Shown here piece by piece: positions 1 through 64,000 of a stretch of 64,000 nucleotides of DNA. The stretch covers positions 13,344-77,343 of the forward strand of contig CAYPKD010000007.1 in the NCBI GenBank assembly GCA_964411255.1, read 5' to 3'. The first letter of the stretch is position 1; the number at the start of each line of letters is the position of its first letter. Origin of the DNA: an uncultured Gammaproteobacteria bacterium (lineage in GTDB: Bacteria > Patescibacteriota > Patescibacteriia > UBA11705 > DATKZF01). The position numbers were made by a program, and so were the translations under genes. Below the pieces are notes generated by a model. The model was given only the letters and a program-made list of their open reading frames with translations, did no database searches and had not been told where the DNA came from.

Positions 1-73
1 GCGAGAAGCAAGAATTCTCTTACTCTCTCATGATCAGGACAATGGCAATGCTCATGTCTATAATACTTCAGGT

Positions 74-709
74 ATGGAATTTCCCATTCAGCTCAATGAT
101 GACTTTGACTGGTTAAAAAAATACAATGAGCTGGACATTGCTGATAAAATTGAACCAGGAGAATATATCCTGGCAGTAAAAGGAAATAGTAAACAAGACT
201 GGGACTTTCGAGAAGACACTGCCAATGCAGTTGCACAGGCACTGGCAAAAATGAGCCCGGTACTGAGGCAACGAGTAGAATTTCTCAAAAAGCAAAAGCA
301 CATTGGCAGAACAGTGATTGCCTTAGAGCAAATCATTCACCGGGTCGGCGACTATGTCAATTCTGGACTTTTGTCTGGCAACTGGATTATGCCGCTCGTT
401 TCTTTAGGCATTTTCCAGTCAGCCTGGCTGCTCGGTTTTTTAACCAGGCCTGAGATTAAAACCTCTCCAGAATACTTTGGAGCAATGATGTCTCAGCGCT
501 GGTTCGCAGTGATAATGGATGGGTTCTACAACAGCATGCGCCGGGCAATGAATCAAATCTTTATCAGGCTGGAAAAGCTGGAGAACGAAAACTTTGCCCA
601 GCAGCTGGAAATTGACAGAAACAACCGAACAGTTGATTTCCTAGTTAAAAAAATGGATATGCTTGACGGGCAGCTAAAAATGCTCAAGGCATACCATGGT
701 GTGAAATAA
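74..709 (+). CDS. hypothetical protein
   Basis: 211-aa ORF followed by a clean intrinsic terminator; no recognisable motif. Confidence 0.5.
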   Translation: MEFPIQLNDDFDWLKKYNELDIADKIEPGEYILAVKGNSKQDWDFREDTANAVAQALAKMSPVLRQRVEFLKKQKHIGRTVIALEQIIHRVGDYVNSGLLSGNWIMPLVSLGIFQSAWLLGFLTRPEIKTSPEYFGAMMSQRWFAVIMDGFYNSMRRAMNQIFIRLEKLENENFAQQLEIDRNNRTVDFLVKKMDMLDGQLKMLKAYHGVK

Positions 710-713
710 ATAT

Positions 714-745
714 CACCACCAGAATATTTCTGGTGGTCTTTTTTT
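714..745 (+). terminator. rho-independent terminator
   Basis: 9-bp stem caccaccag/ctggtggt followed by a T7 run right after the stop. Confidence 0.7.
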
Positions 746-840
746 AAAAAAAATATAAAATATAAAATAATGTAAAAAAAAGTCCCATCAGGGACTCCAA
801 ATTTTTAACTTTTGCTTTTTACTCTTTGATTTATTTTGAT

Positions 841-1614
841 TTATTCTGTTTTGTCTTTTGGCATTGTGTCTGTCTCTTCTTCAGGATAATATTCATATTC
901 CTTAAAAACCTCTTTTGACTTTTCTTCAAAAGCTTCTTCATCGTCTTCATTTTCAAGTATCTGTCCTATGCTCTTTTGGTCTTCGACCTCAACTTTTGGC
1001 TTTCTTTCTGAAAAAAGCAAAACAATTGAAATGCTCATAATCAAGCCAGCCAATAATCCCAAGAAGGCATTCACAATAAAATTTGGCTTGACCGGATACT
1101 GAGAAACCAATACGGCATCCACTATTTTTATTTCAATATTTGTAAAGCCAATATATTCCTGGCCTTGCAAAGTTAAAGTATATGCAATGGCATTTGCTAA
1201 TTCACTGGCTTTGTATTTGTCTTCATGATATACGATTATTTCCAAAATACCCGTTCCCTGCCTTACTCTGGTCTCTACAGTTCGGTTCCACTCTTTTCTT
1301 CTGTCATAATCTTCTTTTGGAAGCATATCATCTGAAATATCAAAACCTGCATCCATTACTTTATAATAAAAATTTGAAGTATATACCAACTGAGAAAGCG
1401 TATCAGCCACTCTTTCAGCAGATCTACTTGCACTATAAACGTCTAAATTAAGATCTCCTGTCTGAATGACCAAAAGGCTGGTTGAAGCAGAATATTTCAT
1501 TGGCTGAATTAAACTAAAAATTAATGACAAAAGTAAAATTACAGCTGTCACTATGATTATAGTCCCCTTCTTTTTATAAAGTAATGAAAAATTTATTGTG
1601 TCCTGTGTATTCAT
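841..1614 (-). CDS. Wzz/chain-length-determinant-like membrane protein (polysaccharide co-polymerase family)
   Basis: N- and C-terminal TM helices flanking a periplasmic domain in a GumC/Wzz-like arrangement; GGAGG RBS. Confidence 0.5.
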   Translation of the reverse strand: MNTQDTINFSLLYKKKGTIIIVTAVILLLSLIFSLIQPMKYSASTSLLVIQTGDLNLDVYSASRSAERVADTLSQLVYTSNFYYKVMDAGFDISDDMLPKEDYDRRKEWNRTVETRVRQGTGILEIIVYHEDKYKASELANAIAYTLTLQGQEYIGFTNIEIKIVDAVLVSQYPVKPNFIVNAFLGLLAGLIMSISIVLLFSERKPKVEVEDQKSIGQILENEDDEEAFEEKSKEVFKEYEYYPEEETDTMPKDKTE

Positions 1615-1639
1615 ACCTCCTAATTATAGCACCTTTCCA

Positions 1640-2773
1640 CTATTTTGTCAAAGAGAGATTTATTTCTATTTCTTTTTCCTCTCTTAAAATAGTAAATGTA
1701 AGTTCTTGTTCAGGCTTATAAGACTGAATTATATTTGTTAAAGAATTTTCTTCTTTTATTATTTCGCCTTCAATCTCAAGGATAATGTCATTTGCCATTA
1801 AACCCGCCTTTTGCGCCGGACTGTCTGACAAAACAGCAACCTTTCCTTCAGCACCGAATATTAATGCGCCTTTATTTTGTTCAGCATATTTTTCCCAGCC
1901 AATTGCTTCACTCAAATCAATATAATGAATGCCCAATATATTTCTAGCAATTGTACTTTCAGATATTGCCTGCTTTATAATGCTTTGTATATTATCGATT
2001 GGAATAACTAAATTATCTGAGGTGACAATACCAAAAACCTGGCCATTCAAATTCACTACTGGCGCGCCAAGCCATTTTTTATCAAGAACATCAGTGAGTG
2101 CAATATTTTTATAATACGTCTCAGATGAGTGAATTAAATCCCCTCGTTTATTTATTGGATTGTAATAAAGACACTCAATGCTGCTCGGAAAAATTTCAGT
2201 TGTTGAAACAATCAAAGCTGTCTGTCCGCTGGTTAAAAAATCACGATTAGTTAAATTAGCAACTGGCAAATTGTCTGTTTTGATTTTCACAAAACAGGCA
2301 TCAGTGCTGGTGTCGCATACAAAAGATTCAACCTGATAAATATCTTTTTCAAAAGAAACCACCAGCTCAGCTCTGTTTTCGGTGACAACTTTTTTATCAG
2401 TCAATATCCAGCCATCAGCAGTCAGTACTATCCCGCTGCCTATAAATTCATTATCCAGCATAATATCGCTCCAGGCGCCAATTCTGCTTTTATCAAGATA
2501 AAACTTTACCAAAGCCGGACGCACGCTTTCTATGGTCTGACTGATCGAAATATCTTTTTCTGCTAAAATGTCTTTTAACTTTTTTTCCTGCTTTTCTGTT
2601 AAAGCATTAAGCCGCTGAGTCAATGTTTCTATTTTTTGGTCATCAGCAGTACCGGTTAATAAAAAATCATTCAGCCATAATTGTCCTACCAGTCCAGCGC
2701 CAAAACCAACTAAAATAGAGATGATAACCACTATTAAAATTTGCTTATAAAATTTAAAACTTTTTTTATTCAT
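1640..2773 (-). CDS. HtrA/DegP-family serine protease with C-terminal PDZ domain
   Basis: N-terminal TM, trypsin-like core (GSGIVLTADGWILTD) and PDZ-like segment (GALIFGAEGKVAVLSDSPAQKAGLMANDIILEIEGE). Confidence 0.75.
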   Translation of the reverse strand: MNKKSFKFYKQILIVVIISILVGFGAGLVGQLWLNDFLLTGTADDQKIETLTQRLNALTEKQEKKLKDILAEKDISISQTIESVRPALVKFYLDKSRIGAWSDIMLDNEFIGSGIVLTADGWILTDKKVVTENRAELVVSFEKDIYQVESFVCDTSTDACFVKIKTDNLPVANLTNRDFLTSGQTALIVSTTEIFPSSIECLYYNPINKRGDLIHSSETYYKNIALTDVLDKKWLGAPVVNLNGQVFGIVTSDNLVIPIDNIQSIIKQAISESTIARNILGIHYIDLSEAIGWEKYAEQNKGALIFGAEGKVAVLSDSPAQKAGLMANDIILEIEGEIIKEENSLTNIIQSYKPEQELTFTILREEKEIEINLSLTK

Positions 2774-2774
2774 A

Positions 2775-3536
2775 TTATACCCATTGTGCAGTCGCTAAAA
2801 TTGCGATTAAACAAACTGCACTTACTATTACAAAATTAATAATCTTTTTATTATTTAAATTCCCTAACAAAAAGTACCGAGACAACCCTGTCATCAGATA
2901 AAAGGCTACGGTCAAGATCAGAGCATTGATAAAAAAACTGGTTGGCAAATAATAAATCGCACTAAAAAGTTCGACCAACACAACAGCAATTGTAAAAACG
3001 AAAACATTGCTTTCCCTGAATTTTATTTTATTCACCCAAAACAGTTGATATGACAAAAGCATACAAACAGCCAGTACTGGAACAACCAAATATATTATTT
3101 TTACCTTTATAAAAATTATTAAGGCGTATATAAATGCGAAAAAAACAAAACAAACTATTAAATTCAAATACCATGAAAAATTTTCCAAAGAATACGGCTG
3201 ATATCTTTTCGGATAAAATTTGTAGTCTAATATTCTTCCTAAATATATAAATAGAAAAATGCTTACTGCGGCGGCAAACACATGATAGAACAAATTATTT
3301 TCAACAAACAGTACAAACGCTATGCAAGAACAAACATAAATCAAAGGACTGATTAAAAAACTAAAAAATTCGATATTTATTTTTTTTCTGGTAAATGACC
3401 ACAAAGTTAAAATCACCAAAACAACAACTATTGGTGAAATTATCCAGAGCCACTTCTCTTTATATATTAAAATTTCAAATGTTAGTAATAAAGAAAGCGG
3501 GGTCAAAAATTGCAGTAATTTGTTTAACAAAAACAT
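2775..3536 (-). CDS. polytopic integral membrane protein, hypothetical
   Basis: About 8 predicted TM helices; its stop abuts the HtrA start, suggesting an operon. Confidence 0.5.
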   Translation of the reverse strand: MFLLNKLLQFLTPLSLLLTFEILIYKEKWLWIISPIVVVLVILTLWSFTRKKINIEFFSFLISPLIYVCSCIAFVLFVENNLFYHVFAAAVSIFLFIYLGRILDYKFYPKRYQPYSLENFSWYLNLIVCFVFFAFIYALIIFIKVKIIYLVVPVLAVCMLLSYQLFWVNKIKFRESNVFVFTIAVVLVELFSAIYYLPTSFFINALILTVAFYLMTGLSRYFLLGNLNNKKIINFVIVSAVCLIAILATAQWV

Positions 3537-3538
3537 AA

Positions 3539-4591
3539 TTAACTATTTGGCTTGGCTTGTAATTTACCTAATGACTCTTTTTCTTCAAAAAGCTCCTTGA
3601 TGACAATACTGATAGCAGTCGCCACTGGAATGGCCAGTACTGCGCCAAGCACACCTCCTACTTTTGCGCCTATCAACAACGCCACTACACTTATAATTGG
3701 ATTAAGTCCCACTGCCTTTTGCATTATTTTCGGTACTAGCAAATGATTTTCAAGCTGTTGAATAATGACAAACAATATTAATACAAATAAAGCCTTTATC
3801 GGAGATTGCACAAATGCCAAAAATATCGCTGGGATAGCACTAATTACCGGACCAATATAGGGGATAAATTCTCCAATTGCAGCTATCAATGCTAGTACTA
3901 AAGCATATTTTACTCCTAATATCAATAGCCCGAAATATGACAAAATACCAATAATTAAACTCAGGATTAACTGGCCCTTTAACCAGGAACCGATTTTCTT
4001 TTGAATCTTATTAATTAACTGAACAGAAAAATCCTGATATTTTGCCGGCACTACAGAACGAGTGGTTCTCTTTATAGCATCTTCTTCTACTGTCATGTAA
4101 AAAGTGATGACTAAAATCAATAAAAATGAAAGCAAACCGCCAAAGATATTTGCTATAGTTGAAAAAATTCCTCCAACCGCACTGGTCAAGCCTGAGCTGA
4201 TAGCGCCCGCATTGTCCTGGCTTTGTTCAAATCCAAACCTGGAAGCATAATCCTGCACAAATGAAAAAGCCTCATTTACCCGATTAAAATACTGAGGCAC
4301 CTGGTCAGCTAATTCAGAAATCTGTTCTGCAATTGGCGGAATGATTAAAATAACAGCAGAACCAACCACGGCAATTGCCACTAAATAAATGATTAAAACG
4401 CTGACTCCGCGCGGGATCTTTTTATTTTGCAAATAATCTACCCAAGTATCAATGGCTGAAGCAAAAATTAAAGATACAAAAATTAGAGCTAATACATCCT
4501 TAATCAAATATAAAAAATACAACCCTAATATGACTAAGAAAAATTTCAAAATTGAAATAAATGAAATGCTAAAAGTTTTATAATTTTTCAT
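3539..4591 (-). CDS. AI-2E family transporter (PerM/YhhT-like)
   Basis: 350 aa, multi-TM, conserved C-terminal AI-2E block (GEFIPYIGPVISAIPAIFLAFVQSP). Confidence 0.75.
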   Translation of the reverse strand: MKNYKTFSISFISILKFFLVILGLYFLYLIKDVLALIFVSLIFASAIDTWVDYLQNKKIPRGVSVLIIYLVAIAVVGSAVILIIPPIAEQISELADQVPQYFNRVNEAFSFVQDYASRFGFEQSQDNAGAISSGLTSAVGGIFSTIANIFGGLLSFLLILVITFYMTVEEDAIKRTTRSVVPAKYQDFSVQLINKIQKKIGSWLKGQLILSLIIGILSYFGLLILGVKYALVLALIAAIGEFIPYIGPVISAIPAIFLAFVQSPIKALFVLILFVIIQQLENHLLVPKIMQKAVGLNPIISVVALLIGAKVGGVLGAVLAIPVATAISIVIKELFEEKESLGKLQAKPNS

Positions 4592-4843
4592 AAAAATTAA
4601 AAAAATAATTTATGTTTTAATTATACAATGAATCATAGATTTTTTCCAACTTCACTTGACAAAAAAACAAAATGTATTTTAATTTGTTTTTATTGACATT
4701 TATAGTTAAATATTGATAAGCTAAAATATTCTTGGGTCAGAATGGTTTTCATTCTGTTGCCAAGATGTGTAGTCCATTAACAATGTGTGGAGGGGATATG
4801 ACACTGAAAAGAAAAATTCCACAAATAGGAAGGAGGTCTAGAG

Positions 4844-5587
4844 GTGACCCTTGCTGAACTTTTCGAATGGTATAATGTAGGCTACTTTGGAGCCTTTTCT
4901 TTAGCTGTGCTTTTTTTAATTTTAGCAATCATGGGCGTTGGTGAACATGATACTGACGCAGATGTAGATCATGACCTTGAGCTTGATCATGACATAGATC
5001 ATGATCTTGAACTCGATCATAATGTTGATCATGATGTTGATCATGATGTTGATCATGATATTGAAGGGCATGTAGAAAGTGCTGGTCTTGGCCATGCTCT
5101 GATGTCTTTGATTGGCATTGGAAAATGTCCGCTTTCAATCATAATCATGAGCTTTCTGTTACTGTACACCTTAATCGGCATTGGTTCCAATATGATCTTA
5201 AAACATATTCTGTTTGAGCCTGTAATTTTTGGATCAATATCCTATATCGGCGCAGCCATTGCTGGTTTCTTTTTAACCGGTCTTTTGGCCAGAGGCATTG
5301 GTAAACTTTTGCCCACAAAAGAAACTTACATTCAAGGCAAAAAAGGCCTGCTTGGTAAAATCGGCGAAGCAGTATATGATTTCACAAAACCTGAAGGCTT
5401 CATTCAGGTGATTGACGACAACCAAACTCTTCATGAAGTAAGAGCCAGAAATACCTCTGGCAAAGAAATTAAAAGAGGACAAAAAGTTTTAGTTTATCAG
5501 TATGACAGAGAAAACGAAATTTATATCATTGATGAACTACCACCAGAACTAGCCTCGTTTGAAAAAACGGAGAGGGGGCCGATGTGA
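4844..5587 (+). CDS. NfeD-like membrane protein with C-terminal OB-fold and an N-terminal His/Asp repeat insert
   Basis: GTG start with AGGAGG RBS; TM helices plus C-terminal beta-rich OB domain; 4-nt overlap with the downstream flotillin gene, which is the usual NfeD-SPFH pairing. Confidence 0.7.
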   Translation: MTLAELFEWYNVGYFGAFSLAVLFLILAIMGVGEHDTDADVDHDLELDHDIDHDLELDHNVDHDVDHDVDHDIEGHVESAGLGHALMSLIGIGKCPLSIIIMSFLLLYTLIGIGSNMILKHILFEPVIFGSISYIGAAIAGFFLTGLLARGIGKLLPTKETYIQGKKGLLGKIGEAVYDFTKPEGFIQVIDDNQTLHEVRARNTSGKEIKRGQKVLVYQYDRENEIYIIDELPPELASFEKTERGPM

Positions 5588-7677
5588 TCGGATTCATTCT
5601 TTGGTTCTTAGTTTCAATCTCTTTTATTGCTCTACCTTTTATTCTACCAGCTTTTACAGCAATTGAATTTTCAGGATCAACTCAAATGATTTTAATGGTT
5701 GTTGGAATTGCATCTCTGCTGGCTTTGGTAATTTTGGTAGTAATTACCAAGCTTTATCAAAAGACAAGCGCAAATGAAGCCCTGGTCCGAACAGGCATGG
5801 GCGGTAAAAAGGTTGTTCTTGACGGTGGAATCCTTTATATTCCTGTCCTACATAAAATTCTACGTATCAATCTGGAAACAATGCGGCTTGATGTTAAGAG
5901 AGACGGCAAAGATGCGCTGATCACCAGTGACTCTTTGCGAGCCAATGTAGCCAGTCAATTCTATATTAAAGTAAAGGCAGAAGACACAGATGTTACAAAT
6001 GCATCCAGGTCTTTAGGTGAAAAGTCAGTTGAGCCTAATGCGGTAAAAGAACTTGTTTTTGAAAAATTGGTTTCAGCTCTTCGTACTGTAGCTGCTAAAT
6101 CTACGCTTTTCGAGCTTAATAGTGAGAGAGAAAGATTTAGTGAAGATGTAAAGGTGCAGGTAGAAAAAGAACTTACGCACAATGGTCTGACTCTTGAGTC
6201 TGTTACCATTTCAGAACTTGACCAGGCTGATGTTAGTCAAATGAGAAAAGATAATGTTTTTGATGCTAATGGTTTGAAGCGTGTGGCTGAAATTACTCAA
6301 GCCGCACTTGCTGATACTAATGAATTAGAGCGAGATGCAGAAAAGCAAATTGCTGCCAAAGACGTTGAAACGAAAAAAAGAATTCTTAGTCTTGAGCTTG
6401 AACAGCGGCAGGCAGAAGCTGAGCAGCGCCGTGATGTAGCTAATGCTCAGGCAGAATCTGATCGTCTAGCTGCTGAATTTAAAATTGAGCAGGACCAGAA
6501 AGTTTCTGAACGTGACGTAGAAAAAGAACGGGCAGTCAAGGCTGCTCAAATTGAAGCAAATCAAAAACTGGTTTTAACTGAACGGGAAAAAGAACTTGCT
6601 GAGGTTGAAAAAGCCAAGGCGATTGAAACTGCTAATCGTGAAAAGCAGGCAGCAATCATTAAAGCTGAAGAAAAAAAGCAGGTAGCTGATGTTCAGCGCG
6701 AAAAAGCTGTTGAGGTTGCTAGCCGCGACCAGCAAATCGCTATTGCTCAAAAAGAAGAAGAGAGAGCCAAAGCTGAAGCCCAGCGCCTGTCTGCTGAAGC
6801 AGAACGGGAAACTGAGGCTCAGGGTGTAAAAACAGTTGAAGAAGTAAAAACTGCTGAGCGTGACAAGCAAAAGCAGGTTATTAAAGCTCAGGCTGAAGCT
6901 GAAACACGCTATGTTGAAAAACAACGTGATGCTGATGCTCAGGCTTATGAACTTAAAGCTCTGGCTGAAGGGAAGAAAGAAGCTGCTGATGCAGATGCTT
7001 TTGCCAAGACCAGAGCTGCAGAAGCTGATAAAGAAGCGGCTGAGAAGCGTGCTCTTGGTGAACAGGCTGAACAAATGGTCCCGGTCCATGTTGCTCAAAA
7101 GCAGGTTGAAGTTGAGCGTGCCAAGGCCAAGATTGAAGTCGATGTTGCTGAAAAGCAGGTCGAAGTCGATCGCCAGGCTGTTGAAGTTCAGGATGCCCGG
7201 GTGGCTGTTGAACGAAAAGATCTGGAAAACAGAGAAAAATTCGGACGAGCAGCTTTGGACTTTGAACTTGAAAAGGTTCGAATCTCCAGGTCTGCTGAAG
7301 TCAGTATTGAAACTGCCAGAGCAATGGCTACATTCCTGCATAAGGCAGATATCACCGTCTTCGGAGATCCAGGCACTATGGCAAGCATGCATGAAAAGTT
7401 CATGGGATCAATGGGTATGTCAACTGGACTTGAAGGTTTCTTTGCTGGGTTGAAAAAAGACAGCAATGGTAATGGTCAGGCAAAAGCATTGGTAGACAAA
7501 ATTGTCGGGTCAGCTACTGGATTGGTAGATGGTTTGGCTGAATTTTTGAAAAAAGAACGCGGGATGAAACCCAAGGAAGCAGGTGAAATGGCTGAACAAA
7601 TTGCTGACCACCTGAAAAGTATGGGATCACCTACTACTCCTGTAGTTGATCCACCTCCAACTCCTGCAAAACACTAA
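5584..7677 (+). CDS. flotillin-like SPFH/band-7 domain protein (YqiK family) with long EA-rich coiled coil
   Basis: N-terminal TM, SPFH domain, about 300-aa Glu/Ala/Lys/Gln coiled coil; translationally coupled to the NfeD gene. Confidence 0.8.
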   Translation: MIGFILWFLVSISFIALPFILPAFTAIEFSGSTQMILMVVGIASLLALVILVVITKLYQKTSANEALVRTGMGGKKVVLDGGILYIPVLHKILRINLETMRLDVKRDGKDALITSDSLRANVASQFYIKVKAEDTDVTNASRSLGEKSVEPNAVKELVFEKLVSALRTVAAKSTLFELNSERERFSEDVKVQVEKELTHNGLTLESVTISELDQADVSQMRKDNVFDANGLKRVAEITQAALADTNELERDAEKQIAAKDVETKKRILSLELEQRQAEAEQRRDVANAQAESDRLAAEFKIEQDQKVSERDVEKERAVKAAQIEANQKLVLTEREKELAEVEKAKAIETANREKQAAIIKAEEKKQVADVQREKAVEVASRDQQIAIAQKEEERAKAEAQRLSAEAERETEAQGVKTVEEVKTAERDKQKQVIKAQAEAETRYVEKQRDADAQAYELKALAEGKKEAADADAFAKTRAAEADKEAAEKRALGEQAEQMVPVHVAQKQVEVERAKAKIEVDVAEKQVEVDRQAVEVQDARVAVERKDLENREKFGRAALDFELEKVRISRSAEVSIETARAMATFLHKADITVFGDPGTMASMHEKFMGSMGMSTGLEGFFAGLKKDSNGNGQAKALVDKIVGSATGLVDGLAEFLKKERGMKPKEAGEMAEQIADHLKSMGSPTTPVVDPPPTPAKH

Positions 7678-7767
7678 AAATTCGAGCAACTAGGCTTTAT
7701 TCTGACACCTATTTAAATGGAGAATAGGGAAAACTCAAAGTAAAGCGTCTTTGTTTGAATCTACATA

Positions 7768-7796
7768 CCGGAAAATAATATTTTCCGGTTTTTTTC
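7768..7796 (+). terminator. rho-independent terminator after the flotillin gene
   Basis: ccggaaaat/attttccgg stem followed by a T7 run. Confidence 0.75.
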
Positions 7797-7854
7797 TTAA
7801 TGATTATTTAGTTTAGCTAAAATTAGCCAAAAAATTACATATTTTAAAAAACGC

Positions 7855-7883
7855 TTGACAAAATTTTTAATTTCTGCTACTAT
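7855..7883 (+). promoter_or_regulatory. sigma70-like promoter (TTGACA-17-TACTAT) driving a long structured leader or ncRNA upstream of smpB
   Basis: Consensus -35 and a good -10 with 17-nt spacing. Confidence 0.6.
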
Positions 7884-8352
7884 GAAGTGTTTGCTATGAG
7901 CAGACAAATAATCGTTCTTTATTATCGAGCAATACGCTCTCCTTACGTGGGCATACGTTTAGACGCTGTTTCTAAGTAAATAACCTCTAAACATGTGCCC
8001 ACGGAGGGGCGTATGGCCCCCGTTAAAGGGGGGACGAATGCTTGAATTACATCTAACTCACGACCTTCGGGTCTGAGCTGGGCATCAAGCCTTCCCTCCT
8101 ATGTGACGCACATATTTTTAAGAAGGACAGTAACAAATAGGCACAAAATAACACAAGAGAAAACACAGAATAATAATACACACACCAGAGCTTTGAAAGA
8201 ATTTTTACCCCACTCCTCCACCCCATGCTTGCCCCCCCAAACCCCCATGCTTACTTTCATTTCTCTCTCGTATTATTTCCTCTTTATTTTCTCACCGCCT
8301 ATTTCCACCCACTGTCCTTTCTTCTTTTTTAAAAAAAAATTATAATATATAC

Positions 8353-8805
8353 ATGAAAACGATTATAAACAAACAAGCAAGATTTGATTATGAGATCCTG
8401 GATAAATTCGAGGCTGGATTAGTATTAACAGGACCAGAAGTAAAATCTGTAAAAAATGGACAAATTAACCTAAAGGGATCATATGTAACTGTAAAACATG
8501 AACCAAAATCTGAAATTTATTTAATAAATGCACATATTTCAAAATACAAACCTGCAGGAGAGCAGCCAAAATATGAACCAACACGCTCAAGAAAATTGCT
8601 TTTGCATAAGAAGGAAATCAATAAATTATTGGGTATACTGCAGCAAAAAGGCTTGACATTAGCACCACTTCGGGTGTATACTAAGCACAATCGCATTAAA
8701 TTGGAATTTGGAGTTGGCAGAGGTAAAAAGAAATTTGAAAAAAAGGAATCAATGAAAAAAAGAGATACAAAACGCCAGATTCAAAGAGCGATGAAGCAAC
8801 ATTAA
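8353..8805 (+). CDS. smpB: SsrA-binding protein SmpB
   Basis: 150-aa SmpB-like sequence with basic C-tail; its cognate tmRNA gene lies immediately downstream. Confidence 0.9.
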   Translation: MKTIINKQARFDYEILDKFEAGLVLTGPEVKSVKNGQINLKGSYVTVKHEPKSEIYLINAHISKYKPAGEQPKYEPTRSRKLLLHKKEINKLLGILQQKGLTLAPLRVYTKHNRIKLEFGVGRGKKKFEKKESMKKRDTKRQIQRAMKQH

Positions 8806-8885
8806 ATCATAGATCATGGAACATGAATCATGGATCAAGGCAATTTTTTTGATCTATGATGTATGATACATGATACATGACTAAA
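8806..8885 (+). repeat. intergenic hairpin repeat, copy 1 (ATCATGGAACATGRATCAT family)
   Basis: 11-bp inverted repeat atcatagatca/tgatctatgat around an ATCATGG-rich core; a homologous copy follows rpmI. Confidence 0.55.
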
Positions 8886-9269
8886 GGGGATGATCGGCTT
8901 CGATGGGAATCAAAAATTATAAATGTGCGAATATGAGCTGCTAAATGCTCATTAAAACTTTGGCAATCAAATAAGTGCTAAAAATGTACTAGCAAAAGTA
9001 AAGAGCGCATTTGCTGCTCCAGCTTTTGCACCTGTTGTTGCTTAATAGCATACAACCGCTTATCTGCTGACACTCGATAGGTAGTATAAGCGCCATTATC
9101 GAGATAGGCTGTCTGGTGCCAGACTGGCAGTTGAAATTAACTTGGCTTTAGCTTATTAGGATTTTGTTTGTTTCTACCTTCTATGCTGAACTTATAAACA
9201 AACTACTTTTCGTAGAAGCATTTATAGTTTAATTTCCAGACGCGGGTTCAATTCCCGCCATCTCCACCA
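8886..9269 (+). ncRNA. ssrA: tmRNA (SsrA)
   Basis: 5' GGGGATGATCGGCTTCGATGGG pairs with 3' CATCTCC-ACCA to form an acceptor stem with a G3-U70 wobble; T-arm GCGGGTTCAATTCCCGC; internal tag ORF ends GCT TAA TAG; located right after smpB. Confidence 0.85.
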
Positions 9270-9289
9270 TTCTTCGCGCTAGCGAAGAA
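9270..9289 (+). other. hairpin immediately 3' of tmRNA (processing or termination structure)
   Basis: 8-bp stem ttcttcgc/gcgaagaa with loop gcta; no clear U-tract. Confidence 0.4.
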
Positions 9290-9336
9290 TGAATGGAATT
9301 ACCATGCATTATTAATAAATTAATTATCAAAAACCA

Positions 9337-9888
9337 ATGAGAAGATATTATAAATTCGGCCGAAGGCCTAAAAAACAAAAAATAAAATACCCTACTAATG
9401 AAGGAATCAGAGCAAGAGACGTTCAGGTTATTAATGAAGAGGGAAAAATGCTGGGTGCTATGCGAACCTCAGAAGCGCTTGCAATTGCGAAAGAAAAAGG
9501 TTATGATCTAGTAGTTGTTTCTCCTAAAGCTCAGCCACCAGTTGCTAAATTTACAGATTATGGCAAAATGCAATATGAACAAGAAAAGCTTTTAAGGAAG
9601 CAAAAAAGCAAACAAAAAAATTTAGAGATGAAAGGAATACGTTTATCTGTCAAAATCAGTGAACATGATATGGAAATGAGGAAAAAACAAGCTGAAAAAT
9701 TCTTAGAGAAAGGACATAAGATAAAAGTTGAAATAATTTTACGAGGCCGCGAACACAAACATATACCCATAGCAAGAGAAGTTATTACAAAATTTATTAA
9801 TAATTTATCGATTAATACTGTTGTTGAACAGGAATTAAAAAAACAAGGGAGTAAATTGACGGCTGTAGTTGCAACAAAAGAATCATAA
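9337..9888 (+). CDS. infC: translation initiation factor IF-3
   Basis: Conserved IF-3 N- and C-domains; infC-rpmI-rplT gene order. Confidence 0.9.
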   Translation: MRRYYKFGRRPKKQKIKYPTNEGIRARDVQVINEEGKMLGAMRTSEALAIAKEKGYDLVVVSPKAQPPVAKFTDYGKMQYEQEKLLRKQKSKQKNLEMKGIRLSVKISEHDMEMRKKQAEKFLEKGHKIKVEIILRGREHKHIPIAREVITKFINNLSINTVVEQELKKQGSKLTAVVATKES

Positions 9889-9892
9889 TTAT

Positions 9893-10090
9893 ATGCCCAA
9901 GCTAAAAACCATTAAAGCAGTAAGTAAAAGAATTAAAATAACCAAAAAAGGTAAAGTTATTGTCCGAAAAGGCGGGCAAGATCATTTTAATTCTAGAGAA
10001 TCAGGAAAAACCATGCGTAATAAAAGACGAGATAAAAAACTTGCAAATGTAAATAAGAAGAATATTAAAACATTTATACCATATAACTAA
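9893..10090 (+). CDS. rpmI: 50S ribosomal protein L35
   Basis: MPKLKTIKAVSKRIK... start; the ORF-track start at 9869 is probably too long. Confidence 0.9.
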   Translation: MPKLKTIKAVSKRIKITKKGKVIVRKGGQDHFNSRESGKTMRNKRRDKKLANVNKKNIKTFIPYN

Positions 10091-10166
10091 TCATTGATCA
10101 TGGTCATGGAACATGGATCATATATCAAAACAATGCTTTTTGATCCATGATATGTGATTTAAAAAT
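10091..10166 (+). repeat. intergenic hairpin repeat, copy 2
   Basis: Shares gatcatggaacatggatcat ... tttttgatccatgat with the copy after smpB. Confidence 0.55.
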
Positions 10167-10511
10167 ATGCCCAGAGTAAAACGAGGAACAACTCACCTAA
10201 AAAAAAGAAAGAAACTATTAAAACAAGCCAAAGGTTACAGGCATGGAAGAAAAAAATCAGTTAGACTGGCAAAGACTGCTGTTCTTAAAGCTGGGAAATA
10301 CGCTTATCGGGACAGACGAACGAAGAAAAGATCTGCTCGAAGATTATGGCAAGTTAAACTTAATGCTGCAGTTAGAAATTATGATATGAGTTATAGCCAA
10401 TTTATCTATAAACTAAAACAAAAGAAAATTGAGCTAGACAGAAAAGTACTGGCTGACATAGCTGAACATAATCCGAAAATTTTTGAAAAAATTATAAAAA
10501 GCTTAGCATAA
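10167..10511 (+). CDS. rplT: 50S ribosomal protein L20
   Basis: MPRVKRGTTHLKKRKKLLKQAKGYRHGRKK... canonical L20. Confidence 0.95.
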   Translation: MPRVKRGTTHLKKRKKLLKQAKGYRHGRKKSVRLAKTAVLKAGKYAYRDRRTKKRSARRLWQVKLNAAVRNYDMSYSQFIYKLKQKKIELDRKVLADIAEHNPKIFEKIIKSLA

Positions 10512-10527
10512 CTTACTTTATAAAAAA

Positions 10528-10551
10528 ATCAGCATAATTGCTGATTTTTTG
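10528..10551 (+). terminator. rho-independent terminator after rplT
   Basis: atcagca/tgctgat stem followed by a T6 run. Confidence 0.7.
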
Positions 10552-10614
10552 ATTGACAAAAATTTAAATTTATATAATTATATTAATGTACTCTAAGGGT
10601 AACAGGGGGACCTG

Positions 10615-10959
10615 ATGAATAAATCTGATTTTTTAACACGTAGGAAACTGCAAATATTAAGTCAGCTTAAAAACAGACCAAACCTAAAGAAATTTTTTGA
10701 TAAAAGAATAAAATATTTTTCACCTTCAACTCTGCAAAAGATTGTCAACTATGTCAATAAATTTCCTGGTGATATCCCCTATCACATCATACATAGAATT
10801 CTCAGCAAAATAATCAATAAAACAATCGCTGCTGATAATATTCCATTGCCTTTAGAAAGGATCTTAAAAAATCCTGACTGCACAGAAAAAGAAAAAATCA
10901 TGTCACAGCTTATTGTATTAGTTATATACCTCTTTTTCGAAAAAAAAATCGTTGCTTAA
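10615..10959 (+). CDS. hypothetical protein
   Basis: 114-aa ORF; its stop is embedded in a bidirectional terminator hairpin. Confidence 0.4.
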   Translation: MNKSDFLTRRKLQILSQLKNRPNLKKFFDKRIKYFSPSTLQKIVNYVNKFPGDIPYHIIHRILSKIINKTIAADNIPLPLERILKNPDCTEKEKIMSQLIVLVIYLFFEKKIVA

Positions 10960-10976
10960 CAAAGCAACGATTTTTA
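10948..10976. terminator. bidirectional intrinsic terminator
   Basis: 10-bp stem atcgttgctt/aagcaacgat flanked by an A-run and a T-run. Confidence 0.7.
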
Positions 10977-10989
10977 TATATATAATTTA

Positions 10990-11823
10990 TTATGAAAATT
11001 TCAAATTTTTATACTGATCATACAAACCCTGAAATTCCTCTGATATTTCCAGCAAATTTTTTATTGCCTGTTTTTCTTCAGGCGAAGGATTACCAATATG
11101 GATATAAAAATCTCTGGCAATCCTTTTCTCCAATTTTTTTATTTGCCTGATATTTTTTCTAGGAGCAACCTTGATCACGGCCTTTCTGTTTCCCTGACTT
11201 TTGGGAAATAGCTTAAAATAATTTTTTTTATTTTTAGAAATCAGCCTTAATCTTCCCCTGCCTTTTATTTCAGCCTCTGCCAGCAAAAAGTATTTGTGTA
11301 GCGAAGGAAAATAATTTAAATGCATAAGTAGCCTTTCTGGGATTTTCTTTTTCTGTTTTTTAATATAGCGCACTAAATTATCTACCCTGTTTTGTTCTTT
11401 TTCCACATTTACCGCTTCCATCATTTCATTTAAAGACTGTTCTTCACGTTCACTCATACTCTCCATAAACTCTTTTGCCAAATCCTCCATGCTTTTTAAA
11501 GGCTTTTGTTTTGTTTGCTCAAGCTTTTCTTTATTCATTCGCAATTTTTTCAGCTCTACAGCAGCCTTTGGTTTTGATATTTCATTCTGCGCTGTTTCTT
11601 CAATAAAGTCACTTTTTTTCCCTGATCTTTTCCTAATTTTTTTTAAAATGCTTTCAATCAGCTTATCCTCAGCTGACTTTTTTGTTTTAGCATTGGGCAT
11701 AATATTATTTTTTTGTTTTTGTCTTTTTAACTGGCTTTGCTCTTTGAGTAATATCTCCTGCCGGATATTCTCGAGTCTCTTCATCCTGAGAAGTAGTTGG
11801 TCCATGCCTGACTGTTCTATCAT
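10990..11823 (-). CDS. hypothetical K/E-rich protein
   Basis: Highly charged, coiled-coil-like; its 5' end overlaps the upstream gene by 119 nt. An internal ATG at 11703 (MPNAKTKK...) would remove the overlap. Confidence 0.45.
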   Translation of the reverse strand: MIEQSGMDQLLLRMKRLENIRQEILLKEQSQLKRQKQKNNIMPNAKTKKSAEDKLIESILKKIRKRSGKKSDFIEETAQNEISKPKAAVELKKLRMNKEKLEQTKQKPLKSMEDLAKEFMESMSEREEQSLNEMMEAVNVEKEQNRVDNLVRYIKKQKKKIPERLLMHLNYFPSLHKYFLLAEAEIKGRGRLRLISKNKKNYFKLFPKSQGNRKAVIKVAPRKNIRQIKKLEKRIARDFYIHIGNPSPEEKQAIKNLLEISEEFQGLYDQYKNLKFS

Positions 11824-12454
11824 CAGTTATATCATCTCGAGTAATATCTTCTGAAGCAGGCACATCTTTTGATACATCAAAAGCTGATCTGGGAAATTCC
11901 ATTGTATCTACCTTGGAAAGTCTAGACAGGTCTATTTTTCCTTCTGCAGCTTCATTAACTTCTTTTTGAAGATCTGCGTCACTTTTGAACCATAAAGGCA
12001 TAAGCTCAAAATCTTTAATCTCTAAAAGTACTTTAGCTTCTTTTAGTTCATCTTTATCAAAATTATTAAGCTTATTTACTAAACCTCGAATAATTTCTAT
12101 ACTGGTAGTAACGGGTCCATGCCATTTTTCAATAATTTCCATTTGCTTTTTTACTTTTCTGGTAAATTTATCAAAATCAACCTGTAAAAGCATCAGCCTC
12201 AAGGATTCCAGGGCTTCTGATACATTATTATCGGTAAAATTTTTCACAAACCCCCGATAATGCGTCTGCCAATCAGTTCGTATTGCCTCAACTTCTTTTT
12301 CCTTATCAAAATCACGATCAGCCCTTTTTATCATTTTCTCCAATAGTTTATTTAATTTGTGAAATTCAACCTGAATTTGCTTTTTTATTTGTTCTGGGTT
12401 TTCCAATTTTTCAGTAGATTCCTGAAATTTGGATATATCTGGATTTATAACCAT
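11705..12454 (-). CDS. hypothetical coiled-coil protein
   Basis: 249-aa ORF, helical and charged, no known motif. Confidence 0.5.
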   Translation of the reverse strand: MVINPDISKFQESTEKLENPEQIKKQIQVEFHKLNKLLEKMIKRADRDFDKEKEVEAIRTDWQTHYRGFVKNFTDNNVSEALESLRLMLLQVDFDKFTRKVKKQMEIIEKWHGPVTTSIEIIRGLVNKLNNFDKDELKEAKVLLEIKDFELMPLWFKSDADLQKEVNEAAEGKIDLSRLSKVDTMEFPRSAFDVSKDVPASEDITRDDITDDRTVRHGPTTSQDEETREYPAGDITQRAKPVKKTKTKK

Positions 12455-12517
12455 ATTTATTAAAATTAATGCTTTTATACATTATAACTTAATTTTATGA
12501 AAAATAACAAACTAATC

Positions 12518-12546
12518 TTGACTTTCTAAATAAAATAAGATATAAT
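12518..12546 (+). promoter_or_regulatory. sigma70-like promoter (TTGACT-17-TATAAT) upstream of the tRNA-Asp locus
   Basis: Near-consensus hexamers with 17-nt spacer. Confidence 0.6.
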
Positions 12547-12586
12547 GTTAACGTCATTTTATTTATAAAACAAAATTTTGGTTGTT

Positions 12587-12666
12587 GGACCGGTGGTGTA
12601 GTTGGTTAATCCCGCACTAGAACTCCGTTCAGTGCGGGACAAGCACGCCGCACTGCCTGCCCCGCA
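12587..12666 (+). pseudogene. tRNA-Asp 5' pseudo-copy with hairpin insertion
   Basis: Shares upstream flank plus tRNA positions 1-21 with the intact gene, then a 30-nt hairpin (tcccgcact...agtgcggga), then cacgccgc (positions 22-31), then diverges. Confidence 0.5.
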
Positions 12667-12705
12667 TTTTTGATAATTTTTCTTACTTATAAAATTCTGG
12701 CTGTT

Positions 12706-12782
12706 GGACCGGTGGTGTAGTTGGTTAACACGCCGCCCTGTCACGGCGGAGATCGCGGGTTCGAGTCCCGTCCGGTCCGCCA
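12706..12782 (+). tRNA. tRNA-Asp (GTC)
   Basis: Cloverleaf checked by hand: acceptor GGACCGG/CCGGTCC, anticodon stem ccgcc/ggcgg, loop cuGUCac, T-arm GGTTCGAGTCC, encoded CCA. Confidence 0.9.
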
Positions 12783-12827
12783 GCCAGAATTTTATATTTT
12801 AAATCCTTTTTCATCAAATAGTGCGGG

Positions 12828-12870
12828 GTCACGGCGGAGATCGCGGATTCGAGTCCCGTCCGGTCCGCCA
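12828..12870 (+). pseudogene. tRNA-Asp 3' half pseudo-copy (positions 34-76) with duplicated downstream flank
   Basis: gtcacggcgg...ccgcca is identical to the intact gene except for one T-stem change, and is preceded by agtgcgggg complementary to the hairpin strand in the 5' pseudo-copy. Confidence 0.5.
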
Positions 12871-12959
12871 GCCAGAGTTTTGTTTTTTTGTACCTTTTTA
12901 AAAATGTTGTTATAATAAAAATACTTATATAATAATACTCTAATCAATAATAAAAACTT

Positions 12960-13235
12960 ATGAATCCAGCAGAAGCAATGCCAAAAGGAGAGGAATCTCC
13001 AATTGATAAATTCTGGGCTCTGCCAGAGGATAAGCAATTAGAAATAGCTGAACAAATCTTTGGTAAAAAAGACTTGGCAACCTTTGCTTATAACTGGGAC
13101 CAGGAACATGCGCCATTAGACTCTTATGAAAGGACAAAATTCGGCAAAGATTTACGAAGCGCTTTGCAATACATTAGGCAAAGAGAATTATTAAAAGACA
13201 AAACAAACAAACTGGAAGAGGCAATGTCAGAATAA
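12960..13235 (+). CDS. hypothetical small protein
   Basis: 91-aa ORF. Confidence 0.4.
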   Translation: MNPAEAMPKGEESPIDKFWALPEDKQLEIAEQIFGKKDLATFAYNWDQEHAPLDSYERTKFGKDLRSALQYIRQRELLKDKTNKLEEAMSE

Positions 13236-13282
13236 AACTTCAAATTAAAAAGCTGCCAAAATGATTGGCAGTTTTTTAATTT

Positions 13283-13555
13283 TTAAACTTGTTCTGCAGT
13301 CTTTTCACCCACCTGTTCATCACAGCTAAGATCAACCAGGATACAAAAGATTAAGACTACATATCGCCAAGTGCCAAAATCTCCATTATTATAAACATAT
13401 GCGCACCAGAGTGTAGTCCATGGCATTAACAAAAATCCCATAAATGGCCAAAACCAGCCATCAAATGCTCTATCTGTATAGTCAGTAACCAACCATAAGA
13501 TAAAATAAACAAGTCTTGGTGAAATACTCAATAAAGCCACAATTGCAAACCACAT
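13283..13555 (-). CDS. small integral membrane protein, hypothetical
   Basis: Three hydrophobic segments, Trp-rich. Confidence 0.4.
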   Translation of the reverse strand: MWFAIVALLSISPRLVYFILWLVTDYTDRAFDGWFWPFMGFLLMPWTTLWCAYVYNNGDFGTWRYVVLIFCILVDLSCDEQVGEKTAEQV

Positions 13556-13651
13556 ATCTACCTCCTTAGCCTCCAGTGAAGTCTCATAAGTATATCAGAA
13601 AAAAATAGTTTGTCAATTAAAAACCACTGCTTGGCAGTGATTTGATTTTAT

Positions 13652-14797
13652 TTATTGTTGTCGTCGAATACCTTCCAGCATGCGAAAAGCTTTTTCCAGC
13701 ATCTCTGTCTGCTGATATGCCAAGCCTTGTTCCAAAGCTTTTGCCACAGGCACTGGTCTGACATTAAGCAAATCAGATTTTGATTTGATCAAATACTTCA
13801 AAGATCTGATGCTGCCATCATATATTGTCATAAAAGCCAGGCTTGATCCGCCCTGACTGCCAGCCAGATCTTCATCTGGTGTGCTAAACATATCAACAAA
13901 ATATAGATGAGCCGCCATTTTATCAATTTTTACCTGTGCTGGAATTGTATGATGAGTAATGATTTCCATTCTAATATTTGACTCTTCAAACAATTCTCTA
14001 CTAACTGAATCAATCGGACTTTCATAATCATCAATGCCACCACCAACGGTAGCCAGCATGTTTGCAAAATCTTTACCTGGCCGTCGATTGCCTAAAACAA
14101 CATTCCATTCAAATCCGTCAAAAACAAACATGAATACATCAACACATTGCCTGCCTGGTTCATAATTTACTTCTTTGCCCAGCACAGCATTGGTGATGGT
14201 ATAAAAGTCACCGCTATTAGCAATAAAAATCTTTGTACCTTCAGCAGCATATGTATTCCAAATCTCTACTTCATTATCACGGATTGCTTCACGCAGCCGG
14301 GTTGCACTAATGTCAATTGGATTTTTTACAATTTCACGTCCTACTTTTTCTAAATTATCGACTCTTTTGCCAAGAGCTTCAGTCACCCTGGGATTATCTG
14401 TAGCAATGGCATCAATTAAATCAAAATTCGGTATATTAAATACATATTCTCTCCAGGGCTCGTCCTGTTCAAAGTCAGGAATTGGCACAAAGATAAAGTC
14501 ATCAATTGGAATGCCTTCAAGCCGAAGCGATAAGGCCAGCATTGCCTGAACCTGAAAAACATGGATGGGATTATTTTTGTTCAAGGTATAGCATGACCCA
14601 TTACCAATCACTAATTTATAGCCTTTTTCCCAAAGGGCCTTTAAAAATGCAATATGTCCAATATGCGGCAGCTTTGCTCTACCTATCCATAAAACAATCT
14701 TGTGTTCTTGTTTTTTCCAGCCTTCAAGTATTTCAAATTTATCAATTGCTTGATTCATTTTTTCCTCCTGCTTGAATTTGATGTCAAATAACAACAT
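13652..14797 (-). CDS. bifunctional NMN adenylyltransferase / Nudix hydrolase (NadM-Nudix type)
   Basis: N-terminal cytidylyltransferase-fold HxGH motif (PHIGHIAF); C-terminal Nudix box GGGIDDYESPIDSVSRELFEESNI. Confidence 0.75.
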   Translation of the reverse strand: MLLFDIKFKQEEKMNQAIDKFEILEGWKKQEHKIVLWIGRAKLPHIGHIAFLKALWEKGYKLVIGNGSCYTLNKNNPIHVFQVQAMLALSLRLEGIPIDDFIFVPIPDFEQDEPWREYVFNIPNFDLIDAIATDNPRVTEALGKRVDNLEKVGREIVKNPIDISATRLREAIRDNEVEIWNTYAAEGTKIFIANSGDFYTITNAVLGKEVNYEPGRQCVDVFMFVFDGFEWNVVLGNRRPGKDFANMLATVGGGIDDYESPIDSVSRELFEESNIRMEIITHHTIPAQVKIDKMAAHLYFVDMFSTPDEDLAGSQGGSSLAFMTIYDGSIRSLKYLIKSKSDLLNVRPVPVAKALEQGLAYQQTEMLEKAFRMLEGIRRQQ

Positions 14798-14871
14798 AAA
14801 ACAATAACGCTTTTAAAAACTTTTGTCAAATATATTTTAAAAATAAAATAGCCAGACTGATGAAGTCTGCG

Positions 14872-15072
14872 CTACTTGCCTGCTAGCAAAGTGATCAGCA
14901 AGTCTCGGTTTGCTGGCTCAACCAGCAAAAGCCGCAAGATCTGGCTGCGAAGCCAGAGCACATGGCTGATGAGAAATCGCAAAATTTGCTCATCTAAGTC
15001 ATAAATGACTACCATGCCATCTCGGACAACTACTACCTGGGTGTGCGTCTTTTCTGAAAAGTCCAAGTACAT
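14872..15072 (-). CDS. small hypothetical protein
   Basis: 66 aa; AGGAGG RBS; preceded by the conserved leader element. Confidence 0.35.
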   Translation of the reverse strand: MYLDFSEKTHTQVVVVRDGMVVIYDLDEQILRFLISHVLWLRSQILRLLLVEPANRDLLITLLAGK

Positions 15073-15190
15073 TTTCTACCTCCTTATACCTGGGTTGCCG
15101 CACTGGACACCACTCTCATCTCAACTTTTGTTCAGATGAAAGTGATGCCCTGAACAAATTTGCTAAGTTCAGGGAAAATGAAAGCCTTGA
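15073..15190 (-). promoter_or_regulatory. conserved leader element, copy 1 (hairpin CCCTGAAC...GTTCAGGG plus box TTGAGATGAGAGTGGTG)
   Basis: About 70 nt shared with the region upstream of the adjacent small gene. Confidence 0.5.
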
Positions 15191-15195
15191 GGGAA

Positions 15196-15477
15196 TTATC
15201 TAAAAAGAAAATTATAGAACTCTTCCCCCAAAATACCTCTCAACTCCTCGTCATCAGGACGCTGATCATAAACTGTGTTTCGGTGGCAACGTGGGCATGA
15301 TGACGGAGCCAAGGCATGGCCTACGCTCGGAATGATCCCAGAGGTGACTTCTCGTCCACATTGACCGCACTTCCAGACGATTTTATCTGCTTTGCAGTCA
15401 CATTTATGCAGAACAAGAGTCCATCTGGTCAATTGTCTTAGATAGTGTCTTCTCATTCGAATGCTCCAAAATTTCAA
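15196..15477 (-). CDS. small zinc-ribbon protein (CxxC x2), hypothetical
   Basis: CDCK...CGQCG...CPRCH motifs; the track start is TTG, an ATG lies 21 nt downstream. Confidence 0.4.
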   Translation of the reverse strand: MKFWSIRMRRHYLRQLTRWTLVLHKCDCKADKIVWKCGQCGREVTSGIIPSVGHALAPSSCPRCHRNTVYDQRPDDEELRGILGEEFYNFLFR

Positions 15478-15590
15478 ATGAATATTTCCACTACTCTCAT
15501 CTCAATTTGTATTAAGCTGAAGGTAGTGCCCTGAACCAAATGTTCAGTTCAGGGATTGTTGCGAAACAATATTAATTATCCAGCGCTCCT
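15478..15590 (-). promoter_or_regulatory. conserved leader element, copy 2
   Basis: Same hairpin stem and TTGAGATGAGAGTAGTG box as copy 1. Confidence 0.5.
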
Positions 15591-15593
15591 TGC

Positions 15594-15998
15594 TTAGTTT
15601 GACATATGGGCAAGTACTGCTAAAGGCTTATCATCAGCAGCAACTGCCACACTGACAAAGTCAGCATCAGTCGCCTTAAAGGACAGAAATTCATCTTCAC
15701 CTTCATAGGATCTGAGCAGCTTCAAAGCCTCAACAGGCGATTTGGCACGAATCACTGCCATGCCATGAGAATCCTTTCTGATGAAAATCTGGGGAAGAAT
15801 GCGAGCATAAATTGATGCTGAGCTATCGGTGGTAAACTGCTGGTGTTTTCCATTCCCACGAATTTTCACCAAAAATCTGTCGCCAAACTGATGGACAACT
15901 CCAATGACTTTGTGGTGTACTGTCGTATCCTTGATCCCACAGCCTTCTGCCGCAGACATATCAAGGACCTGACCTACCTCAAAATGTTGATTCATCAT
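15594..15998 (-). CDS. hypothetical protein
   Basis: 134 aa; a 9-nt gap from the upstream membrane-protein gene suggests an operon. Confidence 0.5.
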   Translation of the reverse strand: MMNQHFEVGQVLDMSAAEGCGIKDTTVHHKVIGVVHQFGDRFLVKIRGNGKHQQFTTDSSASIYARILPQIFIRKDSHGMAVIRAKSPVEALKLLRSYEGEDEFLSFKATDADFVSVAVAADDKPLAVLAHMSN

Positions 15999-16007
15999 TT
16001 CTTTCTC

Positions 16008-16283
16008 CTATCTGTACGCCCTTCGACTTGGTTTACGGTTGACCAGAAAGTGGACCAGCAGCCCGCCAAGACAGGATGCCAGCCAGATTGCAATAGAAAG
16101 TTCTGCGATCTGATGACCTGACAAACCATCAATATCAATGGTGATATCAAATAGCCAAGTCAACAAAAGCATCAGAATCAAAGCCACCAAAACTCCCCGG
16201 ATCGTTCCTTTTCTATTCCTTTTCATTATGCCTCCAAGTTGTGAAATACTTGTTATTATATCATAAATTGTTAAAAAAGTCAA
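16008..16283 (-). CDS. small membrane protein, hypothetical
   Basis: Two TM helices. Confidence 0.45.
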   Translation of the reverse strand: MTFLTIYDIITSISQLGGIMKRNRKGTIRGVLVALILMLLLTWLFDITIDIDGLSGHQIAELSIAIWLASCLGGLLVHFLVNRKPSRRAYR

Positions 16284-16362
16284 GTATTTTACCTAAATTT
16301 ACCTTATATTTACCCTCTTTAAAATAAAAAAACACCTCAAAAAAGGCCTATTTATTTTTTTA

Positions 16363-16635
16363 CTATTTTATATATTCTTTATCAACTTTTGCTGTAACCA
16401 CAGGCATGTTAAATATTGTTCTACCTGAAATGACTGCTTTATCGTCATTTTTCCACTCTACACTGTATTTTATAATAAAATATTTCATTACAGATTGATC
16501 CATTTGTGTATCTACGATTTCAATCATTTTTTCATCATCTGGTGTAATTTCCCCATTATTAAGCTGCCAAGTGACTGCGCCACCGGTTAAAACCGTTAAA
16601 AGTGACATTCCTACAAATATAAGCCAACGAAACAT
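16363..16635 (-). CDS. small secreted/membrane-anchored protein, hypothetical
   Basis: The track start at 16728 would run through a consensus plus-strand promoter; the internal ATG at 16635 gives a 90-aa signal-peptide-like protein. Confidence 0.4.
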   Translation of the reverse strand: MFRWLIFVGMSLLTVLTGGAVTWQLNNGEITPDDEKMIEIVDTQMDQSVMKYFIIKYSVEWKNDDKAVISGRTIFNMPVVTAKVDKEYIK

Positions 16636-16661
16636 AGATTTGAAAAAATAGAAATTTTTAC

Positions 16662-16690
16662 TTGACAATTCTATACTTTCTTTATATAAT
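16662..16690 (+). promoter_or_regulatory. consensus sigma70 promoter (TTGACA-17-TATAAT)
   Basis: Perfect hexamers and spacing, followed by an AAGGAGG RBS and an ATG at 16719. Confidence 0.7.
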
Positions 16691-16718
16691 ATTTTCGACC
16701 ATATGGCAAGGAGGGGCC

Positions 16719-16991
16719 ATGTATACATTATGCGCTATTGATAAGCAAAATGAGCAATTCTTTGTAGACGGAATATTTTTAAATAAAAATGCCAGAGTAG
16801 TGGTTGATACTAGGGATCAGGATGTTTATCTTATTATTCTTGGTAAAGGATATGTAACCTGTTTTTCTGTTCGATTAGCCATTGCTGGCAGACATATTTT
16901 GCCTGGCTGGTCATTGAAGGATTGCATTGATATCTATTTTGCTTTTTTTCAGGATCATATTTTTCAACCAATGCAACAAAAGGCTTCATAA
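16719..16991 (+). CDS. hypothetical protein
   Basis: 90 aa with RBS and the consensus promoter upstream. Confidence 0.45.
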   Translation: MYTLCAIDKQNEQFFVDGIFLNKNARVVVDTRDQDVYLIILGKGYVTCFSVRLAIAGRHILPGWSLKDCIDIYFAFFQDHIFQPMQQKAS

Positions 16992-17010
16992 CATAAAGCC
17001 TTTTTTTATT

Positions 17011-17877
17011 TTAAAAATCTTTTGCTAATTTTTCTATCTTTTTTTTCGCCTTCTTTTTTATTTCAGTTCGTTTGCTCTTTTTAATCGATAAAAATATTAT
17101 AAAAAATATTGATGCAATAATTAATATTCCACTAAACAATTGAGCCCAACGAATGCCAAAGACCAATGGACTATAATCAATTCTCAAAAATTCCATGTTA
17201 AATCTAATAATTGAATAGCCTATTAGATATGAAAAGAAAAAAATTCCATTTTTAATTTTAATGTCTTTTTTGAATTTCAGCCAGACCAATGCTAGCAAAA
17301 TTCCAAGCAATAAAACATTTAACAACGACTCGTATAAAAATGTTGGATGAAAATAATGATTGGATAAAAATTCAAATGGCCGGTTTGCTGGCAAAATTGG
17401 AATGCCCCAGGCTGCATCAGTTGGCTTGCCAAAAAGCTCCTGGTTAAAATAATTTCCCCATCTGCCAATAATTTGAGCAGTTACCAGGCCAATCACACTC
17501 AAATCAAAAAGTTTTAACCAGTTTATCTTTTTTATTCTGGCAAAAATAAAGGTTGCTAAAAACGCGCCAATCATAACGCCATGAACTGCTAAGCCTCCCT
17601 GCCAAACTTTAATAATTTCAATCGGATTATCTTTATAAAAAGCCCAGGCATAAATAACATAATAAATTCTACCGCCAATCAGCCCGCAGACTGCCCACCA
17701 AAATGCCAAATCAAAAAGTAAAGTCCGCCTGACCTTAAATTGCTTTGCCAAATACCAAGCCAATGTCAAACCCAGCAATCCGCCTATAACCATTAAAAAA
17801 CCATACCAGTGAATGCCAAATTTTCCAATTGAAAACAAAATTGGATCTGGAATGTGTGTGTGTAATAAATAAAACAT
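17011..17877 (-). CDS. lgt: prolipoprotein diacylglyceryl transferase
   Basis: Multi-TM protein with conserved Lgt block (RWGNYFNQELFGKPTD). Confidence 0.9.
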   Translation of the reverse strand: MFYLLHTHIPDPILFSIGKFGIHWYGFLMVIGGLLGLTLAWYLAKQFKVRRTLLFDLAFWWAVCGLIGGRIYYVIYAWAFYKDNPIEIIKVWQGGLAVHGVMIGAFLATFIFARIKKINWLKLFDLSVIGLVTAQIIGRWGNYFNQELFGKPTDAAWGIPILPANRPFEFLSNHYFHPTFLYESLLNVLLLGILLALVWLKFKKDIKIKNGIFFFSYLIGYSIIRFNMEFLRIDYSPLVFGIRWAQLFSGILIIASIFFIIFLSIKKSKRTEIKKKAKKKIEKLAKDF

Positions 17878-17942
17878 ATTATTGATTTTAGCTTATAACA
17901 ATTATAGCAAAAAAAGAAAAAACTTCCTATATTTATAGGAAG

Positions 17943-18164
17943 TCATTTGATAGGCGGTAGATCAAATCCCAAATCTACATCCCTTGACGTTTGTGTTTCA
18001 GAAATATCTTGTGGATTGCTCGTTTGCCTGCCACATTCCAAGCATTTAAAAATTCCAGATACGACAGTGCTGCTGCCAATTATATCAGAACCTGAGGTAG
18101 CTGGGACGCATGAAGTGCATCCACAATATTTGCATTTAAAATTTTCAATCTTCTCCCGCATCAT
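17943..18164 (-). CDS. small zinc-ribbon protein, hypothetical
   Basis: CKYCGC...CLECG motifs; start placed at the MMREK ATG pair (the track start at 18248 is longer). Confidence 0.4.
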   Translation of the reverse strand: MMREKIENFKCKYCGCTSCVPATSGSDIIGSSTVVSGIFKCLECGRQTSNPQDISETQTSRDVDLGFDLPPIK

Positions 18165-18231
18165 TACCCCCACAGTACCAGTATTTATCTGACAAAACAA
18201 TTTTATCACAAAAAATATATTTTTCAAATTA

Positions 18232-18375
18232 TTACAGCATGTAGGCACGCAAACCGCGCGTGCCTACGTAGGGACAAGTCGCGACCTGTCCCTACATGGC
18301 GCGGAAATATTAAAGGATAGAACAATGTTCTGTCCCTACAAGCAATATCATTAAATTTAAACCGCGCCATATGCT
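18232..18375. repeat. GC-rich palindromic hairpin cluster A (GTAGGGACA / CTGTCCCTAC family)
   Basis: Hairpins gtaggcacgc...gcgtgcctac (10 bp) and gtagggacaag...cctgtccctac, a second CTGTCCCTAC copy, and long-range atggcgcgg/ccgcgccat pairing; a GC island in an AT-rich context. Confidence 0.6.
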
Positions 18376-18522
18376 GTAATCCCAAATCCCTGGTCTTGTA
18401 ATCTTGTACAAATAAATCCTCGGGTCAGAAAAGATCTTGTATCTTAATCATGTAATCTCGTATAAATAAATTCCCGGAAAAGATCTTGTACAAAAAAATC
18501 CCTGGACATTGCCAAGGATATG

Positions 18523-18729
18523 TTAATCTTGAAGTTTAGCCTCAAGCTGTAGGCCAAGGCTGTTATTTAATTTGCCAGAAAAAGCAACAAGACCATCAGA
18601 CCCAATGGGTGCTTTTTCCTCTATTCCAAATTTTTCATCATCTGATGGAATTGCCAAAGCTTCTTCAAATTGCGCTTGTGCATCCTGCGCATCAATTCGA
18701 GCCCGTTTACGTAGCAGTTCCTCCTTCAT
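18523..18729 (-). CDS. hypothetical small protein
   Basis: 68-aa ORF. Confidence 0.35.
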   Translation of the reverse strand: MKEELLRKRARIDAQDAQAQFEEALAIPSDDEKFGIEEKAPIGSDGLVAFSGKLNNSLGLQLEAKLQD

Positions 18730-18781
18730 TCCCCCTCCTTTCGTATGGGCTGCTTACAAAATTAAACTATCAAACAAATTA

Positions 18782-20152
18782 TTATCTGTCAAGCTGGCTT
18801 AATCTCTCACAAAGTTTATCATGTAATTCATCAAATTGCATAGCTCTTGAAGCTTTAAATAAAACCACATCTCCCGGATTTACTTTTTCAATCAACCTCG
18901 AAACAATTAATTCTCTGTCTTCTACTTTTATAAATTCACTTTCAGTATCATCCATTAGAGCTGTGGCTGCGCCAGCATATTGTCCAAATCCATATACAAC
19001 ATCAACTCCAAGCATTTTAGCAAATTCTAATATTTTTATATGTAATTCTTCTGTTTGCTCGCCTAATTCTAACATATCACCAAAAATAAAATAGAATCGT
19101 CCTTGATACAATGATTTAGCTGATAATATTGCTGCCATAGCTGAATCTGGATTGGCATTATAAGCATCATTGATTATTGTCACTCCATTAACTATTTGCG
19201 TCTCAAATCTCATTTTCGGATATTCAAATTTTTCAAAACCTTCCTGAATATCAAGCCAATCAATGTTAAAATGCCGGGCCACTGCAATTGCTGCCAGCAT
19301 ATTCATTATATTATGATCAGCAATTGCCAAATCAAACTGCAAAACTGCATTACCTTTTTTATGGACAGCTTCAAAAGACGTCCACTCATCAATGACAGTA
19401 AGATTATCAGCTCTCATTCTACAAGACGCAGCAATTCCAAATGTAATAACTTGCCTGGAATAATCACAATCTGCAATTATTTTTTCACATTGCTCATTAT
19501 CACCATTTATGACAAATAAGCCATCTGGCTTTACTTGCTTTAATAATGCTGACTTTTCTCTTCTTACTCCGTCCAGAGTCTCAAAGGCTTCTAAATGAGC
19601 ATGGCCAATGTTAGTAATCACCCCAACATCAGGCGTGACCATTGTCGCTAAATATCTCATTTCACCTTTTTCACTCGTACCCAATTCAAGCACTAAAAAC
19701 TCTGTTTCTTCATTAATGCCAAAAATTGTTTCAGGCACACCAATTTTATTGTTATGGTTTTTATATGTTGAACAAACCTTATGCTTTGCTGACAAAACAT
19801 GGGCAATCATTTGAGTAGTTGTTGTCTTACCACAGCTGCCAGTAACTGCAATTACCTGACAGTCGAACTCTGACAGCCAAAGCTTTGCCAATCTACCAAG
19901 CGCTTCAATCATGTTTTCTACAATTATAATATTTTCAATTCCCAAAATTTTTTGTTCTGTAATAGCGCAAGCGGCTCCATTTTCCAATGCTTGAGGAATA
20001 AAATTAATTCCCGTATTTATAGCCACAAACAAATCTCCAGGCTTTACTTTTCTGGAATCAAGGCAGATACCAGATATTTCGTCTGTAGACGCATCTAAAG
20101 TATAAAGTAAAGGGTCAAGCAAACCTATAACTTTTCTAAGGCTGATTATCAA
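18782..20152 (-). CDS. murF: UDP-N-acetylmuramoyl-tripeptide--D-alanyl-D-alanine ligase
   Basis: Mur ligase P-loop (TGSCGKTTTTQM), MurF-type N-terminal domain (DSRKVKPGDLFVAI). Confidence 0.85.
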   Translation of the reverse strand: MIISLRKVIGLLDPLLYTLDASTDEISGICLDSRKVKPGDLFVAINTGINFIPQALENGAACAITEQKILGIENIIIVENMIEALGRLAKLWLSEFDCQVIAVTGSCGKTTTTQMIAHVLSAKHKVCSTYKNHNNKIGVPETIFGINEETEFLVLELGTSEKGEMRYLATMVTPDVGVITNIGHAHLEAFETLDGVRREKSALLKQVKPDGLFVINGDNEQCEKIIADCDYSRQVITFGIAASCRMRADNLTVIDEWTSFEAVHKKGNAVLQFDLAIADHNIMNMLAAIAVARHFNIDWLDIQEGFEKFEYPKMRFETQIVNGVTIINDAYNANPDSAMAAILSAKSLYQGRFYFIFGDMLELGEQTEELHIKILEFAKMLGVDVVYGFGQYAGAATALMDDTESEFIKVEDRELIVSRLIEKVNPGDVVLFKASRAMQFDELHDKLCERLSQLDR

Positions 20153-20220
20153 TTTTTACCTCCTTTCTATCAAAGAACTGAATTTGAATAAAACTTATCA
20201 AGAAAAGTATACCGTGTCAA

Positions 20221-20254
20221 TTTTTTAAAAGAAAAAACCCCGTAAAAACGGGGC
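20221..20254 (-). terminator. rho-independent terminator (minus strand) after the ytxH-like gene
   Basis: ccccg/cgggg stem followed by a U-run on the minus strand. Confidence 0.65.
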
Positions 20255-20391
20255 TTTCTCTCTCATTAGGCTTTTCGTTGCAATTAGCAACAATTTGTTA
20301 TATAACAAAGGGAAACAATTCACCTTTGCTTAATTTATTCTAACAAATTTTAATTATGCTAGTCAACCAAGCCAAGATGTTTTGTGGATAA

Positions 20392-20712
20392 CTACTTCTT
20401 CTTTAATTCTCGTTCAACCTCTTTCCATCTCGCTTTTAATTCTCTCCGAACTTCCTCCATAGTTTTATCAGCTGCTTTCTTTTTCTTTTTATAATCATCA
20501 ACTACTTTGTCAACCACGTCATCGTACTTTTTCTTTGTCATTTTCTTTGCTTTTTCCACTTCACGTAAAATTTTATTGCTCATTTCCTTAGCTAACTTTT
20601 TAATGTCAGCCCGGGTTTGTTTTCCTGATTTTGGAGCTAAAAGCAATGCAGCCACAGTTCCAATCACAGCGCCAATCGCCGCTCCTGCTAGAAATGATTT
20701 CTTTTTACCCAT
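20392..20712 (-). CDS. YtxH-like (DUF948) general stress protein
   Basis: N-terminal hydrophobic helix then LLAPKSGKQTRADIKK and a K/E-rich tail, typical of YtxH. Confidence 0.7.
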   Translation of the reverse strand: MGKKKSFLAGAAIGAVIGTVAALLLAPKSGKQTRADIKKLAKEMSNKILREVEKAKKMTKKKYDDVVDKVVDDYKKKKKAADKTMEEVRRELKARWKEVERELKKK

Positions 20713-20792
20713 AAATTATTTTTGTTAATTTTTATGTCTGTATTATATCATTTGTGTAAAAATATGTACAAGAAATATTTTAGCTTTATATT

Positions 20793-21890
20793 CTAAAGCC
20801 AAGGGCTGAGTATCTCTGCAAAAGCACTTTTTAACCTCTGAATCAATCCTTTATTTTTCCATCTACTTTCTTCAAAAGGCTCAGAATATTCTTTCCACTC
20901 TGTAAAAATTTTTTCTAAATCTCCGACCATTTGTTTATCTGTGAAATACGCATTGGCTTCCAGGTTCCTGTAAAAGCTGCCTTTGTCAATATTGCTTGAT
21001 CCGACCATGCCTTCTTTGCTGTCAACAACATAAGCTTTGCCATGCATCATCTGAGGGGTAAAATACATTTTTACTCCGAGCTTATGCATTGCATTATAAT
21101 ATTTTCTGGCAGCCCACTGGACAACTTTTAGGTCTGTTCTCAATGGAATAATCAAATCAATTTTCACTCCCCTCTTTCTCGCTCTGGCCAAGGCCTTGAC
21201 CAATTTTCTGTTAGGCAAATAATACGGCACAGCTAATTTCAAATTCTTTTTTGCTTTATTAATTGATTTTAAAAAACTGGCATGCACTTTTGATCTTTTG
21301 GCATGAGGAAACTGAAATAAAAATTTTAATTTTTTACTTTTTTCTAATTTTGGATGAAGCAGTTTTTTAACTTTTTTTCTATCACCACCAGCTCTGACGT
21401 ATGATTTTGCAAATGCGCGGGTTAAAGACCGAACCATTGGCCCTTTTACCATTAATAACAAATCCAGCCAGTCAGCCATGAAATTTTGAATATTAACTCC
21501 GCCGATAAATCCAATCTCATTATCAATAATCATGATCTTGCGATGAGTTCTTTCCCAAAATGCCCGCCAAAATCTCATGAACTTGCCTAAAGTAACTGGA
21601 TTATATATTACCAAATCAACTCCAGCCTTTTTTAATCTATCAATAGATGAAGAAGATAATTTAAAACTGCCCACTCCGTCTATTACCATTTTTATATCTA
21701 GACCTTGCTTTGCTTTTTCTGTAAGCAAATCCACAAATCTCTGTCCTGCTTCGTCATCAATAAAAATATAAGTCTCCCAATAAATGCTTTTTTGGGCTTT
21801 TTTCATTTCTTCATACATAGCATCCCAGGCATCGCGCGAAACTGAAAAAAATTGATACTGAATTGGCTGGTGGTTATTTTTCATATACAT
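20793..21890 (-). CDS. phospholipase D / cardiolipin synthase-family protein (two HKD motifs)
   Basis: HRKIMIIDNEIGFIGGVNI and HGKAYVVDSKEGMVGSSNID; start uncertain (ATGs at 21890 and 21953, TTG at 21959). Confidence 0.7.
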   Translation of the reverse strand: MYMKNNHQPIQYQFFSVSRDAWDAMYEEMKKAQKSIYWETYIFIDDEAGQRFVDLLTEKAKQGLDIKMVIDGVGSFKLSSSSIDRLKKAGVDLVIYNPVTLGKFMRFWRAFWERTHRKIMIIDNEIGFIGGVNIQNFMADWLDLLLMVKGPMVRSLTRAFAKSYVRAGGDRKKVKKLLHPKLEKSKKLKFLFQFPHAKRSKVHASFLKSINKAKKNLKLAVPYYLPNRKLVKALARARKRGVKIDLIIPLRTDLKVVQWAARKYYNAMHKLGVKMYFTPQMMHGKAYVVDSKEGMVGSSNIDKGSFYRNLEANAYFTDKQMVGDLEKIFTEWKEYSEPFEESRWKNKGLIQRLKSAFAEILSPWL

Positions 21891-22130
21891 TTTAATTCTA
21901 ACACAAATCACTGAAAATGAAAGATTTTTAAAAGAAGGAGACCTGATGTACATTGACAACAGGTCTCAATACGCAACGGATGCGCTTGCTCCTCAGTAAT
22001 ATTATAAGGTATTTGTCATTTTTTTACAAACTACCGTCCTACTGACCTACCAACCTACCGATCTAATAAAAGACTTATCCACTTAACAAAACTGTAAATC
22101 TTTGATATCTTGCCACAAGGAGGAAGTTCC

Positions 22131-22178
22131 TTGAAATTAACAGCAAAAAGCTGTTCTTTTTTTGACTCTATGAGCTGA
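22131..22178 (+). promoter_or_regulatory. putative pyr attenuator: 15-codon leader ORF overlapping a hairpin plus T8 tract
   Basis: AAGGAGG RBS, TTG AAA TTA ACA GCA AAA AGC TGT TCT TTT TTT GAC TCT ATG AGC TGA; the hairpin aacagc/gctgtt plus ctttttttt sits just upstream of pyrB. Confidence 0.4.
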
Positions 22179-22198
22179 GCCGGAAAGGAAGGGGAAGC

Positions 22199-23746
22199 TT
22201 GAAGCATTTCATAACTTTAGATGATTTTACTTTAGAAGAAATTCTACAAATAGTAGCTGATTCAATTGGCTATATTCCGTTTGCCTGGGAAAAAAGATTT
22301 CTGCCAAAAAAAGATAGACTATATGTTAATTTTAAAGATAAAATGGCATTGAAACTTATAATGATGCTCGAACCTACCAGCCGCACAGGATATTCAAATT
22401 GGCTAGGAGGGAAACTTAACCGGTTTGAAGTAATGATGCTAGCCGGCAAGGAAGCCCTGTCCCTGGCAAAATCTGAAAGCTTAGCAGATGCAGTGCGTAC
22501 CCATGCTGGCACTCAACGAGCAGATATTTTAGTATTAAGAACAAAATTTGAAGGCAGTGCAAGATTTGCCAAAGAAATTTTGGCAAAATCAGGCTATCAA
22601 TGCGCTGTGCACAATGCAGGAGATGGCGCAAATAGGCATCCGACGCAGGCTTTACTAAACCTGACAACAATCATGCACAAGCTGGGCAGACTCAATGACT
22701 TTACCATTGGCTTTTTCGGTGATTTAAAATATTCCAGAACTCTTAATTCAGACCTTGACGCTCTTCGCATATTAAATAATGAATATAGGAATATCAGAGT
22801 TATCACTGTTTGCGCTCCTGGCACAGGTATTCCAGATTATCGTCGGCAAGGGCTGGAAATTGAAGAATATGATTCATTTGACGCTTTCAGACAATGCGAT
22901 GTTATAAGCGGCATTAGAATTCAGCAAGAAAGATATACAGATCCAATGGAAAAAGCCAGAGTAATGGGCAAATTCATTTTAGGTTTGAAAATTCTTAATT
23001 CAATGAAAGACGATGTTGTAGTCATGCATCCTGGTCCTCGCGGCCCGGAAATTGACGCAGCGATTTCTCTAGACCCAAGAGTGGTAATGTGGGAACAAAT
23101 GTTTATTGGTGTGGCGACCAGAATGGCGCTGGACCGTTGGAGCTATAATCTGCTTGATGAAAAAACAACTTTTGATGATATTAAGCCTTGCCGAATTGAA
23201 GAAAAAGAAAAAGAACCAAATGAAGACAGATTGAAAAAAAGAGAGAAAGAAGGCAAAACTGATGAATATTTCAGGCCAATCCGCAGGCGAGGCACAATTA
23301 TCGATCATATTACATTAGGTCTGGGCGGACCTATAAAAAGAATTATGAAAAAATTCAATGGCGCTGAAGGCCAGGGCACTGTGCATTCAGTGGAAATTGA
23401 AGGAAGAAAAGATGTAATCGTGCTTCAGGGTAAATTTCCTAAGCCTTGGTTTAAAACTATCATTGAATTTTTAAATCCTAACACCACCTTTAACATCATA
23501 GATGAAGGCTGGTTTGAAAAACAAAAAGTCAGAATTTCAGGTGCTACTATGCCGAATGCTCTGACCTGTCCAAATCCAGTCTGCATTTCCAGAAATGAGG
23601 AAGAAGCTGAATCCAGTTTTACAGTTTGTCTTCGTACTTCAAAAGCAATGTGTGACAACTGCATGCGCGAATTCACCAGAGCTGAGATTATAAAAGCAAC
23701 TTTTGATATAAATGTAGAACAGCTTGAGCAAGCTAATGGGGAATAA
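22199..23746 (+). CDS. pyrB: aspartate carbamoyltransferase catalytic domain fused to a PyrI-like regulatory zinc domain
   Basis: Transcarbamylase motifs HPTQALLN and MHPGP with a divergent CP-binding motif (PTSRTG instead of STRTR); C-terminal 150 aa resemble PyrI (IDHI..., CPNPVCIS...C..C); TTG start with RBS. Confidence 0.7.
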   Translation: MKHFITLDDFTLEEILQIVADSIGYIPFAWEKRFLPKKDRLYVNFKDKMALKLIMMLEPTSRTGYSNWLGGKLNRFEVMMLAGKEALSLAKSESLADAVRTHAGTQRADILVLRTKFEGSARFAKEILAKSGYQCAVHNAGDGANRHPTQALLNLTTIMHKLGRLNDFTIGFFGDLKYSRTLNSDLDALRILNNEYRNIRVITVCAPGTGIPDYRRQGLEIEEYDSFDAFRQCDVISGIRIQQERYTDPMEKARVMGKFILGLKILNSMKDDVVVMHPGPRGPEIDAAISLDPRVVMWEQMFIGVATRMALDRWSYNLLDEKTTFDDIKPCRIEEKEKEPNEDRLKKREKEGKTDEYFRPIRRRGTIIDHITLGLGGPIKRIMKKFNGAEGQGTVHSVEIEGRKDVIVLQGKFPKPWFKTIIEFLNPNTTFNIIDEGWFEKQKVRISGATMPNALTCPNPVCISRNEEEAESSFTVCLRTSKAMCDNCMREFTRAEIIKATFDINVEQLEQANGE

Positions 23747-23812
23747 TTAAAACTCTTAGACATTCTAAGAGTTTTTTTATATTAAAAAAGAACGAATTGT
23801 TCGTTCTTTATA

Positions 23813-24919
23813 TTATACTCCCCCTAATGAACTTCTTTCATACACATCTTTGTCTAGCTCAATTACTGATTCATATAAACGCAGGATCTCCTGCATTTCA
23901 TCTTCAAGAGGAGCATTTGTTCGCTCACCACGTCCTTGCTGAGATTCTTTCAATTTTTCCTTCAATCCTTCAAGCTTATCGAGCAATTCTTTTCTATTTG
24001 AAGGGTTACGGTCTTTAATACGTTCCACAAAATCTGTCAGCCTCTCTGCGATCATACGCAGATCAGGATCAAATTGCGACAGATACTGCTCATGCTTTTT
24101 GAGCCTGGCAAGTTCTGCTTTTTTCATTTTAGATTTTTTTTCAAAAGAATGAAGGAAATTAAATGAAAACACTACCATTATAAATCTAATTATTCCAGTT
24201 ACAATAATAACAGGTAAAAAGAAAACCGAAAATGCAACTGCGGTCAAATCTGCTGGCACATACCAGAACAAGAAGTATTTACTATATCCAAATCCTTTAT
24301 ATATCTTTTCATAATCATATGCCCAAACACAATTATAAATTCCGACTACTAGCAGAATTGATATATAGAAAAGAAGTACCATACCAATTATTCCAAAACT
24401 TTGCGGCAGCCATTCAGCTGAATATATATACACCCAATAGCCCAATTTTTCTGATAAGATAGGTTCTGCTGTGGCCTTTAGTTCTTTTGATTCATGCTCT
24501 TTTGTGCTATATACTTTAACCATCATTTCCAGATCTCCTGGAGACTGGGCTTCTATACTTTTTATTAATGCAATCATTTCAACAAAGTCAGCAGTTTTAT
24601 CTTCGAATTTACTCATTGCCTTAACAAATAAAGACAAAATGCCTTCAAACTGAACACATGACTCATCATATTCAGCCTGATCAAGATTTGAAATACAGCT
24701 GTAAAAATCATTTTCTTCCTTGATTTTATTATTCTCAGAAATAATTTTTGCATTTTGCTTATTTGCCAGCTCAATTTTTATATTGTTAAAACTTGAGATC
24801 CTTGTCATATAGTTTGAGTAAACTATTGCTATTGACGCATGAAATATCACAAAACAAACAATCCAGGTAATCAGGCCAGCTTTTGTAATATCCCAATACT
24901 CTCTGCCAGTGATCTTCAT
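23813..24919 (-). CDS. membrane protein with cytoplasmic coiled-coil region, hypothetical
   Basis: About 4 TM helices plus a C-terminal K/E-rich helical region. Confidence 0.5.
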   Translation of the reverse strand: MKITGREYWDITKAGLITWIVCFVIFHASIAIVYSNYMTRISSFNNIKIELANKQNAKIISENNKIKEENDFYSCISNLDQAEYDESCVQFEGILSLFVKAMSKFEDKTADFVEMIALIKSIEAQSPGDLEMMVKVYSTKEHESKELKATAEPILSEKLGYWVYIYSAEWLPQSFGIIGMVLLFYISILLVVGIYNCVWAYDYEKIYKGFGYSKYFLFWYVPADLTAVAFSVFFLPVIIVTGIIRFIMVVFSFNFLHSFEKKSKMKKAELARLKKHEQYLSQFDPDLRMIAERLTDFVERIKDRNPSNRKELLDKLEGLKEKLKESQQGRGERTNAPLEDEMQEILRLYESVIELDKDVYERSSLGGV

Positions 24920-25142
24920 TAGGCCCCTCCTGACCAGTTGATGTCAAAAAACATTAGATTTTACTTTAGCTCAATACACTAATTATGTCAATTATAAGCT
25001 ATTTTTATGCAAATTTTACTCTCTTGCAATATTTTTAGACTTGTGCTAAAATATCACTACTGTAACTACAAGATCTACAGATCCTCTACAGATAATACAG
25101 ATATCCGTAATATCAGTAATCATCCGTAGATCCGTAACCAAT

Positions 25143-25427
25143 ATGAAGAAAGACATACATCCAAAATACTATAAAAATGCAAAAGTTACCTGCGCATGCG
25201 GTAATAATTTTGTTACTGGCTCAACTCAGGAAGAAATAAAAACTGAGCTTTGTTCAATGTGCCATCCTTTCTTTACTGGCAAACAAAAAATCGTCGATAC
25301 TGCCCGCAGAGTAGAAAAATTCCAGGAAAAAATGGCAAAGAAAAAACAAGTGGCTGCAGGACGAAAAGGCAAAACTGCAAAACGAAAAGCAAAAGCAGCA
25401 AAGAAAAAAGCAACTGCCAAAAAATAG
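25143..25427 (+). CDS. rpmE: 50S ribosomal protein L31 with K/A-rich C-terminal extension
   Basis: [10 protein letters not shown]...CACGNNF...[10 protein letters not shown], the L31 zinc-ribbon type. Confidence 0.9.
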
Positions 25428-25643
25428 CTATCTTAAATTGATCTCCCAAAAAGAGGCATTGGTTTTCATTGCCTGAAGTTAAGGGAGATTTTTTGATAGA
25501 AGAGGGCTTAAGATGGCCTGAGAAGGCTTTAGAGGTTTAGGGGAAAAGAGGAAAAGGAGGCTGCCTTCTTTACCTATCTACCTCCTCACCCTCTTATGCC
25601 CCCTTCTACCCTCTCAAGTCTTCTAACATGTTATACTAATTAT

Positions 25644-26714
25644 ATGAAACAACAAATAGATAAAATCAAAAAACAATTTAAAAAACTGGAAGACCAGCTT
25701 TCTGATCCGGCTGTGCTTAAAGATGCTCAAAAATTAAAAAATATTTCTTCAGAACATGCTGATTTAAAAGATTTAGTTGAGATAATTGAAAAGCATGAAA
25801 CAGTGCAAGATAATTTAAAACAAGCTCAGGACACATTAAAAGACAAATCTGCTGATGATGAATTAAAAGAATTGGCTAAGCAGGAAATTGAAGATCTTGA
25901 GAAAAAAATCTTAAAGCTGGAGAATAAACTTAAAATCGCTTTGCTACCCAAAGATCCAAATGATGCTAAAAATGTAATTATGGAAATCAGAGCTGGAGCA
26001 GGCGGTGATGAATCTGCGCTCTTTGCTGCTGATCTTTTCCGCATGTATTCAAAATATGCAGAAAGCAAAAAATGGAAAACGTCGCTCTTAAGCGCCAATC
26101 GAATTGGGATCGGTGGATTTAAAGAAGTCATTTTTGAAATCACAGGAAAAAATGTATTTGCTGACATGAAATATGAAATGGGCGTTCATCGGGTGCAAAG
26201 AGTACCGGAAACTGAAAAACAAGGGCGGGTCCATACTTCAACTGCCACTGTAGCTGTTTTACCAGAAGCTGAGGAATTTGATTTTAAAATTGATCCAACA
26301 GATTTACGCATAGATACTTTCTGCGCTGGCGGCCATGGCGGACAGGGAGTGAATACTACATATTCAGCGGTCAGAATAACTCATACGCCTACAAACACCG
26401 TAGTTTCATGCCAGGATGAACGATCTCAGGCTCAAAATAAAGACAAAGCAATGCGGGTCATGCGATCAAGACTTTATGATCTTGAACAGGAAAAAGCGCA
26501 TAAAGAAATGGCTGAAGCCAGAAAATCTCAGGTCGGCTCAGGCGACCGCTCAGAAAAAATTCGTACTTATAATTTCCCGCAGGACAGAATCACTGACCAC
26601 CGAATCAAAAAAAATTGGGCAAATATTCATGGGATTTTAGATGGTGAGATTGAGGAAATTATTAAAACAATAAGGGAAGAAGATACTAAATTGAAATTAG
26701 AAAAGCAAAAATAA
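25644..26714 (+). CDS. prfA: peptide chain release factor 1
   Basis: GGQ motif ([12 protein letters not shown]) and an RF1-type recognition loop that reads PET here ([12 protein letters not shown]); start moved to [10 protein letters not shown] because the upstream part of the track ORF is the pyrimidine-rich leader. Confidence 0.9.
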
Positions 26715-26718
26715 TCAT

Positions 26719-27570
26719 TTGGCCTTGACTATGACAATCAAGCAAACTTTACAAAAAGCCATTCAAAAACTAAAATTAAAAAAAATCCTCAGTCCAAGAT
26801 TAGATGCTGAGGTTTTGTTGGCTTTTGTTTTGAGAAAAGACAAAACTTTTCTTTACACTTATCCAAATAAACAATTAACTTCTGCTCAGCTTAAAAAATT
26901 TAATCAATTAATTTCCAAACGATTAAAATATTGGCCTGTCTCCTATTTAATTGGTCAAAAAGAATTTTATAAATTGCCATTCAAAGTCAATCAAAAAGTT
27001 TTGATTCCCAGACCTGAAACTGAACTAATGGTTGATGAGGTTTTAAAACTTAATAAAAAATGGACAGTTTCAGACATTGGCACAGGATCAGGCTGTATTG
27101 CCATTGCTCTGGCAAAAAATGGATTTAATAAAGTTTATGCAACTGATATTTCAAATTCAATTTTAAATCTGTCCAAACAAAATGCAAAATCTAATAAAGT
27201 CTCAGGAAAAATTAAATTTTTAAAAGGAAATCTTTTCAAGCCTCTTCAAAAAAATAAAATTGATATTGTAGCAGCCAATCTACCCTATCTTTCTAATAAA
27301 GTATTTAAAACTCATATTAAAATGTTTCCTTCACTGAAATATGAACCGAAAACCGCATTGAATGCACCGCTTGAAGGGCTTTATTATTTTCAGCAGCTTT
27401 TTGAACAGCTTTCAAATGCCAAATACAAACCAAAATATATATTTATAGAAATTGATCCTGATCAGGCTGAAAAAATGAAAAGGCTGATAAAAAACTATTT
27501 TAAACCCAAATCAATTCAAATAAAAAAGGACTTGTGTGGAAAAAAACGGCTGGTGATTGTAAGACTATAG
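26719..27570 (+). CDS. prmC: release factor glutamine methyltransferase PrmC/HemK
   Basis: SAM-binding DIGTGSGCIA and an NPPY-like motif that reads NLPY here; immediately follows prfA. Confidence 0.8.
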   Translation: MALTMTIKQTLQKAIQKLKLKKILSPRLDAEVLLAFVLRKDKTFLYTYPNKQLTSAQLKKFNQLISKRLKYWPVSYLIGQKEFYKLPFKVNQKVLIPRPETELMVDEVLKLNKKWTVSDIGTGSGCIAIALAKNGFNKVYATDISNSILNLSKQNAKSNKVSGKIKFLKGNLFKPLQKNKIDIVAANLPYLSNKVFKTHIKMFPSLKYEPKTALNAPLEGLYYFQQLFEQLSNAKYKPKYIFIEIDPDQAEKMKRLIKNYFKPKSIQIKKDLCGKKRLVIVRL

Positions 27571-27628
27571 TTATTGACATTAAAAACAAAATGCGCTATT
27601 GTTAATTGTTCTGGCAAGGAGGTGCAAC

Positions 27629-27922
27629 ATGCCAAACATTGAGATTCATGGTTATCTACAATCTCACAAACTTCTTTCTGAAGAAATATGCCAGAAAATC
27701 ATTAAAGGTTTAAAAAATACACCAATCGCTAATGAAGTTGTGATTACTGTTCATCACACAGAATGCCTTGATTTAGACGGATCAATCTCTCCATTCTTCC
27801 GAGTCCTTTACACTGAGGATGATCCAATTGATACAGTCATTGCATTTTTGCATCAAACCTTTGACATGGGGATTGAGCTTCAGCCTTTAGCCAAGTTTAT
27901 TAAAGCAAGAAGTGAATCATAG
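27629..27922 (+). CDS. hypothetical protein (possibly tautomerase-superfamily-like, N-terminal Pro)
   Basis: AAGGAGG RBS, MPNIEIHGYL start; weak resemblance only. Confidence 0.35.
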   Translation: MPNIEIHGYLQSHKLLSEEICQKIIKGLKNTPIANEVVITVHHTECLDLDGSISPFFRVLYTEDDPIDTVIAFLHQTFDMGIELQPLAKFIKARSES

Positions 27923-27991
27923 AACTATTGACATAACAATAAAAACATGTAACGTAATAGACACATAGGTCAATACCTAAAGGAGGTGAAA

Positions 27992-29074
27992 ATGTCCATT
28001 GACATCAAATCAATAATCTCGCAATTCCAAATTCCTGGAAAATATATTTCTGCACAAGCTTTTGGAAATGGTTTAATTAATGACACATTTGTTGTCGTGT
28101 TTGAACATGAGAATCAGACTATTCGCTATATTTGTCAGCAGATAAATAAAGCTGTCTTTTCAAATCCTAAACAAGTAATGCACAATATTCAATGTGTAAC
28201 TTCTCATGTCCGTAATAAACTAGAACAGCAAGGATTTGAAGATATAGCAAGAAGAGTTTTAACTCTCGTACCTACTAAAGATGGTGATTTATATTATTGT
28301 GATAAAAATGAAAATTTCTGGCGACTCTACCTTTTTATCGAAGGGACGTCGACCTGTGAAACCACTCCAACATTACATCAAGCGTATGAAGCTGCCAAAG
28401 CATTTGGAGAATTTCAGGCTAGAATCGCTGACATCGAAAGTTCAAAATTATTTGAAACAATCCCAGATTTTCATAATACACCAAAAAGATTTGAGGTGTT
28501 GCAAAAAGCATGTGCTGATGATGTTTGCCAACGCCTGAAAACCTGTAAGAGCGAGGTTCAATTTGCAGAAGAAAATATAGAAATTGCCCAAAAACTAGCC
28601 AAGCTACATAGTAGTGGAAAAATCCCTCAAAGAATTGTTCATAATGATACAAAATTCAATAATATTCTTTTTGATAACGAAACTAATGAAGGTATATGCG
28701 TAATTGATCTGGATACTGTAATGCCAGGTTTATCACTGTATGACTTTGGTGACATGGTCAGAAGTGCAATGAAATTGGCTCCAGTCAATGAGCACATGGA
28801 CTTGTTCAAGGTTTTGGTTATAGGATATTTAACTTCCATGAGAATGGTTCTTAGCTCAGATGAAATAGAGCTTCTGCATTTTTCACCCGTGGTAGTAACA
28901 TTTGAATTAGGAATTCGATATTTAACTGACTATCTTTTAGGCGATATATATTTTAAAACCACTCATCCTGAACAAAATCTTGAAAAGTGTAGATTACAAT
29001 TCCAGTTAGTTAAAGCTATTGAATTAAAAGAATGGGAAATGTCTGAGATCGTATTTCATAATAAATACTACTAA
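27992..29074 (+). CDS. APH/choline-kinase-family phosphotransferase (small-molecule kinase)
   Basis: Gly-rich loop FGNGLINDTF, catalytic HNDTKFNNILF (Brenner motif) and VIDLDT; AGGAGG RBS. Confidence 0.7.
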   Translation: MSIDIKSIISQFQIPGKYISAQAFGNGLINDTFVVVFEHENQTIRYICQQINKAVFSNPKQVMHNIQCVTSHVRNKLEQQGFEDIARRVLTLVPTKDGDLYYCDKNENFWRLYLFIEGTSTCETTPTLHQAYEAAKAFGEFQARIADIESSKLFETIPDFHNTPKRFEVLQKACADDVCQRLKTCKSEVQFAEENIEIAQKLAKLHSSGKIPQRIVHNDTKFNNILFDNETNEGICVIDLDTVMPGLSLYDFGDMVRSAMKLAPVNEHMDLFKVLVIGYLTSMRMVLSSDEIELLHFSPVVVTFELGIRYLTDYLLGDIYFKTTHPEQNLEKCRLQFQLVKAIELKEWEMSEIVFHNKYY

Positions 29075-29157
29075 ATTTATAAGGGCATCAAATGTCCTTT
29101 TTTGATATAAAAAAACCTGCCGCACAATGCAGCAGATTTTTTATCCCCATTTATTCC

Positions 29158-30090
29158 TTAATCATTATTTCCACCAAGGGCTTTTGATCCCATGAATTTT
29201 CCTTGTCCACCATGACCCATAAATTTTTTATTTTCCCCACCAAACATATTTTTGGCCATGGTCTTTAATTTTTCCAATATTTTGTCCAATTGGCTTGAAT
29301 TTATCACACCTTCATCTACTAATTCCTGCAAAGGCTTTTCAATACCTTGAAATCGATTTCCCATTTTATTACCCGGCTTTTTAAGCATTTTACCGCTTTC
29401 AATAAATTCTAATTTTTTCTCATATTCTTCTTCAGTAATCTTTCCTTGTTCTAGCAAATCTTCTAATCGTGCTTTTTCAATGGACTTTCTTCGTTCTGCC
29501 ATTTTTTCATGAAACTCTGTCAAAGTAAATCCAGCTTCTTCAACTAACTCCTGCATCTTTTTACCGCTTTCTAAAGTCGATTTCAGTTCATCTACTGACA
29601 TGTCTAAAAGTTCTGCCTGGGCTGCTAAAATTTCCTCATGTTGCTGCTCCATCAATCCTTGTTTTTCCTGCATCAATGCCAATTTTTCATCAGCTTCTTC
29701 CTGAGTAATTTTTCCATCTGCAACCAGCTGATTTAAGTTTTCCTGCATTTTCTCTTCAGCTTTTGCCTGAACCGCTTGTTTAAAACTTTCCTGTGTATAG
29801 CCAGCTTCTTCAATAATATCTCTCATTGTCATACCACTATCAATTTTTGATTTAATTTCTTCAGCACTTAAACCCAGAATTTCAGAACTGATATCTTTTG
29901 CATGACCGAACATTTGCTTTTTATGACCCATTTTCATCCCAGGACCAAATGCTTTTTTATCAAATTTATGGCCCATGCCTTCGCCCATTTCAGAGCCCTG
30001 CCATAAATTTCCGTCATAAGCTAATGCTGGGGTGGTTAATAATAGACCTAAAAGAACAATTGAGATGATTAATGCTTTTTTCTTACTCAT
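29158..30090 (-). CDS. secreted helical repeat protein with Met/His-rich termini
   Basis: Signal peptide MSKKKALIISIVLLGLLLTTPALA; MGH/MxH clusters at both ends; internal KITQEEADEKL-type repeats. Confidence 0.5.
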   Translation of the reverse strand: MSKKKALIISIVLLGLLLTTPALAYDGNLWQGSEMGEGMGHKFDKKAFGPGMKMGHKKQMFGHAKDISSEILGLSAEEIKSKIDSGMTMRDIIEEAGYTQESFKQAVQAKAEEKMQENLNQLVADGKITQEEADEKLALMQEKQGLMEQQHEEILAAQAELLDMSVDELKSTLESGKKMQELVEEAGFTLTEFHEKMAERRKSIEKARLEDLLEQGKITEEEYEKKLEFIESGKMLKKPGNKMGNRFQGIEKPLQELVDEGVINSSQLDKILEKLKTMAKNMFGGENKKFMGHGGQGKFMGSKALGGNND

Positions 30091-30220
30091 AATTTTTTTT
30101 AGTTAATTTTTAGTAAATTGTACAATTTGATCTTTCTGTATATTAATACAAAATCCAGTTGATTTTCTTTCACTGCTATGTTATTGTTTTCTAAGAGGTT
30201 CAAAGCCATAGGAGGAAGAC

Positions 30221-30658
30221 ATGAACGACAAACAAACCAGAATTGAATTGGCACGTAAATGCGAGCATCCATCAGTCGATGAAATGATCGAATTATATCA
30301 GAAAGCTAAAGAAACCGGAGAAGTACCTGATGAATTTCAATTTGCTGCTAGATGCTTTCCATGCAATCATAGAGTGGGGGCATTTCTTGATGGCCTTCGA
30401 GGCCATGGATTACGAAATATTCCATCCACTTTTGATCCAATAGGAGCAATGGCTATCAAAAAAGCTGACCATGTTTGTCTGACAGTGCCTGAACTTTCTG
30501 ATCAATTTCGTGCTGACCCACGTGCATTAAAAAATAAACTCTATTTAAATGGGAATAGAGTTTGTGATAGTTGCTGTGACCTTTTTGAATTTGCATGGGA
30601 TCGACACAAAATGGAGCAAGTAAAGAAAAAAATTGAAGCTCAAGCTTCTCGAGTATAA
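30221..30658 (+). CDS. hypothetical Cys-containing protein
   Basis: 145-aa ORF followed by a strong terminator. Confidence 0.45.
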   Translation: MNDKQTRIELARKCEHPSVDEMIELYQKAKETGEVPDEFQFAARCFPCNHRVGAFLDGLRGHGLRNIPSTFDPIGAMAIKKADHVCLTVPELSDQFRADPRALKNKLYLNGNRVCDSCCDLFEFAWDRHKMEQVKKKIEAQASRV

Positions 30659-30665
30659 TGACAAT

Positions 30666-30696
30666 TCGCGCGAAATCATATATCGCGCGTTTTTTA
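30666..30696 (+). terminator. rho-independent terminator
   Basis: cgcgcga/tcgcgcg stem followed by a T6 run. Confidence 0.75.
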
Positions 30697-30706
30697 ATTT
30701 GTACGT

Positions 30707-30840
30707 CCGGGGCAGACAGGCACGCGCCATAGGCGCGGCCTGTGTAGGGACAGAATATTATTCTGTCCCTACCATCCGTCCGCTCCTGGCGGGCGGATAT
30801 GCCCCGGCTATAAAAAAACGTCCGCCATAGGCGGACTATA
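30707..30840. repeat. GC-rich palindromic hairpin cluster B (same GTAGGGACAG / CTGTCCCTAC family)
   Basis: Outer stem ccggggca/tgccccgg encloses three hairpins, including the perfect 29-nt palindrome GTAGGGACAGAATATTATTCTGTCCCTAC; followed by a gtccgcc-ata-ggcggac hairpin. Confidence 0.6.
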
Positions 30841-30866
30841 ATTCATTGCTCATTACCGATTACACT

Positions 30867-31547
30867 TTACTCTTTAATTTCTATTACATCACTATACAAT
30901 TCCTCCACCTTTTCCAAATCCTGATCTGACAAATCATTATCAATTCTGGCAATATATTCATCATTTGTGCTTTCAATAATAAATTTTATATCATCTGACG
31001 CATAATTATTTGCAACTTGTTCTGGATAATATGATTTTTTATAACAAAGCTGCCAATACGGCGGTTCAGCCACTTTTAATTCCTGAATGTTTTCATCTGC
31101 TGATAATTTTTCCAATGTCTGTTCTCTATCTTCAACTGGAATTTCAATTAAAAAACAATTTTTTGCATACAAATCTTCAATTACAATGTCTGATGATGCA
31201 TTAAAATCCTGCCAAAAATCTTTTATAAAATTATGAGTGGCGATTGGATCTTCTTTGAGAAAAAATTTTGTAAAATATATTCCTTCGTCTTCTTCCTCAG
31301 CTTGAACATATTTTTGTTGCCCTGCTTTCTTTTTCACTTCCTCAGCCAATTCCATCATTTCTAATTCATGGATTGGATTAAAGCTGTCTGTATCTAAATA
31401 TTGGCTAAAATCAAAATCTGGCTTTTTTGAAAATAAATTCTCTCCTTTTACAAAATGATAAAAGTATATAGAAAAACCAGCAACAAAAATTACAATCACT
31501 CCGATGACGTAAATATAATCTTTTGTTTTATTTCTTTTATTTGCCAT
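30867..31547 (-). CDS. membrane-anchored acidic protein, hypothetical
   Basis: N-terminal TM helix; acidic C-terminal domain. Confidence 0.5.
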   Translation of the reverse strand: MANKRNKTKDYIYVIGVIVIFVAGFSIYFYHFVKGENLFSKKPDFDFSQYLDTDSFNPIHELEMMELAEEVKKKAGQQKYVQAEEEDEGIYFTKFFLKEDPIATHNFIKDFWQDFNASSDIVIEDLYAKNCFLIEIPVEDREQTLEKLSADENIQELKVAEPPYWQLCYKKSYYPEQVANNYASDDIKFIIESTNDEYIARIDNDLSDQDLEKVEELYSDVIEIKE

Positions 31548-31550
31548 AAA

Positions 31551-32618
31551 TTAATACTGAACTTTTGGGAAATGATCTGGCACAATAGTTATCCAAAATT
31601 TCCCTTCAAGCATTTCTATTTCATTATCCTCTGAATCATAAAATCTTAAACGATCCTGGCTATTCTGTTTTTTCCAAACTCCAACGATTGCCTTCCCGTC
31701 CTGAAAAACTATTGCCTCACCTTCTCCAATTGTTTTTGTAAACAATCTGCCATAATCATCAATTACGCTCAGCTTGGAATATGCTATTGCTAAATTTTCT
31801 ACAGAAATATCCTCATTATCTTCAGTTTTATACAATCTGCCAGTTTGAAATCTGGTATAAACATTATCTTCCCTGTCATAATTCCATACCACGTCATAAG
31901 TATAATTATTAAAACTGATTTTTACTATCTGCTCCTCTGGTCTATCCTCTAAATCAGATTCTTTTTTAAAAATCCAAGTATCAAATTCAGCTTTCTCATC
32001 CCAATTTCTGTCATCAATAGCCTCTTTGATCAAATCGCTTGAAGAATAAACATTATGAGGTGCGTATCTGTTTCTTGACCGCCAAAAGTATTTTGACCAA
32101 AAAAACTGATCCAAATCCTTCATACCTGATACCCGAAGCTCTTCTAAAGCCTGAGGGCTGCCGCCTACATGTAAATATACAGGATCAAATGCAGCCGCCC
32201 AATCCAAGTAATATGGCCTGGCTGATCTGATCGGACCAATTTTTTCAACTTCAGCATCACCTGGAAAAACTGCCATAAACCTGGTAATAGTCGACTCAGC
32301 AATTGCTTCAAAAACCACGCTTGCTTTATCTATCCCAGCCAGAGGCCTGGCTTCAATATGATTTTCAATCATCACTGCCCACGGCGTCAGATTTGTCATT
32401 CCTTTTTTTTCAACACACGCATTATCTAATAATCTTTTGTATTTGCATTTCTGTTCAACTACGAATTCTTCTCCATTTGCCTTTGCGCCATTTACTCCAT
32501 TTGTCTTTGGAGCAAATAGAAATGAAGCTGTTATGGCTAAACCTAAAACTAAAATAAAAATCAGCAAAGAAACTATTTCTTTGTCTTTGTACCAAATAAT
32601 TTTTTTGTTTTCAATCAT
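31551..32618 (-). CDS. membrane-anchored DUF3048-like protein, hypothetical
   Basis: N-terminal TM; PLAGIDKASVVFEAIAESTITRFMAVF resembles the YerB/DUF3048 family (recalled, unverified). Confidence 0.45.
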   Translation of the reverse strand: MIENKKIIWYKDKEIVSLLIFILVLGLAITASFLFAPKTNGVNGAKANGEEFVVEQKCKYKRLLDNACVEKKGMTNLTPWAVMIENHIEARPLAGIDKASVVFEAIAESTITRFMAVFPGDAEVEKIGPIRSARPYYLDWAAAFDPVYLHVGGSPQALEELRVSGMKDLDQFFWSKYFWRSRNRYAPHNVYSSSDLIKEAIDDRNWDEKAEFDTWIFKKESDLEDRPEEQIVKISFNNYTYDVVWNYDREDNVYTRFQTGRLYKTEDNEDISVENLAIAYSKLSVIDDYGRLFTKTIGEGEAIVFQDGKAIVGVWKKQNSQDRLRFYDSEDNEIEMLEGKFWITIVPDHFPKVQY

Positions 32619-32688
32619 ATAAAAATAAAAGTGTCTAATTTATAAGACACTTTTATTCTATCATATTTTTTATTTTTTTTCACTTAAT

Positions 32689-33414
32689 TTATTCTTTCTT
32701 TTCTCCTTTATCAGCTTCTTTTTCAGCTGGGGCTTCATCTTTCTTTGGTTCTTCGCCTTCTTCACCTGGTTCTTTTTCCTTTCCTTCAGCATCTTCAATC
32801 TTTTCAAGACCTTCTTCTAATTCTTCTGTCGGCGCTTCTGGCTCGACCTCTTCTTCTTCTGGCTCTGTTACAGATGCGATTATTTCCTCAACATTGATTA
32901 AAATCTCAATTTCTTCTGGCAAATTCAAATCTTTTACATAGATAAAATCGCCAAACTCTTTTAATACACCCAGGTCAACTTCTACATTTGCAATTTTTTC
33001 TAAATCTTTAGGAAGACAACGAACTGGAACACTATCTAAGGTTTTTACTAAAATAGCGCCAAGCTCTTTTACAGCTGGAGCTTCATTAATAAATACCAGG
33101 CTAGCTTCAGTATCAATTTTTTGACCTCGTTTGATTTGATAAAAATCAACATGAATAGGTTTTTCTGAAACCGGATCAAACTGGATATCCTTAATCAAAA
33201 CTTCAAACGGTTTTGATTCTCCATCAACGGATAAATCAATAAGCCCACTCTCTCCAATCTCATCATATACCTTATTTAAATCCTGATCTCCGATTTCAAC
33301 TAAGATATTTTCTTTTACTTCAGGCCCATAAATAACACCTGGAACCTTCATATTATTATGTGGACTTCCATTTTTTTTATCCTCCCTTTTTTTTACAATT
33401 AATGAATATGGCAT
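32689..33414 (-). CDS. rplY: 50S ribosomal protein L25 / general stress protein Ctc with acidic C-terminal extension
   Basis: L25 beta-barrel domain plus Ctc-type second domain; E/P-rich tail. Confidence 0.85.
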   Translation of the reverse strand: MPYSLIVKKREDKKNGSPHNNMKVPGVIYGPEVKENILVEIGDQDLNKVYDEIGESGLIDLSVDGESKPFEVLIKDIQFDPVSEKPIHVDFYQIKRGQKIDTEASLVFINEAPAVKELGAILVKTLDSVPVRCLPKDLEKIANVEVDLGVLKEFGDFIYVKDLNLPEEIEILINVEEIIASVTEPEEEEVEPEAPTEELEEGLEKIEDAEGKEKEPGEEGEEPKKDEAPAEKEADKGEKKE

Positions 33415-33425
33415 ATCTTTTATTA

Positions 33426-33758
33426 TTAATAACTTTTGGTTCTAATAATTCGTATAAATTCTTTTGGATTATTAATTATTTCCTTTGCTTCTAAAACATC
33501 ATCAGCACAAACCGGGCTACTTTCTAAAAATTTAATCGTTTCTACACTTTGAAGATCTGTGATCAAACCAATACTATTAACACCTCGTGGACCAGCGACA
33601 ATTAGCACTAAAAGACAACTTTTACACTTCCTGCACTGTAAGTGCAAAAGATGAGCATTTTCCTTTTCATCTAAAATATTAATTTCAGAAGGATAATAAA
33701 CTGACTTACAAACAGGGCAATTACTGATGATTTTTAATTGAGGATTTTTTGGATCCAT
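33426..33758 (-). CDS. zinc-ribbon-containing hypothetical protein
   Basis: CPVC...CRKCKSC. Confidence 0.4.
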   Translation of the reverse strand: MDPKNPQLKIISNCPVCKSVYYPSEINILDEKENAHLLHLQCRKCKSCLLVLIVAGPRGVNSIGLITDLQSVETIKFLESSPVCADDVLEAKEIINNPKEFIRIIRTKSY

Positions 33759-33825
33759 AACCCAATTTTCATATTACTTAAAAAGTATAGCTGGTAATAA
33801 TCTATTAGTCAAGAGTAGGCCATTT

Positions 33826-34923
33826 TTATTGGTTACTTCTAACAACGATGCTTTGACATACGCCTAATAAGCCTAAAGTTAAAATAAAAAAACTACCGCC
33901 AGCACTTAGTAAAGGTAAGGAAATCCCTGTCACTGGCACTAGACCCATATTCATGCCAATATTTACAAAAATATGCAGTACAAACAAACTGGTCACCCCT
34001 AGAACGAAAAACATGGCAAAATCATTTTCCGCCATTTGCGCCGCTCTGACCAGTCTCCAAAAAATAATTCCCCATAATCCAAGCACTAAAATTACGCCTA
34101 AAAGTCCAAGCTCCTCTGCTATTACAGCAAAAACAAAGTCCGTCTGGCTTTCCGGAATAAATCGCAGCTGACTCTGAGAGCCAAAGCCCAATCCCCTGCC
34201 TAAAACTTTTCCAGAACCAATCGCAATGGTTGATTGAGCCACATTGTAACCGCTGCCCAGAGGATCCCTGCCCGGATCTGTAAAAGTCAATATTCTTTCC
34301 TTCTGATAATCCTGTAAAACAACAAGCCAGGAAAAAAGCAAAACAGAAAGAACTATTAATACTAAAAATGTAATATACATTTTTTTAACTCCGGTTAGCA
34401 TTAAAACAATAAACCAAATTGCTAATAAAACCGCGGCTGATCCCAGGTCTGGCTGCATCAGCACCAATACCACAAAAATAACTGTACCCAAAAGACTGAT
34501 AAAAATATGTTTTGTTTGGTTGAATTGCTGATAACGGTTACTGAAAAATTTTGCTAAAAAAATAATCAGAGCGATCTTTGCAAATTCTACAGGCTGAAAT
34601 CCAAATGTTCCAATGGCAAACCATCCGGTAGTACCTCTGATATTTTTACCAAAAATTAGAACTAAAACCAGCAACACCAATGTAACAATATAAATCACTC
34701 TGCTATATGACCGAAAAAAATTATAATTTAGCAGACTAAAAAATAAAAAAACCACCAAGCCAATAATTACAAAAATTACTTGTCTGTTAAATCCTGACGC
34801 ATCACCCTCTTCATAGCTTAAATTAACGCTATAGATAGCGCTTAATCCTAAAATAATTAATAACAAAATAGCTGTAAATAAAATCCAGTCAAATTTTCTT
34901 AATTTTTGCAAAACTATGCTCAT
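33826..34923 (-). CDS. SEDS-family peptidoglycan glycosyltransferase (RodA/FtsW)
   Basis: 10-TM protein with conserved FtsW/RodA blocks (SQTDFVFAVIAEELGLLG, GISLPLLSAGGS). Confidence 0.85.
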   Translation of the reverse strand: MSIVLQKLRKFDWILFTAILLLIILGLSAIYSVNLSYEEGDASGFNRQVIFVIIGLVVFLFFSLLNYNFFRSYSRVIYIVTLVLLVLVLIFGKNIRGTTGWFAIGTFGFQPVEFAKIALIIFLAKFFSNRYQQFNQTKHIFISLLGTVIFVVLVLMQPDLGSAAVLLAIWFIVLMLTGVKKMYITFLVLIVLSVLLFSWLVVLQDYQKERILTFTDPGRDPLGSGYNVAQSTIAIGSGKVLGRGLGFGSQSQLRFIPESQTDFVFAVIAEELGLLGVILVLGLWGIIFWRLVRAAQMAENDFAMFFVLGVTSLFVLHIFVNIGMNMGLVPVTGISLPLLSAGGSFFILTLGLLGVCQSIVVRSNQ

Positions 34924-35054
34924 ACTTTAATTTCATCTTATTCTAAAATCTTTAATAAATCAATATAAAAATACCAGTGATGTTGGTGATTTTATAGTTG
35001 AGGTTTCGTTTGCTATAGCTTTTAATTTAAAACATCTTTACGTCAATAGTATCG

Positions 35055-35181
35055 GGGGTCTGGGGGGCTGATTGCCCCCTGAGCGATCTTGGAACTCAAT
35101 CATCACTTCGCATTTGAAGCCTCCCAGCGGTTTTTGGTTACTTTTTGGTGTCAAAAAGTAACTTGGCGCAAGCCAACATTG
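35055..35181 (+). repeat. about 130-nt conserved intergenic element, copy 1
   Basis: GGGGTCTGGGGGGCTGATTGCCC...CACTTCGCATTTGAAGCC...TACTTTTTGG-N4-CAAAAAGTAACTTGGCGCAAGCC...AACATTG; shares more than 80% identity with the copy at 47029. Confidence 0.65.
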
Positions 35182-35303
35182 AAAAAGGCAAAGCAGGCTT
35201 TTTGCCTGTATTGTAAAAGATTATTTTTTTATTAATAAAAAAATCCTAATTCATCAGGATTCCATATTTTTATTTTTTACTTTTTAATTTTTACTTTTTG
35301 ATT

Positions 35304-36296
35304 TTATTTCTGTTCTCCAATAACCTCTCCAAAACCTTTATATGAATCTGGATTTAAAATATCAACCTGAGGTAATACAGCCACCCTATTAATTGCAGGC
35401 AAAGATCCTGGCCAGTTCATAATCACTTCCCTTTCTTCTAAAGCATCCAGGCTTCTCAAATGATATGTGTTCATTGCCCTTAAATTTTGTCCAGAATAAA
35501 GTAAAATTATAACATCAATATTCCAAAAATTCTGCGGCGAATTATTTTCAATTGTAAACTTTACCTGATTTATAGGATTCTCTCCTTCAATTCCAGTTTG
35601 TCTGGCTGGCAAATATAAAATGTCTGTTACTTCAAATTGCATTAGCTGCTCTTTTAATTCATTATAATCCGGCACCTTTTTCCATTTCAGATCATCAATT
35701 ACTAAATCTGCGCTCAGGCTACCTGTTCTCTCTTCATTTAAATTAACTAAATACATTGTCTCCCCTGGAAGCACATAGCTTGTTTCTAAATCTGTAGATG
35801 CGCCGCCAAAATCAAAATGATACATTAATTCTTCTACATACCATTTATCATTAGGATTAGTAACCGTAGTATATAAATCATAATTTTCTCCAGCCCTAAT
35901 GACCTTTACGTCATCTATTAAAATATTCTGCGGTGTACTGACCCGATTAATGTAATCCCAGTTCAATGATACAGTCCGGGGCGCATACAACTGGCGGTTT
36001 GCTGAATAACTTATTAAATAATGATCCAAAAGCCCGTATGTCCCATAAATCAAAAAAGCACCAGCAATTACAATTGCAGTTACTGTTGCCATTTGTTTAA
36101 CAGTTTGTCTATGGCTAAGCCACCAATAACCAAATTCTAATTCAGGAGCTGCTTTGATCTCCTTTGGTTTTGGAGCCTCAGCCTTCTGTTCTTTGGATTT
36201 CTTGTCGTCCGACTTGTCCGCCGTAGCTTTAGCGAAGGACGATTCAGTTTTTTCGTCTTTAGGTTTTTGATTTCCAATCTGAAATGCCATACGCAT
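35304..36296 (-). CDS. membrane-anchored protein with K-rich N-terminus, hypothetical
   Basis: Disordered basic N-terminus, one TM, then an extracytoplasmic domain of about 240 aa. Confidence 0.5.
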   Translation of the reverse strand: MRMAFQIGNQKPKDEKTESSFAKATADKSDDKKSKEQKAEAPKPKEIKAAPELEFGYWWLSHRQTVKQMATVTAIVIAGAFLIYGTYGLLDHYLISYSANRQLYAPRTVSLNWDYINRVSTPQNILIDDVKVIRAGENYDLYTTVTNPNDKWYVEELMYHFDFGGASTDLETSYVLPGETMYLVNLNEERTGSLSADLVIDDLKWKKVPDYNELKEQLMQFEVTDILYLPARQTGIEGENPINQVKFTIENNSPQNFWNIDVIILLYSGQNLRAMNTYHLRSLDALEEREVIMNWPGSLPAINRVAVLPQVDILNPDSYKGFGEVIGEQK

Positions 36297-36382
36297 ATAT
36301 TATAACATAATTTCATAAAGCATGGAACATGCAGCATAAATCAAAAAAGTCAGCCTATTTAAGACTGACTAATACAAACTAC

Positions 36383-37510
36383 TTACTCAAAAAGAAGATG
36401 CAATACTGAGGAATTTTCCTTTTTCGATTTCTTATATTTTTCAACCAATCTTTTTTTATCTGACATTAAAGTTATTGCTCCAAGGCCATGAGACACACCC
36501 TTGCTGCAAATTGCTGGATATTCTTTCTGCCATACTAAATGTACGCCCTCTTCATGTACACCGAGCACAAGACCTAGACCCTTCAGAATTCCTGGTAAAT
36601 CAATATGCCAAACAGCCATCCTTTTTTGCTGCTTACGTGTATAAAATTTTAACAATTGTTTTGGCTCTGCATCCCACCCGATCATACATTGTATTCGGAG
36701 GTCATATTTTCTGGTAGTGCTATCAAAAATACCTGGTGCTGGATGAAAACGCGACTGACCAGATTCGCGTATCGGATAAAGCGAACCATCTCGAATTCTT
36801 TCTTGTATATCAAATTTATCAAGGATATCATGTTGATATGCTTTTTCAATTGCCTTTTGTAAATCATCTACTGGCCTGGCATTTAAATCATCAGGATCAG
36901 GATTAAAATCGATAACCTGATCGTCAAAACACGCTTTCCTCAACGTAGGGAAAGCCTCTAAAATCTGATGCCAAGTATTTAATGCTGTAATAACGGGCAT
37001 TAATATATCCGGAAAGTCTTCCTGCACTTCTATTGGCTGATCAAATAATGCCTTTCTTTGCATATACATTTCTGCATATTGATAAACCAGCAAAGGATTA
37101 TTACATGCTGTCAAAAATTTTAACAGCATTATAGTCTTTTCTGGTTCAAACATTATTACAGTAATTGGAATTGTCTCATCCAGCGAGACAATTTCCTTTG
37201 GCAAGAGTATACTTATTTCTCTAAGGCTGGGGACCAAAGCTTCAAAAGCATGTTCCCAACCGTCTAAATGATATTTAGCCAGCCAGTTGCCCAGCACCCT
37301 TAGATCACCATGCAAATCATCAAATCTTTTTCTGAATTCTGATCGACTTGTGCTTGTTTTGATTAATTCAAGCAGCACATCTAAAACAGATGCACCCAAT
37401 TTTCCACGTTGGCGTTTGAACACATCATTGCCTGCCATTTTTTCAAGCAGCAGCTGATGTTGTTCATCCTTACTCGGGACTTGACCTTCAGGCACTTGCT
37501 TCTGTGGCAT
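36383..37510 (-). CDS. hypothetical protein
   Basis: 375-aa ORF, no motif recognised. Confidence 0.5.
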   Translation of the reverse strand: MPQKQVPEGQVPSKDEQHQLLLEKMAGNDVFKRQRGKLGASVLDVLLELIKTSTSRSEFRKRFDDLHGDLRVLGNWLAKYHLDGWEHAFEALVPSLREISILLPKEIVSLDETIPITVIMFEPEKTIMLLKFLTACNNPLLVYQYAEMYMQRKALFDQPIEVQEDFPDILMPVITALNTWHQILEAFPTLRKACFDDQVIDFNPDPDDLNARPVDDLQKAIEKAYQHDILDKFDIQERIRDGSLYPIRESGQSRFHPAPGIFDSTTRKYDLRIQCMIGWDAEPKQLLKFYTRKQQKRMAVWHIDLPGILKGLGLVLGVHEEGVHLVWQKEYPAICSKGVSHGLGAITLMSDKKRLVEKYKKSKKENSSVLHLLFE

Positions 37511-37893
37511 AATCCACCTCCTTGAAGCACATCTGAAGCCATACCTCTTGAGAAGTATGTATGTTCATTGCATGGAAAACCCACCCAATGCCGCTTCTTG
37601 AGAAACGGATTTTGAAAGTACAACCAGAAGTGATCTGGTCATATAACTTTAATAAAAATATTTGATTTCGTCAATAACTGTATTAAATGGCTTTGTTTTT
37701 AGAATTGATAATTGTAAATTATTTAAAAATTGGTAAATTGAAAATTAAACCACATATCAAAACCGCATCCTAAAATATCCACACTACCCTTGAACATTCC
37801 AAACGAAAATACTATCATTAATAAATGAGGATTCCAAAACCGGAGTCCTTTATTGCTTGAAATTAGTTCCTTAACATATAAAGGCTCAACACC

Positions 37894-38712
37894 ATGCAAG
37901 ACAAAACTGACCACAGCATATCACTTGTGTTTAGAATAGATGAAGATCTGCAAAGTGCACTTTCAGCTTTTGACCCTGGTTTAATATGCTCAATCGGCAT
38001 TGATCCGCAGGCTGAAATATTGTCAATTACAATTCTGGAAAATAATGCTATTCAAAAAGCAACAAGCGGAGCTCAGATAAATCTTACCTTTACCACAAAA
38101 CCACGTTTTATTTACATCAGAGGAATGATTCAACTGCCTCAGGGCCATTATTTAACCGCGATTGACAGAGGATATTTTGATAATCACAAAAGAATAATCA
38201 TTCAAACTCTTAATGTGTTAAAAAAAACGTTTGCTCATCTGTCAGATTTATATCTTATCTGTCCAGACCGGCCGGTTGACTTTTTACTCTCAAATGGAAA
38301 TAGATGGCAAAAATTTCAAACTAACATAGATACTGCGATCAGCCTGCCTGGCGGATCTATCCTCGCAAGTATTAATGGGCAATTAAAAGTAATGTATTTT
38401 CATGATGTGGCAAAATTTCTCAAATCATTTGAAGAAACCTGGCATCCTATTATAAGTAATACAAATCTGGGCAAAGTAACCTATATCAGCCGCAATCAGC
38501 AGACTCCAATAGTCACCAGTTCTGACGGTCAGATATTTTCAATCGCTATTCAGGATGATAGAAAAACAACTATCACAGGTCATATTCCCAGATCTCAAGT
38601 TAGGCAAATGATCGGACCAATTGCCAATCACCGTGATGTTTTAGCTGCTGTTATAGATCAATCTTCAGATTCAGTAACTGCTTTGCTCTATAAAATGCGA
38701 AAAAGAACCTAA
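37894..38712 (+). CDS. hypothetical protein
   Basis: 272-aa ORF. Confidence 0.5.
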   Translation: MQDKTDHSISLVFRIDEDLQSALSAFDPGLICSIGIDPQAEILSITILENNAIQKATSGAQINLTFTTKPRFIYIRGMIQLPQGHYLTAIDRGYFDNHKRIIIQTLNVLKKTFAHLSDLYLICPDRPVDFLLSNGNRWQKFQTNIDTAISLPGGSILASINGQLKVMYFHDVAKFLKSFEETWHPIISNTNLGKVTYISRNQQTPIVTSSDGQIFSIAIQDDRKTTITGHIPRSQVRQMIGPIANHRDVLAAVIDQSSDSVTALLYKMRKRT

Positions 38713-38830
38713 TTTCAAGCAATATTTTAGCTTTCAGACACCTCTGAAAGCTTTTTTATTTACCCACTTTTCCTCTTTCCAAACTGTAATATATTTGCTA
38801 TAATAATTATGTAATTTTACTAAAAAAGAA

Positions 38831-40915
38831 TTGCTAAATATGCCTAAAAAAGCAACAAAATCGAAGCAAAAAACACCAAAAGGAAAAAAAGGATACACTG
38901 CTGAAGAAATTACAGTACTGGAGGGTCTTGACCCAGTTAGAAAAAGACCTGGAATGTATATTGGAAACACCGCCTCAGAAGGTCTCCATCATTTGATCTG
39001 GGAAGTAGTTGATAATTCCATTGATGAAGCAATGGCCGGTTTTTGTAATCATATTGTTGTTCGAATTTTACCTGATAATATAATTGAGGTTACTGACAAT
39101 GGTCGCGGTATTCCAGTTGAAATTCATAAACAAACCAAAAAGTCAGCCTTGGAAACGGTTATGACCATTCTTCATGCTGGTGGAAAATTCGGACAGGGCG
39201 GGTATAAAGTGTCTGGCGGTTTGCATGGTGTCGGTGTCAGTGTGGTAAATGCCCTATCCAGCTGGGCTAAGGTTGAAGTAAAACGGGATGGAAGTTTATA
39301 CGAACAAGAATATAAAATAGGTAAAGCTCAAAAAAAAGTAAAAAAAGTTGGCCCTGTACGCAAAACTTCAAAAGTCAATCCGCTAGATCCAGGAGCTTCA
39401 TTTCAACAAGGAACAAAAATTACCTTTACACCTGATGACAGTATCTTTACTGAAACCGAATACAAATGGGAAAAGGTGTTAACTCACCTGCGCCAGCAGG
39501 CTTACTTAACCAAAGCAGTAAAAATTACTGTTATTGATCTCCGGGACAAAAAAAATTCTAAACTTCATAATTTCTATTTTGAAGGAGGTATAGCTACTTA
39601 TGTAAAGATGCTGAACAAAAAAGACGAATCAAAACATGAAAATATTTTTTATGTTGATAAAACAATAGATGAAATACAGGTCGAGATTGCACTCCGATAC
39701 ACTTCTGAATACCAGGAAACAGTGCTGGCCTTTACCAACAACATTCAAAACCCAGAAGGCGGCATGCATATTGTTGGATTCAGAACCGGTCTAACCAGAA
39801 CGCTAAATACATATGCGCGTAAACATAATATTTTAAAAGAAAAAGATGAAAACCTAACAGGTGAAGATGTACGCGAAGGCCTGACTGCAATTATTTATGT
39901 AAAAATAAAAGATCCGCAGTTTGAAGGACAAACCAAGGCGAAACTGGGAAATACTGAAGTTAGGCCTGCAGTTGATACTGTTTTATCTGAAGCACTAGAA
40001 GCATTTTTGGAAGAACATCCTAAAGATGCTGAGGCAATTATTGGCAAAGCCTTATTAGCAGCTCAAGCCAGAAGAGCATCTCGGGCGGCCAGAGAAACAG
40101 TTCTTCGAAAAGGCGTACTCGACGGTTTGACTCTGCCAGGCAAACTGGCTGACTGTTCAAGCCGGACGGCTGAAAAATGTGAAATATATATTGTTGAGGG
40201 AGAGTCAGCCGGCGGTAGTGCTAAACAAGGCAGAGATCGTGAATTTCAGGCCATTTTACCATTACGCGGAAAAGTCATTAATGTCGAAAAAGCTCGCTTA
40301 GATAAAATACTGGCAAACAATGAAATTAAATCTTTAATCATTGCAATGGGAACAAATGTTGGCGAACAATTTGAAATTGACAAATTGCGATATGATAAAA
40401 TTATTATAATGACTGATGCTGATGTAGACGGATCTCATATCCGGACTTTACTGTTAACTTTATTTTATAGATATTTTCCAGCATTAATTACCAAAGGGCA
40501 TCTTTTCATTGCCCAACCGCCGCTTTACAGCATTAAAAAAGGCAAGGAAATGGAATGGGTTTATTCTGAGATTGAAAAAGATGAAATGATTGCTAAAATG
40601 TCAAAAACGAAAAGTGCCAAGCCAAAGGCTGTAAAGAAAAAAGAAGATGAAGGCGAGGCAGGCGCAGAAGCTGATGAAAGCGCTGAAACAAAAACTGGCG
40701 TTTCAGTTCAGAGATATAAAGGTCTGGGTGAAATGAATCCTGAGCAGCTCTGGAAAACAACAATGAATCCTGAAACGCGGCAAATGAAAATAGTTACCAT
40801 AGAAGATGCTGAAAAGGCTGATGAAATATTTGATGTGTTAATGGGTTCTGATGTTGCTCCTAGAAAAAAATTTATTCAAACTCATGCTAAATCTGTTGAA
40901 AATTTAGACGTTTAA
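38831..40915 (+). CDS. gyrB: DNA gyrase subunit B
   Basis: GHKL ATPase and TOPRIM/tail motifs (LEGLDPVRKRPGMYIG, EGESAGGSAKQGR, QRYKGLGEMNPEQLWKTTMNPE). Confidence 0.95.
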   Translation: MLNMPKKATKSKQKTPKGKKGYTAEEITVLEGLDPVRKRPGMYIGNTASEGLHHLIWEVVDNSIDEAMAGFCNHIVVRILPDNIIEVTDNGRGIPVEIHKQTKKSALETVMTILHAGGKFGQGGYKVSGGLHGVGVSVVNALSSWAKVEVKRDGSLYEQEYKIGKAQKKVKKVGPVRKTSKVNPLDPGASFQQGTKITFTPDDSIFTETEYKWEKVLTHLRQQAYLTKAVKITVIDLRDKKNSKLHNFYFEGGIATYVKMLNKKDESKHENIFYVDKTIDEIQVEIALRYTSEYQETVLAFTNNIQNPEGGMHIVGFRTGLTRTLNTYARKHNILKEKDENLTGEDVREGLTAIIYVKIKDPQFEGQTKAKLGNTEVRPAVDTVLSEALEAFLEEHPKDAEAIIGKALLAAQARRASRAARETVLRKGVLDGLTLPGKLADCSSRTAEKCEIYIVEGESAGGSAKQGRDREFQAILPLRGKVINVEKARLDKILANNEIKSLIIAMGTNVGEQFEIDKLRYDKIIIMTDADVDGSHIRTLLLTLFYRYFPALITKGHLFIAQPPLYSIKKGKEMEWVYSEIEKDEMIAKMSKTKSAKPKAVKKKEDEGEAGAEADESAETKTGVSVQRYKGLGEMNPEQLWKTTMNPETRQMKIVTIEDAEKADEIFDVLMGSDVAPRKKFIQTHAKSVENLDV

Positions 40916-41038
40916 TTAATACCTATACAAATTAACCGCTGATTGACCTTAGCGGTTTTAATATTGACAAAAATAAAGGCTTATGATAAAATAAAACATC
41001 GTTGTTCGTTTCAAACTCACAACCATTGGAGGAAAAAA

Positions 41039-42205
41039 ATGGTTGCACTTAAGCATTCTAAAAGTCCTATTGGCACTTTTAATCCTGAATGGGGACATAT
41101 ATATGCAGTTTTCTCTGCTTTTGATAACAGCTCTATTGCTTTTATGACATATATTGGAGATTACAATACTGAACATATGAGAGTGATCTTTAAAGATAGA
41201 GTTCTAGCAGATGGACATGGAGCTAATGTAGAATCTGCTTTTTCATTTGATGGTAAAAAAATGGCAGTGGCTATTAAAGAAGGTAATCCGCTTCGATATG
41301 TCATTTATATAAATGGTGCAAAGTTCTATGAGCTTGATCCGATTTATGATAATCTCTACCACTTCATGTGGATTTCAAATGATGAACTGGCTTGGGAAGC
41401 CTGGATTCTTGAAGACAATAACGGCCCCATCAAAGAAAATCATAAATATATTAACGGAAAGAAAGTATCTGACTTTGGCATCACTCCCTTTGGTTATGGT
41501 CGCACTTCACAAATTTTTGTTAAATCAGGTAATGAAGAATTTATTGTCTTTGATGATGGCAGCCGCTCTGAAGTTCAGCCGCTGAGAAAACACTGGCCAT
41601 TTGGATTACCGACTACAACAACAGATGACAGTCCACAACCTGAAAAAGAATATAATGAACAAATTGACAGAGTGCGAGTGGTCTTTAATGGCCATAAGGG
41701 GCCTTGGTTTGATGATATTGAAAGCGGTGGCGGACTCAGAACCTTTGCCTTTACTGATGATCAATCAAAACTTGCGTATTTGGGAATTCGATATGCAAAA
41801 ATTACAAATCTAATAGCTCCTCTTTTCGGCAAAGCACTTGAACGTGCATTTGAAATTGAGGACAAAACAGGTAAGGTACCTTGGTGGGCTAAGCCACTTA
41901 CTTTACTTTATAATCCATACTTTGGGCCATTACACGCCTTGGCTGAAATGTCAAAACGCTGGTATGTCGTTGATAATGGACATATGTGGAAAAAAGCATA
42001 TCATCAAGCCCTTGATCATTTCTACACTCCAAATGGTCAGCTGGTAGTGACTGTTCTTGATGACAATAAAAACCGAGTGGTAATTGATGAAGATGAAGGA
42101 CCTGCCTTTGACTGCATTCAGGATGTGCGTTATCTGCCTGACGAAGGCTGTATTTCATATATTGGCAGACTGGGAAATGAATATTTCAAAGTAACTGCTA
42201 AATAA
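41039..42205 (+). CDS. hypothetical beta-rich protein
   Basis: GGAGG RBS then ATG at 41039; the track start at 40943 is TTG. Confidence 0.5.
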   Translation: MVALKHSKSPIGTFNPEWGHIYAVFSAFDNSSIAFMTYIGDYNTEHMRVIFKDRVLADGHGANVESAFSFDGKKMAVAIKEGNPLRYVIYINGAKFYELDPIYDNLYHFMWISNDELAWEAWILEDNNGPIKENHKYINGKKVSDFGITPFGYGRTSQIFVKSGNEEFIVFDDGSRSEVQPLRKHWPFGLPTTTTDDSPQPEKEYNEQIDRVRVVFNGHKGPWFDDIESGGGLRTFAFTDDQSKLAYLGIRYAKITNLIAPLFGKALERAFEIEDKTGKVPWWAKPLTLLYNPYFGPLHALAEMSKRWYVVDNGHMWKKAYHQALDHFYTPNGQLVVTVLDDNKNRVVIDEDEGPAFDCIQDVRYLPDEGCISYIGRLGNEYFKVTAK

Positions 42206-42248
42206 ACCAAAAGACCGGGTAATACCCAGTCTTTTTTAATTATATTTA

Positions 42249-43727
42249 TCAATTATTTTTTTCTTCAGGCCTCATCAATGGAAATAAAAACACATCTCTT
42301 AAATTCGGCTGCTGAGTAAGCAATGCTACAAGTCTTTCTACTCCCATGCCCCAGCCAGAAGTTGGCGGCATACCATATTCCATTGCCTTTACAAATTCTT
42401 CATCTTTTTGCATTGCTTCTTTATCCCCTGCTTGCCTGGCTTTCATCTGCTGATCAAATCTTTTTTGCTGGTCCACTGGATCAATTAACTCGCTGTAAGC
42501 ATTTAAAATTTCCCAACCATTAACTATTAATTGAAATCGGTCAACAACCATTGGATTTTTATCATTTTTTCTGGCCAATGGTGACAAGTCAATTGGATGA
42601 TTTATTAAAAATGTTGGTTTTATAATATTTGGTCTGGAAACTGCCTTATACAATGCATCAATTAAATTGCCCCGGCCAAGCTTATCCATATCTTCAATAT
42701 TAATCTTTTTCTTTTTAATTTCCCTTCGCAAATCTTCAGCATTTTCAAATTTATCAATATCAATATCGCAGTCTTTTTTTAACAATTCTCTAAATGAAAC
42801 TACATCCCAGGGTGCTGTAAAATCAACATCAACTAATTTTTCATCCCGGTTTAATATTTTCAGCTTTAATGTGCCTTTTAATTTTTTGATAACACTGGTC
42901 AGCATCTTTTCCGTAAACTTCATGTTGTCTTTATAATCCCAATAAGCTGCATAATGCTCAATCATTGTAAATTCCTGCAAATGACTGGGATCCATTCCTT
43001 CATTTCGGAAAACCTTTGCCACTTCAAAAACTCTTTCATAACCACCGACAATTAATTCCTTTAGCTGAATTTCCGGTGCAATCCTCAAATAGACATCAGT
43101 ATCTAATGCATTGTGATGGGTGGTAAAGGGTGTGGCCAATGCGCCTGAGGCGCTATTATTCAAAACAGAGGTCTCAACTTCTTCAAAATTATTTTTTTTA
43201 TAAAAATCTCTAAGCTCCTGCAGCAAACCGCTTCTAAATTTAAATCTTTCTCTGGTTTGTTCATTCATTATTAAATCTAAATACCTTTGTCTGTATAAAG
43301 CTTCCCTGTTCTTTAATCCATGCCATTTCTCTGGCAAGTCTCGCAATGACTTTGAAAGATATTTATATTTTTTTACCAAAACTGAAATCTCACCCTTTTT
43401 CGTTTTAAATACAGGACCTTCAACTCCAATAAAATCTCCAATATTTACAATTTGAAGCAATTCTTTGTATTTATCTTTTCCCAATTCATCAGCTTTAAAA
43501 ACAATTTGCACCCTGCCGGAAAAATCCTGGATATGCGCAAAGGTTAACTTGCCCATGTCGCGAAAAAGCATTAGCCTACCAGCAACTTTGACTTTTTTAT
43601 CCATCATCTTTTCAGTAATGTCTGCTGCATTGTTTTTTTTATCAAACTTGTCAGCAAAAGCCTGAATTTTTTTTGCTTCTAATAATTTTAATTTTTTTAA
43701 TCTTTCTTCTTTTGAACTGGAAGTCAT
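42249..43727 (-). CDS. lysS: lysine--tRNA ligase (class II)
   Basis: OB anticodon-binding domain plus class II motifs (FRNEGMDPSHLQEFTMIE, GMGVERL). Confidence 0.95.
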   Translation of the reverse strand: MTSSSKEERLKKLKLLEAKKIQAFADKFDKKNNAADITEKMMDKKVKVAGRLMLFRDMGKLTFAHIQDFSGRVQIVFKADELGKDKYKELLQIVNIGDFIGVEGPVFKTKKGEISVLVKKYKYLSKSLRDLPEKWHGLKNREALYRQRYLDLIMNEQTRERFKFRSGLLQELRDFYKKNNFEEVETSVLNNSASGALATPFTTHHNALDTDVYLRIAPEIQLKELIVGGYERVFEVAKVFRNEGMDPSHLQEFTMIEHYAAYWDYKDNMKFTEKMLTSVIKKLKGTLKLKILNRDEKLVDVDFTAPWDVVSFRELLKKDCDIDIDKFENAEDLRREIKKKKINIEDMDKLGRGNLIDALYKAVSRPNIIKPTFLINHPIDLSPLARKNDKNPMVVDRFQLIVNGWEILNAYSELIDPVDQQKRFDQQMKARQAGDKEAMQKDEEFVKAMEYGMPPTSGWGMGVERLVALLTQQPNLRDVFLFPLMRPEEKNN

Positions 43728-43995
43728 ATTTTTTATTTTAATACCTATATAAATAATTTACACTTATCTGACCTTATGGTCAAGGAATTAATCATATGTA
43801 ATGAAACACAGCTCACATAGCACGCAGCAAATACGGGCACAATAAAAAATATCCGAATTTGGTCTGACAAACTTTGATTTGTTACTTTAAAAAATAATTT
43901 TATTACACAATAAAAAACGTCCTGATTTATCAGGACTCTAAATTTTTGATTTTTGCCTTTTCATTTTTGATTTTTTAAAAAAGGGCTTAGTATTA

Positions 43996-44205
43996 CTAAG
44001 CCGGTCTTTGTTGCAACAGTCTGACATATTCTTCTGTTTTCCTATCGCAGAATAAATGCCAGTCAACTTGCACTCGCTGGCCCTTTGGACCAATAAAATC
44101 ATTTGAAGTTCCCATCTTTGATAAATTATGGCGCCTGGCCATAAATTCTTTAAAAGAAATTATTCGAAAATCATTCAAATTTGGATAATGATCAATGTCA
44201 CACAT
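43996..44205 (-). CDS. hypothetical small protein
   Basis: 69-aa ORF with two minus-strand terminator hairpins downstream. Confidence 0.3.
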   Translation of the reverse strand: MCDIDHYPNLNDFRIISFKEFMARRHNLSKMGTSNDFIGPKGQRVQVDWHLFCDRKTEEYVRLLQQRPA

Positions 44206-44398
44206 TCTCCCCCCTTCAAAATATGTAGTTGAACTCTTAAAATATACAAAAAAAAACTAAATTTGTCAACCTACGCAAATAACTTGCATTCTTTTTATAT
44301 ATAGTGTATATTATATTTGTAATAAATAGCCTGTCCAAGGGCTGTTTTTAAGACCAAAATTTACAAATAACAAGCACCAAATTCCAAATTTCAATTAT

Positions 44399-44587
44399 AT
44401 GGAAAAAACAAACCGAATCTTACAGTACATTAAAGAATCTAAATCTGAAATGAAAAAGGTCACTTGGCCAACAAAAAAAGAAACCACTAAACACACTCTT
44501 ATTGTGATTGGCGTTAGTTTGGGTGTAGCGGTTTTTTTAGGCGCCTTAGACTATATTTTTTCAAAGGTTATAGGTGCAATAATTTAA
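44399..44587 (+). CDS. secE: preprotein translocase subunit SecE
   Basis: 62 aa with a single C-terminal TM helix; secE-nusG-rplK-rplA gene order. Confidence 0.8.
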   Translation: MEKTNRILQYIKESKSEMKKVTWPTKKETTKHTLIVIGVSLGVAVFLGALDYIFSKVIGAII

Positions 44588-44653
44588 TTCGAATTCCACG
44601 GTTATTTTAAAAAATTATAATATATTTTTGCATAAAATTAACTATTTGTAATT

Positions 44654-45199
44654 ATGCCAAAACAAGTATTAGAACGAGGGCGACGCTGGTTTGTAATCCA
44701 TACCTATTCTGGCTATGAAGAAAATGTTGCAGAAAATTTGCAGCAAAGAATCGAATCAATGGACATGGAAGACAAAATTTTTACTGTCCTCATTCCAACA
44801 GAGAAAAAAATAAAAATTAAAAACGGAAAAAGGAAAATTGTAACTGAAAAAATCTTTCCAGGTTATGTTTTGGTTGAAATGATTGTAACTGATGATTCCT
44901 GGTATGTTGTAAGAAACACTCCAAATGTAACAGGATTTATCGGTACTGGAAACACGCCTACGCCAATTTCCAATGACGAAGTGAATGCCTTAAAGAAAAG
45001 AATGGGAGTTGAAGAACCAAAATATAAAATTCCGTTCAACCCTGGTGATCCGGTTAAAATCACTGATGGTCCATTCAAGGGATTTGAAGGCAAAGTGGAT
45101 GAAATCAATGAGGAAAAAGGCAAAGTTAAAGTATTGGTTTCAATGTTTGGTCGAGAAACTCCTGTAGAGCTTGACTCCTTGCAAATAAAGGAGGTATAA
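44654..45199 (+). CDS. nusG: transcription termination/antitermination factor NusG
   Basis: NGN domain (RWFVIHTYSGYE) and KOW domain (PGDPVKITDGPFKGFEGKV). Confidence 0.9.
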   Translation: MPKQVLERGRRWFVIHTYSGYEENVAENLQQRIESMDMEDKIFTVLIPTEKKIKIKNGKRKIVTEKIFPGYVLVEMIVTDDSWYVVRNTPNVTGFIGTGNTPTPISNDEVNALKKRMGVEEPKYKIPFNPGDPVKITDGPFKGFEGKVDEINEEKGKVKVLVSMFGRETPVELDSLQIKEV

Positions 45200-45287
45200 T
45201 CTTAAAACATTTAAATTAAATGGTCCTATGGTTAAATTATTCGAAACCATTTGACTATTTGTATTGATTCGTAAAATTTGTAACTTT

Positions 45288-45710
45288 ATGGCAAAAGAAG
45301 TATTAACGAAAATTAAACTACAAATTCCAGCTGGAAAAGCAAATCCAGCTCCGCCTGTTGGTCCTGCTTTAGGTCAGCATGGTCTTAATATACAAGATTT
45401 CTGTAATCAATTTAATGAAGCGACAAAAGACAAAGGTGGAGATATTATTCCTGTAGAAATTTCTGTTTACAAAGACAGATCTTTTGACTTTATATTAAAA
45501 ACGCCACCAGCATCAACTTTAATAATGAAGGCCGCAGGTATAAAAAAAGGCGCTGGTAATCCGTTAACAGACAAGGCTGGGAAAATAACCAAACAGCAGG
45601 CAAAAGAAATAGCTGAAATAAAAATGCCGGATTTAAATACAGACGATATTGATCAGGCAGTAAAAATTATTGAAGGCACAGCCAGACAAATGGGAGTAAA
45701 GGTTAAATAG
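45288..45710 (+). CDS. rplK: 50S ribosomal protein L11
   Basis: [32 protein letters not shown]; the track start at 45264 is too long. Confidence 0.95.
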
Positions 45711-45847
45711 ACTGGTAAATTTTATCAACTAATAACTGTGGGAGTCTGTTAACTATAAAGATTTCAGACGCTCGCACCACAAACAGATTGCATAAACAGT
45801 AAAATAGATAAATATTTTTCTGTTTCTATGTTTTTCTGTCATTATAT

Positions 45848-46528
45848 ATGCCACGTTCTAAACGTTATCAAAATTTATTAAAAAAAATCGATAAGGAATC
45901 AGCATATCCTTTCGAACAAGCAATTAAGCTTATTAAAGAAACTTCAACCACTAAATTCGATTCTGGTATTGAAGTTCATGTTCGTTTAGGTATAGATCCA
46001 AAAAAAGGCGATCAGCAAGTCCGCGGAACTGTTGTCTTGCCGCATGGCATTGGCAAGACACAAAAAGTTGCTGTTTTTGCTGAAGGAGATAAAGCAAAGG
46101 AAGCTAAAGAGGCTAAAGCAGATTTTGTTTATAATGAAGAAGATATTGCTGATATTAAAAAAACTGGAAAAATTGCATTTGATATTGCAATTGCTCCGCC
46201 AGAAATGATGAAAAAACTTGCGCCAGTAGCAAAAGTCTTAGGTCAAAAAGGCCTAATGCCAAGTCCAAAAAACGAAACTGTAACGCCAAATATTAAAAAA
46301 ACTGTTACTGAATTAAAAGCTGGAAAAATTGCATTTAAAAATGATGATACTGCAAATCTTCATCAATTAATTGGCAAAGCTTCTTATGATGATAAAAAAT
46401 TACTGGAAAATTATAACACCTTAATGAAAGCACTGAAAGACTCAAAACCAGATGGAGTAAAAGGCACATTTATCAAAACCGTTTATTTGACATCCAGTAT
46501 GGGGCCAAGCGTAAAAGTAGAATTATAA
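45848..46528 (+). CDS. rplA: 50S ribosomal protein L1
   Basis: Canonical L1 sequence. Confidence 0.95.
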   Translation: MPRSKRYQNLLKKIDKESAYPFEQAIKLIKETSTTKFDSGIEVHVRLGIDPKKGDQQVRGTVVLPHGIGKTQKVAVFAEGDKAKEAKEAKADFVYNEEDIADIKKTGKIAFDIAIAPPEMMKKLAPVAKVLGQKGLMPSPKNETVTPNIKKTVTELKAGKIAFKNDDTANLHQLIGKASYDDKKLLENYNTLMKALKDSKPDGVKGTFIKTVYLTSSMGPSVKVEL

Positions 46529-46549
46529 AAAGAAAAAATATAAATTAAA

Positions 46550-46583
46550 ATAGTTGTCTGGTGTAGACAACTATTTTTTTTTA
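46550..46583. terminator. bidirectional intrinsic terminator after rplA
   Basis: 10-bp stem atagttgtct/agacaactat followed by a T9 run and preceded by an A-run. Confidence 0.7.
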
Positions 46584-46894
46584 GGGGTCCAATGAAGTTT
46601 CAAAGCCTCAATATCATTGAGAAAAAATCTGGCTGAGCGAATAAGATCCTCTGATACCTCAACTTTTTTCTTTTCCACAGATCTCCATCCCCTGCCGACA
46701 AATCCCAGTGCAACGTCAAATTTATCATTACTTCTAAAAATAAATAAAATTTTATTGATTTGACTATCCTTAACAATATATCCTTCAACCTTATCAATTC
46801 CTTCAAGCCGTTCATGAACCTCGCTGGATTTATCTTTTGCTCTTATCAATTTTACATAATATCCTATATTTTTCTTTTCATTACCAGCAGCCAT
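46571..46894 (-). CDS. hypothetical protein
   Basis: 107-aa ORF with RBS; first gene of the small-gene island. Confidence 0.45.
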   Translation of the reverse strand: MAAGNEKKNIGYYVKLIRAKDKSSEVHERLEGIDKVEGYIVKDSQINKILFIFRSNDKFDVALGFVGRGWRSVEKKKVEVSEDLIRSARFFLNDIEALKLHWTPKKK

Positions 46895-47028
46895 TGAAAT
46901 CCTCCTTTTTCATCAATTAAAATTAGCATAAACAAATAATTGTGTCAATATCTGTAATATCTGATAAAAGTATAGACAAAATATTTTTTCGTAATTTATT
47001 TCAGGACATATTTTCATTTATAGCAACT

Positions 47029-47181
47029 GGGGTCTGGGGGGCTGATTGCCCATAACAAGAAAGTTAAACATAATTGACACTTCGCATTTGAAGCCCCCCA
47101 ATGGTTTTTGCCTACTTTTTGGCGCCAAAAAGTAACTTGGCGCAAGCCCAGAACCGTATGGTTCTGGGCAAGCCAACATTG
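47029..47181 (+). repeat. conserved intergenic element, copy 2 (with 25-nt hairpin insertion)
   Basis: Collinear with the copy at 35055-35181; the extra cccagaaccgtatggttctggg hairpin is inserted before AACATTG. Confidence 0.65.
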
Positions 47182-47312
47182 CAAGGACTTATTAGTTTTG
47201 TCAATCCTAATAAAATAATATATTTGTAATCCCCTGATAAAAGTACTTTCAAAACCCTTATTCGTAATATGGTCTTGCAAGGCCCTTTTGCTTTTGTCAG
47301 TTTTGACTCCAA

Positions 47313-47341
47313 TAAAAAACTGCAATGAATGTCATTGCAGT
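47313..47341 (-). terminator. cassette 1 terminator
   Basis: actgcaatga/tcattgcagt stem followed by a U6 run on the minus strand, directly after the stop. Confidence 0.65.
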
Positions 47342-47343
47342 AG

Positions 47344-47553
47344 TTATGCAGCGATTGAAACCGCTGATACTTTTGCCAGAGCTATTGCTTCTAGCGCTTT
47401 CCTATGAATTTCACTTCCTGGATTAGCTGTATGAGCAATTTCTGCCCATTCTTCATCAGTCAAATTGCTAAAAAATGAAGAATCCAGCCTGTGCCCAAAA
47501 AGTTTTACTGTAGTACTTATACCAAAAATTCTTCTAGCATTTTCAATGGTCAT
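47344..47553 (-). CDS. cassette small protein 1 (HEAT-like W-x-EIA repeat, C-terminal Ala-Ala)
   Basis: AAGGAGGA RBS; EEWAEIAHTANPGSEIHRKALEAIA repeat; ends ...SIAA. Confidence 0.5.
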   Translation of the reverse strand: MTIENARRIFGISTTVKLFGHRLDSSFFSNLTDEEWAEIAHTANPGSEIHRKALEAIALAKVSAVSIAA

Positions 47554-47623
47554 TTAATCCTCCTTATTCAGAATTTTCTGGCTTTAAAAAAATAAAAAAC
47601 TCTTTTCGAGTCTTTCTATAATA

Positions 47624-47652
47624 ATTATATCAAATATACAGGCTCATGTCAA
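47624..47652 (-). promoter_or_regulatory. cassette 1 promoter (TTGACA-17-TATAAT, minus strand)
   Basis: Consensus hexamers; followed by the leader hairpin GACUC-gaaaa-GAGUU plus U-tract. Confidence 0.6.
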
Positions 47653-47718
47653 GCATTTGTACACATTTATAACCCTGAATTGCAAAACCCTTTAATTTTG
47701 GCAGCTTTGAGATGAAAT

Positions 47719-47747
47719 AAAAAAGCTGCAATGAATGTCATTACAGC
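47719..47747 (-). terminator. cassette 2 terminator
   Basis: gctgcaatga/tcattacagc stem plus U-run. Confidence 0.6.
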
Positions 47748-48107
47748 TTAAGCAGCTATTGCCTTGCTTTGGCTCGTATCAACTTTTGCCTTGCTTCGGC
47801 TCATTTTCTGCAAACGTCTTAAGTACTTAGAAACAAGTCTCCAATAACGCATTGAGTATTCATCATTGCCAGGCGGACATGATATCATAATACCATTTAT
47901 CGCCTTGGCCAGTAAAAAACTGTTACCGATTTGATAAGCATTTTTAGCCATTTCAGCCCACTTTGAAACATGGACTGCAGCCATTGCTTCTCTTGAATCC
48001 ACAGGGATATCAACTATTCGGCTATCAGTTTTAATTCTTACTGTATCTCTGCGCCTGCGCTGAGGCTTTTTAGCAGAAATATTTTTAGGACAAACCTCAA
48101 AAGTCAC
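47748..48107 (-). CDS. cassette small protein 2 (basic; KWAEMA motif; C-terminal Ala-Ala)
   Basis: GTG start with AAGGAG RBS downstream of the promoter (the track ORF start at 48200 lies inside the promoter); ends ...AIAA. Confidence 0.5.
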   Translation of the reverse strand: MTFEVCPKNISAKKPQRRRRDTVRIKTDSRIVDIPVDSREAMAAVHVSKWAEMAKNAYQIGNSFLLAKAINGIMISCPPGNDEYSMRYWRLVSKYLRRLQKMSRSKAKVDTSQSKAIAA

Positions 48108-48172
48108 AAAGTAACTCCTTTCCAAGTAGCTTTTAAAACGAAAAAAGCCCGTGAACTGAGCTTCTATAAACA

Positions 48173-48200
48173 TTATAGCAAATAAAATAAAATTTGTCAA
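48173..48200 (-). promoter_or_regulatory. cassette 2 promoter (TTGACA-16-TATAAT, minus strand)
   Basis: Followed by the leader hairpin AGCUC-aguuca-CGGGCU plus UUUUUUCGUUUU. Confidence 0.6.
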
Positions 48201-48254
48201 GTATTTTTATCAACATGCTTGAATAAAATTGTTGTTCTATCCTCACCTTTATAT

Positions 48255-48284
48255 TAAAAAAGCTGCAAATATTTGATTTGCAGC
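48255..48284 (-). terminator. cassette 3 terminator
   Basis: gctgcaaat/atttgcagc 9-bp stem plus U6 run, directly after the stop. Confidence 0.7.
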
Positions 48285-48638
48285 CTATGCAGCCATACGA
48301 TTGGAAAAAAGCCCTCTAAGGGCCTGCATATGTTTTGGTTCACATGCACGCATTGTCACTTCTTTCACAGCTCTTCTTCGAATTGGACTTTCTGGAGCAG
48401 CACATTCAGCTATTTCCAGCCATTCTGAAAAACTATCTGCAAGAATTGTCAGTTGTTCCAGGGCCCTTGCTTTGATTGGACTATCTGGAGCAGCGCATCC
48501 AGCAATTTCTTTCCATTGGGAAAAAGTTAATCTGTCAAAGAATTCCTCAGAGAGGCTTGATGCACAAATTAGTACAGCAAAACCTATTCCGTAGCGCTTA
48601 AAATAGTAATAGAAGTTTTTTTCCGGTTCAAAGCTCAT
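48285..48638 (-). CDS. cassette small protein 3 (two HEAT-like W-x-EIA repeats; C-terminal Ala-Ala)
   Basis: AAGGAGG RBS and ATG at 48638 (MSFEPEKN...); internal 75-nt tandem duplication; ends ...RMAA. Confidence 0.5.
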   Translation of the reverse strand: MSFEPEKNFYYYFKRYGIGFAVLICASSLSEEFFDRLTFSQWKEIAGCAAPDSPIKARALEQLTILADSFSEWLEIAECAAPESPIRRRAVKEVTMRACEPKHMQALRGLFSNRMAA

Positions 48639-48710
48639 TTTTACCTCCTTGGATATGAGGTTTGTGTCTTTAAAAAACACAAAAAGCCCTTGAACTGAGC
48701 TTCTGTAAAC

Positions 48711-48739
48711 ATTATAGCAAATTAAATGCAATTTGTCAA
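48711..48739 (-). promoter_or_regulatory. cassette 3 promoter (TTGACA-17-TATAAT, minus strand)
   Basis: Consensus; the same conserved leader follows. Confidence 0.6.
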
Positions 48740-48794
48740 ATATTCTTATTAATATTTTTGAATAAAATTGTTGTTCTGATTCAATTAATTTATT

Positions 48795-48823
48795 AAAAAA
48801 GCTGCAAAAATTTGATTTGCAGC
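48795..48823 (-). terminator. cassette 4 terminator
   Basis: gctgcaaa/tttgcagc stem plus U6 run. Confidence 0.65.
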
Positions 48824-49087
48824 TTATGCAGCTTGTGCATTCCAGTCATTTAGCCTTTTCAGTATTATTCGTATTTTGGACCAAGTTTCTTTGTCTATTG
48901 ACCCTTTTATATGAACTAAGTCACTGGCTGCCTGCTGAACTTCTTTTTTATTTTGGGAATTTAGACCAGTTTTAATCCATTTCTCAATCTTATTATTATT
49001 ATTTTCCTGTACTTGCTGTAGCTTTACTGGCCTTAGCCTAGGTTTACTACTTCTGCGAGGCAAAAAAGTACCTAAACGCGCAACCAT
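48824..49087 (-). CDS. cassette small protein 4 (basic N-terminus; C-terminal Ala-Ala)
   Basis: GGAAGGAG RBS; ends ...AQAA; shares promoter, leader and terminator architecture with cassettes 1-3. Confidence 0.5.
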   Translation of the reverse strand: MVARLGTFLPRRSSKPRLRPVKLQQVQENNNNKIEKWIKTGLNSQNKKEVQQAASDLVHIKGSIDKETWSKIRIILKRLNDWNAQAA

Positions 49088-49143
49088 TGCTTTCTCCTTC
49101 CCATTTAAAAAGAAAAAAGCCCGTGAACTGAGCTTCTGTAACT

Positions 49144-49172
49144 ATTGTATCAAATATTTGTTCATTTGTCAA
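49144..49172 (-). promoter_or_regulatory. cassette 4 promoter (TTGACA-17-TACAAT, minus strand)
   Basis: Near-consensus; the conserved leader follows. Confidence 0.6.
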
Positions 49173-49297
49173 GTAAAATTTCACATACAATATAAATAAT
49201 AAAGCAATCACCAGCTTTTCCACTTCCCTGCAATAACAAGATTTGATAAAATAGTTGTACTTATTAGGAGGGTTTTGAAAAAAATAATAACAATTTT

Positions 49298-51184
49298 ATG
49301 GAAAATGAAAAAAATATAATGCAAAGACCTTCCTGGGACCAATACTTTTTAAAATTAGCAATGCTTGTTGCAGAACGATCAACCTGCAGGCGGCATAATG
49401 TTGGTGCTATAATTGTAAAAAATAAACACGTTTTATCAACTGGCTATAATGGCGCTCCTGCTAAAACAAAAGACTGCCTTGAGCTTGGTTGTTTACGAGA
49501 TGAGTTAAAAATTCCTTCAGGCACGCAGCAGCAGGTCTGCCGTGCAGTGCATGCTGAACAAAATGCAATAATTCAGGCAGCTTATCACGGAATAAATCTT
49601 GAGGGGGCAACAATGTATTGTACGCACACGCCCTGTATTATTTGCGCAAAAATGATAGTTAATGCTGGTATAAAACAAATAATTTCATACCGCGCTTATA
49701 ATGATGAGGACTTTATCAGATTATTCTTAGAGGCAGGAATAAAATTTGAAAAGCATGAAAAACCAGATGCCCAAATCACAGAATTAGATCGGGTTCAACT
49801 TTATGACACAAAACCAAAAAATGAAAGTGAAACAGAAAAAACTGAACAGCCTCCAGAGAGACAACAAGAGATGAAAAAATCAGACAGTATGGCCGATGTT
49901 TATATATATGATCAGTATAACCCAGAAGACAATGCAATGATGCAGGCTCTATATTCTCGAAGCCCGCAAAGCGTAACAGAACATGTGAAAAAAGTTGAAC
50001 AAACCGGATCAGGCAAATTTATGGAAAAATTTTATGTTGGCTATGGCCATCAGAGTATTGCAGATTGCGGCAGTACAACAATATTTACAGAACAGGTCAG
50101 CACTTTGGCTGACAAAGCGATTCAGGACTGGCCTTTATACAGCGGGCAAGAAACCAGCACTCGCTATGTAGACATGTCAAAGCAACCAATTGTTGATCCA
50201 GTGAAAACGCCTGAGTCAAAACAAATTTTAGATGCCTGGATGGACTTTTATGTAAAAAGCCAGAATAAAGTCAATCAACATATTAAAAGTCTTTATCCCA
50301 AAAAACCTGATGAAAAAGAAGGTGTCTATAACAAGGCTGTAGAAGCCAGGACATTTGACATTATGCGTGGCTTTTTGCCAGCTGGAATTACCACACAGCT
50401 AAGCTGGCATACAAATCTTCGTCAGGCTTGGGATAAATTAGCTTTGCTTCGTTATAATCCCCTGCCTGAAACACGGGAAATAGCAGAAAATATGATTACC
50501 AGGCTAAGAGAAAAATATCCAAACAGCTTTTGCCACGAGGAATATAAAGATCAGGAAGGTTTTCGAAAATCATCAACACAAAAATATAATTTCTATAATC
50601 CGCAATTTGCCAGTTCTGATTTTAAGATGTCCACCTCAATTGATCCTGAAAAATTATCACAGTATCAGGATATAATTGATTCACGTCCGCAAAAAACAAA
50701 CCTGCCGCACTTTTTAACTGAACTGGGATTAATTACATTTGATTTTATTTTAGACTTTGGATCATTTCGAGATGTTCAAAGGCACAGAAATGGTGTTTGC
50801 CGAATGCCACTACTAACTACTAATTTTGGATTTAATGAGTGGTATCTGAGCCAGCTGCCAAATGATATCAGGCAGGAAGCTGAGCAATTAATTGCTGATC
50901 AAAAAATAAAAATAGCAAATTTGCCAACCGTTGCAGAAATCAAACAATATTATATTTCCTTAGGATTTAATATGCCTTGCCGGATAACTTATGGCCTGCC
51001 AGCTACAATTTATGTAATTGAACTTCGATCAGGCAAGCCAGTTCATCCGACTTTAAGAAAAATTGCGCACAAAATGCATTATGCTCTGCTTGAGAAATTC
51101 CCAAATCTAGTACTCCACTCTGATTTGGAAAAAAGCGACTGGGATATTCGGCGCGGCTTGCAAAGTATTACAGAAAAAAAATAA
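49298..51184 (+). CDS. dCMP deaminase (ComEB-type) fused to a ThyX-like (flavin-dependent thymidylate synthase-like) domain
   Basis: N-terminal CDA zinc motifs HAEQNAI...PCIICAKM; the roughly 430-aa C-terminal region has ThyX-like SGQETSTRY and QRHRNG motifs. Confidence 0.6.
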   Translation: MENEKNIMQRPSWDQYFLKLAMLVAERSTCRRHNVGAIIVKNKHVLSTGYNGAPAKTKDCLELGCLRDELKIPSGTQQQVCRAVHAEQNAIIQAAYHGINLEGATMYCTHTPCIICAKMIVNAGIKQIISYRAYNDEDFIRLFLEAGIKFEKHEKPDAQITELDRVQLYDTKPKNESETEKTEQPPERQQEMKKSDSMADVYIYDQYNPEDNAMMQALYSRSPQSVTEHVKKVEQTGSGKFMEKFYVGYGHQSIADCGSTTIFTEQVSTLADKAIQDWPLYSGQETSTRYVDMSKQPIVDPVKTPESKQILDAWMDFYVKSQNKVNQHIKSLYPKKPDEKEGVYNKAVEARTFDIMRGFLPAGITTQLSWHTNLRQAWDKLALLRYNPLPETREIAENMITRLREKYPNSFCHEEYKDQEGFRKSSTQKYNFYNPQFASSDFKMSTSIDPEKLSQYQDIIDSRPQKTNLPHFLTELGLITFDFILDFGSFRDVQRHRNGVCRMPLLTTNFGFNEWYLSQLPNDIRQEAEQLIADQKIKIANLPTVAEIKQYYISLGFNMPCRITYGLPATIYVIELRSGKPVHPTLRKIAHKMHYALLEKFPNLVLHSDLEKSDWDIRRGLQSITEKK

Positions 51185-51194
51185 AATAAAATTT

Positions 51195-51779
51195 ATGACA
51201 AACAAACTTGTCTGCATTGTTGGAATGTGCGGTGCAGGGAAAAGTGAGGTTGCAGATGTATTCATTGAAAAAGGATATGAATACATTAGATTTGGACAAA
51301 TTACTTTAGATGAAGTAAAAAGACGCGGCCTCGAGCCTTGTGAGGAAAATGAAAGGCCGATTCGGGAAGGTTTTAGAAAAGAGCACGGCCCAGCAGCATT
51401 TGCCATTTTAAATATTCCAAAATTTGATAAAGCTCTTGAAAAAGGCAATGTTATTGGCGATGGATTATACAGCTGGTCTGAATATAAAACATTAAAAGAA
51501 AAATACAAAGAAAATTTGATAATCATTGCTGTTTACGCTTCTCCAAAAACCAGATATCAACGGCTGGAAAACAGAGCTGCCAAACACGGAGATGATCCAA
51601 AAATGAAATACAGATCATTTAGTAAAAAAGATGCAGAAACCCGCGACTATGCTGAAATTGAAAATATTGAAAAAGGCGGACCAATAGCAATGGCTGACTA
51701 TATTTTTGTAAATGAAGGTACCATTAAAGAATTAAAACAAAATGTAAATAATTTTATTAATTTATGGAAATTAGTATAA
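51195..51779 (+). CDS. P-loop (deoxy)nucleoside monophosphate kinase-like protein
   Basis: Walker A GMCGAGKS; sits in the nucleotide-metabolism cluster. Confidence 0.55.
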   Translation: MTNKLVCIVGMCGAGKSEVADVFIEKGYEYIRFGQITLDEVKRRGLEPCEENERPIREGFRKEHGPAAFAILNIPKFDKALEKGNVIGDGLYSWSEYKTLKEKYKENLIIIAVYASPKTRYQRLENRAAKHGDDPKMKYRSFSKKDAETRDYAEIENIEKGGPIAMADYIFVNEGTIKELKQNVNNFINLWKLV

Positions 51780-52195
51780 AAAGAATAGATAAAGACTTGC
51801 CCTTACCTAAATACCTAACGCCAGGCTCAGTTGCTTTTGATATGTACAGCAGGATTGATAAAACAATCGAACCAAAAACTCTGGAAAAGCTGCCCAGCAA
51901 TTTTATTATACAGGTTCCCGAGGGCTTTGCCTTAATAATCGCCAACAGGTCGAGTTTGGCAGTAAAACGCGGATTAACATTAGCAAATAATATTGGTATA
52001 ATTGACCAGGATTATTGCGGGCCAGAAGATGAGATCAGTTTAAGTTTATACAACTTTACAAATGATCAGATTCAAATTAAAAAAGGAGAACGTCTTTGCC
52101 AGGCAATGCTAATGCCAATAGAAAAAGTAGAATTCAAAGAGGCTGAAATAATAGAAAAAAACTCCAGGGGCGGCTTTGGATCAACTGGGAAATAA
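51764..52195 (+). CDS. dut: dUTP diphosphatase
   Basis: dUTPase motifs RSSLA, GIIDQDYCG, RLCQAM and NSRGGFGSTG; 16-nt overlap with the upstream kinase. Confidence 0.9.
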   Translation: MEISIKRIDKDLPLPKYLTPGSVAFDMYSRIDKTIEPKTLEKLPSNFIIQVPEGFALIIANRSSLAVKRGLTLANNIGIIDQDYCGPEDEISLSLYNFTNDQIQIKKGERLCQAMLMPIEKVEFKEAEIIEKNSRGGFGSTGK

Positions 52196-52248
52196 TTTAT
52201 AAAAACTTATAACTAAAAAAGAGTTCAAATTGTTTGAACTCTTTATTT

Positions 52249-52767
52249 TTATCCTACAGATGCTTTATCTGGCACTGGCTCTACATTTTCAATATGAATC
52301 GGCTCTGTACCGTCTTTTGAAAATTTTACTACTTGAGCAGCATATTCGAGCACCGGTTGTTCCCATTTCTGCCAATTACAGTCTAAAGAAAAAATCAATT
52401 CATAAAATGTGCCAAGCAAGCTTGGTGCAAATCGCAAAATATCAGGCAATTCCTTTTGTTGCCGCATTTTGCATTTATCAATATTATCTGGTTTTTTCTC
52501 TTCACTTATATTAAGCAATGGCTTTTTCAATTTCTGGCAAAGCTCTAGCAGTCTCATACTGAGCAGGCCATCAATCTTATCATCATCAGCTAAACAAATG
52601 ACAATATCATATTCCTTAAAATCAATTTTTGGATATTTTTTATTAAACCAACTGGCGCATAAATAATCACATCTATGCTCAGTTTTTGAAAAATAATTCA
52701 AAAGATCCCTGCCATTGGAATTACAATCTTCTCCAATGACAACCATGGAAAGTGGCTGAATTGACAC
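52249..52767 (-). CDS. hypothetical protein (possible flavodoxin-like fold)
   Basis: 172-aa ORF embedded in the nucleotide cluster; no clear motif. Confidence 0.4.
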   Translation of the reverse strand: MSIQPLSMVVIGEDCNSNGRDLLNYFSKTEHRCDYLCASWFNKKYPKIDFKEYDIVICLADDDKIDGLLSMRLLELCQKLKKPLLNISEEKKPDNIDKCKMRQQKELPDILRFAPSLLGTFYELIFSLDCNWQKWEQPVLEYAAQVVKFSKDGTEPIHIENVEPVPDKASVG

Positions 52768-52926
52768 CTGGATCCCCTCCTACCAAGTGTACAGGTTAAC
52801 TGCACTTTGCCCTTTCCTTCAGGCAATAATATATATTTACCAGATATTTAGATATTTGTCAATAAATTAAACAATTGTATGAAAATATGTTAAAATATTG
52901 ATGACGTTTATAATTAAAATGAAAAT

Positions 52927-53598
52927 ATGGCAGGAAAATTTATTGTCATCGATGGTACAGATGGCAGTGGTAAAGGAACACAAACTAATAAACTGGTGGA
53001 AAAGCTAAAGGCTGAGAAATTTCATGTTGAAATTGCAGATTTTCCGCAATATGGTCAAAAAAGCGCTGCTTTGGTTGAAGAATATTTAAATGGCAACTAT
53101 GGTACTGCAAAAGAAGTCGGGCCATACCGCGCCTCAATATTTTATGCTTGCGATCGATATGCAGCTTCATTTCAATTAAAAAAATGGCTTGAAGAAAAAA
53201 AAATAATTATAAGTAACAGATATGTTTCATCAAATATGGGGCATCAAGGAGGCAAAATTCAAGACACCACAGAAAGAGATAAATTTTTAGAATGGGTTGA
53301 AGATCTTGAATATAATATTTTTAAAATTCCAAAACCAGACATTAACATTCTTTTATATATGCCTCCGGCAATTGGCCAGCAGCTGGTAGATAAAAAGGGG
53401 CATCGCGATTATGTAAATGGTAAAAAAAGAGATATTCATGAAGCTGATATAAAACATTTAGAAGAAGCTGCAGAAGCATACCAATATATAGCAAGAAAAT
53501 TTAACTGGATTATTATTGACTGCGCGCCAAATAATGAATTAAGGACCATTGAACAAATTCATCATGAACTTTGGCAAAAAGTACAAGCAATATTATAA
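52927..53598 (+). CDS. tmk: thymidylate kinase-like dNMP kinase
   Basis: P-loop IVIDGTDGSGKGTQ and a DRY-like motif (CDRYAAS). Confidence 0.7.
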   Translation: MAGKFIVIDGTDGSGKGTQTNKLVEKLKAEKFHVEIADFPQYGQKSAALVEEYLNGNYGTAKEVGPYRASIFYACDRYAASFQLKKWLEEKKIIISNRYVSSNMGHQGGKIQDTTERDKFLEWVEDLEYNIFKIPKPDINILLYMPPAIGQQLVDKKGHRDYVNGKKRDIHEADIKHLEEAAEAYQYIARKFNWIIIDCAPNNELRTIEQIHHELWQKVQAIL

Positions 53599-53656
53599 AA
53601 ATATCACAAAGCGACTCCATTTTTTCGATTTTTAATTTTTGATTTTTTCTTTTTAT

Positions 53657-54211
53657 ATGTTCGATCCATCTGGTGGATTTATCAGGGTAATTTGCGGGCC
53701 AATGTTTTCTGGAAAAACTGAAAGACTACTTTTTTATTTAAGACGAGCTGAAATTGCAAAAAAGAAAATTGCTCTTTTCAAGCCTGCCAAAGATACAAGG
53801 TATTCAAAAGACTCTGTTTGTACTCATTATGGATCTTCAATGGAAGCAAAAGTTGTACCAGACAGTTCAGCTATTTTTGATCTGGTGGAAGCAGATACTG
53901 AAGTAGTTGGAATTGATGAAGCACAATTTTTTGATGATAAACTTACAGAAATTTGCAGAAAATTAGCCAATGATGGAAAAATTGTTATACTTGCCGGCTT
54001 AGATCAGGATTTTAGAACCATTCCTTTTGGTAGCATGCCCCAACTTTTAGTAGAAGCGGAAAAAGTTGAAAAGATTCATGCAATTTGTGAGCTATGCGGT
54101 AAATCTGCTCAAAGAACTTTCCGAAAAACAGATTCAGCTGAGCAAGTAATGCTTGGCGGAAAAAATGAATATATTCCGCTTTGCCGGAATTGCTATAACA
54201 AATATAAATAG
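53657..54211 (+). CDS. tdk: thymidine kinase
   Basis: GPMFSGKTERLL P-loop, VVGIDEAQFF, and C-terminal zinc ribbon CELCG...CRNCY. Confidence 0.9.
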   Translation: MFDPSGGFIRVICGPMFSGKTERLLFYLRRAEIAKKKIALFKPAKDTRYSKDSVCTHYGSSMEAKVVPDSSAIFDLVEADTEVVGIDEAQFFDDKLTEICRKLANDGKIVILAGLDQDFRTIPFGSMPQLLVEAEKVEKIHAICELCGKSAQRTFRKTDSAEQVMLGGKNEYIPLCRNCYNKYK

Positions 54212-54328
54212 CTAAAGTGAAAAAAAATAGTTATTGGTCATTAAAAAATACTAAAACCCAAAAACCAATAACCAAACTGGCAGCTATACCTAAAAACTAA
54301 TGACCAAATATAAATTTAATTTTATTAT

Positions 54329-55867
54329 ATGAAATATAAACCAATAATTGGCCTTGAATTCCATATCCAGCTTAATACCAGAAGTAAAATGTTTTGCACT
54401 TGCAATAATCAAAACGAAGGTGATGCGCCAAACACTTCAGTCTGTCCGATTTGCATGGGCCATCCTGGTACTTTGCCAGTAGTTAATCAAAAGGTTGTGG
54501 ATGATGCAATAAAACTTGCCTTAGCTTTAAATTGTGAAATTAATAAATTTACAAAATTTGACAGAAAAAATTATTATTATCCAGATCTGCCAAAAGGATA
54601 TCAAATTTCCCAATATGACCAGCCTTTAGGCAAAGAAGGTTCTTTGGTTATCAATTATAAAGCAATCGATGGTCTAGCTGGCCGGCTGGATAAAGAAGAA
54701 GAATTAAAACGAATAAGAATCATCCGAATTCACATGGAAGAAGATACTGCCAAAATGGTTCATTCTAAAGAAGAATCAAAGTCTTTAATTGATTTTAACC
54801 GCAGCGGATCTCCTCTTTTAGAATTAGTCACCTATCCTGATCTGCGTTCAGCGCATGAGGCGAAAACTTTTGCGCAAGAATTGCAGCTAATTGTCAGAGA
54901 ATTAGGAATCTCTGATGCTGACATGGAAAAAGGCCATTTGCGGTGTGATGCCAATATTTCATTACTTCCAGAAAATGACCAAATCTTAAATCCAAAAACT
55001 GAAGTAAAAAATATAAATTCCTTTAAAGCTTTAGAAAAAGCTTTAAATTTTGAAATAAATAGACAGACCTTGCTTTATGAAAAAGGCAAAGAGCCAAAAA
55101 AACAGTCCACCCGCGGCTGGGATGATAAGCTGCAAGAAACTGTAATTCGCCGAATAAAAGAAGAAGCAAAAGACTATCGATATTTTCCAGAACCTGATAT
55201 TCCGCCATTAACCTTTACTGATGATTATATAAATGATATAAAATCATATTTGCCAGAATTGCCACAGAGTAAGCGCAGAAGATTTACTGAAGAATTTGGC
55301 TTTACTTCAGAAGCTGCAAAAATTTTAACAACTGATAAATATATTGATGATTTTACTGAAAGAACTATTTCTGAGCTTCAGGAATGGATTACAACCCTGC
55401 CTGAAGTTGAAGGCACAAAACAAGAAATTTGGAATAAAAATAAAAAGAAATTAATAAAAATGGTAAGTGACTGGTTAGTTAATAAGCTTTTGCCAGCTTT
55501 AGATAAACAAAAAATTAGCTTAGAGCAATCTAAAATAAATTCAGAAAATTTTGCAGAATTAATTTCAATTATTTATTTAAATAAAGTCAATAGTGCTGGT
55601 GCTTCAAAAATATTAGAACAAATGGTAAAAACCGGCATCGATCCATCTCAGGCAATGGTGGAACTAAACGTTGAACAGCTTGATGATGATGAATCAATCG
55701 AAACTGTAGTAGATACTGTGATCAAACAAAATCCAGATCAGGTAGCTGAATACAAAGCAGGTAAAGAACCAGTTATAAAATATTTACTTGGCCAGGTTAT
55801 GAAATTATCCCAAGGAAAAGCCAATCCTCAAAAAGCTGAAGAAATTTTAAAGAAAAAAATAAAATAA
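54329..55867 (+). CDS. gatB: aspartyl/glutamyl-tRNA amidotransferase subunit B
   Basis: MKYKPIIGLEFHIQL...CTCNN...CPICMGHPGTLP N-terminus plus YqeY-like tail. Confidence 0.95.
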   Translation: MKYKPIIGLEFHIQLNTRSKMFCTCNNQNEGDAPNTSVCPICMGHPGTLPVVNQKVVDDAIKLALALNCEINKFTKFDRKNYYYPDLPKGYQISQYDQPLGKEGSLVINYKAIDGLAGRLDKEEELKRIRIIRIHMEEDTAKMVHSKEESKSLIDFNRSGSPLLELVTYPDLRSAHEAKTFAQELQLIVRELGISDADMEKGHLRCDANISLLPENDQILNPKTEVKNINSFKALEKALNFEINRQTLLYEKGKEPKKQSTRGWDDKLQETVIRRIKEEAKDYRYFPEPDIPPLTFTDDYINDIKSYLPELPQSKRRRFTEEFGFTSEAAKILTTDKYIDDFTERTISELQEWITTLPEVEGTKQEIWNKNKKKLIKMVSDWLVNKLLPALDKQKISLEQSKINSENFAELISIIYLNKVNSAGASKILEQMVKTGIDPSQAMVELNVEQLDDDESIETVVDTVIKQNPDQVAEYKAGKEPVIKYLLGQVMKLSQGKANPQKAEEILKKKIK

Positions 55868-55931
55868 TACCTACTCAACGTGGAGGGGAAGCTCTGTTTC
55901 CTTGACTGAGTCGGGCTTTAAACTTTAAAAG

Positions 55932-55963
55932 GCGTCGCAAGTTTGCAACGCCTTTTTTTGAGG
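55932..55963. terminator. bidirectional terminator hairpin between gatB and the Cys-rich lipoprotein gene
   Basis: ggcgtcgcaa/ttgcaacgcc stem (one mismatch) followed by a T7 run. Confidence 0.6.
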
Positions 55964-55964
55964 T

Positions 55965-56636
55965 TTAGAATTCACACACTCCAGGGCAAGCTTCCTGGCC
56001 TGGGCATACGGTCTGAACACAGACATAGTTTCCAGGCGGACAGTCGAACTTGTCCCAGCAGCTGTAAACAGCATAAGGAACAACGCATCGACCATATTCG
56101 CATACTGTGCCTTCTGGACAATCGTATGAGCCAACGCACTGGTCGTTGTGTTCATAACAATAGCCATCAGCTTCACAGTATGTGCCAACCGGACAGTCAG
56201 CGTCATAGACGCAACCTTCGACAACTACTTCATACTGATAGCAAAAGCCGTCAGTTTCGCAGTACTCACCAGGGAAGCAGTCAGTGTCTCTGAAGCATTC
56301 GACTGCTGGAATGCATTCGCCTTCGTAGCAAGCCTCATAGGCATTGCAGTCGAAGTCGTCGTAGCATTCTGGGGTTTGGTAGCAGAATCCTGCTGAGCAA
56401 TATTCATGCCACATGCAGTCGAAATCGTCATAGCACTCAGCACCATATACATGGTCCTCAACTACGACAACACCTGGCTCATACTCACAGTAGCCGTGCC
56501 AGTCGCAGTACATGTCGACTGGACAGTCCCTGTCATAATCACAAGGCAGAGTCATCCGGCTGTCGATTTCACAACCAGACAACATCACGGCCACCAACAC
56601 CATGGCAGAAAAAAGCTTATACATGGGATCCTCCAA
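55965..56636 (-). CDS. Cys-rich repeat lipoprotein (about 40 Cys; C-x-D-D-F-D-C...Y-C-x-x-G-x-C modules), compositionally foreign
   Basis: Lipobox MYKLFSAMVLVAVMLSGC; at least 9 repeats of a cysteine module; local GC about 50% against about 32% in the flanks. Confidence 0.7.
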   Translation of the reverse strand: MEDPMYKLFSAMVLVAVMLSGCEIDSRMTLPCDYDRDCPVDMYCDWHGYCEYEPGVVVVEDHVYGAECYDDFDCMWHEYCSAGFCYQTPECYDDFDCNAYEACYEGECIPAVECFRDTDCFPGEYCETDGFCYQYEVVVEGCVYDADCPVGTYCEADGYCYEHNDQCVGSYDCPEGTVCEYGRCVVPYAVYSCWDKFDCPPGNYVCVQTVCPGQEACPGVCEF

Positions 56637-56787
56637 TTGGAAAAAATGTGAATGTAAACTTCAAATTATTATATTATATCATATTTTTTTAAAAAAGTCA
56701 ACGAAAAAGCCTTTTTTTAACCTAAAATTAAACAAAAAAAGGGATTATACCCTTTTCCTTATTTATTAATAAAATCAACATTATTTA

Positions 56788-57708
56788 TTAGCTTAAAAAT
56801 GCTCGTACAAGAGGTTTTACTTCTTTATAAGTTCTCGCCCATATTATTGATTTATCGCGCTTAAACCATGTAATTTGGCGCTTTGCATAATGTCTTGTAT
56901 TCTGCTTTAAGTCCTCTTTTGCTTCATCCAAACCTGTTCTGCCTTGAACAAATTCACATATTTCCTTATAGCCAATTGTATTTTTCATTATTGGTAAATC
57001 ACATGTATAACCCTTTTCATTTAACTCTTTTACTTCTTCAACCAAGCCTTGCTCAACCATTTCTTCAACCCTGTTATTTATTTTTTCATAAAGCGCATCC
57101 CGGTCAACATCTATGCCGATTTGCAAAAATTTGTACTTAGAAGGCTTTTTTGCTTTTTGAAATTCTGAAAATTTTCGGCCTGTTTTTTTAATAACCTCAA
57201 GAGCGCGAATAACTCTTCGTGGATTTTTTAAATCAATCAAGTCCTGGGCTTCAGGATCTTCTTTTAATAATTTTTCAACTAAATACTCTAGTCCCTTTTT
57301 TTCAAATTTTTTATTAAGCTTTTCCCTAAATCGTTTCGATGCTTCAGGAGCTAACTCTAATCCCTGAGTTAATGCTGAAGTATATAATCCTGTTCCACCC
57401 ACAATGATTGGCAATTTATCAGGATTTTCATCAATCACCCTGTTAACCTCACTGATCCAGTCAGCCACTGTAAAATCCTCTTTGGGATCTACAATATCAA
57501 CAGCATATTCTGGAATGTCATCAACAAAATAACCTTTCTTATTCCAGACTCCCTTATCTTTATTGGTTCCAATATCCATGTGTTTGTAAACCTGGCGTGA
57601 ATCTGCAGCAATTAAAAAACCATCAAACTCTTTGGCAATTTCAAGAGCTAAATTAGATTTCCCAGATCCAGTTGGACCTAAAACAATTATTACTTTTCTT
57701 TTTTTCAT
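56788..57708 (-). CDS. miaA: tRNA dimethylallyltransferase
   Basis: P-loop GPTGSGKS, DSRQVYK and DIGTNK motifs. Confidence 0.9.
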   Translation of the reverse strand: MKKRKVIIVLGPTGSGKSNLALEIAKEFDGFLIAADSRQVYKHMDIGTNKDKGVWNKKGYFVDDIPEYAVDIVDPKEDFTVADWISEVNRVIDENPDKLPIIVGGTGLYTSALTQGLELAPEASKRFREKLNKKFEKKGLEYLVEKLLKEDPEAQDLIDLKNPRRVIRALEVIKKTGRKFSEFQKAKKPSKYKFLQIGIDVDRDALYEKINNRVEEMVEQGLVEEVKELNEKGYTCDLPIMKNTIGYKEICEFVQGRTGLDEAKEDLKQNTRHYAKRQITWFKRDKSIIWARTYKEVKPLVRAFLS

Positions 57709-57713
57709 AAATT

Positions 57714-59018
57714 CTAATTTCGAATTTCGTGTTTCTTATTTCCAATTAATATCCATTCCTTCGCTTCCTTTACTTCAACCTTCAAAATCTCACCCATCAA
57801 TTCTTTATCACTTTTAATCCTTACTCTTTTCATTTCCAAGCTATTCCCTTCCCATAAATTCTCTTGAACCTTTTTGTCAATTAAAACTGAAACTTTTTTT
57901 CCAAAATATTTTTTATTATTCTCAAAAGAATATTGTTCGTTTAATTTTTGCAAAATCTCCCATCGCCTTTTCTTTTCTGCACGTGAAACATTATCTTCTA
58001 ACTTTTGTGCAGCAGTGCCTGGACGAGGAGAAAATTGAGCAACATATGAAATGTCAAACTTTACTTTTTTATATAAATCAACTGAATGCTGGAAATCCTT
58101 TTCATTTTCGCCTGGAAAACCGACAATAAAATCTGTAGCAATGGCAATATCAGGTTTTACTTTCTTTATCTTTTCAATAATTTTTAAATAATCCTCCACT
58201 GAATATTTCCTATTCATGGATTTTAAAATCTTATCAGAACCAGACTGAACTGGCAAATGTAAATAATTTAACTGTTTTGGCAAAGTTAAAGCCTCAATCA
58301 AATCATCAGACATGTCTTTTGGATGCGAAGTCATGAAATGAATTCTTTTCAAATCTTTGATTTGATTTAATTCCCAAAGCAGTTTGGCAAAATTATTTTT
58401 ATACGGATTATCAGATGAAAATTCTGTACTATCTTTTGGATCATACGAATTAACATTCTGGCCAAGTAATGTAATTTCTTTGTAGCCTGCTTTTACCAAA
58501 TCTTTTACCTGTTGCAGGATATCTCTAAAATCAATGCTCAATTCCCTACCCCGAACATATGGCACAATGCAATATGAACAAAAGTTATTACAGCCAGTCA
58601 TGATCGGTACAAAAGCCTGAAACTTTGACTGATACTTTGGAGTAATTTTCAAATAATCTTTTGGTAAAGTTTCTTTTTTAAATAAAAACTTTTCCAGCTC
58701 CCATAAATTTTTAATATCAAAAATAAAATCAAATCTGTCTCCAAGCTTTTTCTTGTCTGCTAAAGATAAGCAGCCAGTAAGCATTATTATTGCTCCTTGA
58801 TTTCTCAATTTTTGCCATGCTCGAACCTTACCGAAAATACGGTCAATACCCTTTTGCCGCACAGAGCAAGACACAATCATTAATATATTAGCGTCTTTTT
58901 CCTTTTCTGTAGGGAAATAGCCTAAGCTCTGCAAAACAGCCTCTATTCTTTCTGCATCAGACTTATTCATCTGACAGCCTAAAACCAATAATTTGTATGT
59001 CTTTTTTCCCATATTCAA
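57714..59018 (-). CDS. miaB: tRNA-2-methylthio-N6-dimethylallyladenosine synthase (radical SAM MTTase)
   Basis: N-terminal MTTase domain; radical SAM CNNFCSYC motif; TRAM-like C-terminus; adjacent to miaA. Confidence 0.85.
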   Translation of the reverse strand: MNMGKKTYKLLVLGCQMNKSDAERIEAVLQSLGYFPTEKEKDANILMIVSCSVRQKGIDRIFGKVRAWQKLRNQGAIIMLTGCLSLADKKKLGDRFDFIFDIKNLWELEKFLFKKETLPKDYLKITPKYQSKFQAFVPIMTGCNNFCSYCIVPYVRGRELSIDFRDILQQVKDLVKAGYKEITLLGQNVNSYDPKDSTEFSSDNPYKNNFAKLLWELNQIKDLKRIHFMTSHPKDMSDDLIEALTLPKQLNYLHLPVQSGSDKILKSMNRKYSVEDYLKIIEKIKKVKPDIAIATDFIVGFPGENEKDFQHSVDLYKKVKFDISYVAQFSPRPGTAAQKLEDNVSRAEKKRRWEILQKLNEQYSFENNKKYFGKKVSVLIDKKVQENLWEGNSLEMKRVRIKSDKELMGEILKVEVKEAKEWILIGNKKHEIRN

Positions 59019-59127
59019 TTATATTATTCTATAGCAATATTAATAAAAAATCAACTTTTTTCTTTTCAAACCCTTGACATTTTGATAAAATATGATACAA
59101 TAGTGTATCCATTAACAGGAGGTGAAA

Positions 59128-59520
59128 ATGGCTATTTTTGTAGGAAAGGTTAGTAAAAGATCCTTAAAATGGATGAAACTGAATCCAGATACATCAAAAT
59201 TTTTAAGAAAATATACAGAAGAAGATCATAATATTAGCAAACAAGGATATTTTTTCCTTATATCTTTACTGGCTAATATTCTGCCAGATGACAGCTTTGT
59301 ACAAGCACTTGAAAAGCACTCAATGGTGCGTGCATATAGAAATGATCAATTGTCGCTCGATCAGGCATTCGATCATTTAAAAAGAACTTTTACGCATATC
59401 AAGCAAGCGTTTGATATTCTGCAGCAAAAGCTAGAACACTTCACAGATCTGGAAGAAAAAATCTATCTGCAAGAGCTTTTCAAGCTTCTTACACTTGTCA
59501 GCCATGCTGACAGACTATAA
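59128..59520 (+). CDS. hypothetical protein
   Basis: AGGAGG RBS then ATG at 59128. Confidence 0.4.
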   Translation: MAIFVGKVSKRSLKWMKLNPDTSKFLRKYTEEDHNISKQGYFFLISLLANILPDDSFVQALEKHSMVRAYRNDQLSLDQAFDHLKRTFTHIKQAFDILQQKLEHFTDLEEKIYLQELFKLLTLVSHADRL

Positions 59521-59563
59521 AAGAGAGTCACACTAACTCTCTTTTTTTAATTCTTTAAAAATA

Positions 59564-60982
59564 TTAAGCAGCCAAACTGACAGTTAAAGCGCATTCTGCA
59601 ATATCATCAGGCTTTACCAATCTTTTATCTACCAAATTTTTATTATTAAAATCTCTTTGTAAATTTTGAGTTACTTTTCCTAAATTTTTAACATTACCAT
59701 TAAGTTCTTTTTCAAGCTGCTTTTCAGTTCTATTATCAGAAACAGAATCTGAAAAAACTAAAAGAGTGTCTCCTGGATCCATTTCCATCCACTTTATATC
59801 TACCTGATTTGGATCCAAATTTTGTTGACCCAAAGAACGTGTAATCCGATTACTCATTGCTACATATACTCCCAATATATTATCACGAGTCAATCCCTCA
59901 TATTTTTTTTCCAAACCAAGCTTTATTGCTTCAGTTGGAGAGTGAACGTCCAATAAACTTTCCATGATTTGAACAAATTCTTTTTCTCCTGCCTTATTTC
60001 TTATAATCTTAATTTCTTTATTTTTTACGGCCATATCCATAGCAGCTCTTGGTAAAATTTTATCTCTTTTTTCCTTTGGCATCACAGCCAATTCTGATAT
60101 CAAATTGTGGTCTTCATTCATTTGCTTTATTTTTTTATCTTTATCCATTAAATAAATCGGGCTGTCGCCAATAGAGGCCACGGCTACCTGCATCTTACCT
60201 TCTTTGGTGCCAACAACCTGGGCAAAAGCCATAGTAGTGCCAGAACGCGGTGCTTTTATATAAACCAGTTTACTTGCCTTTTTTGCCTGACTCTTTAATT
60301 TTTTCTCATATTCTCTTTTATATTGTTCAAAATCCTGCTCTGAATCAAAATGCTGGAACTTTTCTTCTTTAAATCCTTCATAAAAAGTTTTTGCTGCATG
60401 CCTGCTTGCTTTTTCACCATTTTCTGCTCCACCTGCTCCGTCAAATACAGCGATCATTCTGGATTCAGAATCAACTAAAGCGCAATCCTGATTTAGTGGA
60501 TGCTTCTCATCTGGAATTTTCTCTTGAGTATATGCTAAATAATCTAATTGAAAAACATTTTGATCATCAGCTGCGACAAAACTTTGCTCAGCAACAACTT
60601 TTCTTTCTGGCACGAATTTTTCACAATTAAAGTCTCTATTAAATTCTTCATGAGCATTCCTTCGTGATTCTACATGCTTTTGATAATCTCGCCTGACCTT
60701 ATCTTGAATCATCTGTTCTTGCATTTCTTTTGTAATCGGCGGCGGTTCAATTTTTTTACCTGCTTCCTTTGGTAATGGAGGCGGTTCAACCACTTCTAAA
60801 ATAGTTTCAATATCTTCTGGTTGAATTTCCATTTCTTCTGTAAATGCCTCTTCAGCCTGCTTGGGCATTTTTGGTTTTGAAATTTTTGGCTGTGAAATCT
60901 GTGCCAAACTTTTTGTCTTTTTTTTCTTTGCTGCTGATTTTTCATCACCTGCTGGAACAGGTGTTGCTGTTTCAAAAGCCAT
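59564..60982 (-). CDS. PP2C-family Ser/Thr phosphatase with about 170-aa Pro/Glu-rich N-terminal extension
   Basis: AVFDGAGGAENGEKASRHAAK (PP2C motif 1/2) and FSDSVSDN (motif 8-like). Confidence 0.65.
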   Translation of the reverse strand: MAFETATPVPAGDEKSAAKKKKTKSLAQISQPKISKPKMPKQAEEAFTEEMEIQPEDIETILEVVEPPPLPKEAGKKIEPPPITKEMQEQMIQDKVRRDYQKHVESRRNAHEEFNRDFNCEKFVPERKVVAEQSFVAADDQNVFQLDYLAYTQEKIPDEKHPLNQDCALVDSESRMIAVFDGAGGAENGEKASRHAAKTFYEGFKEEKFQHFDSEQDFEQYKREYEKKLKSQAKKASKLVYIKAPRSGTTMAFAQVVGTKEGKMQVAVASIGDSPIYLMDKDKKIKQMNEDHNLISELAVMPKEKRDKILPRAAMDMAVKNKEIKIIRNKAGEKEFVQIMESLLDVHSPTEAIKLGLEKKYEGLTRDNILGVYVAMSNRITRSLGQQNLDPNQVDIKWMEMDPGDTLLVFSDSVSDNRTEKQLEKELNGNVKNLGKVTQNLQRDFNNKNLVDKRLVKPDDIAECALTVSLAA

Positions 60983-61234
60983 ATAATAGTAATTTAGGAA
61001 TCTTTGAAAAACATAGTTGCGTTATGAAATTTTCAAATTTAAAGCGAAAATTGTGAAAAGCGAGGAGGCTTAATAAATAAAATTAAGCAGACGAGTTTTA
61101 AACAATTTGCAGCTGAAATTTGGGAATTGTAGTAGTAATTATGTTTTTCAGAGGTTCCCTATGAATATCTTGTGTAATTATAGCAAAAATCTAGGAAAAA
61201 ATCAAGTTTTTGCACTTTATTTTTTTATCAATAA

Positions 61235-61780
61235 ATGCTAAAATCAAACTTAGAATATGACAAAAATAATCTTGTATTTATGAAAAGAATGTTATTGAGC
61301 AAGGAAGAATCAAATAAATACATCAAAGAGCGCAAACAATCACCTTGCTTCATTTGTGAGATAGTAAAGGGAAAGCCTCTCAGAAATAAACATTATATTA
61401 TATTTGAAAATGAAAAAGTAATTGTTTTCTTATCAGCTTTCCCCACTCACTTAGGACAAACTCTTGTTTGCCCAAAGCAACATGTTGAGCAAGTTGCCAA
61501 AGAATTAAATCAAGAAGAATACCTGAATTTACAAAAAATAATTTTCAAGGTAAGCAAAGCGATTCAAGCTGTTCTAAAACCAGAACGTCTTTACATTGCA
61601 TCCTTTGGCAGCCAGCAAATGAATAAACATGTTCATTTTCATATTGTTCCATTGCCAAAGGGCATACCAATTGACAAGCAACAAATGGCTGCAATGATGT
61701 TTGAAGAGGTAGGACTCTTAGAATTAACGAATGATGAATGGCAATCTTTGGCAAATAAAATTCGCAGTCAATTACAATAA
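61235..61780 (+). CDS. HIT-family hydrolase
   Basis: Histidine triad HVHFHIVP. Confidence 0.75.
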   Translation: MLKSNLEYDKNNLVFMKRMLLSKEESNKYIKERKQSPCFICEIVKGKPLRNKHYIIFENEKVIVFLSAFPTHLGQTLVCPKQHVEQVAKELNQEEYLNLQKIIFKVSKAIQAVLKPERLYIASFGSQQMNKHVHFHIVPLPKGIPIDKQQMAAMMFEEVGLLELTNDEWQSLANKIRSQLQ

Positions 61781-61798
61781 TGCATATAGAATCATTTT

Positions 61799-62197
61799 AT
61801 GCTAGCATTTTTTCATCAATTATTTGAAAATTTCAAAAACAGCCCGGCCAGAAAAAATAAAATTATTTTGATTTGTTTGATAATCAGTATAATTGTGAAT
61901 CTGGGAATCTGGGCGCTTTTAATTTTTAAATTCAGACCGGTTGCTTTGGCAAATCCGGAGAACACCAGCCTGCCTCTTCATTATAATATTTACTGGGGCA
62001 TTGATCTTTTTGGCCAATGGTATCAAAGCCTTATACTGCCAATTCTAGGGCTGGCAATTTTGGTTATCAATTTCATACTGGCAATATTTTTATATAGTCA
62101 AAAAATAATGGCCAGTTATTTTTTTACAATCTCATCTGTTTTTGTTCAATTATTTTTATTAATCGCCTCAATATTAATCATTTTAATAAACATTTAA
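61799..62197 (+). CDS. small membrane protein, hypothetical
   Basis: Three or four TM helices. Confidence 0.4.
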   Translation: MLAFFHQLFENFKNSPARKNKIILICLIISIIVNLGIWALLIFKFRPVALANPENTSLPLHYNIYWGIDLFGQWYQSLILPILGLAILVINFILAIFLYSQKIMASYFFTISSVFVQLFLLIASILIILINI

Positions 62198-62198
62198 T

Positions 62199-63248
62199 AT
62201 GGAAACAGCCATTGTATTTAAAATTGCCGTACTTTCAACTTTATCATTTGTCTTTGCAATATTGTGGACCCCTCTTTTGACTCATTTTTTATACAAATTC
62301 AAACTGGGTAAACAAATTCGGGACAGCAAAGAAACTCCGGTTTTTTCAAAACTTCACAAAGATAAAGCTGGAACACCAACAATGGGAGGAATTTTAATCT
62401 GGTTAACTGTACTGATTATTGCCCTTGTTTTTTATTTACTCGGCACTTTTACAAACATTGAAATTTTTCAAAAATTAAATTTCTTGACCCGGGCACAGAC
62501 GCTTTTACCGCTGGGTGCATTGGTTGCCAGCGCTTTAATCGGTTTAGTCGATGATTTTTTAAATGTAAAAAAGATTGGCCCGCATGGCGGAGGGTTAAGC
62601 ATGAGCATGAGACTGGGAGTTTATGCTGTAATTGCCCTAATCGGTGCCTTTTGGTTTTATTTTAAACTTGACTGGGATGTATTTCACATTCCGTTCTTAG
62701 GCAACTTTGTTATTGGCTGGTGGTATATACCGGTATTTGTGTTTGTAATCGTTGCCACCTCGCATTCAATTAATGTTACAGACGGCCTTGACGGATTAGC
62801 TGGCGGAATTCTAGCAATTGCTTTTGGCGCTTTCGGAGCGATTGCATTTACCCAGGGGAAATTTGAGCTGGCCACTTTTTGCGGAGTAATCGCTGGAGCA
62901 TTGCTGGCATTTTTATGGTTTAATATAAATCCAGCCAGATTTTTTATGGGTGATACTGGAGCAATGTCGCTTGGCATTACTTTAGGTATTGTTGCCATGT
63001 TAACAAATACAGCTATATTTTTAATAATTATTTGCTTAATTCCAGTAATTGAATCTTTATCAGTTATTATTCAGGTGCTTTCCAAAAAAATCAGAAAGAA
63101 AAAAGTATTTAAATCAGCGCCAATCCATCATCATTTCCAAGCAGTTGGCTGGTCTGAGCCAAAAATTGTGATGAGATTCTGGCTAATTTCTGGAGTAACT
63201 GCTGTGATTGGAATTATTCTCGCTTTATTAGATAAAGGATGGTATTAA
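62199..63248 (+). CDS. mraY: phospho-N-acetylmuramoyl-pentapeptide transferase
   Basis: KAGTPTMGG, NVTDGLDGLAGG and FMGDTGAMSLG motifs. Confidence 0.9.
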   Translation: METAIVFKIAVLSTLSFVFAILWTPLLTHFLYKFKLGKQIRDSKETPVFSKLHKDKAGTPTMGGILIWLTVLIIALVFYLLGTFTNIEIFQKLNFLTRAQTLLPLGALVASALIGLVDDFLNVKKIGPHGGGLSMSMRLGVYAVIALIGAFWFYFKLDWDVFHIPFLGNFVIGWWYIPVFVFVIVATSHSINVTDGLDGLAGGILAIAFGAFGAIAFTQGKFELATFCGVIAGALLAFLWFNINPARFFMGDTGAMSLGITLGIVAMLTNTAIFLIIICLIPVIESLSVIIQVLSKKIRKKKVFKSAPIHHHFQAVGWSEPKIVMRFWLISGVTAVIGIILALLDKGWY

Positions 63249-63265
63249 TTTCTAATTTTAATAAT

Positions 63266-64000
63266 ATGAAATTCCCAGACTTTAAAAATAAAAAAGTAAC
63301 CATAATGGGACTGGGGCTTTTGGGCCGCGGTCTTAATGATACTAAATTTTTTGTAGAAAAAGGAGCAGAAGTCACAGTTACTGATTTAAAAACAAAAAAA
63401 GAGCTTGCCTCTTCACTTAAAGAGCTTAAAGGCATGCCAATCAAGTACACGCTGGGCAAACATGATAAAAAAGATTTTGAAAATGCGGATTTAATTATTA
63501 GAAATGCAGACGTGCCAGCCAGTTCTGAATTTTTAAAAATCGCCCATGATGCTAAAATAGAAGTAGAAATGGATGAATCTTTATTTGCCCGCTATTGTCC
63601 TTGCCCGATCATTGGCATTACTGGAACGCGCGGAAAAACTACGACGGCAACTTTAATTGCTGAAATTTTAAAACTAACTGGCAAAAAAGTATATTTGGCA
63701 GGGAATATTGCAGGAAAAGCAACTCTGCCTTTAATTGATAAGGTGACCAAAGACGATTTAATAGTTTTAGAATTATCCAGCTGGCAGCTTCAGGGATTTG
63801 GCGCTGATAAAATCAGCCCGCACATTGCAGTAGTGACAAACATTTACCCAGATCATCTCAATCGATACAAAAACATGGAAGAATATATTGAAGACAAAAA
63901 AAATATTTATAAATTTCAAAAAAAATCAGATTATTTAATTTTAAATAATACAAATGCAGAAACAAAAAAAATGAACCAGCAAGCAGACTCAAAAATCTTG
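63266..64000 (+). CDS. murD: UDP-N-acetylmuramoylalanine--D-glutamate ligase (5' partial, runs off the window)
   Basis: MGLGLLGRG Rossmann start and Mur ligase P-loop GITGTRGKTTTATL; mraY-murD order. Confidence 0.85.
   Translation, partial: MKFPDFKNKKVTIMGLGLLGRGLNDTKFFVEKGAEVTVTDLKTKKELASSLKELKGMPIKYTLGKHDKKDFENADLIIRNADVPASSEFLKIAHDAKIEVEMDESLFARYCPCPIIGITGTRGKTTTATLIAEILKLTGKKVYLAGNIAGKATLPLIDKVTKDDLIVLELSSWQLQGFGADKISPHIAVVTNIYPDHLNRYKNMEEYIEDKKNIYKFQKKSDYLILNNTNAETKKMNQQADSKIL

Follow-up and report, generated by a model that had tools for sequence, protein, structure and literature searches.

A bacterial tRNA-Asp gene in two pieces around an intact copy: probably an insertion scar that resembles a split tRNA

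Within a 64,000-nt stretch of DNA from an uncultured bacterium (the window, i.e., the whole stretch that was analysed), an intact tRNA-Asp gene (piece B) is flanked by a 5' portion (piece A) and a 3' portion (piece C) of a second tRNA-Asp, and the two portions are linked by a complementary 9-nt motif. Do A and C encode a tRNA that is put together from halves, or do they record how an ordinary gene was broken? Here, we report that the arrangement is real and unusual, but that it is probably a scar. With a probability of roughly 80%, the sequence comparison points to two DNA-level insertions that broke a native tRNA-Asp gene (A and C) after the split from the sister species. This reading draws on what is directly observed, i.e., the anatomy of the locus, the empty sites of the relatives, the integrity of B, the defects of A and C, and the independent history of the flanks of B.

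Anatomy of the locus and its empty counterparts

The three tRNA-Asp pieces and the 9-nt motif of the original prediction are all present (Table 1), the upstream promoter does follow the consensus, and B, which had been called intact, is the only tRNA that ARAGORN calls, as it is for Rfam. Several details were corrected. A hairpin does interrupt piece A, between positions 22 and 23 and not after position 21, and the tRNA segment that follows it reaches position 34 instead of ending at 31. An alternative alignment of this segment reads 23-30, an extra ACTG, and then 31-34 at 12656-12659; CCGCACTG (12648-12655) is the exact reverse complement of CAGTGCGG (12630-12637). The flanks said to be the same are similar, not identical, between A and B and between B and C: the 5' flank and positions 1-22 of A (12572-12609) are 95% identical to the equivalent 38 nt of B, and piece C, from G34 to the 3' flank (12828-12899), is 89% identical to B over 72 nt, with AGTGCGGGG immediately on its 5' side. 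The three overlapping ORFs had been listed mechanically and were rightly called spurious; none is called as a gene on the independent contigs that match the locus. On the + strand between A and C, there is no site comparable to the promoter at 12518-12546, i.e., piece C has no promoter of its own; a weak GATAAT does occur at 12672-12677.

Table 1. Positions in the window of the features discussed in the text.
Feature	Coordinates	Strand	Remarks
Sigma-70-like promoter TTGACT-17-TATAAT	12518..12546	+	11/12 consensus positions; native to the tRNA-Asp locus, now 5' of piece A
Native 5' leader strand of the leader-trailer stem	12568..12584	+	pairs with 12869-12885 in the MFE fold; sister species leader identical
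Piece A1, native tRNA-Asp positions 1-22	12587..12609	+	continuous with the native 5' flank
34-nt D-arm insert between A22 and C23	12610..12643	+	absent from the sister and third species
Piece A2, native tRNA-Asp positions 23-34	12644..12655	+	11/12 identical to B; C31->A at 12652
Large anticodon insert between G34 and U35	12656..12828	+	173 nt; absent from the sister and third species
Left inverted repeat L2, CCCCGCA + TTTTTGAT	12660..12674	+	resembles a terminator descending arm and T-run
B 5' leader strand	12688..12703	+	pairs with 12781-12796
Piece B, intact tRNA-Asp(GTC), CCA encoded	12706..12782	+	sole tRNA called by ARAGORN and Rfam (69.8 bits); all stems paired
B 3' trailer strand of the leader-trailer stem	12781..12796	+	C75-A76 of the encoded CCA lie in this strand
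Right inverted repeat R2, ATCAAAT + AGTGCGGGG	12813..12828	+	resembles a terminator A-rich lead-in and ascending arm
Piece C, native tRNA-Asp positions 35-76	12829..12870	+	G53->A at 12847; sister species, third species and B all have G53
Native 3' trailer strand (12869-12885) and T-run	12869..12891	+	MFE pairing; matches the sister species trailer

Two relatives hold the same chromosomal site in an uninterrupted form. In the sister species (neighbour proteins 71-85% identical), the corresponding syntenic intergenic region contains one intact tRNA-Asp, whose promoter and 5' flank agree with those of A at every position of 12532-12602 (100% identity) and whose 3' flank matches that of C; the one flank change, which is in C (A->G at 12875), retains a G·U pair. 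The syntenic spot of a third, more distant species (42% identity in a neighbour protein) likewise holds one intact tRNA-Asp, and in both relatives the gene is preceded by a promoter of the TTGACT-17-TATAAT type at an identical distance. The intergenic region measures 505 nt here and 298 nt in the sister species, and the difference of 207 equals 34 + 173, the lengths of the two inserts. Since the single intact gene of the related species has the upstream flank of A and the downstream flank of C, A and C together are, as read from these alignments, the native tRNA-Asp gene interrupted by ~207 extra bases.

The occupied site (A-B-C) is known from one genome. The 501-nt locus is 100% identical in one ENA contig and one JGI contig, and four further sequencing runs have Logan contigs that reach into it from either side and break only inside the repeated part of B; the arrangement is thus found base for base in at least six independent datasets. 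The source samples are communities of the JGI 3300018080 and SRR14699969 type. L20-based placement puts the organism among Parcubacteria/Moranbacteria-like CPR. The host is bacterial, with both tmRNA and SmpB.

The two inserts and the intact gene between them

In the 34-nt insert, the first 30 nt form an almost perfect palindromic hairpin (L1 TCCCGCACT, loop, R1 AGTGCGGGA), and CAAG makes up the rest; the hairpin arms are complementary at 9/9 positions, and the predicted hairpin has a free energy of -19.7 kcal/mol (z -6.4). The large insert consists mostly of a 169-nt core (12660-12828) with exact inverted-repeat ends, and it holds tRNA-Asp B with its own leader and trailer; the last G of the right repeat may be assigned equally to G34. 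The prediction that the leader of C is complementary to a strand in the 5' piece was correct, yet it missed a second complement in the appropriate position: CCCCGCAtttttgat (12660-12674) pairs with atcaaatagTGCGGGG (12813-12828). The ends CCCCGCA...TGCGGGG, extended by TTTGAT/ATCAAA, can form a 22-bp duplex with three 1-nt bulges that abuts the junction. The motif AGTGCGGGR occurs three times in the 64 kb, all within the locus, where 0.2 would be expected (0/100 shuffles reached three), and in ~20 kb outside the window (~10 kb per side) there are no paired shorter motif words, no insert, and no further tRNAs. The complementarity of the 9-nt motif is a product of the inverted ends of the inserts.

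These ends also resemble parts of a transcription terminator. R1 and L2 can form an alternative, terminator-like hairpin (12631-12668, -17.2 kcal/mol) followed by U5. If the ends of the cassette are rejoined, they give an A-run, a hairpin, and a T-run (-13.9 kcal/mol) of the form AGTGCGGGG-loop-CCCCGCACT-T-run, which resembles the terminator (-14.6 kcal/mol) found at the corresponding relative position in the third species.

The junctions of the large insert read ...CACTG|CCTGCCCCGCA on the left and ...GTGCGGGG|TCACGG on the right; at most one base is shared, and there is no common core. Neither insert has a target-site duplication, although one-sided imperfect 4-nt tandems exist at the left of the large insert (ACTG|CCTG) and at the right of the small one (CAAG|CACG). 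The junctions could not be fitted consistently to a target-site duplication, nor to the geometry of a tyrosine or serine recombinase, with its common core and central dinucleotide. In local alignments on both strands, the inserted non-tRNA segments matched the native intergenic region no better than shuffles did; they are therefore not obviously copied locally. Pfam scans of ~50 ORFs of >=120 aa in the window, and of a few smaller ones near the locus, gave no integrase, transposase, RNA ligase, or splicing endonuclease, and the gene calls ~20 kb beyond the window include no integrase, EndA, or RtcB-like gene. A group I intron was not found (no Rfam intron match at E up to 10), the insert being mostly tRNA B; at a permissive E-value, Rfam reported B and tRNA-derived noise only.

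Piece B has a history that differs from that of its surroundings. Its body equals those of the sister and third species except for one T in the D-loop, which is one T shorter in both A and B than in the two relatives. Its flanks (TTATAAAATTCTGGCTGTT / GCCAGAATTTTATATTTTAAAT) form a leader-trailer stem in which 5/16 pairs differ from the native stem with pairing preserved. Across three gene versions, three pairs of this stem differ on both sides, two of them between B and A/C, and the number rises to four once the third species is included. The leader of B differs at 4/18 positions, whereas two species have the same native 5' side throughout 71 nt (0 differences). The 3' flank of B aligns better than that of C to the flank of the third species, and at column 106 B has the state of this outgroup. 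The changes that separate the leader-trailer stem of B from the native stem are compensatory; B is therefore most likely a copy derived from a related lineage, or else an older paralogue, and not the product of a recent tandem duplication. Please note that, if B is foreign, the D-loop common to A and B needs gene conversion or parallel loss.

A donor with B-type flanks was found in none of the viral-contig, metagenome, or genome-collection scans. Scans of viral contigs for both flank types and for the 3' half returned nothing, and the hairpin-in-tRNA pattern gave chance matches only, in high-GC phages; BLAST against GenBank phages gave generic tRNA-Asp similarity only. A flank-tolerant pattern run on one metagenome recovered the sister-species contig only and missed the JGI contig that carries the locus, the collection being incomplete here. 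The L20-based scan of the genome collection found single ordinary tRNA-Asp genes, with no close relative and no B-type flank.

Proposed history and the rival explanations

In the proposed history, a 34-bp palindromic hairpin would have entered the D arm, and a 169-173-bp cassette, carrying the complete gene B with its own leader and trailer, would have entered the anticodon between G34 and U35. Judged by its sequence, B would be the functional copy that now supplies the cell's tRNA-Asp, and A and C would be co-transcribed relics that are starting to decay. Transcription of B most likely occurs by read-through from the native promoter 5' of A. RNase P, together with ordinary trimming of the 3' end, may then free B from a nested precursor of ~330 nt. 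We assume that transcription passes the terminator-like R1:L2 hairpin and its U5, since L1:R1, which competes with it, folds earlier and is the more stable of the two. The decay is slight, with two substitutions only in A and C; this could also mean a recent insertion or continuing constraint.

How the insertions took place is a more tentative matter. In the mechanism that we prefer, a tRNA-Asp gene and its terminator would have formed a small unit, circular or in tandem, in a related lineage or in one of its mobile elements. This unit might have been cut within the loop of the terminator and taken up where the anticodon loop was broken, and the terminator halves would thereby have become terminal inverted repeats; fold-back duplications could then have produced the small hairpin. 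Two other mechanisms, which we hold to be equally possible and each less probable than this capture, are a mobile cassette with terminal inverted repeats at its ends and an element with the logic of tRNA-dependent lysogeny of which only a stripped remnant is left.

A bolder form of the cassette idea is that the 169-bp inverted-repeat unit is a minimal selfish replacement cassette and the 34-nt hairpin a second, empty copy. Such a unit would insert into the anticodon of the resident tRNA-Asp, destroy it, and supply its own copy, leaving the host unable to lose it. In a weaker variant, the nested precursor would be functional, and the A:C pairing would be kept as a promoter-proximal leader and a terminal stem/terminator for B. 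We consider this unlikely in either form.

Integration into the anticodon loop, one of the origins put forward in the original prediction, comes closest to what we find, given the empty sites of the relatives. In its classical form, i.e., an integrase att scar, an island or prophage would have rebuilt the gene at the anticodon loop and later been deleted, leaving C as the displaced 3' fragment. Indeed, C starts in the anticodon loop and runs to the 3' end and the native flank, in direct orientation, 46 nt past B, and in the third species a stretch of foreign composition adjoins the tRNA-Asp. A rebuilt gene, however, should keep the native 5' half and flank. Neither flank of B is native, and the 5' half of the native gene is now the displaced piece A; moreover, only 37 nt lie between the trailer of B and C, with no element body, no common core, and no integrase in the window or ~20 kb beyond. 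The classical scar is therefore improbable.

It might also be supposed that, much as in archaeal split tRNAs, a second functional tRNA-Asp forms through the leader/trailer helix and the acceptor stem, ligated or not, either from the A and C transcripts or from a single long precursor in which B is looped out like an intron. The predicted structures look favourable. For 12565-12885, the MFE fold nests one cloverleaf inside another (-155.4 kcal/mol, z -10.8), A and C form a stable two-piece cofold (-102 kcal/mol), the 22-bp trailer/leader duplex abuts the junction, and the change at 12875 keeps its pair. ARAGORN still calls joined A and C a tRNA-Asp, but only if the 34-nt insert in the D stem is removed; otherwise no tRNA is found. 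The pairing of A with C (acceptor stem, leader-trailer stem) is mostly inherited, because they were once one gene, and the intact B makes the halves needless. Among the four gene versions, the only broken stem pairs are A31·G39 and A53·C61, both in joined A and C: C31A breaks 31-39, and G53A breaks the near-universal G53-C61. The junction lies at 34/35, inside the anticodon, and not at 37/38. No bulge-helix-bulge (3-4-3) can be drawn there, the inter-helix strands being 7 nt and 4 nt, and the D-arm insert has no exon-exon helix. With C promoterless, no EndA/RtcB-like gene among the ~50 ORFs scanned, and one plain gene in each relative, the split-half reading of the original prediction is not supported, and a functional split or nested tRNA is very improbable.

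Serial tandem duplication, also proposed originally, would have made three copies of a tRNA-Asp unit, followed by deletion of the 3' part of the first and the 5' part of the third. The direct orientation of the pieces, their similar flanks, and the short D-loop of both A and B are in its favour. Against this, the flanks of B are far more divergent than the native flanks are between species, compensatory pairs need time under selection, and the outgroup state at column 106 is found in B; GC-rich inverted repeats exactly at the junctions and the D-arm hairpin would be left unaccounted for. We regard this origin as disfavoured and most improbable. As for a mis-joined or collapsed repeat, which the breaks of the short-read Logan contigs inside B might suggest, two identical long contigs, four further runs that overlap in B, and differences unique to each piece make it practically negligible; of the two observations that the original prediction named as refuting its own reading, a single tRNA-Asp in relatives is what we see, and an assembly artefact is not.

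Two insertions into one native gene remain our preferred reading, and it has several consequences. Together with its empty-site control, the locus suggests how a bacterial tRNA gene may come to lie in a 5' and a 3' half whose trailer and leader are complementary, apparently in one or two insertions. The outcome mimics archaeal split tRNAs; it calls for caution in automated annotation and may serve as a model for the origin of disrupted tRNA genes. If the cassette is mobile, it would be the smallest known element to become indispensable by replacing the essential gene that it destroys. The pairing of the tRNA-Asp leader with the CCA end and the 3' trailer appears conserved in this CPR clade, which bears on processing and termination in reduced genomes; to our knowledge, such pairing is unusual for bacterial pre-tRNAs.

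Comparison with known systems

The closest known logic to that of the cassette is probably tRNA-dependent lysogeny. In actinobacteriophages, the prophage disrupts a host tRNA gene and brings a compensating tRNA of the same isotype, which makes its loss harmful to the host (Guerrero-Bustamante & Hatfull 2024, PMC10865867). The likeness is that the host gene is not rebuilt and that the insert holds a complete tRNA of the same isotype, here B, tRNA-Asp(GTC). Theirs is a complete prophage that has a tyrosine integrase, arm sites, a ~10-bp common core, and the tRNA elsewhere in the phage, whereas the insert here has 169-173 bp, little beyond the tRNA gene, inverted-repeat ends, and neither integrase nor common core; no prophage or integrase lies at the locus, and viral contigs, like GenBank phages, show generic tRNA-Asp similarity only.

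Integration into tRNA genes is reportedly divided into sublocation classes, a scheme ascribed to Williams in 2002. Cores in the anticodon loop are common in such integration (PMC10865867), and displaced tDNA fragments in direct orientation are the standard island geometry, at least as the Islander account presents it (PMC4383910). Piece C, a displaced 3' fragment from the anticodon loop lying in direct orientation downstream of the intact B, is like the scars of islands and prophages; the locus differs in that B lacks the native 5' half and flank, a 5' fragment (A) is displaced as well, and no island lies between the copies. In its size (169 bp), its exact terminal inverted repeats, and the second, much smaller copy of the ends nearby, the insert may also be compared to MITE-like elements. 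It differs from them in that its cargo is a whole tRNA gene, that 84 kb of this genome contain no other copies, and that a target-site duplication is lacking.

In the split and tri-split tRNAs of archaea (Nanoarchaeum, Caldivirga), the 5' half carries a GC-rich trailer complementary to the leader of the 3' half. The GC-rich CCCCGCA/TGCGGGG trailer-leader pair by the junction and the predicted two-piece cloverleaf are similar. In contrast to those archaea, the host here is a bacterium, the halves are adjacent in one transcription unit around an intact gene, the junction is at 34/35 without a bulge-helix-bulge, the halves are defective, and the gene is unsplit in relatives. In the archaeon Caldiarchaeum subterraneum, foreign DNA was inserted at a tRNA-Thr gene and left a 5' fragment of it upstream of a copy that is intact, and this was proposed as a route to disrupted tRNA genes (Sugahara et al. 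2012, PMC3293823). Both cases were read by comparing populations or lineages, and both have a 5' tRNA fragment before an intact copy; theirs involves a 1.8-kb recombinase element in an archaeon with splicing machinery, and ours a tiny non-coding cassette in a bacterium.

The tRNA-Asp locus and its reproducibility

This locus is best explained as a native tRNA gene that was interrupted when its own replacement inserted into it. Its anatomy, i.e., a 5' tRNA-Asp part (A), an intact gene (B), a 3' part (C) and a complementary motif, was right in the original prediction, and all of it is present at 12560-12900; running ARAGORN bore out B as intact, with no other tRNA found.

Features of the tRNA-Asp locus (window positions unless a relative is named; L1/R1 and L2/R2, left and right copies of an inverted GC motif at the ends of the small and large inserts)
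Feature	Position	Description
Promoter, sigma-70-like, strong	12518-12546	TTGACT-17-TATAAT
Piece A, first part	12572-12609	Leader and tRNA-Asp positions 1-22; 95% identity to B's matching 38 nt
Small insert in A	12610-12643	34 nt: hairpin of 30 nt whose 9-nt arms TCCCGCACT/AGTGCGGGA are fully complementary, then CAAG
L1	12610-12618	GC motif copy
R1	12631-12639	GC motif copy
Piece A, second part	12644-12655	tRNA-Asp positions 23-34; 11/12 identical to B
Large insert		173 nt, within the anticodon, between G34 and U35
Large-insert core	12660-12828	169 nt; ends set exactly by inverted repeats
L2	12660-12668	GC motif copy
Piece B	12706-12782	tRNA-Asp(GTC); sole tRNA called by ARAGORN and Rfam (69.8 bits)
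R2	12820-12828	GC motif copy
Piece C	12828-12899	Repeat of B from G34 to the 3' end, plus flank; 72 nt, 89%
Leader/trailer stems, window	12568-12584/12869-12885; 12688-12703/12781-12796	
Leader/trailer stem, sister species (L006)	~1167-1283	
Leader/trailer stem, third species (L092)	~4005-4125	

The arrangement is real and reproducible. A neighboring protein was found with identical sequence on 11 public contigs, and across the 501-nt locus the window is matched at 100% identity by two long contigs of separate assemblies, one in ENA (ERZ27256770) and one in JGI (3300018080). In four additional runs, Logan contigs extend into the locus from one side or the other and are otherwise identical, ending at 12750-12762 or beginning at 12733, within the portion of B repeated in C. 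An assembly artefact is thereby ruled out. The NUDIX-domain gene (window 13652-14797; ENA contig 3697-4803) is called at 368 aa in the ENA contig, against 381 aa in both the JGI contig and the window; therefore, strain-level variants of the species exist, and the tRNA-Asp locus is identical in all of them despite this difference.

The host is a CPR/Patescibacteria bacterium whose L20 relatives are Parcubacteria/Moranbacteria-like MAGs. SmpB, tmRNA, IF3 and L20 lie upstream of the locus; the SmpB gene is directly followed by the tmRNA gene (8353-9269; tag AKNVLAKVKSAFAAPAFAPVVA), a pair found with the same tag in the sister species, and IF3-L35-L20 come just downstream. Elsewhere, a 515-aa single ORF (22199-23746) with aspartate carbamoyltransferase catalytic and regulatory-chain (PyrI) domains appears to be a PyrB-PyrI fusion.

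The native gene and the history of the copies

In the DNA collections searched, the neighboring genes of the locus were found in just two other species. The sister species (71-85% identity in neighbor proteins) has a syntenic intergenic region of 298 nt, versus 505 nt in the window, with a single intact tRNA-Asp(GTC). From the promoter through the leader to the first tRNA bases, this gene is 100% identical to window 12532-12602, i.e., A's flank, and its trailer gccagccaaagttttgtttttttt is that of piece C. The 207-nt length difference equals the 34-nt plus the 173-nt insert. The third species (neighbor protein 42% identical) also has one intact tRNA-Asp with the same promoter ahead. Of the two things that the original prediction named as refuting it, one holds, in that relatives carry a simple single gene, but the fragments, on which the contigs agree, are no artefact. 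As the relatives' intact gene bears A's 5' and C's 3' flanks, A and C are, on this comparison, two parts of the native gene, within which B arrived. The occupied (A-B-C) state is known from one genome.

Directly downstream of its tRNA-Asp and terminator, the third species has ~0.9 kb (L092 ~3300-3960, also L093) at 47-48% GC against a ~35% background, with three small ORFs without Pfam match and a repeated AATTAAGATGAAAGT..GCCCTGAAC hairpin motif; this looks like foreign DNA acquired in the same intergenic region.

B is canonical, most likely the working tRNA-Asp, and its body is the same as both relatives' genes save one D-loop T. The only unpaired stem positions among the four gene versions, A31·G39 and A53·C61, are both in A/C, the latter disrupting G53-C61, a near-universal tRNA pair. 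For a manually joined A+C, ARAGORN makes a tRNA-Asp call solely if the D-arm insert is also taken out.

All versions carry a 14-17-bp stem between 5' leader and 3' trailer, stacked on the acceptor stem and taking in C75-A76 of the encoded CCA, which may be a processing or termination structure. In this small CPR clade a T-run follows the stem; more distant Parcubacteria have tRNA-Asp genes without this stem and with ordinary hairpin terminators. B's stem differs from the native one at 5/16 pairs with pairing kept. Three pairs are changed on both sides among three gene versions, and two of these set B apart from the native stem of the window; with the third species added there are four, one pair being seen as C-G, G-C and U-A, and the signal is lost in slid controls. 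The native flanks, unlike B's stem, are unchanged between window and sister species, and B's 3' flank aligns over a longer stretch with the third-species flank than C's does. These observations together argue that B spent some time evolving on its own as a functional tRNA-Asp gene of the clade, whether as an old paralogue or in a related lineage from which it was copied; a recent copy by serial tandem duplication, as had been offered, is not borne out. Running counter to an independent origin, the D loop in both A and B (TTGG; 12601-12608, 12720-12727) is one T shorter than in the two relatives (TTTGG), which suggests gene conversion between adjacent copies or parallel loss. A donor of B was not found in DNA collections with thin coverage of the clade.

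Inserts, transcription and route of insertion

Please note that the GC motif is present in four copies of alternating orientation, and any neighboring pair can form a hairpin. The predicted L1:R1 hairpin (-19.7 kcal/mol) and the R1:L2 hairpin (12631-12672; 13 positions, 11 bp, -17.2 kcal/mol) are mutually exclusive. The latter, with tRNA positions 25-32 in its loop, stands before B and is followed by U5 (TTTTT), so it is terminator-like; the predicted alternation is attenuator-like in geometry. Since no promoter-like site precedes B save a weak GATAAT (12672-12677), transcription of B probably starts at the native promoter and runs through A. The L1:R1 hairpin, which lies upstream and is the more stable of the two, would then forestall the terminator-like one, and A and C would be by-products of B's transcription.

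The left end of the large insert (the cassette) is CCCCGCA plus a T-run, and the right end is A-rich plus AGTGCGGGG, the immediate 5' neighbor of piece C; four extra bases left of the core read ACTG or CCTG by choice of alignment. The ends resemble the two halves, descending (left) and ascending (right), of one intrinsic terminator. Rejoined, they have a predicted fold of -13.9 kcal/mol, and a similar terminator (-14.6 kcal/mol) stands in the corresponding place at the native gene of the third species; thus, the cassette has the appearance of a circularly permuted "tRNA-Asp gene plus terminator". We favor a route in which such a circular or tandem unit was captured at a break in the anticodon loop, after which fold-back duplications would have given the small palindrome in the D arm. 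Read in reverse complement, CAGTGCGG (12630-12637) is identical to CCGCACTG (12648-12655), the strand of the anticodon stem that bears C31A; therefore, C31A may be a templated change instead of random decay. Non-tRNA insert segments showed no detectable copying from local sequence.

Neither a target-site duplication nor a common core was found at the insert junctions, Pfam scans of window ORFs gave no integrase or transposase, and 84 kb of this genome holds no more copies of the motif. A mobile cassette bounded by TIRs, for which the inverted repeats at the core's ends would speak, is somewhat less probable than the favored route, and a stripped remnant of a larger element is about as probable as such a cassette; the chance of a minimal self-replacing mobile element is small.

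Split-tRNA likeness and known systems

The predicted fold of the 321-nt region (-155.4 kcal/mol, z -10.8) nests one cloverleaf inside another. Leader and acceptor strand of A pair with those of C, A's trailer and C's leader form a 22-bp duplex with three single-base bulges, and B with its own stem occupies the enclosed loop. Three occurrences of the 9-mer AGTGCGGGR were counted across the 64 kb (expected 0.2), every one at this locus, and a second complement to C's leader, CCCCGCAtttttgat (12660-12674), missed by the original prediction, directly follows A position 34, where a split tRNA would require it, and pairs with atcaaatagTGCGGGG (12813-12828). A and C used to be a single gene, and most of their pairing is a legacy of that state. 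The proposed likeness to split-tRNA halves thus stands for the complementary leader and trailer, but not for identity, and most defining features are absent from the locus: an intact B lies between the halves, no promoter was found for C, the junction at 34/35 is inside the anticodon, and joining the halves gives a defective tRNA. A bulge-helix-bulge does not fit there, since the anticodon stem and the trailer/leader helix are separated by 7 nt on one strand and 4 nt on the other, and no splicing endonuclease or RtcB-type ligase was found among the scanned window ORFs, ~50 with 120 aa or more and a few shorter ones close to the locus. The reading as an archaeal-type split tRNA is not supported; the locus imitates one, and is a clear natural case of split-tRNA-like halves with complementary leader and trailer arising in a bacterium.

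The suggested integration scar holds as far as insertion into the anticodon, with empty sites in the relatives, and fails for lack of a common core or integrase. Ordinary island integration scars (PMC4383910) share the displaced 3' fragment, whereas here the intact copy carries foreign flanks at either end and a 5' fragment remains as well. The locus also resembles a case in Caldiarchaeum, with a 5' tRNA fragment left behind by a mobile element (PMC3293823). The closest logic is that of tRNA-dependent lysogeny, in which integration wrecks the host tRNA gene and a phage tRNA of the same isotype compensates (PMC10865867); unlike there, the window has no phage, integrase or core, and the insert is hardly more than a tRNA.

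Follow-up and report, generated by a model that had tools for sequence, protein, structure and literature searches.

The BOX elements of Streptococcus pneumoniae and the ERIC/IRU elements of enterobacteria are intergenic, noncoding, multicopy sequences of ∼100 to 350 nt whose positions vary between strains. They encode no protein, are predicted to fold stably, and have a modular or mosaic makeup with optional internal blocks. MITEs such as Correia/NEMIS (Neisseria) and RUP are non-autonomous and insertion polymorphic, carry terminator- or promoter-like signals, and break assemblies. Class C (IIC) bacterial group II introns insert immediately after the stem-loops of intrinsic terminators. CPR/Patescibacteria have small genomes that, by the usual account, contain few repeats and little mobile DNA. 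A literature search found no interspersed repeat or structured RNA family described in this group; one paper that it returned concerns DGRs in multicellular bacteria.

Here, we describe a repeat family recognized from copies in a 64,000-nt stretch of DNA, which we refer to as the window; its members are designated c1 to c9 (Table 1). Compared by description, the element shares with BOX and ERIC/IRU its intergenic, multicopy, mosaic, position-variable, and noncoding character. However, it belongs to the phylum Patescibacteria, has no sequence relationship with those repeats, and possesses a core without inverted-repeat symmetry; its copies lie at the distal edge of terminator U-tracts, antisense to the flanking genes, and compensatory substitutions maintain three separate helices. 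Like a MITE, it is non-autonomous, polymorphic between close relatives, endowed with terminator-like signals, and prone to break assemblies, but of the MITE hallmarks of terminal inverted repeats and fixed-length target-site duplications, matching terminal hairpins occur only in c8, the longest copy, and the flanking direct repeats are ambiguous. Conserved hairpins, compensatory pairing, lack of classical inverted repeats, and orientation bias are features in common with REP/BIME-RAYT systems and IS200/IS605-derived PATEs. Nonetheless, REPs measure 20 to 40 nt, whereas the core of this element spans ∼130 nt with three different helices, and IS200/IS605 ends share similar hairpins, whereas those of the core (GGGGGC-TGATT-GCCCCC and TTGGC-GCAA-GCCAA) differ. 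The element was set apart from both groups on account of these unlike end hairpins and because no Y1 transposase/TnpB gene adjoins its copies. Its likeness to class C introns is limited to the target preference by terminators; it has no intron domains, reverse transcriptase ORF, or Rfam intron match, and it lies antisense to the terminated gene. Finally, multicopy sRNA families (Qrr, LhrC, csRNAs) also comprise several near-identical structured RNA genes per genome with their own terminators, but these occupy conserved loci, whereas the present copies differ in occupancy at each locus that could be compared, and several of them are without end modules. The family is previously undescribed; it resembles BOX/ERIC/MITE-type interspersed repeats in kind and is unusual among them in its antisense insertion at terminator edges and in helices kept by compensatory change.

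Copies of the element in the window and in related sequence

A preliminary description of the window had reported two similar copies in the same orientation, and both were recovered as homologous plus-strand copies at 35055-35181 (c1) and 47029-47181 (c2). A repeat search aligned them over 82 nt at 85% identity (35093-35174/47067-47148) and over 57 nt at 79% identity (35021-35077/46995-47051), with a constant offset of 11974 in the two segments, and BLAST yielded 76.6% identity over 154 nt (E = 2e-28). The window contains two occurrences of an 18-mer of the element, where 0.12 would be expected. The extent originally assigned to the element (∼130 to 155 nt) was too short, as similarity reaches ∼35 nt further upstream in both copies. 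Copy 2 does carry an inserted hairpin, as reported, but the insertion measures 26 nt (47149-47174) instead of 22 nt and consists of a 9- to 10-bp perfect hairpin (GCCCAGAACC/GGTTCTGGGC) plus a 7-nt duplication of GCAAGCC. The two copies are indeed noncoding: they do not have their overlapping ORFs in common, and some of the indels between them have lengths that are not divisible by three. No conserved small ORF is common to the copies on either strand.

Scanning metagenomes with the pattern GTCTGGGGGGCTGATTGCCC retrieved c3, c4, and c5, all of them at contig ends of a sister lineage whose RodA is 90% identical to that of the window genome and whose orthologous proteins are 75 to 90% identical. 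The diverged copy c6 (type B) has a different sequence and the same three-domain fold as the type A copies. In ∼260 kb of related sequence searched, the family amounts to eight full or near-full copies and one 26-nt stub; the window genome holds four in ∼83 kb, all on the plus strand (roughly one per 20 kb), and the sister lineage holds the rest. Copies c8 and c9 are ∼95% identical over ∼300 nt. A covariance model (R1) retrieved exactly the known copies with scores of 79 to 152 bits (c1, 147 bits, E = 4e-42; c2, 133.5 bits); the family is larger than the initial pair. Run over ∼260 kb of sequence in all, the covariance model and nhmmer found no further copies in the window and none in ∼68 kb from relatives with 72 to 73% identical RodA; within the ∼260 kb of related sequence examined, the family is known from two lineages only. 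A scan of genome contigs with the 18-mer CACTTCGCATTTGAAGCC gave 23 matches, all in unrelated coding sequence of GC-richer genomes, as judged from their flanks. This 18-mer was too strict, because the sister-lineage copies read CGCTTCGC/TGCTTCGC at that place. Regarding the host, RodA of the window (33826-34923, minus strand) has its best named matches in Patescibacteria, including Falkowbacteria and Kuenenbacteria.

Contigs break inside copies at least seven times (L028, L030, L032, L039, L041, L043, and L048, the last being the source contig of the window itself), as would happen with a repeat that exceeds the length an assembler can bridge. The same sequences were independently assembled in ENA, JGI, and Logan data; the window corresponds to ENA contig ERZ27256770 k141_1578239, and the organism also occurs in the JGI and Logan assemblies. 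Their common orientation and 12-kb spacing could suggest that the two window copies bound a single island, as att sites or otherwise, or that they are an assembly artifact, but this is practically untenable given the independent assemblies, the further copies at other loci, and the housekeeping genes between c1 and c2 (gyrB, lysS, secE, nusG, rplK, and rplA), from most of which the preliminary description had already argued against att sites. Integron attC/attI sites and island att sites were likewise rejected on the basis of the intervening core genes, the many loci, and the lack of an integrase among the ORFs checked.

Database searches did not assign the element to any known family. Rfam 15 identified only tmRNA and tRNA (tRNA-Asp) in the whole window at the gathering threshold, and permissive scans of c1, c2, c8, and c6 on both strands returned subthreshold noise (best E values of about 0.07 to 1). 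Neither a family of just two copies without conservation in relatives nor a match to a known Rfam family, the outcomes named beforehand as counting against a new element, was found. Four patterns run against viral contigs, and the c1 unit compared by blastn with phages and plasmids, produced chance matches only. No transposase, integrase/recombinase, or reverse transcriptase was detected by Pfam among 10 nearby ORFs checked, no RAYT, TnpA, TnpB, or IS110-type gene adjoins any copy, and no autonomous partner element was seen in ∼83 kb of the window genome.

The window contains other repeats. tRNA-Asp (12706-12782) lies amid partial direct self-duplicates (12572-12899; 12572-12609 versus 12691-12728, 95%; 12740-12811 versus 12828-12899, 89%), which could be scars left by integration at the tRNA or degenerate tandem copies of it. 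A direct repeat of 37 nt (81%; 8814-8850 and 10104-10140) brackets tmRNA (8886-9269), infC (9337-9888, IF3 by Pfam), and a 73-amino-acid (aa) ORF; it could represent an old att pair or else a leader or operator common to both sites. A 51-nt direct repeat (80%, 381 nt apart; 15108-15158 and 15489-15539) amid short ORFs is unrelated to the element.

Table 1. Copies, modules, and insertion sites of the repeat family
Feature	Location	Strand	Description	Basis
c1	window 35055	+	window genome	repeat search
c2	window 47029	+	window genome	repeat search
c3	contig L032		sister lineage	metagenome scan
c4	contig L039		sister lineage	metagenome scan
c5	contig L041		sister lineage	metagenome scan
c6 (type B)	L039 2446-2592		sister lineage	nhmmer
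c7 (26-nt type B stub)	L039, just upstream of c4		sister lineage	
c8	L042 18264-18396	+	window genome, 6.5 kb past window end	
c9	L042 20326-20507	+	window genome, 8.5 kb past window end	
c1 full unit	34972..35236	+		alignment with c8 and c9
c1 T0 terminator-like hairpin	34964..34996		TATAAAAATACCA/TGGTGATTTTATA	homologous to T0 of c8 and c3
c1 structured core	35054..35181	+	GGGGG...AACATTG	repeat search, covariance model R1
c1 helix P1	35060..35127	+	CTGGGGGGCT (35060-35069) pairs with AGCCTCCCAG (35118-35127)	fold
c1 hairpin P3	35137..35162	+	GTTACTTTTTG/CAAAAAGTAAC, loop GTGT	
c1 hairpin P4	35163..35176	+	TTGGC-GCAA-GCCAA, GNRA-type loop	
c1 3' module	35194..35221	+	hairpin CAGGC/GCCTG, then tail GTATTGTAAAAGAT (tail motif, 35208-35221)	
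Terminator adjoining c1	35237..35262		A-tract and hairpin AATCCT/AGGATT, intrinsic terminator of the 330-aa gene (35304-36296, minus), convergent	
c2 whole inserted unit	46961..47233	+		direct repeats, alignments
c2 structured core	47029..47181	+		fold, covariance model R1
c2 helix P1	47034-47043/47092-47101	+		
c2 hairpin P3	47113-47134	+		
c2 hairpin P4	47137-47176	+		
c2 P4-extension module	47149..47174	+	CAGAACCGTATGGTTCTGGGCAAGCC	same module in c9
Terminator at c2 right junction	47314..47340		A-tract and hairpin CTGCAATGAATGTCATTGCAG of the 69-aa gene, convergent	
c1 site	filled, window genome; empty, sister L032 (RodA 90% identical)		gap 123 nt	
c8 site	filled, window genome; empty, sister L051		gap 99 nt	
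c9 site	filled, window genome; empty, sister L051		gap 80 nt	
c2 site	filled, window genome; empty, sister L052		gap 98 nt	
c3 site	filled, sister lineage; empty, window 42206-42248		gap 43 nt	

Fold and covariation of the core

The ∼130-nt core has a GC content of 0.47 to 0.56 (overall 50%, in a genome of 35% GC), compared with 0.34 to 0.39 for the window. Its predicted plus-strand fold consists of a long-range helix (P1; CUGGGGGGCU/AGCCYCCCAG), a U-rich linker, an 11-bp hairpin (P3), and a hairpin with a GCAA loop (P4; UUGGC-GCAA-GCCAA). P1 surrounds small hairpins and a variable stretch of ∼26 nt; in c1, the helix includes one G.U pair, and the enclosed hairpins are GATTGC/GCGATC and CTTC/GAAG. 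Using P1, P3, and P4 as defined above, we evaluated covariation in an alignment of eight copies. Within this structure, 94% of the cells are paired, as opposed to 38 to 62% in a control with the partners slid by 1 to 3 columns, and the covariation score reached 0.133 versus 0.056 in shuffles, none of 500 attaining the observed value. Five pairs in total are changed on both sides, including three in P3, the base of which reads GUUAC/GUAAC or CCUAC/GUAGG. P1 is 93.5% paired, with a basal pair of C-G (four copies) or U-A (two copies), and P4 pairs as UUGGC/GCCAA in c1 and as UCGGC/GCCGA in c8 and c9. Compensatory substitutions thus exceed the controls, as in structured ncRNAs generally, in a set of eight sequences with few independent events, since most of the changes follow a single split of c8/c9 from the rest. 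Type B keeps P1 and P3 with a different sequence, one A-U pair having been lost from both P3 strands, and the GCAA loop of P4 is invariant in the type A copies where readable. These data and the additional copies sustain the initial proposal of a multicopy, structured, noncoding element. However, the TGT/CGC difference that had been taken as covarying maps to the apical loop of P3 (GUGU versus GCGC) and is therefore not a compensatory stem change; the genuine ones are located elsewhere and became visible only once further copies were added.

DNA hairpins would yield the same covariation signal as RNA helices. Wobble pairs occur mostly on the plus strand, namely, in P1 of c1, in P4 of c6, in the long-range helix GGUAUUGCC/GGCGAUGCC of c8 and c9, and in a strain variant of the c2 extension. 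In turn, c2 is a hybrid with two C.A mismatches that correspond to G.U pairs on the minus strand. On balance, the wobble pairs, whose counts are not decisive, the GNRA loop, and the c8 terminator lean toward a plus-strand RNA.

The P3 region also bears on the preliminary suggestion of a regulatory DNA site. If the 22-bp perfect palindrome TACTTTTTGGCGCCAAAAAGTA were a protein-binding site, it would serve as the operator of a dimeric regulator, and it is indeed perfect through its center in c2 and c5. Nevertheless, c1, c4, and c8 have mutations in the center, and in c3 and c9 a 24-nt insert divides it. In type B, the hairpin persists even though one base pair has been lost in a compensatory manner, and the surrounding 100 nt are conserved as well. 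We give this reading very little credence, mainly because the inserts interrupt the center of the palindrome.

The variable stretch within P1 raises the further possibility of an orphan scaffold or guide RNA belonging to an RNA-guided mobile system, such as the TnpB/IscB omega RNAs on PATE-like elements or the IS110 bridge RNA, with the constant helices binding a protein encoded elsewhere and the variable P1 segment specifying the target. A constant scaffold with an internal segment of ∼26 nt that varies, site- and orientation-specific insertion beside terminators, and a core without terminal inverted repeats are all compatible with this arrangement. It is highly unlikely, however, as no gene for such a protein adjoins any copy, no Rfam omega RNA or HEARO match was obtained, and a search of the available sequence for complements of the variable segments gave no significant match. 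These segments still share motifs and hence look like a relaxed linker instead of programmed guides.

Mosaic units inserted at the edge of terminators

The core is embedded in a mosaic full unit of ∼260 to 350 nt bounded by terminator-like hairpins. The c1 unit opens with a degenerate T0 hairpin and an AT-rich upstream region, continues through the core and the 3' hairpin into the GTATTGTAAAAGAT tail, and stops at ATTAAT, immediately ahead of the A-tract of the neighboring terminator. The T0 hairpin, the AT-rich region, and the 3' hairpin followed by GT(A/T)TTGTAAAAGAT are common to c1, c8, and c9; this tail motif is also present in type B, and an upstream TTTATTT... region is common to both types. 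Copy c8 terminates in a strong plus-strand terminator (CCCCAGC-UAC-GCUGGGG followed by U6) whose hairpin resembles T0. At full length, its terminal hairpins match each other, with 28-nt arms that are 75% complementary and are themselves terminator-like palindromes, whereas the ends of the core (GGGGTCTGGGG... and ...GCCAACATTG) are not inverted repeats. The left arm is missing from c9, the right arm from c1, and another end module from c3. Because each of these copies lacks a different end module, we regard the family as mosaic, and the differing missing ends fit poorly with simple cut-and-paste transposition that needs both ends. In addition, most of the putative promoter region is absent from c3 and c5, and the strong terminator is absent from c1.

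Two optional extensions add to this mosaicism, one at the tip of P3 (c3 and c9) and one at the tip of P4 (c2 and c9). Their occurrence in different copies and combinations indicates that they are recurrent modules, not one-off accidents. The c2 unit is followed by a short tandem partial duplicate without core (47234-47300), evident from the direct repeats 46961-46995/47234-47268 and 47179-47203/47275-47299. When free copies of the extension hairpins were sought, just one was found, a perfect 22-nt palindrome (CCTGCCCTTCGCGAAGGGCAGG; L042 18202-18223) located just upstream of c8, ∼8 kb past the window end. Its halves (CTGCCCT...GAAGGGCA) also make up the P3-extension module in c3 and c9, which hints at a second, smaller hairpin unit that might be insertable or exchangeable. 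The first 26 nt of type B (TCGTGGGGTCTGGGGTGGCCACTCAG) lie 55 nt upstream of c4 (L039 4690-4775). This stub could have arisen by recombination or by the nesting of a type A copy in type B; the contig terminates short of the full arrangement.

Orthologous sites of the window genome and the sister lineage differ in occupancy in all five testable cases (Table 1). This property, invisible from the window alone, is the most informative one of the family. Alignments of filled and empty sites place the insertions between the terminator U-tract of one gene and the promoter of the next, and show copies that were gained recently at different intergenic sites in the two sister lineages. The right junction reads '...AT|AAAAAA-hairpin' beside the terminator of a convergent gene in 5/5 copies with a visible 3' flank (c1, c2, c6, c8, and c9). 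Next to c2, where the junction was set by empty-site comparison, a minus-strand terminator is predicted at 47341..47319. Copies of the window genome always point against the flanking genes; most genes of the window are encoded on the minus strand, so the four plus-strand copies oppose the prevailing gene orientation. Over most of the window, the plus strand has a negative GC skew. Copies c1, c8, and c9 are flanked, within the terminator A-tracts, by direct repeats that are rich in A (ATAAAAA-like) and of low complexity; these repeats may be due to chance and are indistinguishable from the target composition of these tracts.

Copies c8 and c9 are surrounded by tandem genes for hypothetical proteins of 614, 188, 303, and 318 aa (L042 17128-21050/L047 6960-12318) without Pfam matches. 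The 318-aa protein is 24% identical to the 303-aa protein (E = 1e-20) and more weakly related to the 614-aa protein (25% over 77 aa). A search of 5.8 billion database proteins gave just two homologues of the 303-aa protein. Co-duplication with the flanking genes was considered and rejected: the flanking 318-, 303-, and 614-aa proteins are paralogs of only 24% identity, and the two copies are far more alike than these neighbors, indicating that the repeat was not simply carried along.

Beyond the c2 site, a cassette island (47344-49223, minus strand) encodes four small ORFs of 69, 150, 148, and 87 aa. Conserved upstream blocks of ∼104 nt recur at 48135-48238, 48674-48777, and 49107-49210, and each ORF closes with ...AA-stop, after which comes a nearly identical terminator hairpin (47715-47756, 48252-48293, and 48791-48832). 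The 69- and 148-aa products share repeats at 38 to 44% identity, and the Ala-Ala C termini of the cassette products resemble ssrA-type degradation tags. Relatives have 3 to 4 cassette-type genes of different lengths in the same place between rplA and thyX. The adjacent 628-aa dCMP/cytidine deaminase-ThyX fusion (49298-51184; PF00383 and PF02511) is kept in the relatives examined.

Gene context speaks directly to a possible role as a cis-regulatory leader, i.e., a riboswitch or attenuator acting on the minus strand upstream of rodA and of a 107-aa gene. Both window copies lie ∼130 nt upstream of a minus-strand start codon, and an alternative pairing, GGGGGC/GCCCCC, competes with P1 in the predicted fold. 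The context nevertheless makes this role scarcely tenable. The downstream genes (rodA and the 107-, 318-, and 188-aa genes) are unrelated, promoter-like sites, plus the T0 terminator in c8, intervene between element and genes, c3 and c4 lie downstream of genes instead, the downstream genes are convergent in 5/5 cases, and orthologous genes in relatives do without the element.

Nature of the repeat and its significance

The preliminary description had left the choice between a MITE-like repeat and a structured ncRNA; the data suggest that the element is both mobile and structured. With somewhat better than even confidence, we consider it an interspersed repeat of a Patescibacteria (CPR) genome, non-autonomous and specific to its lineage, which probably forms a structured plus-strand RNA. 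We favor a repeat because every testable locus is polymorphic, several copies are truncated and mosaic, and site choice is stereotyped. The core would have to fold, which would place its helices under selection, and the folded form would most likely be a plus-strand RNA of ∼130 to 235 nt, possibly single-stranded DNA. In our view, the core is very likely also expressed as RNA, and such an RNA would be predicted to start near GGGGGUCU and to end at the c8 terminator. Its folding may serve either propagation of the element itself by a factor encoded elsewhere or a small-RNA role. Candidate routes of spread include a transposase acting in trans, recombination between the terminator-like ends, and an RNA intermediate.

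The family may be viewed alternatively as host small-RNA genes, each copy being its own plus-strand transcription unit with an AT-rich promoter region, a structured RNA of ∼130 to 235 nt, and an intrinsic terminator, and spreading by duplication or gene conversion, not by transposition. This layout agrees with a GC-rich core in an AT-rich genome, helices conserved through compensatory changes and apical expansions, the plus-strand GCAA tetraloop and wobble pairs, the strong terminator at the end of c8, the insulation of units by terminators on both sides, and the upstream TTTATTT... region of both types. We deem it unlikely, if quite conceivable, because the 5/5 sites that differ between sister lineages would be unusual for host sRNA genes, some copies lack the putative promoter region or the strong terminator, and the family is absent from the relatives with 72 to 73% identical RodA. 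Furthermore, neither hexamer scans nor manual alignment of the upstream regions placed a consistent -35/-10 pair on either strand.

A mobile small-RNA gene, in which the structured RNA would itself be the transposing unit or specificity factor, would account for the constant three-helix scaffold, the variable segment, the strictly antisense orientation, and insertion at terminator edges in a streamlined CPR genome. We rate it as distinctly unlikely. Such a gene might produce an orphan RNA of the guide or bridge type, on which a recombinase or nuclease with a gene elsewhere would rely; alternatively, its RNA might be converted back into DNA beside terminators.

The family shows recent intergenic insertions with a precise, repeated site and orientation in a small CPR genome, and its copies explain why the assemblies of these organisms fragment where they do. 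They also provide a marker for strain-level typing, and the covariance model could be run across CPR genomes. The finding is of modest importance, adding a repeat or small-RNA family not described before to a phylum that has received little study. Still, the family offers a tractable case of terminator-adjacent structured repeats, be they insulators, antisense RNAs, or purely selfish DNA.
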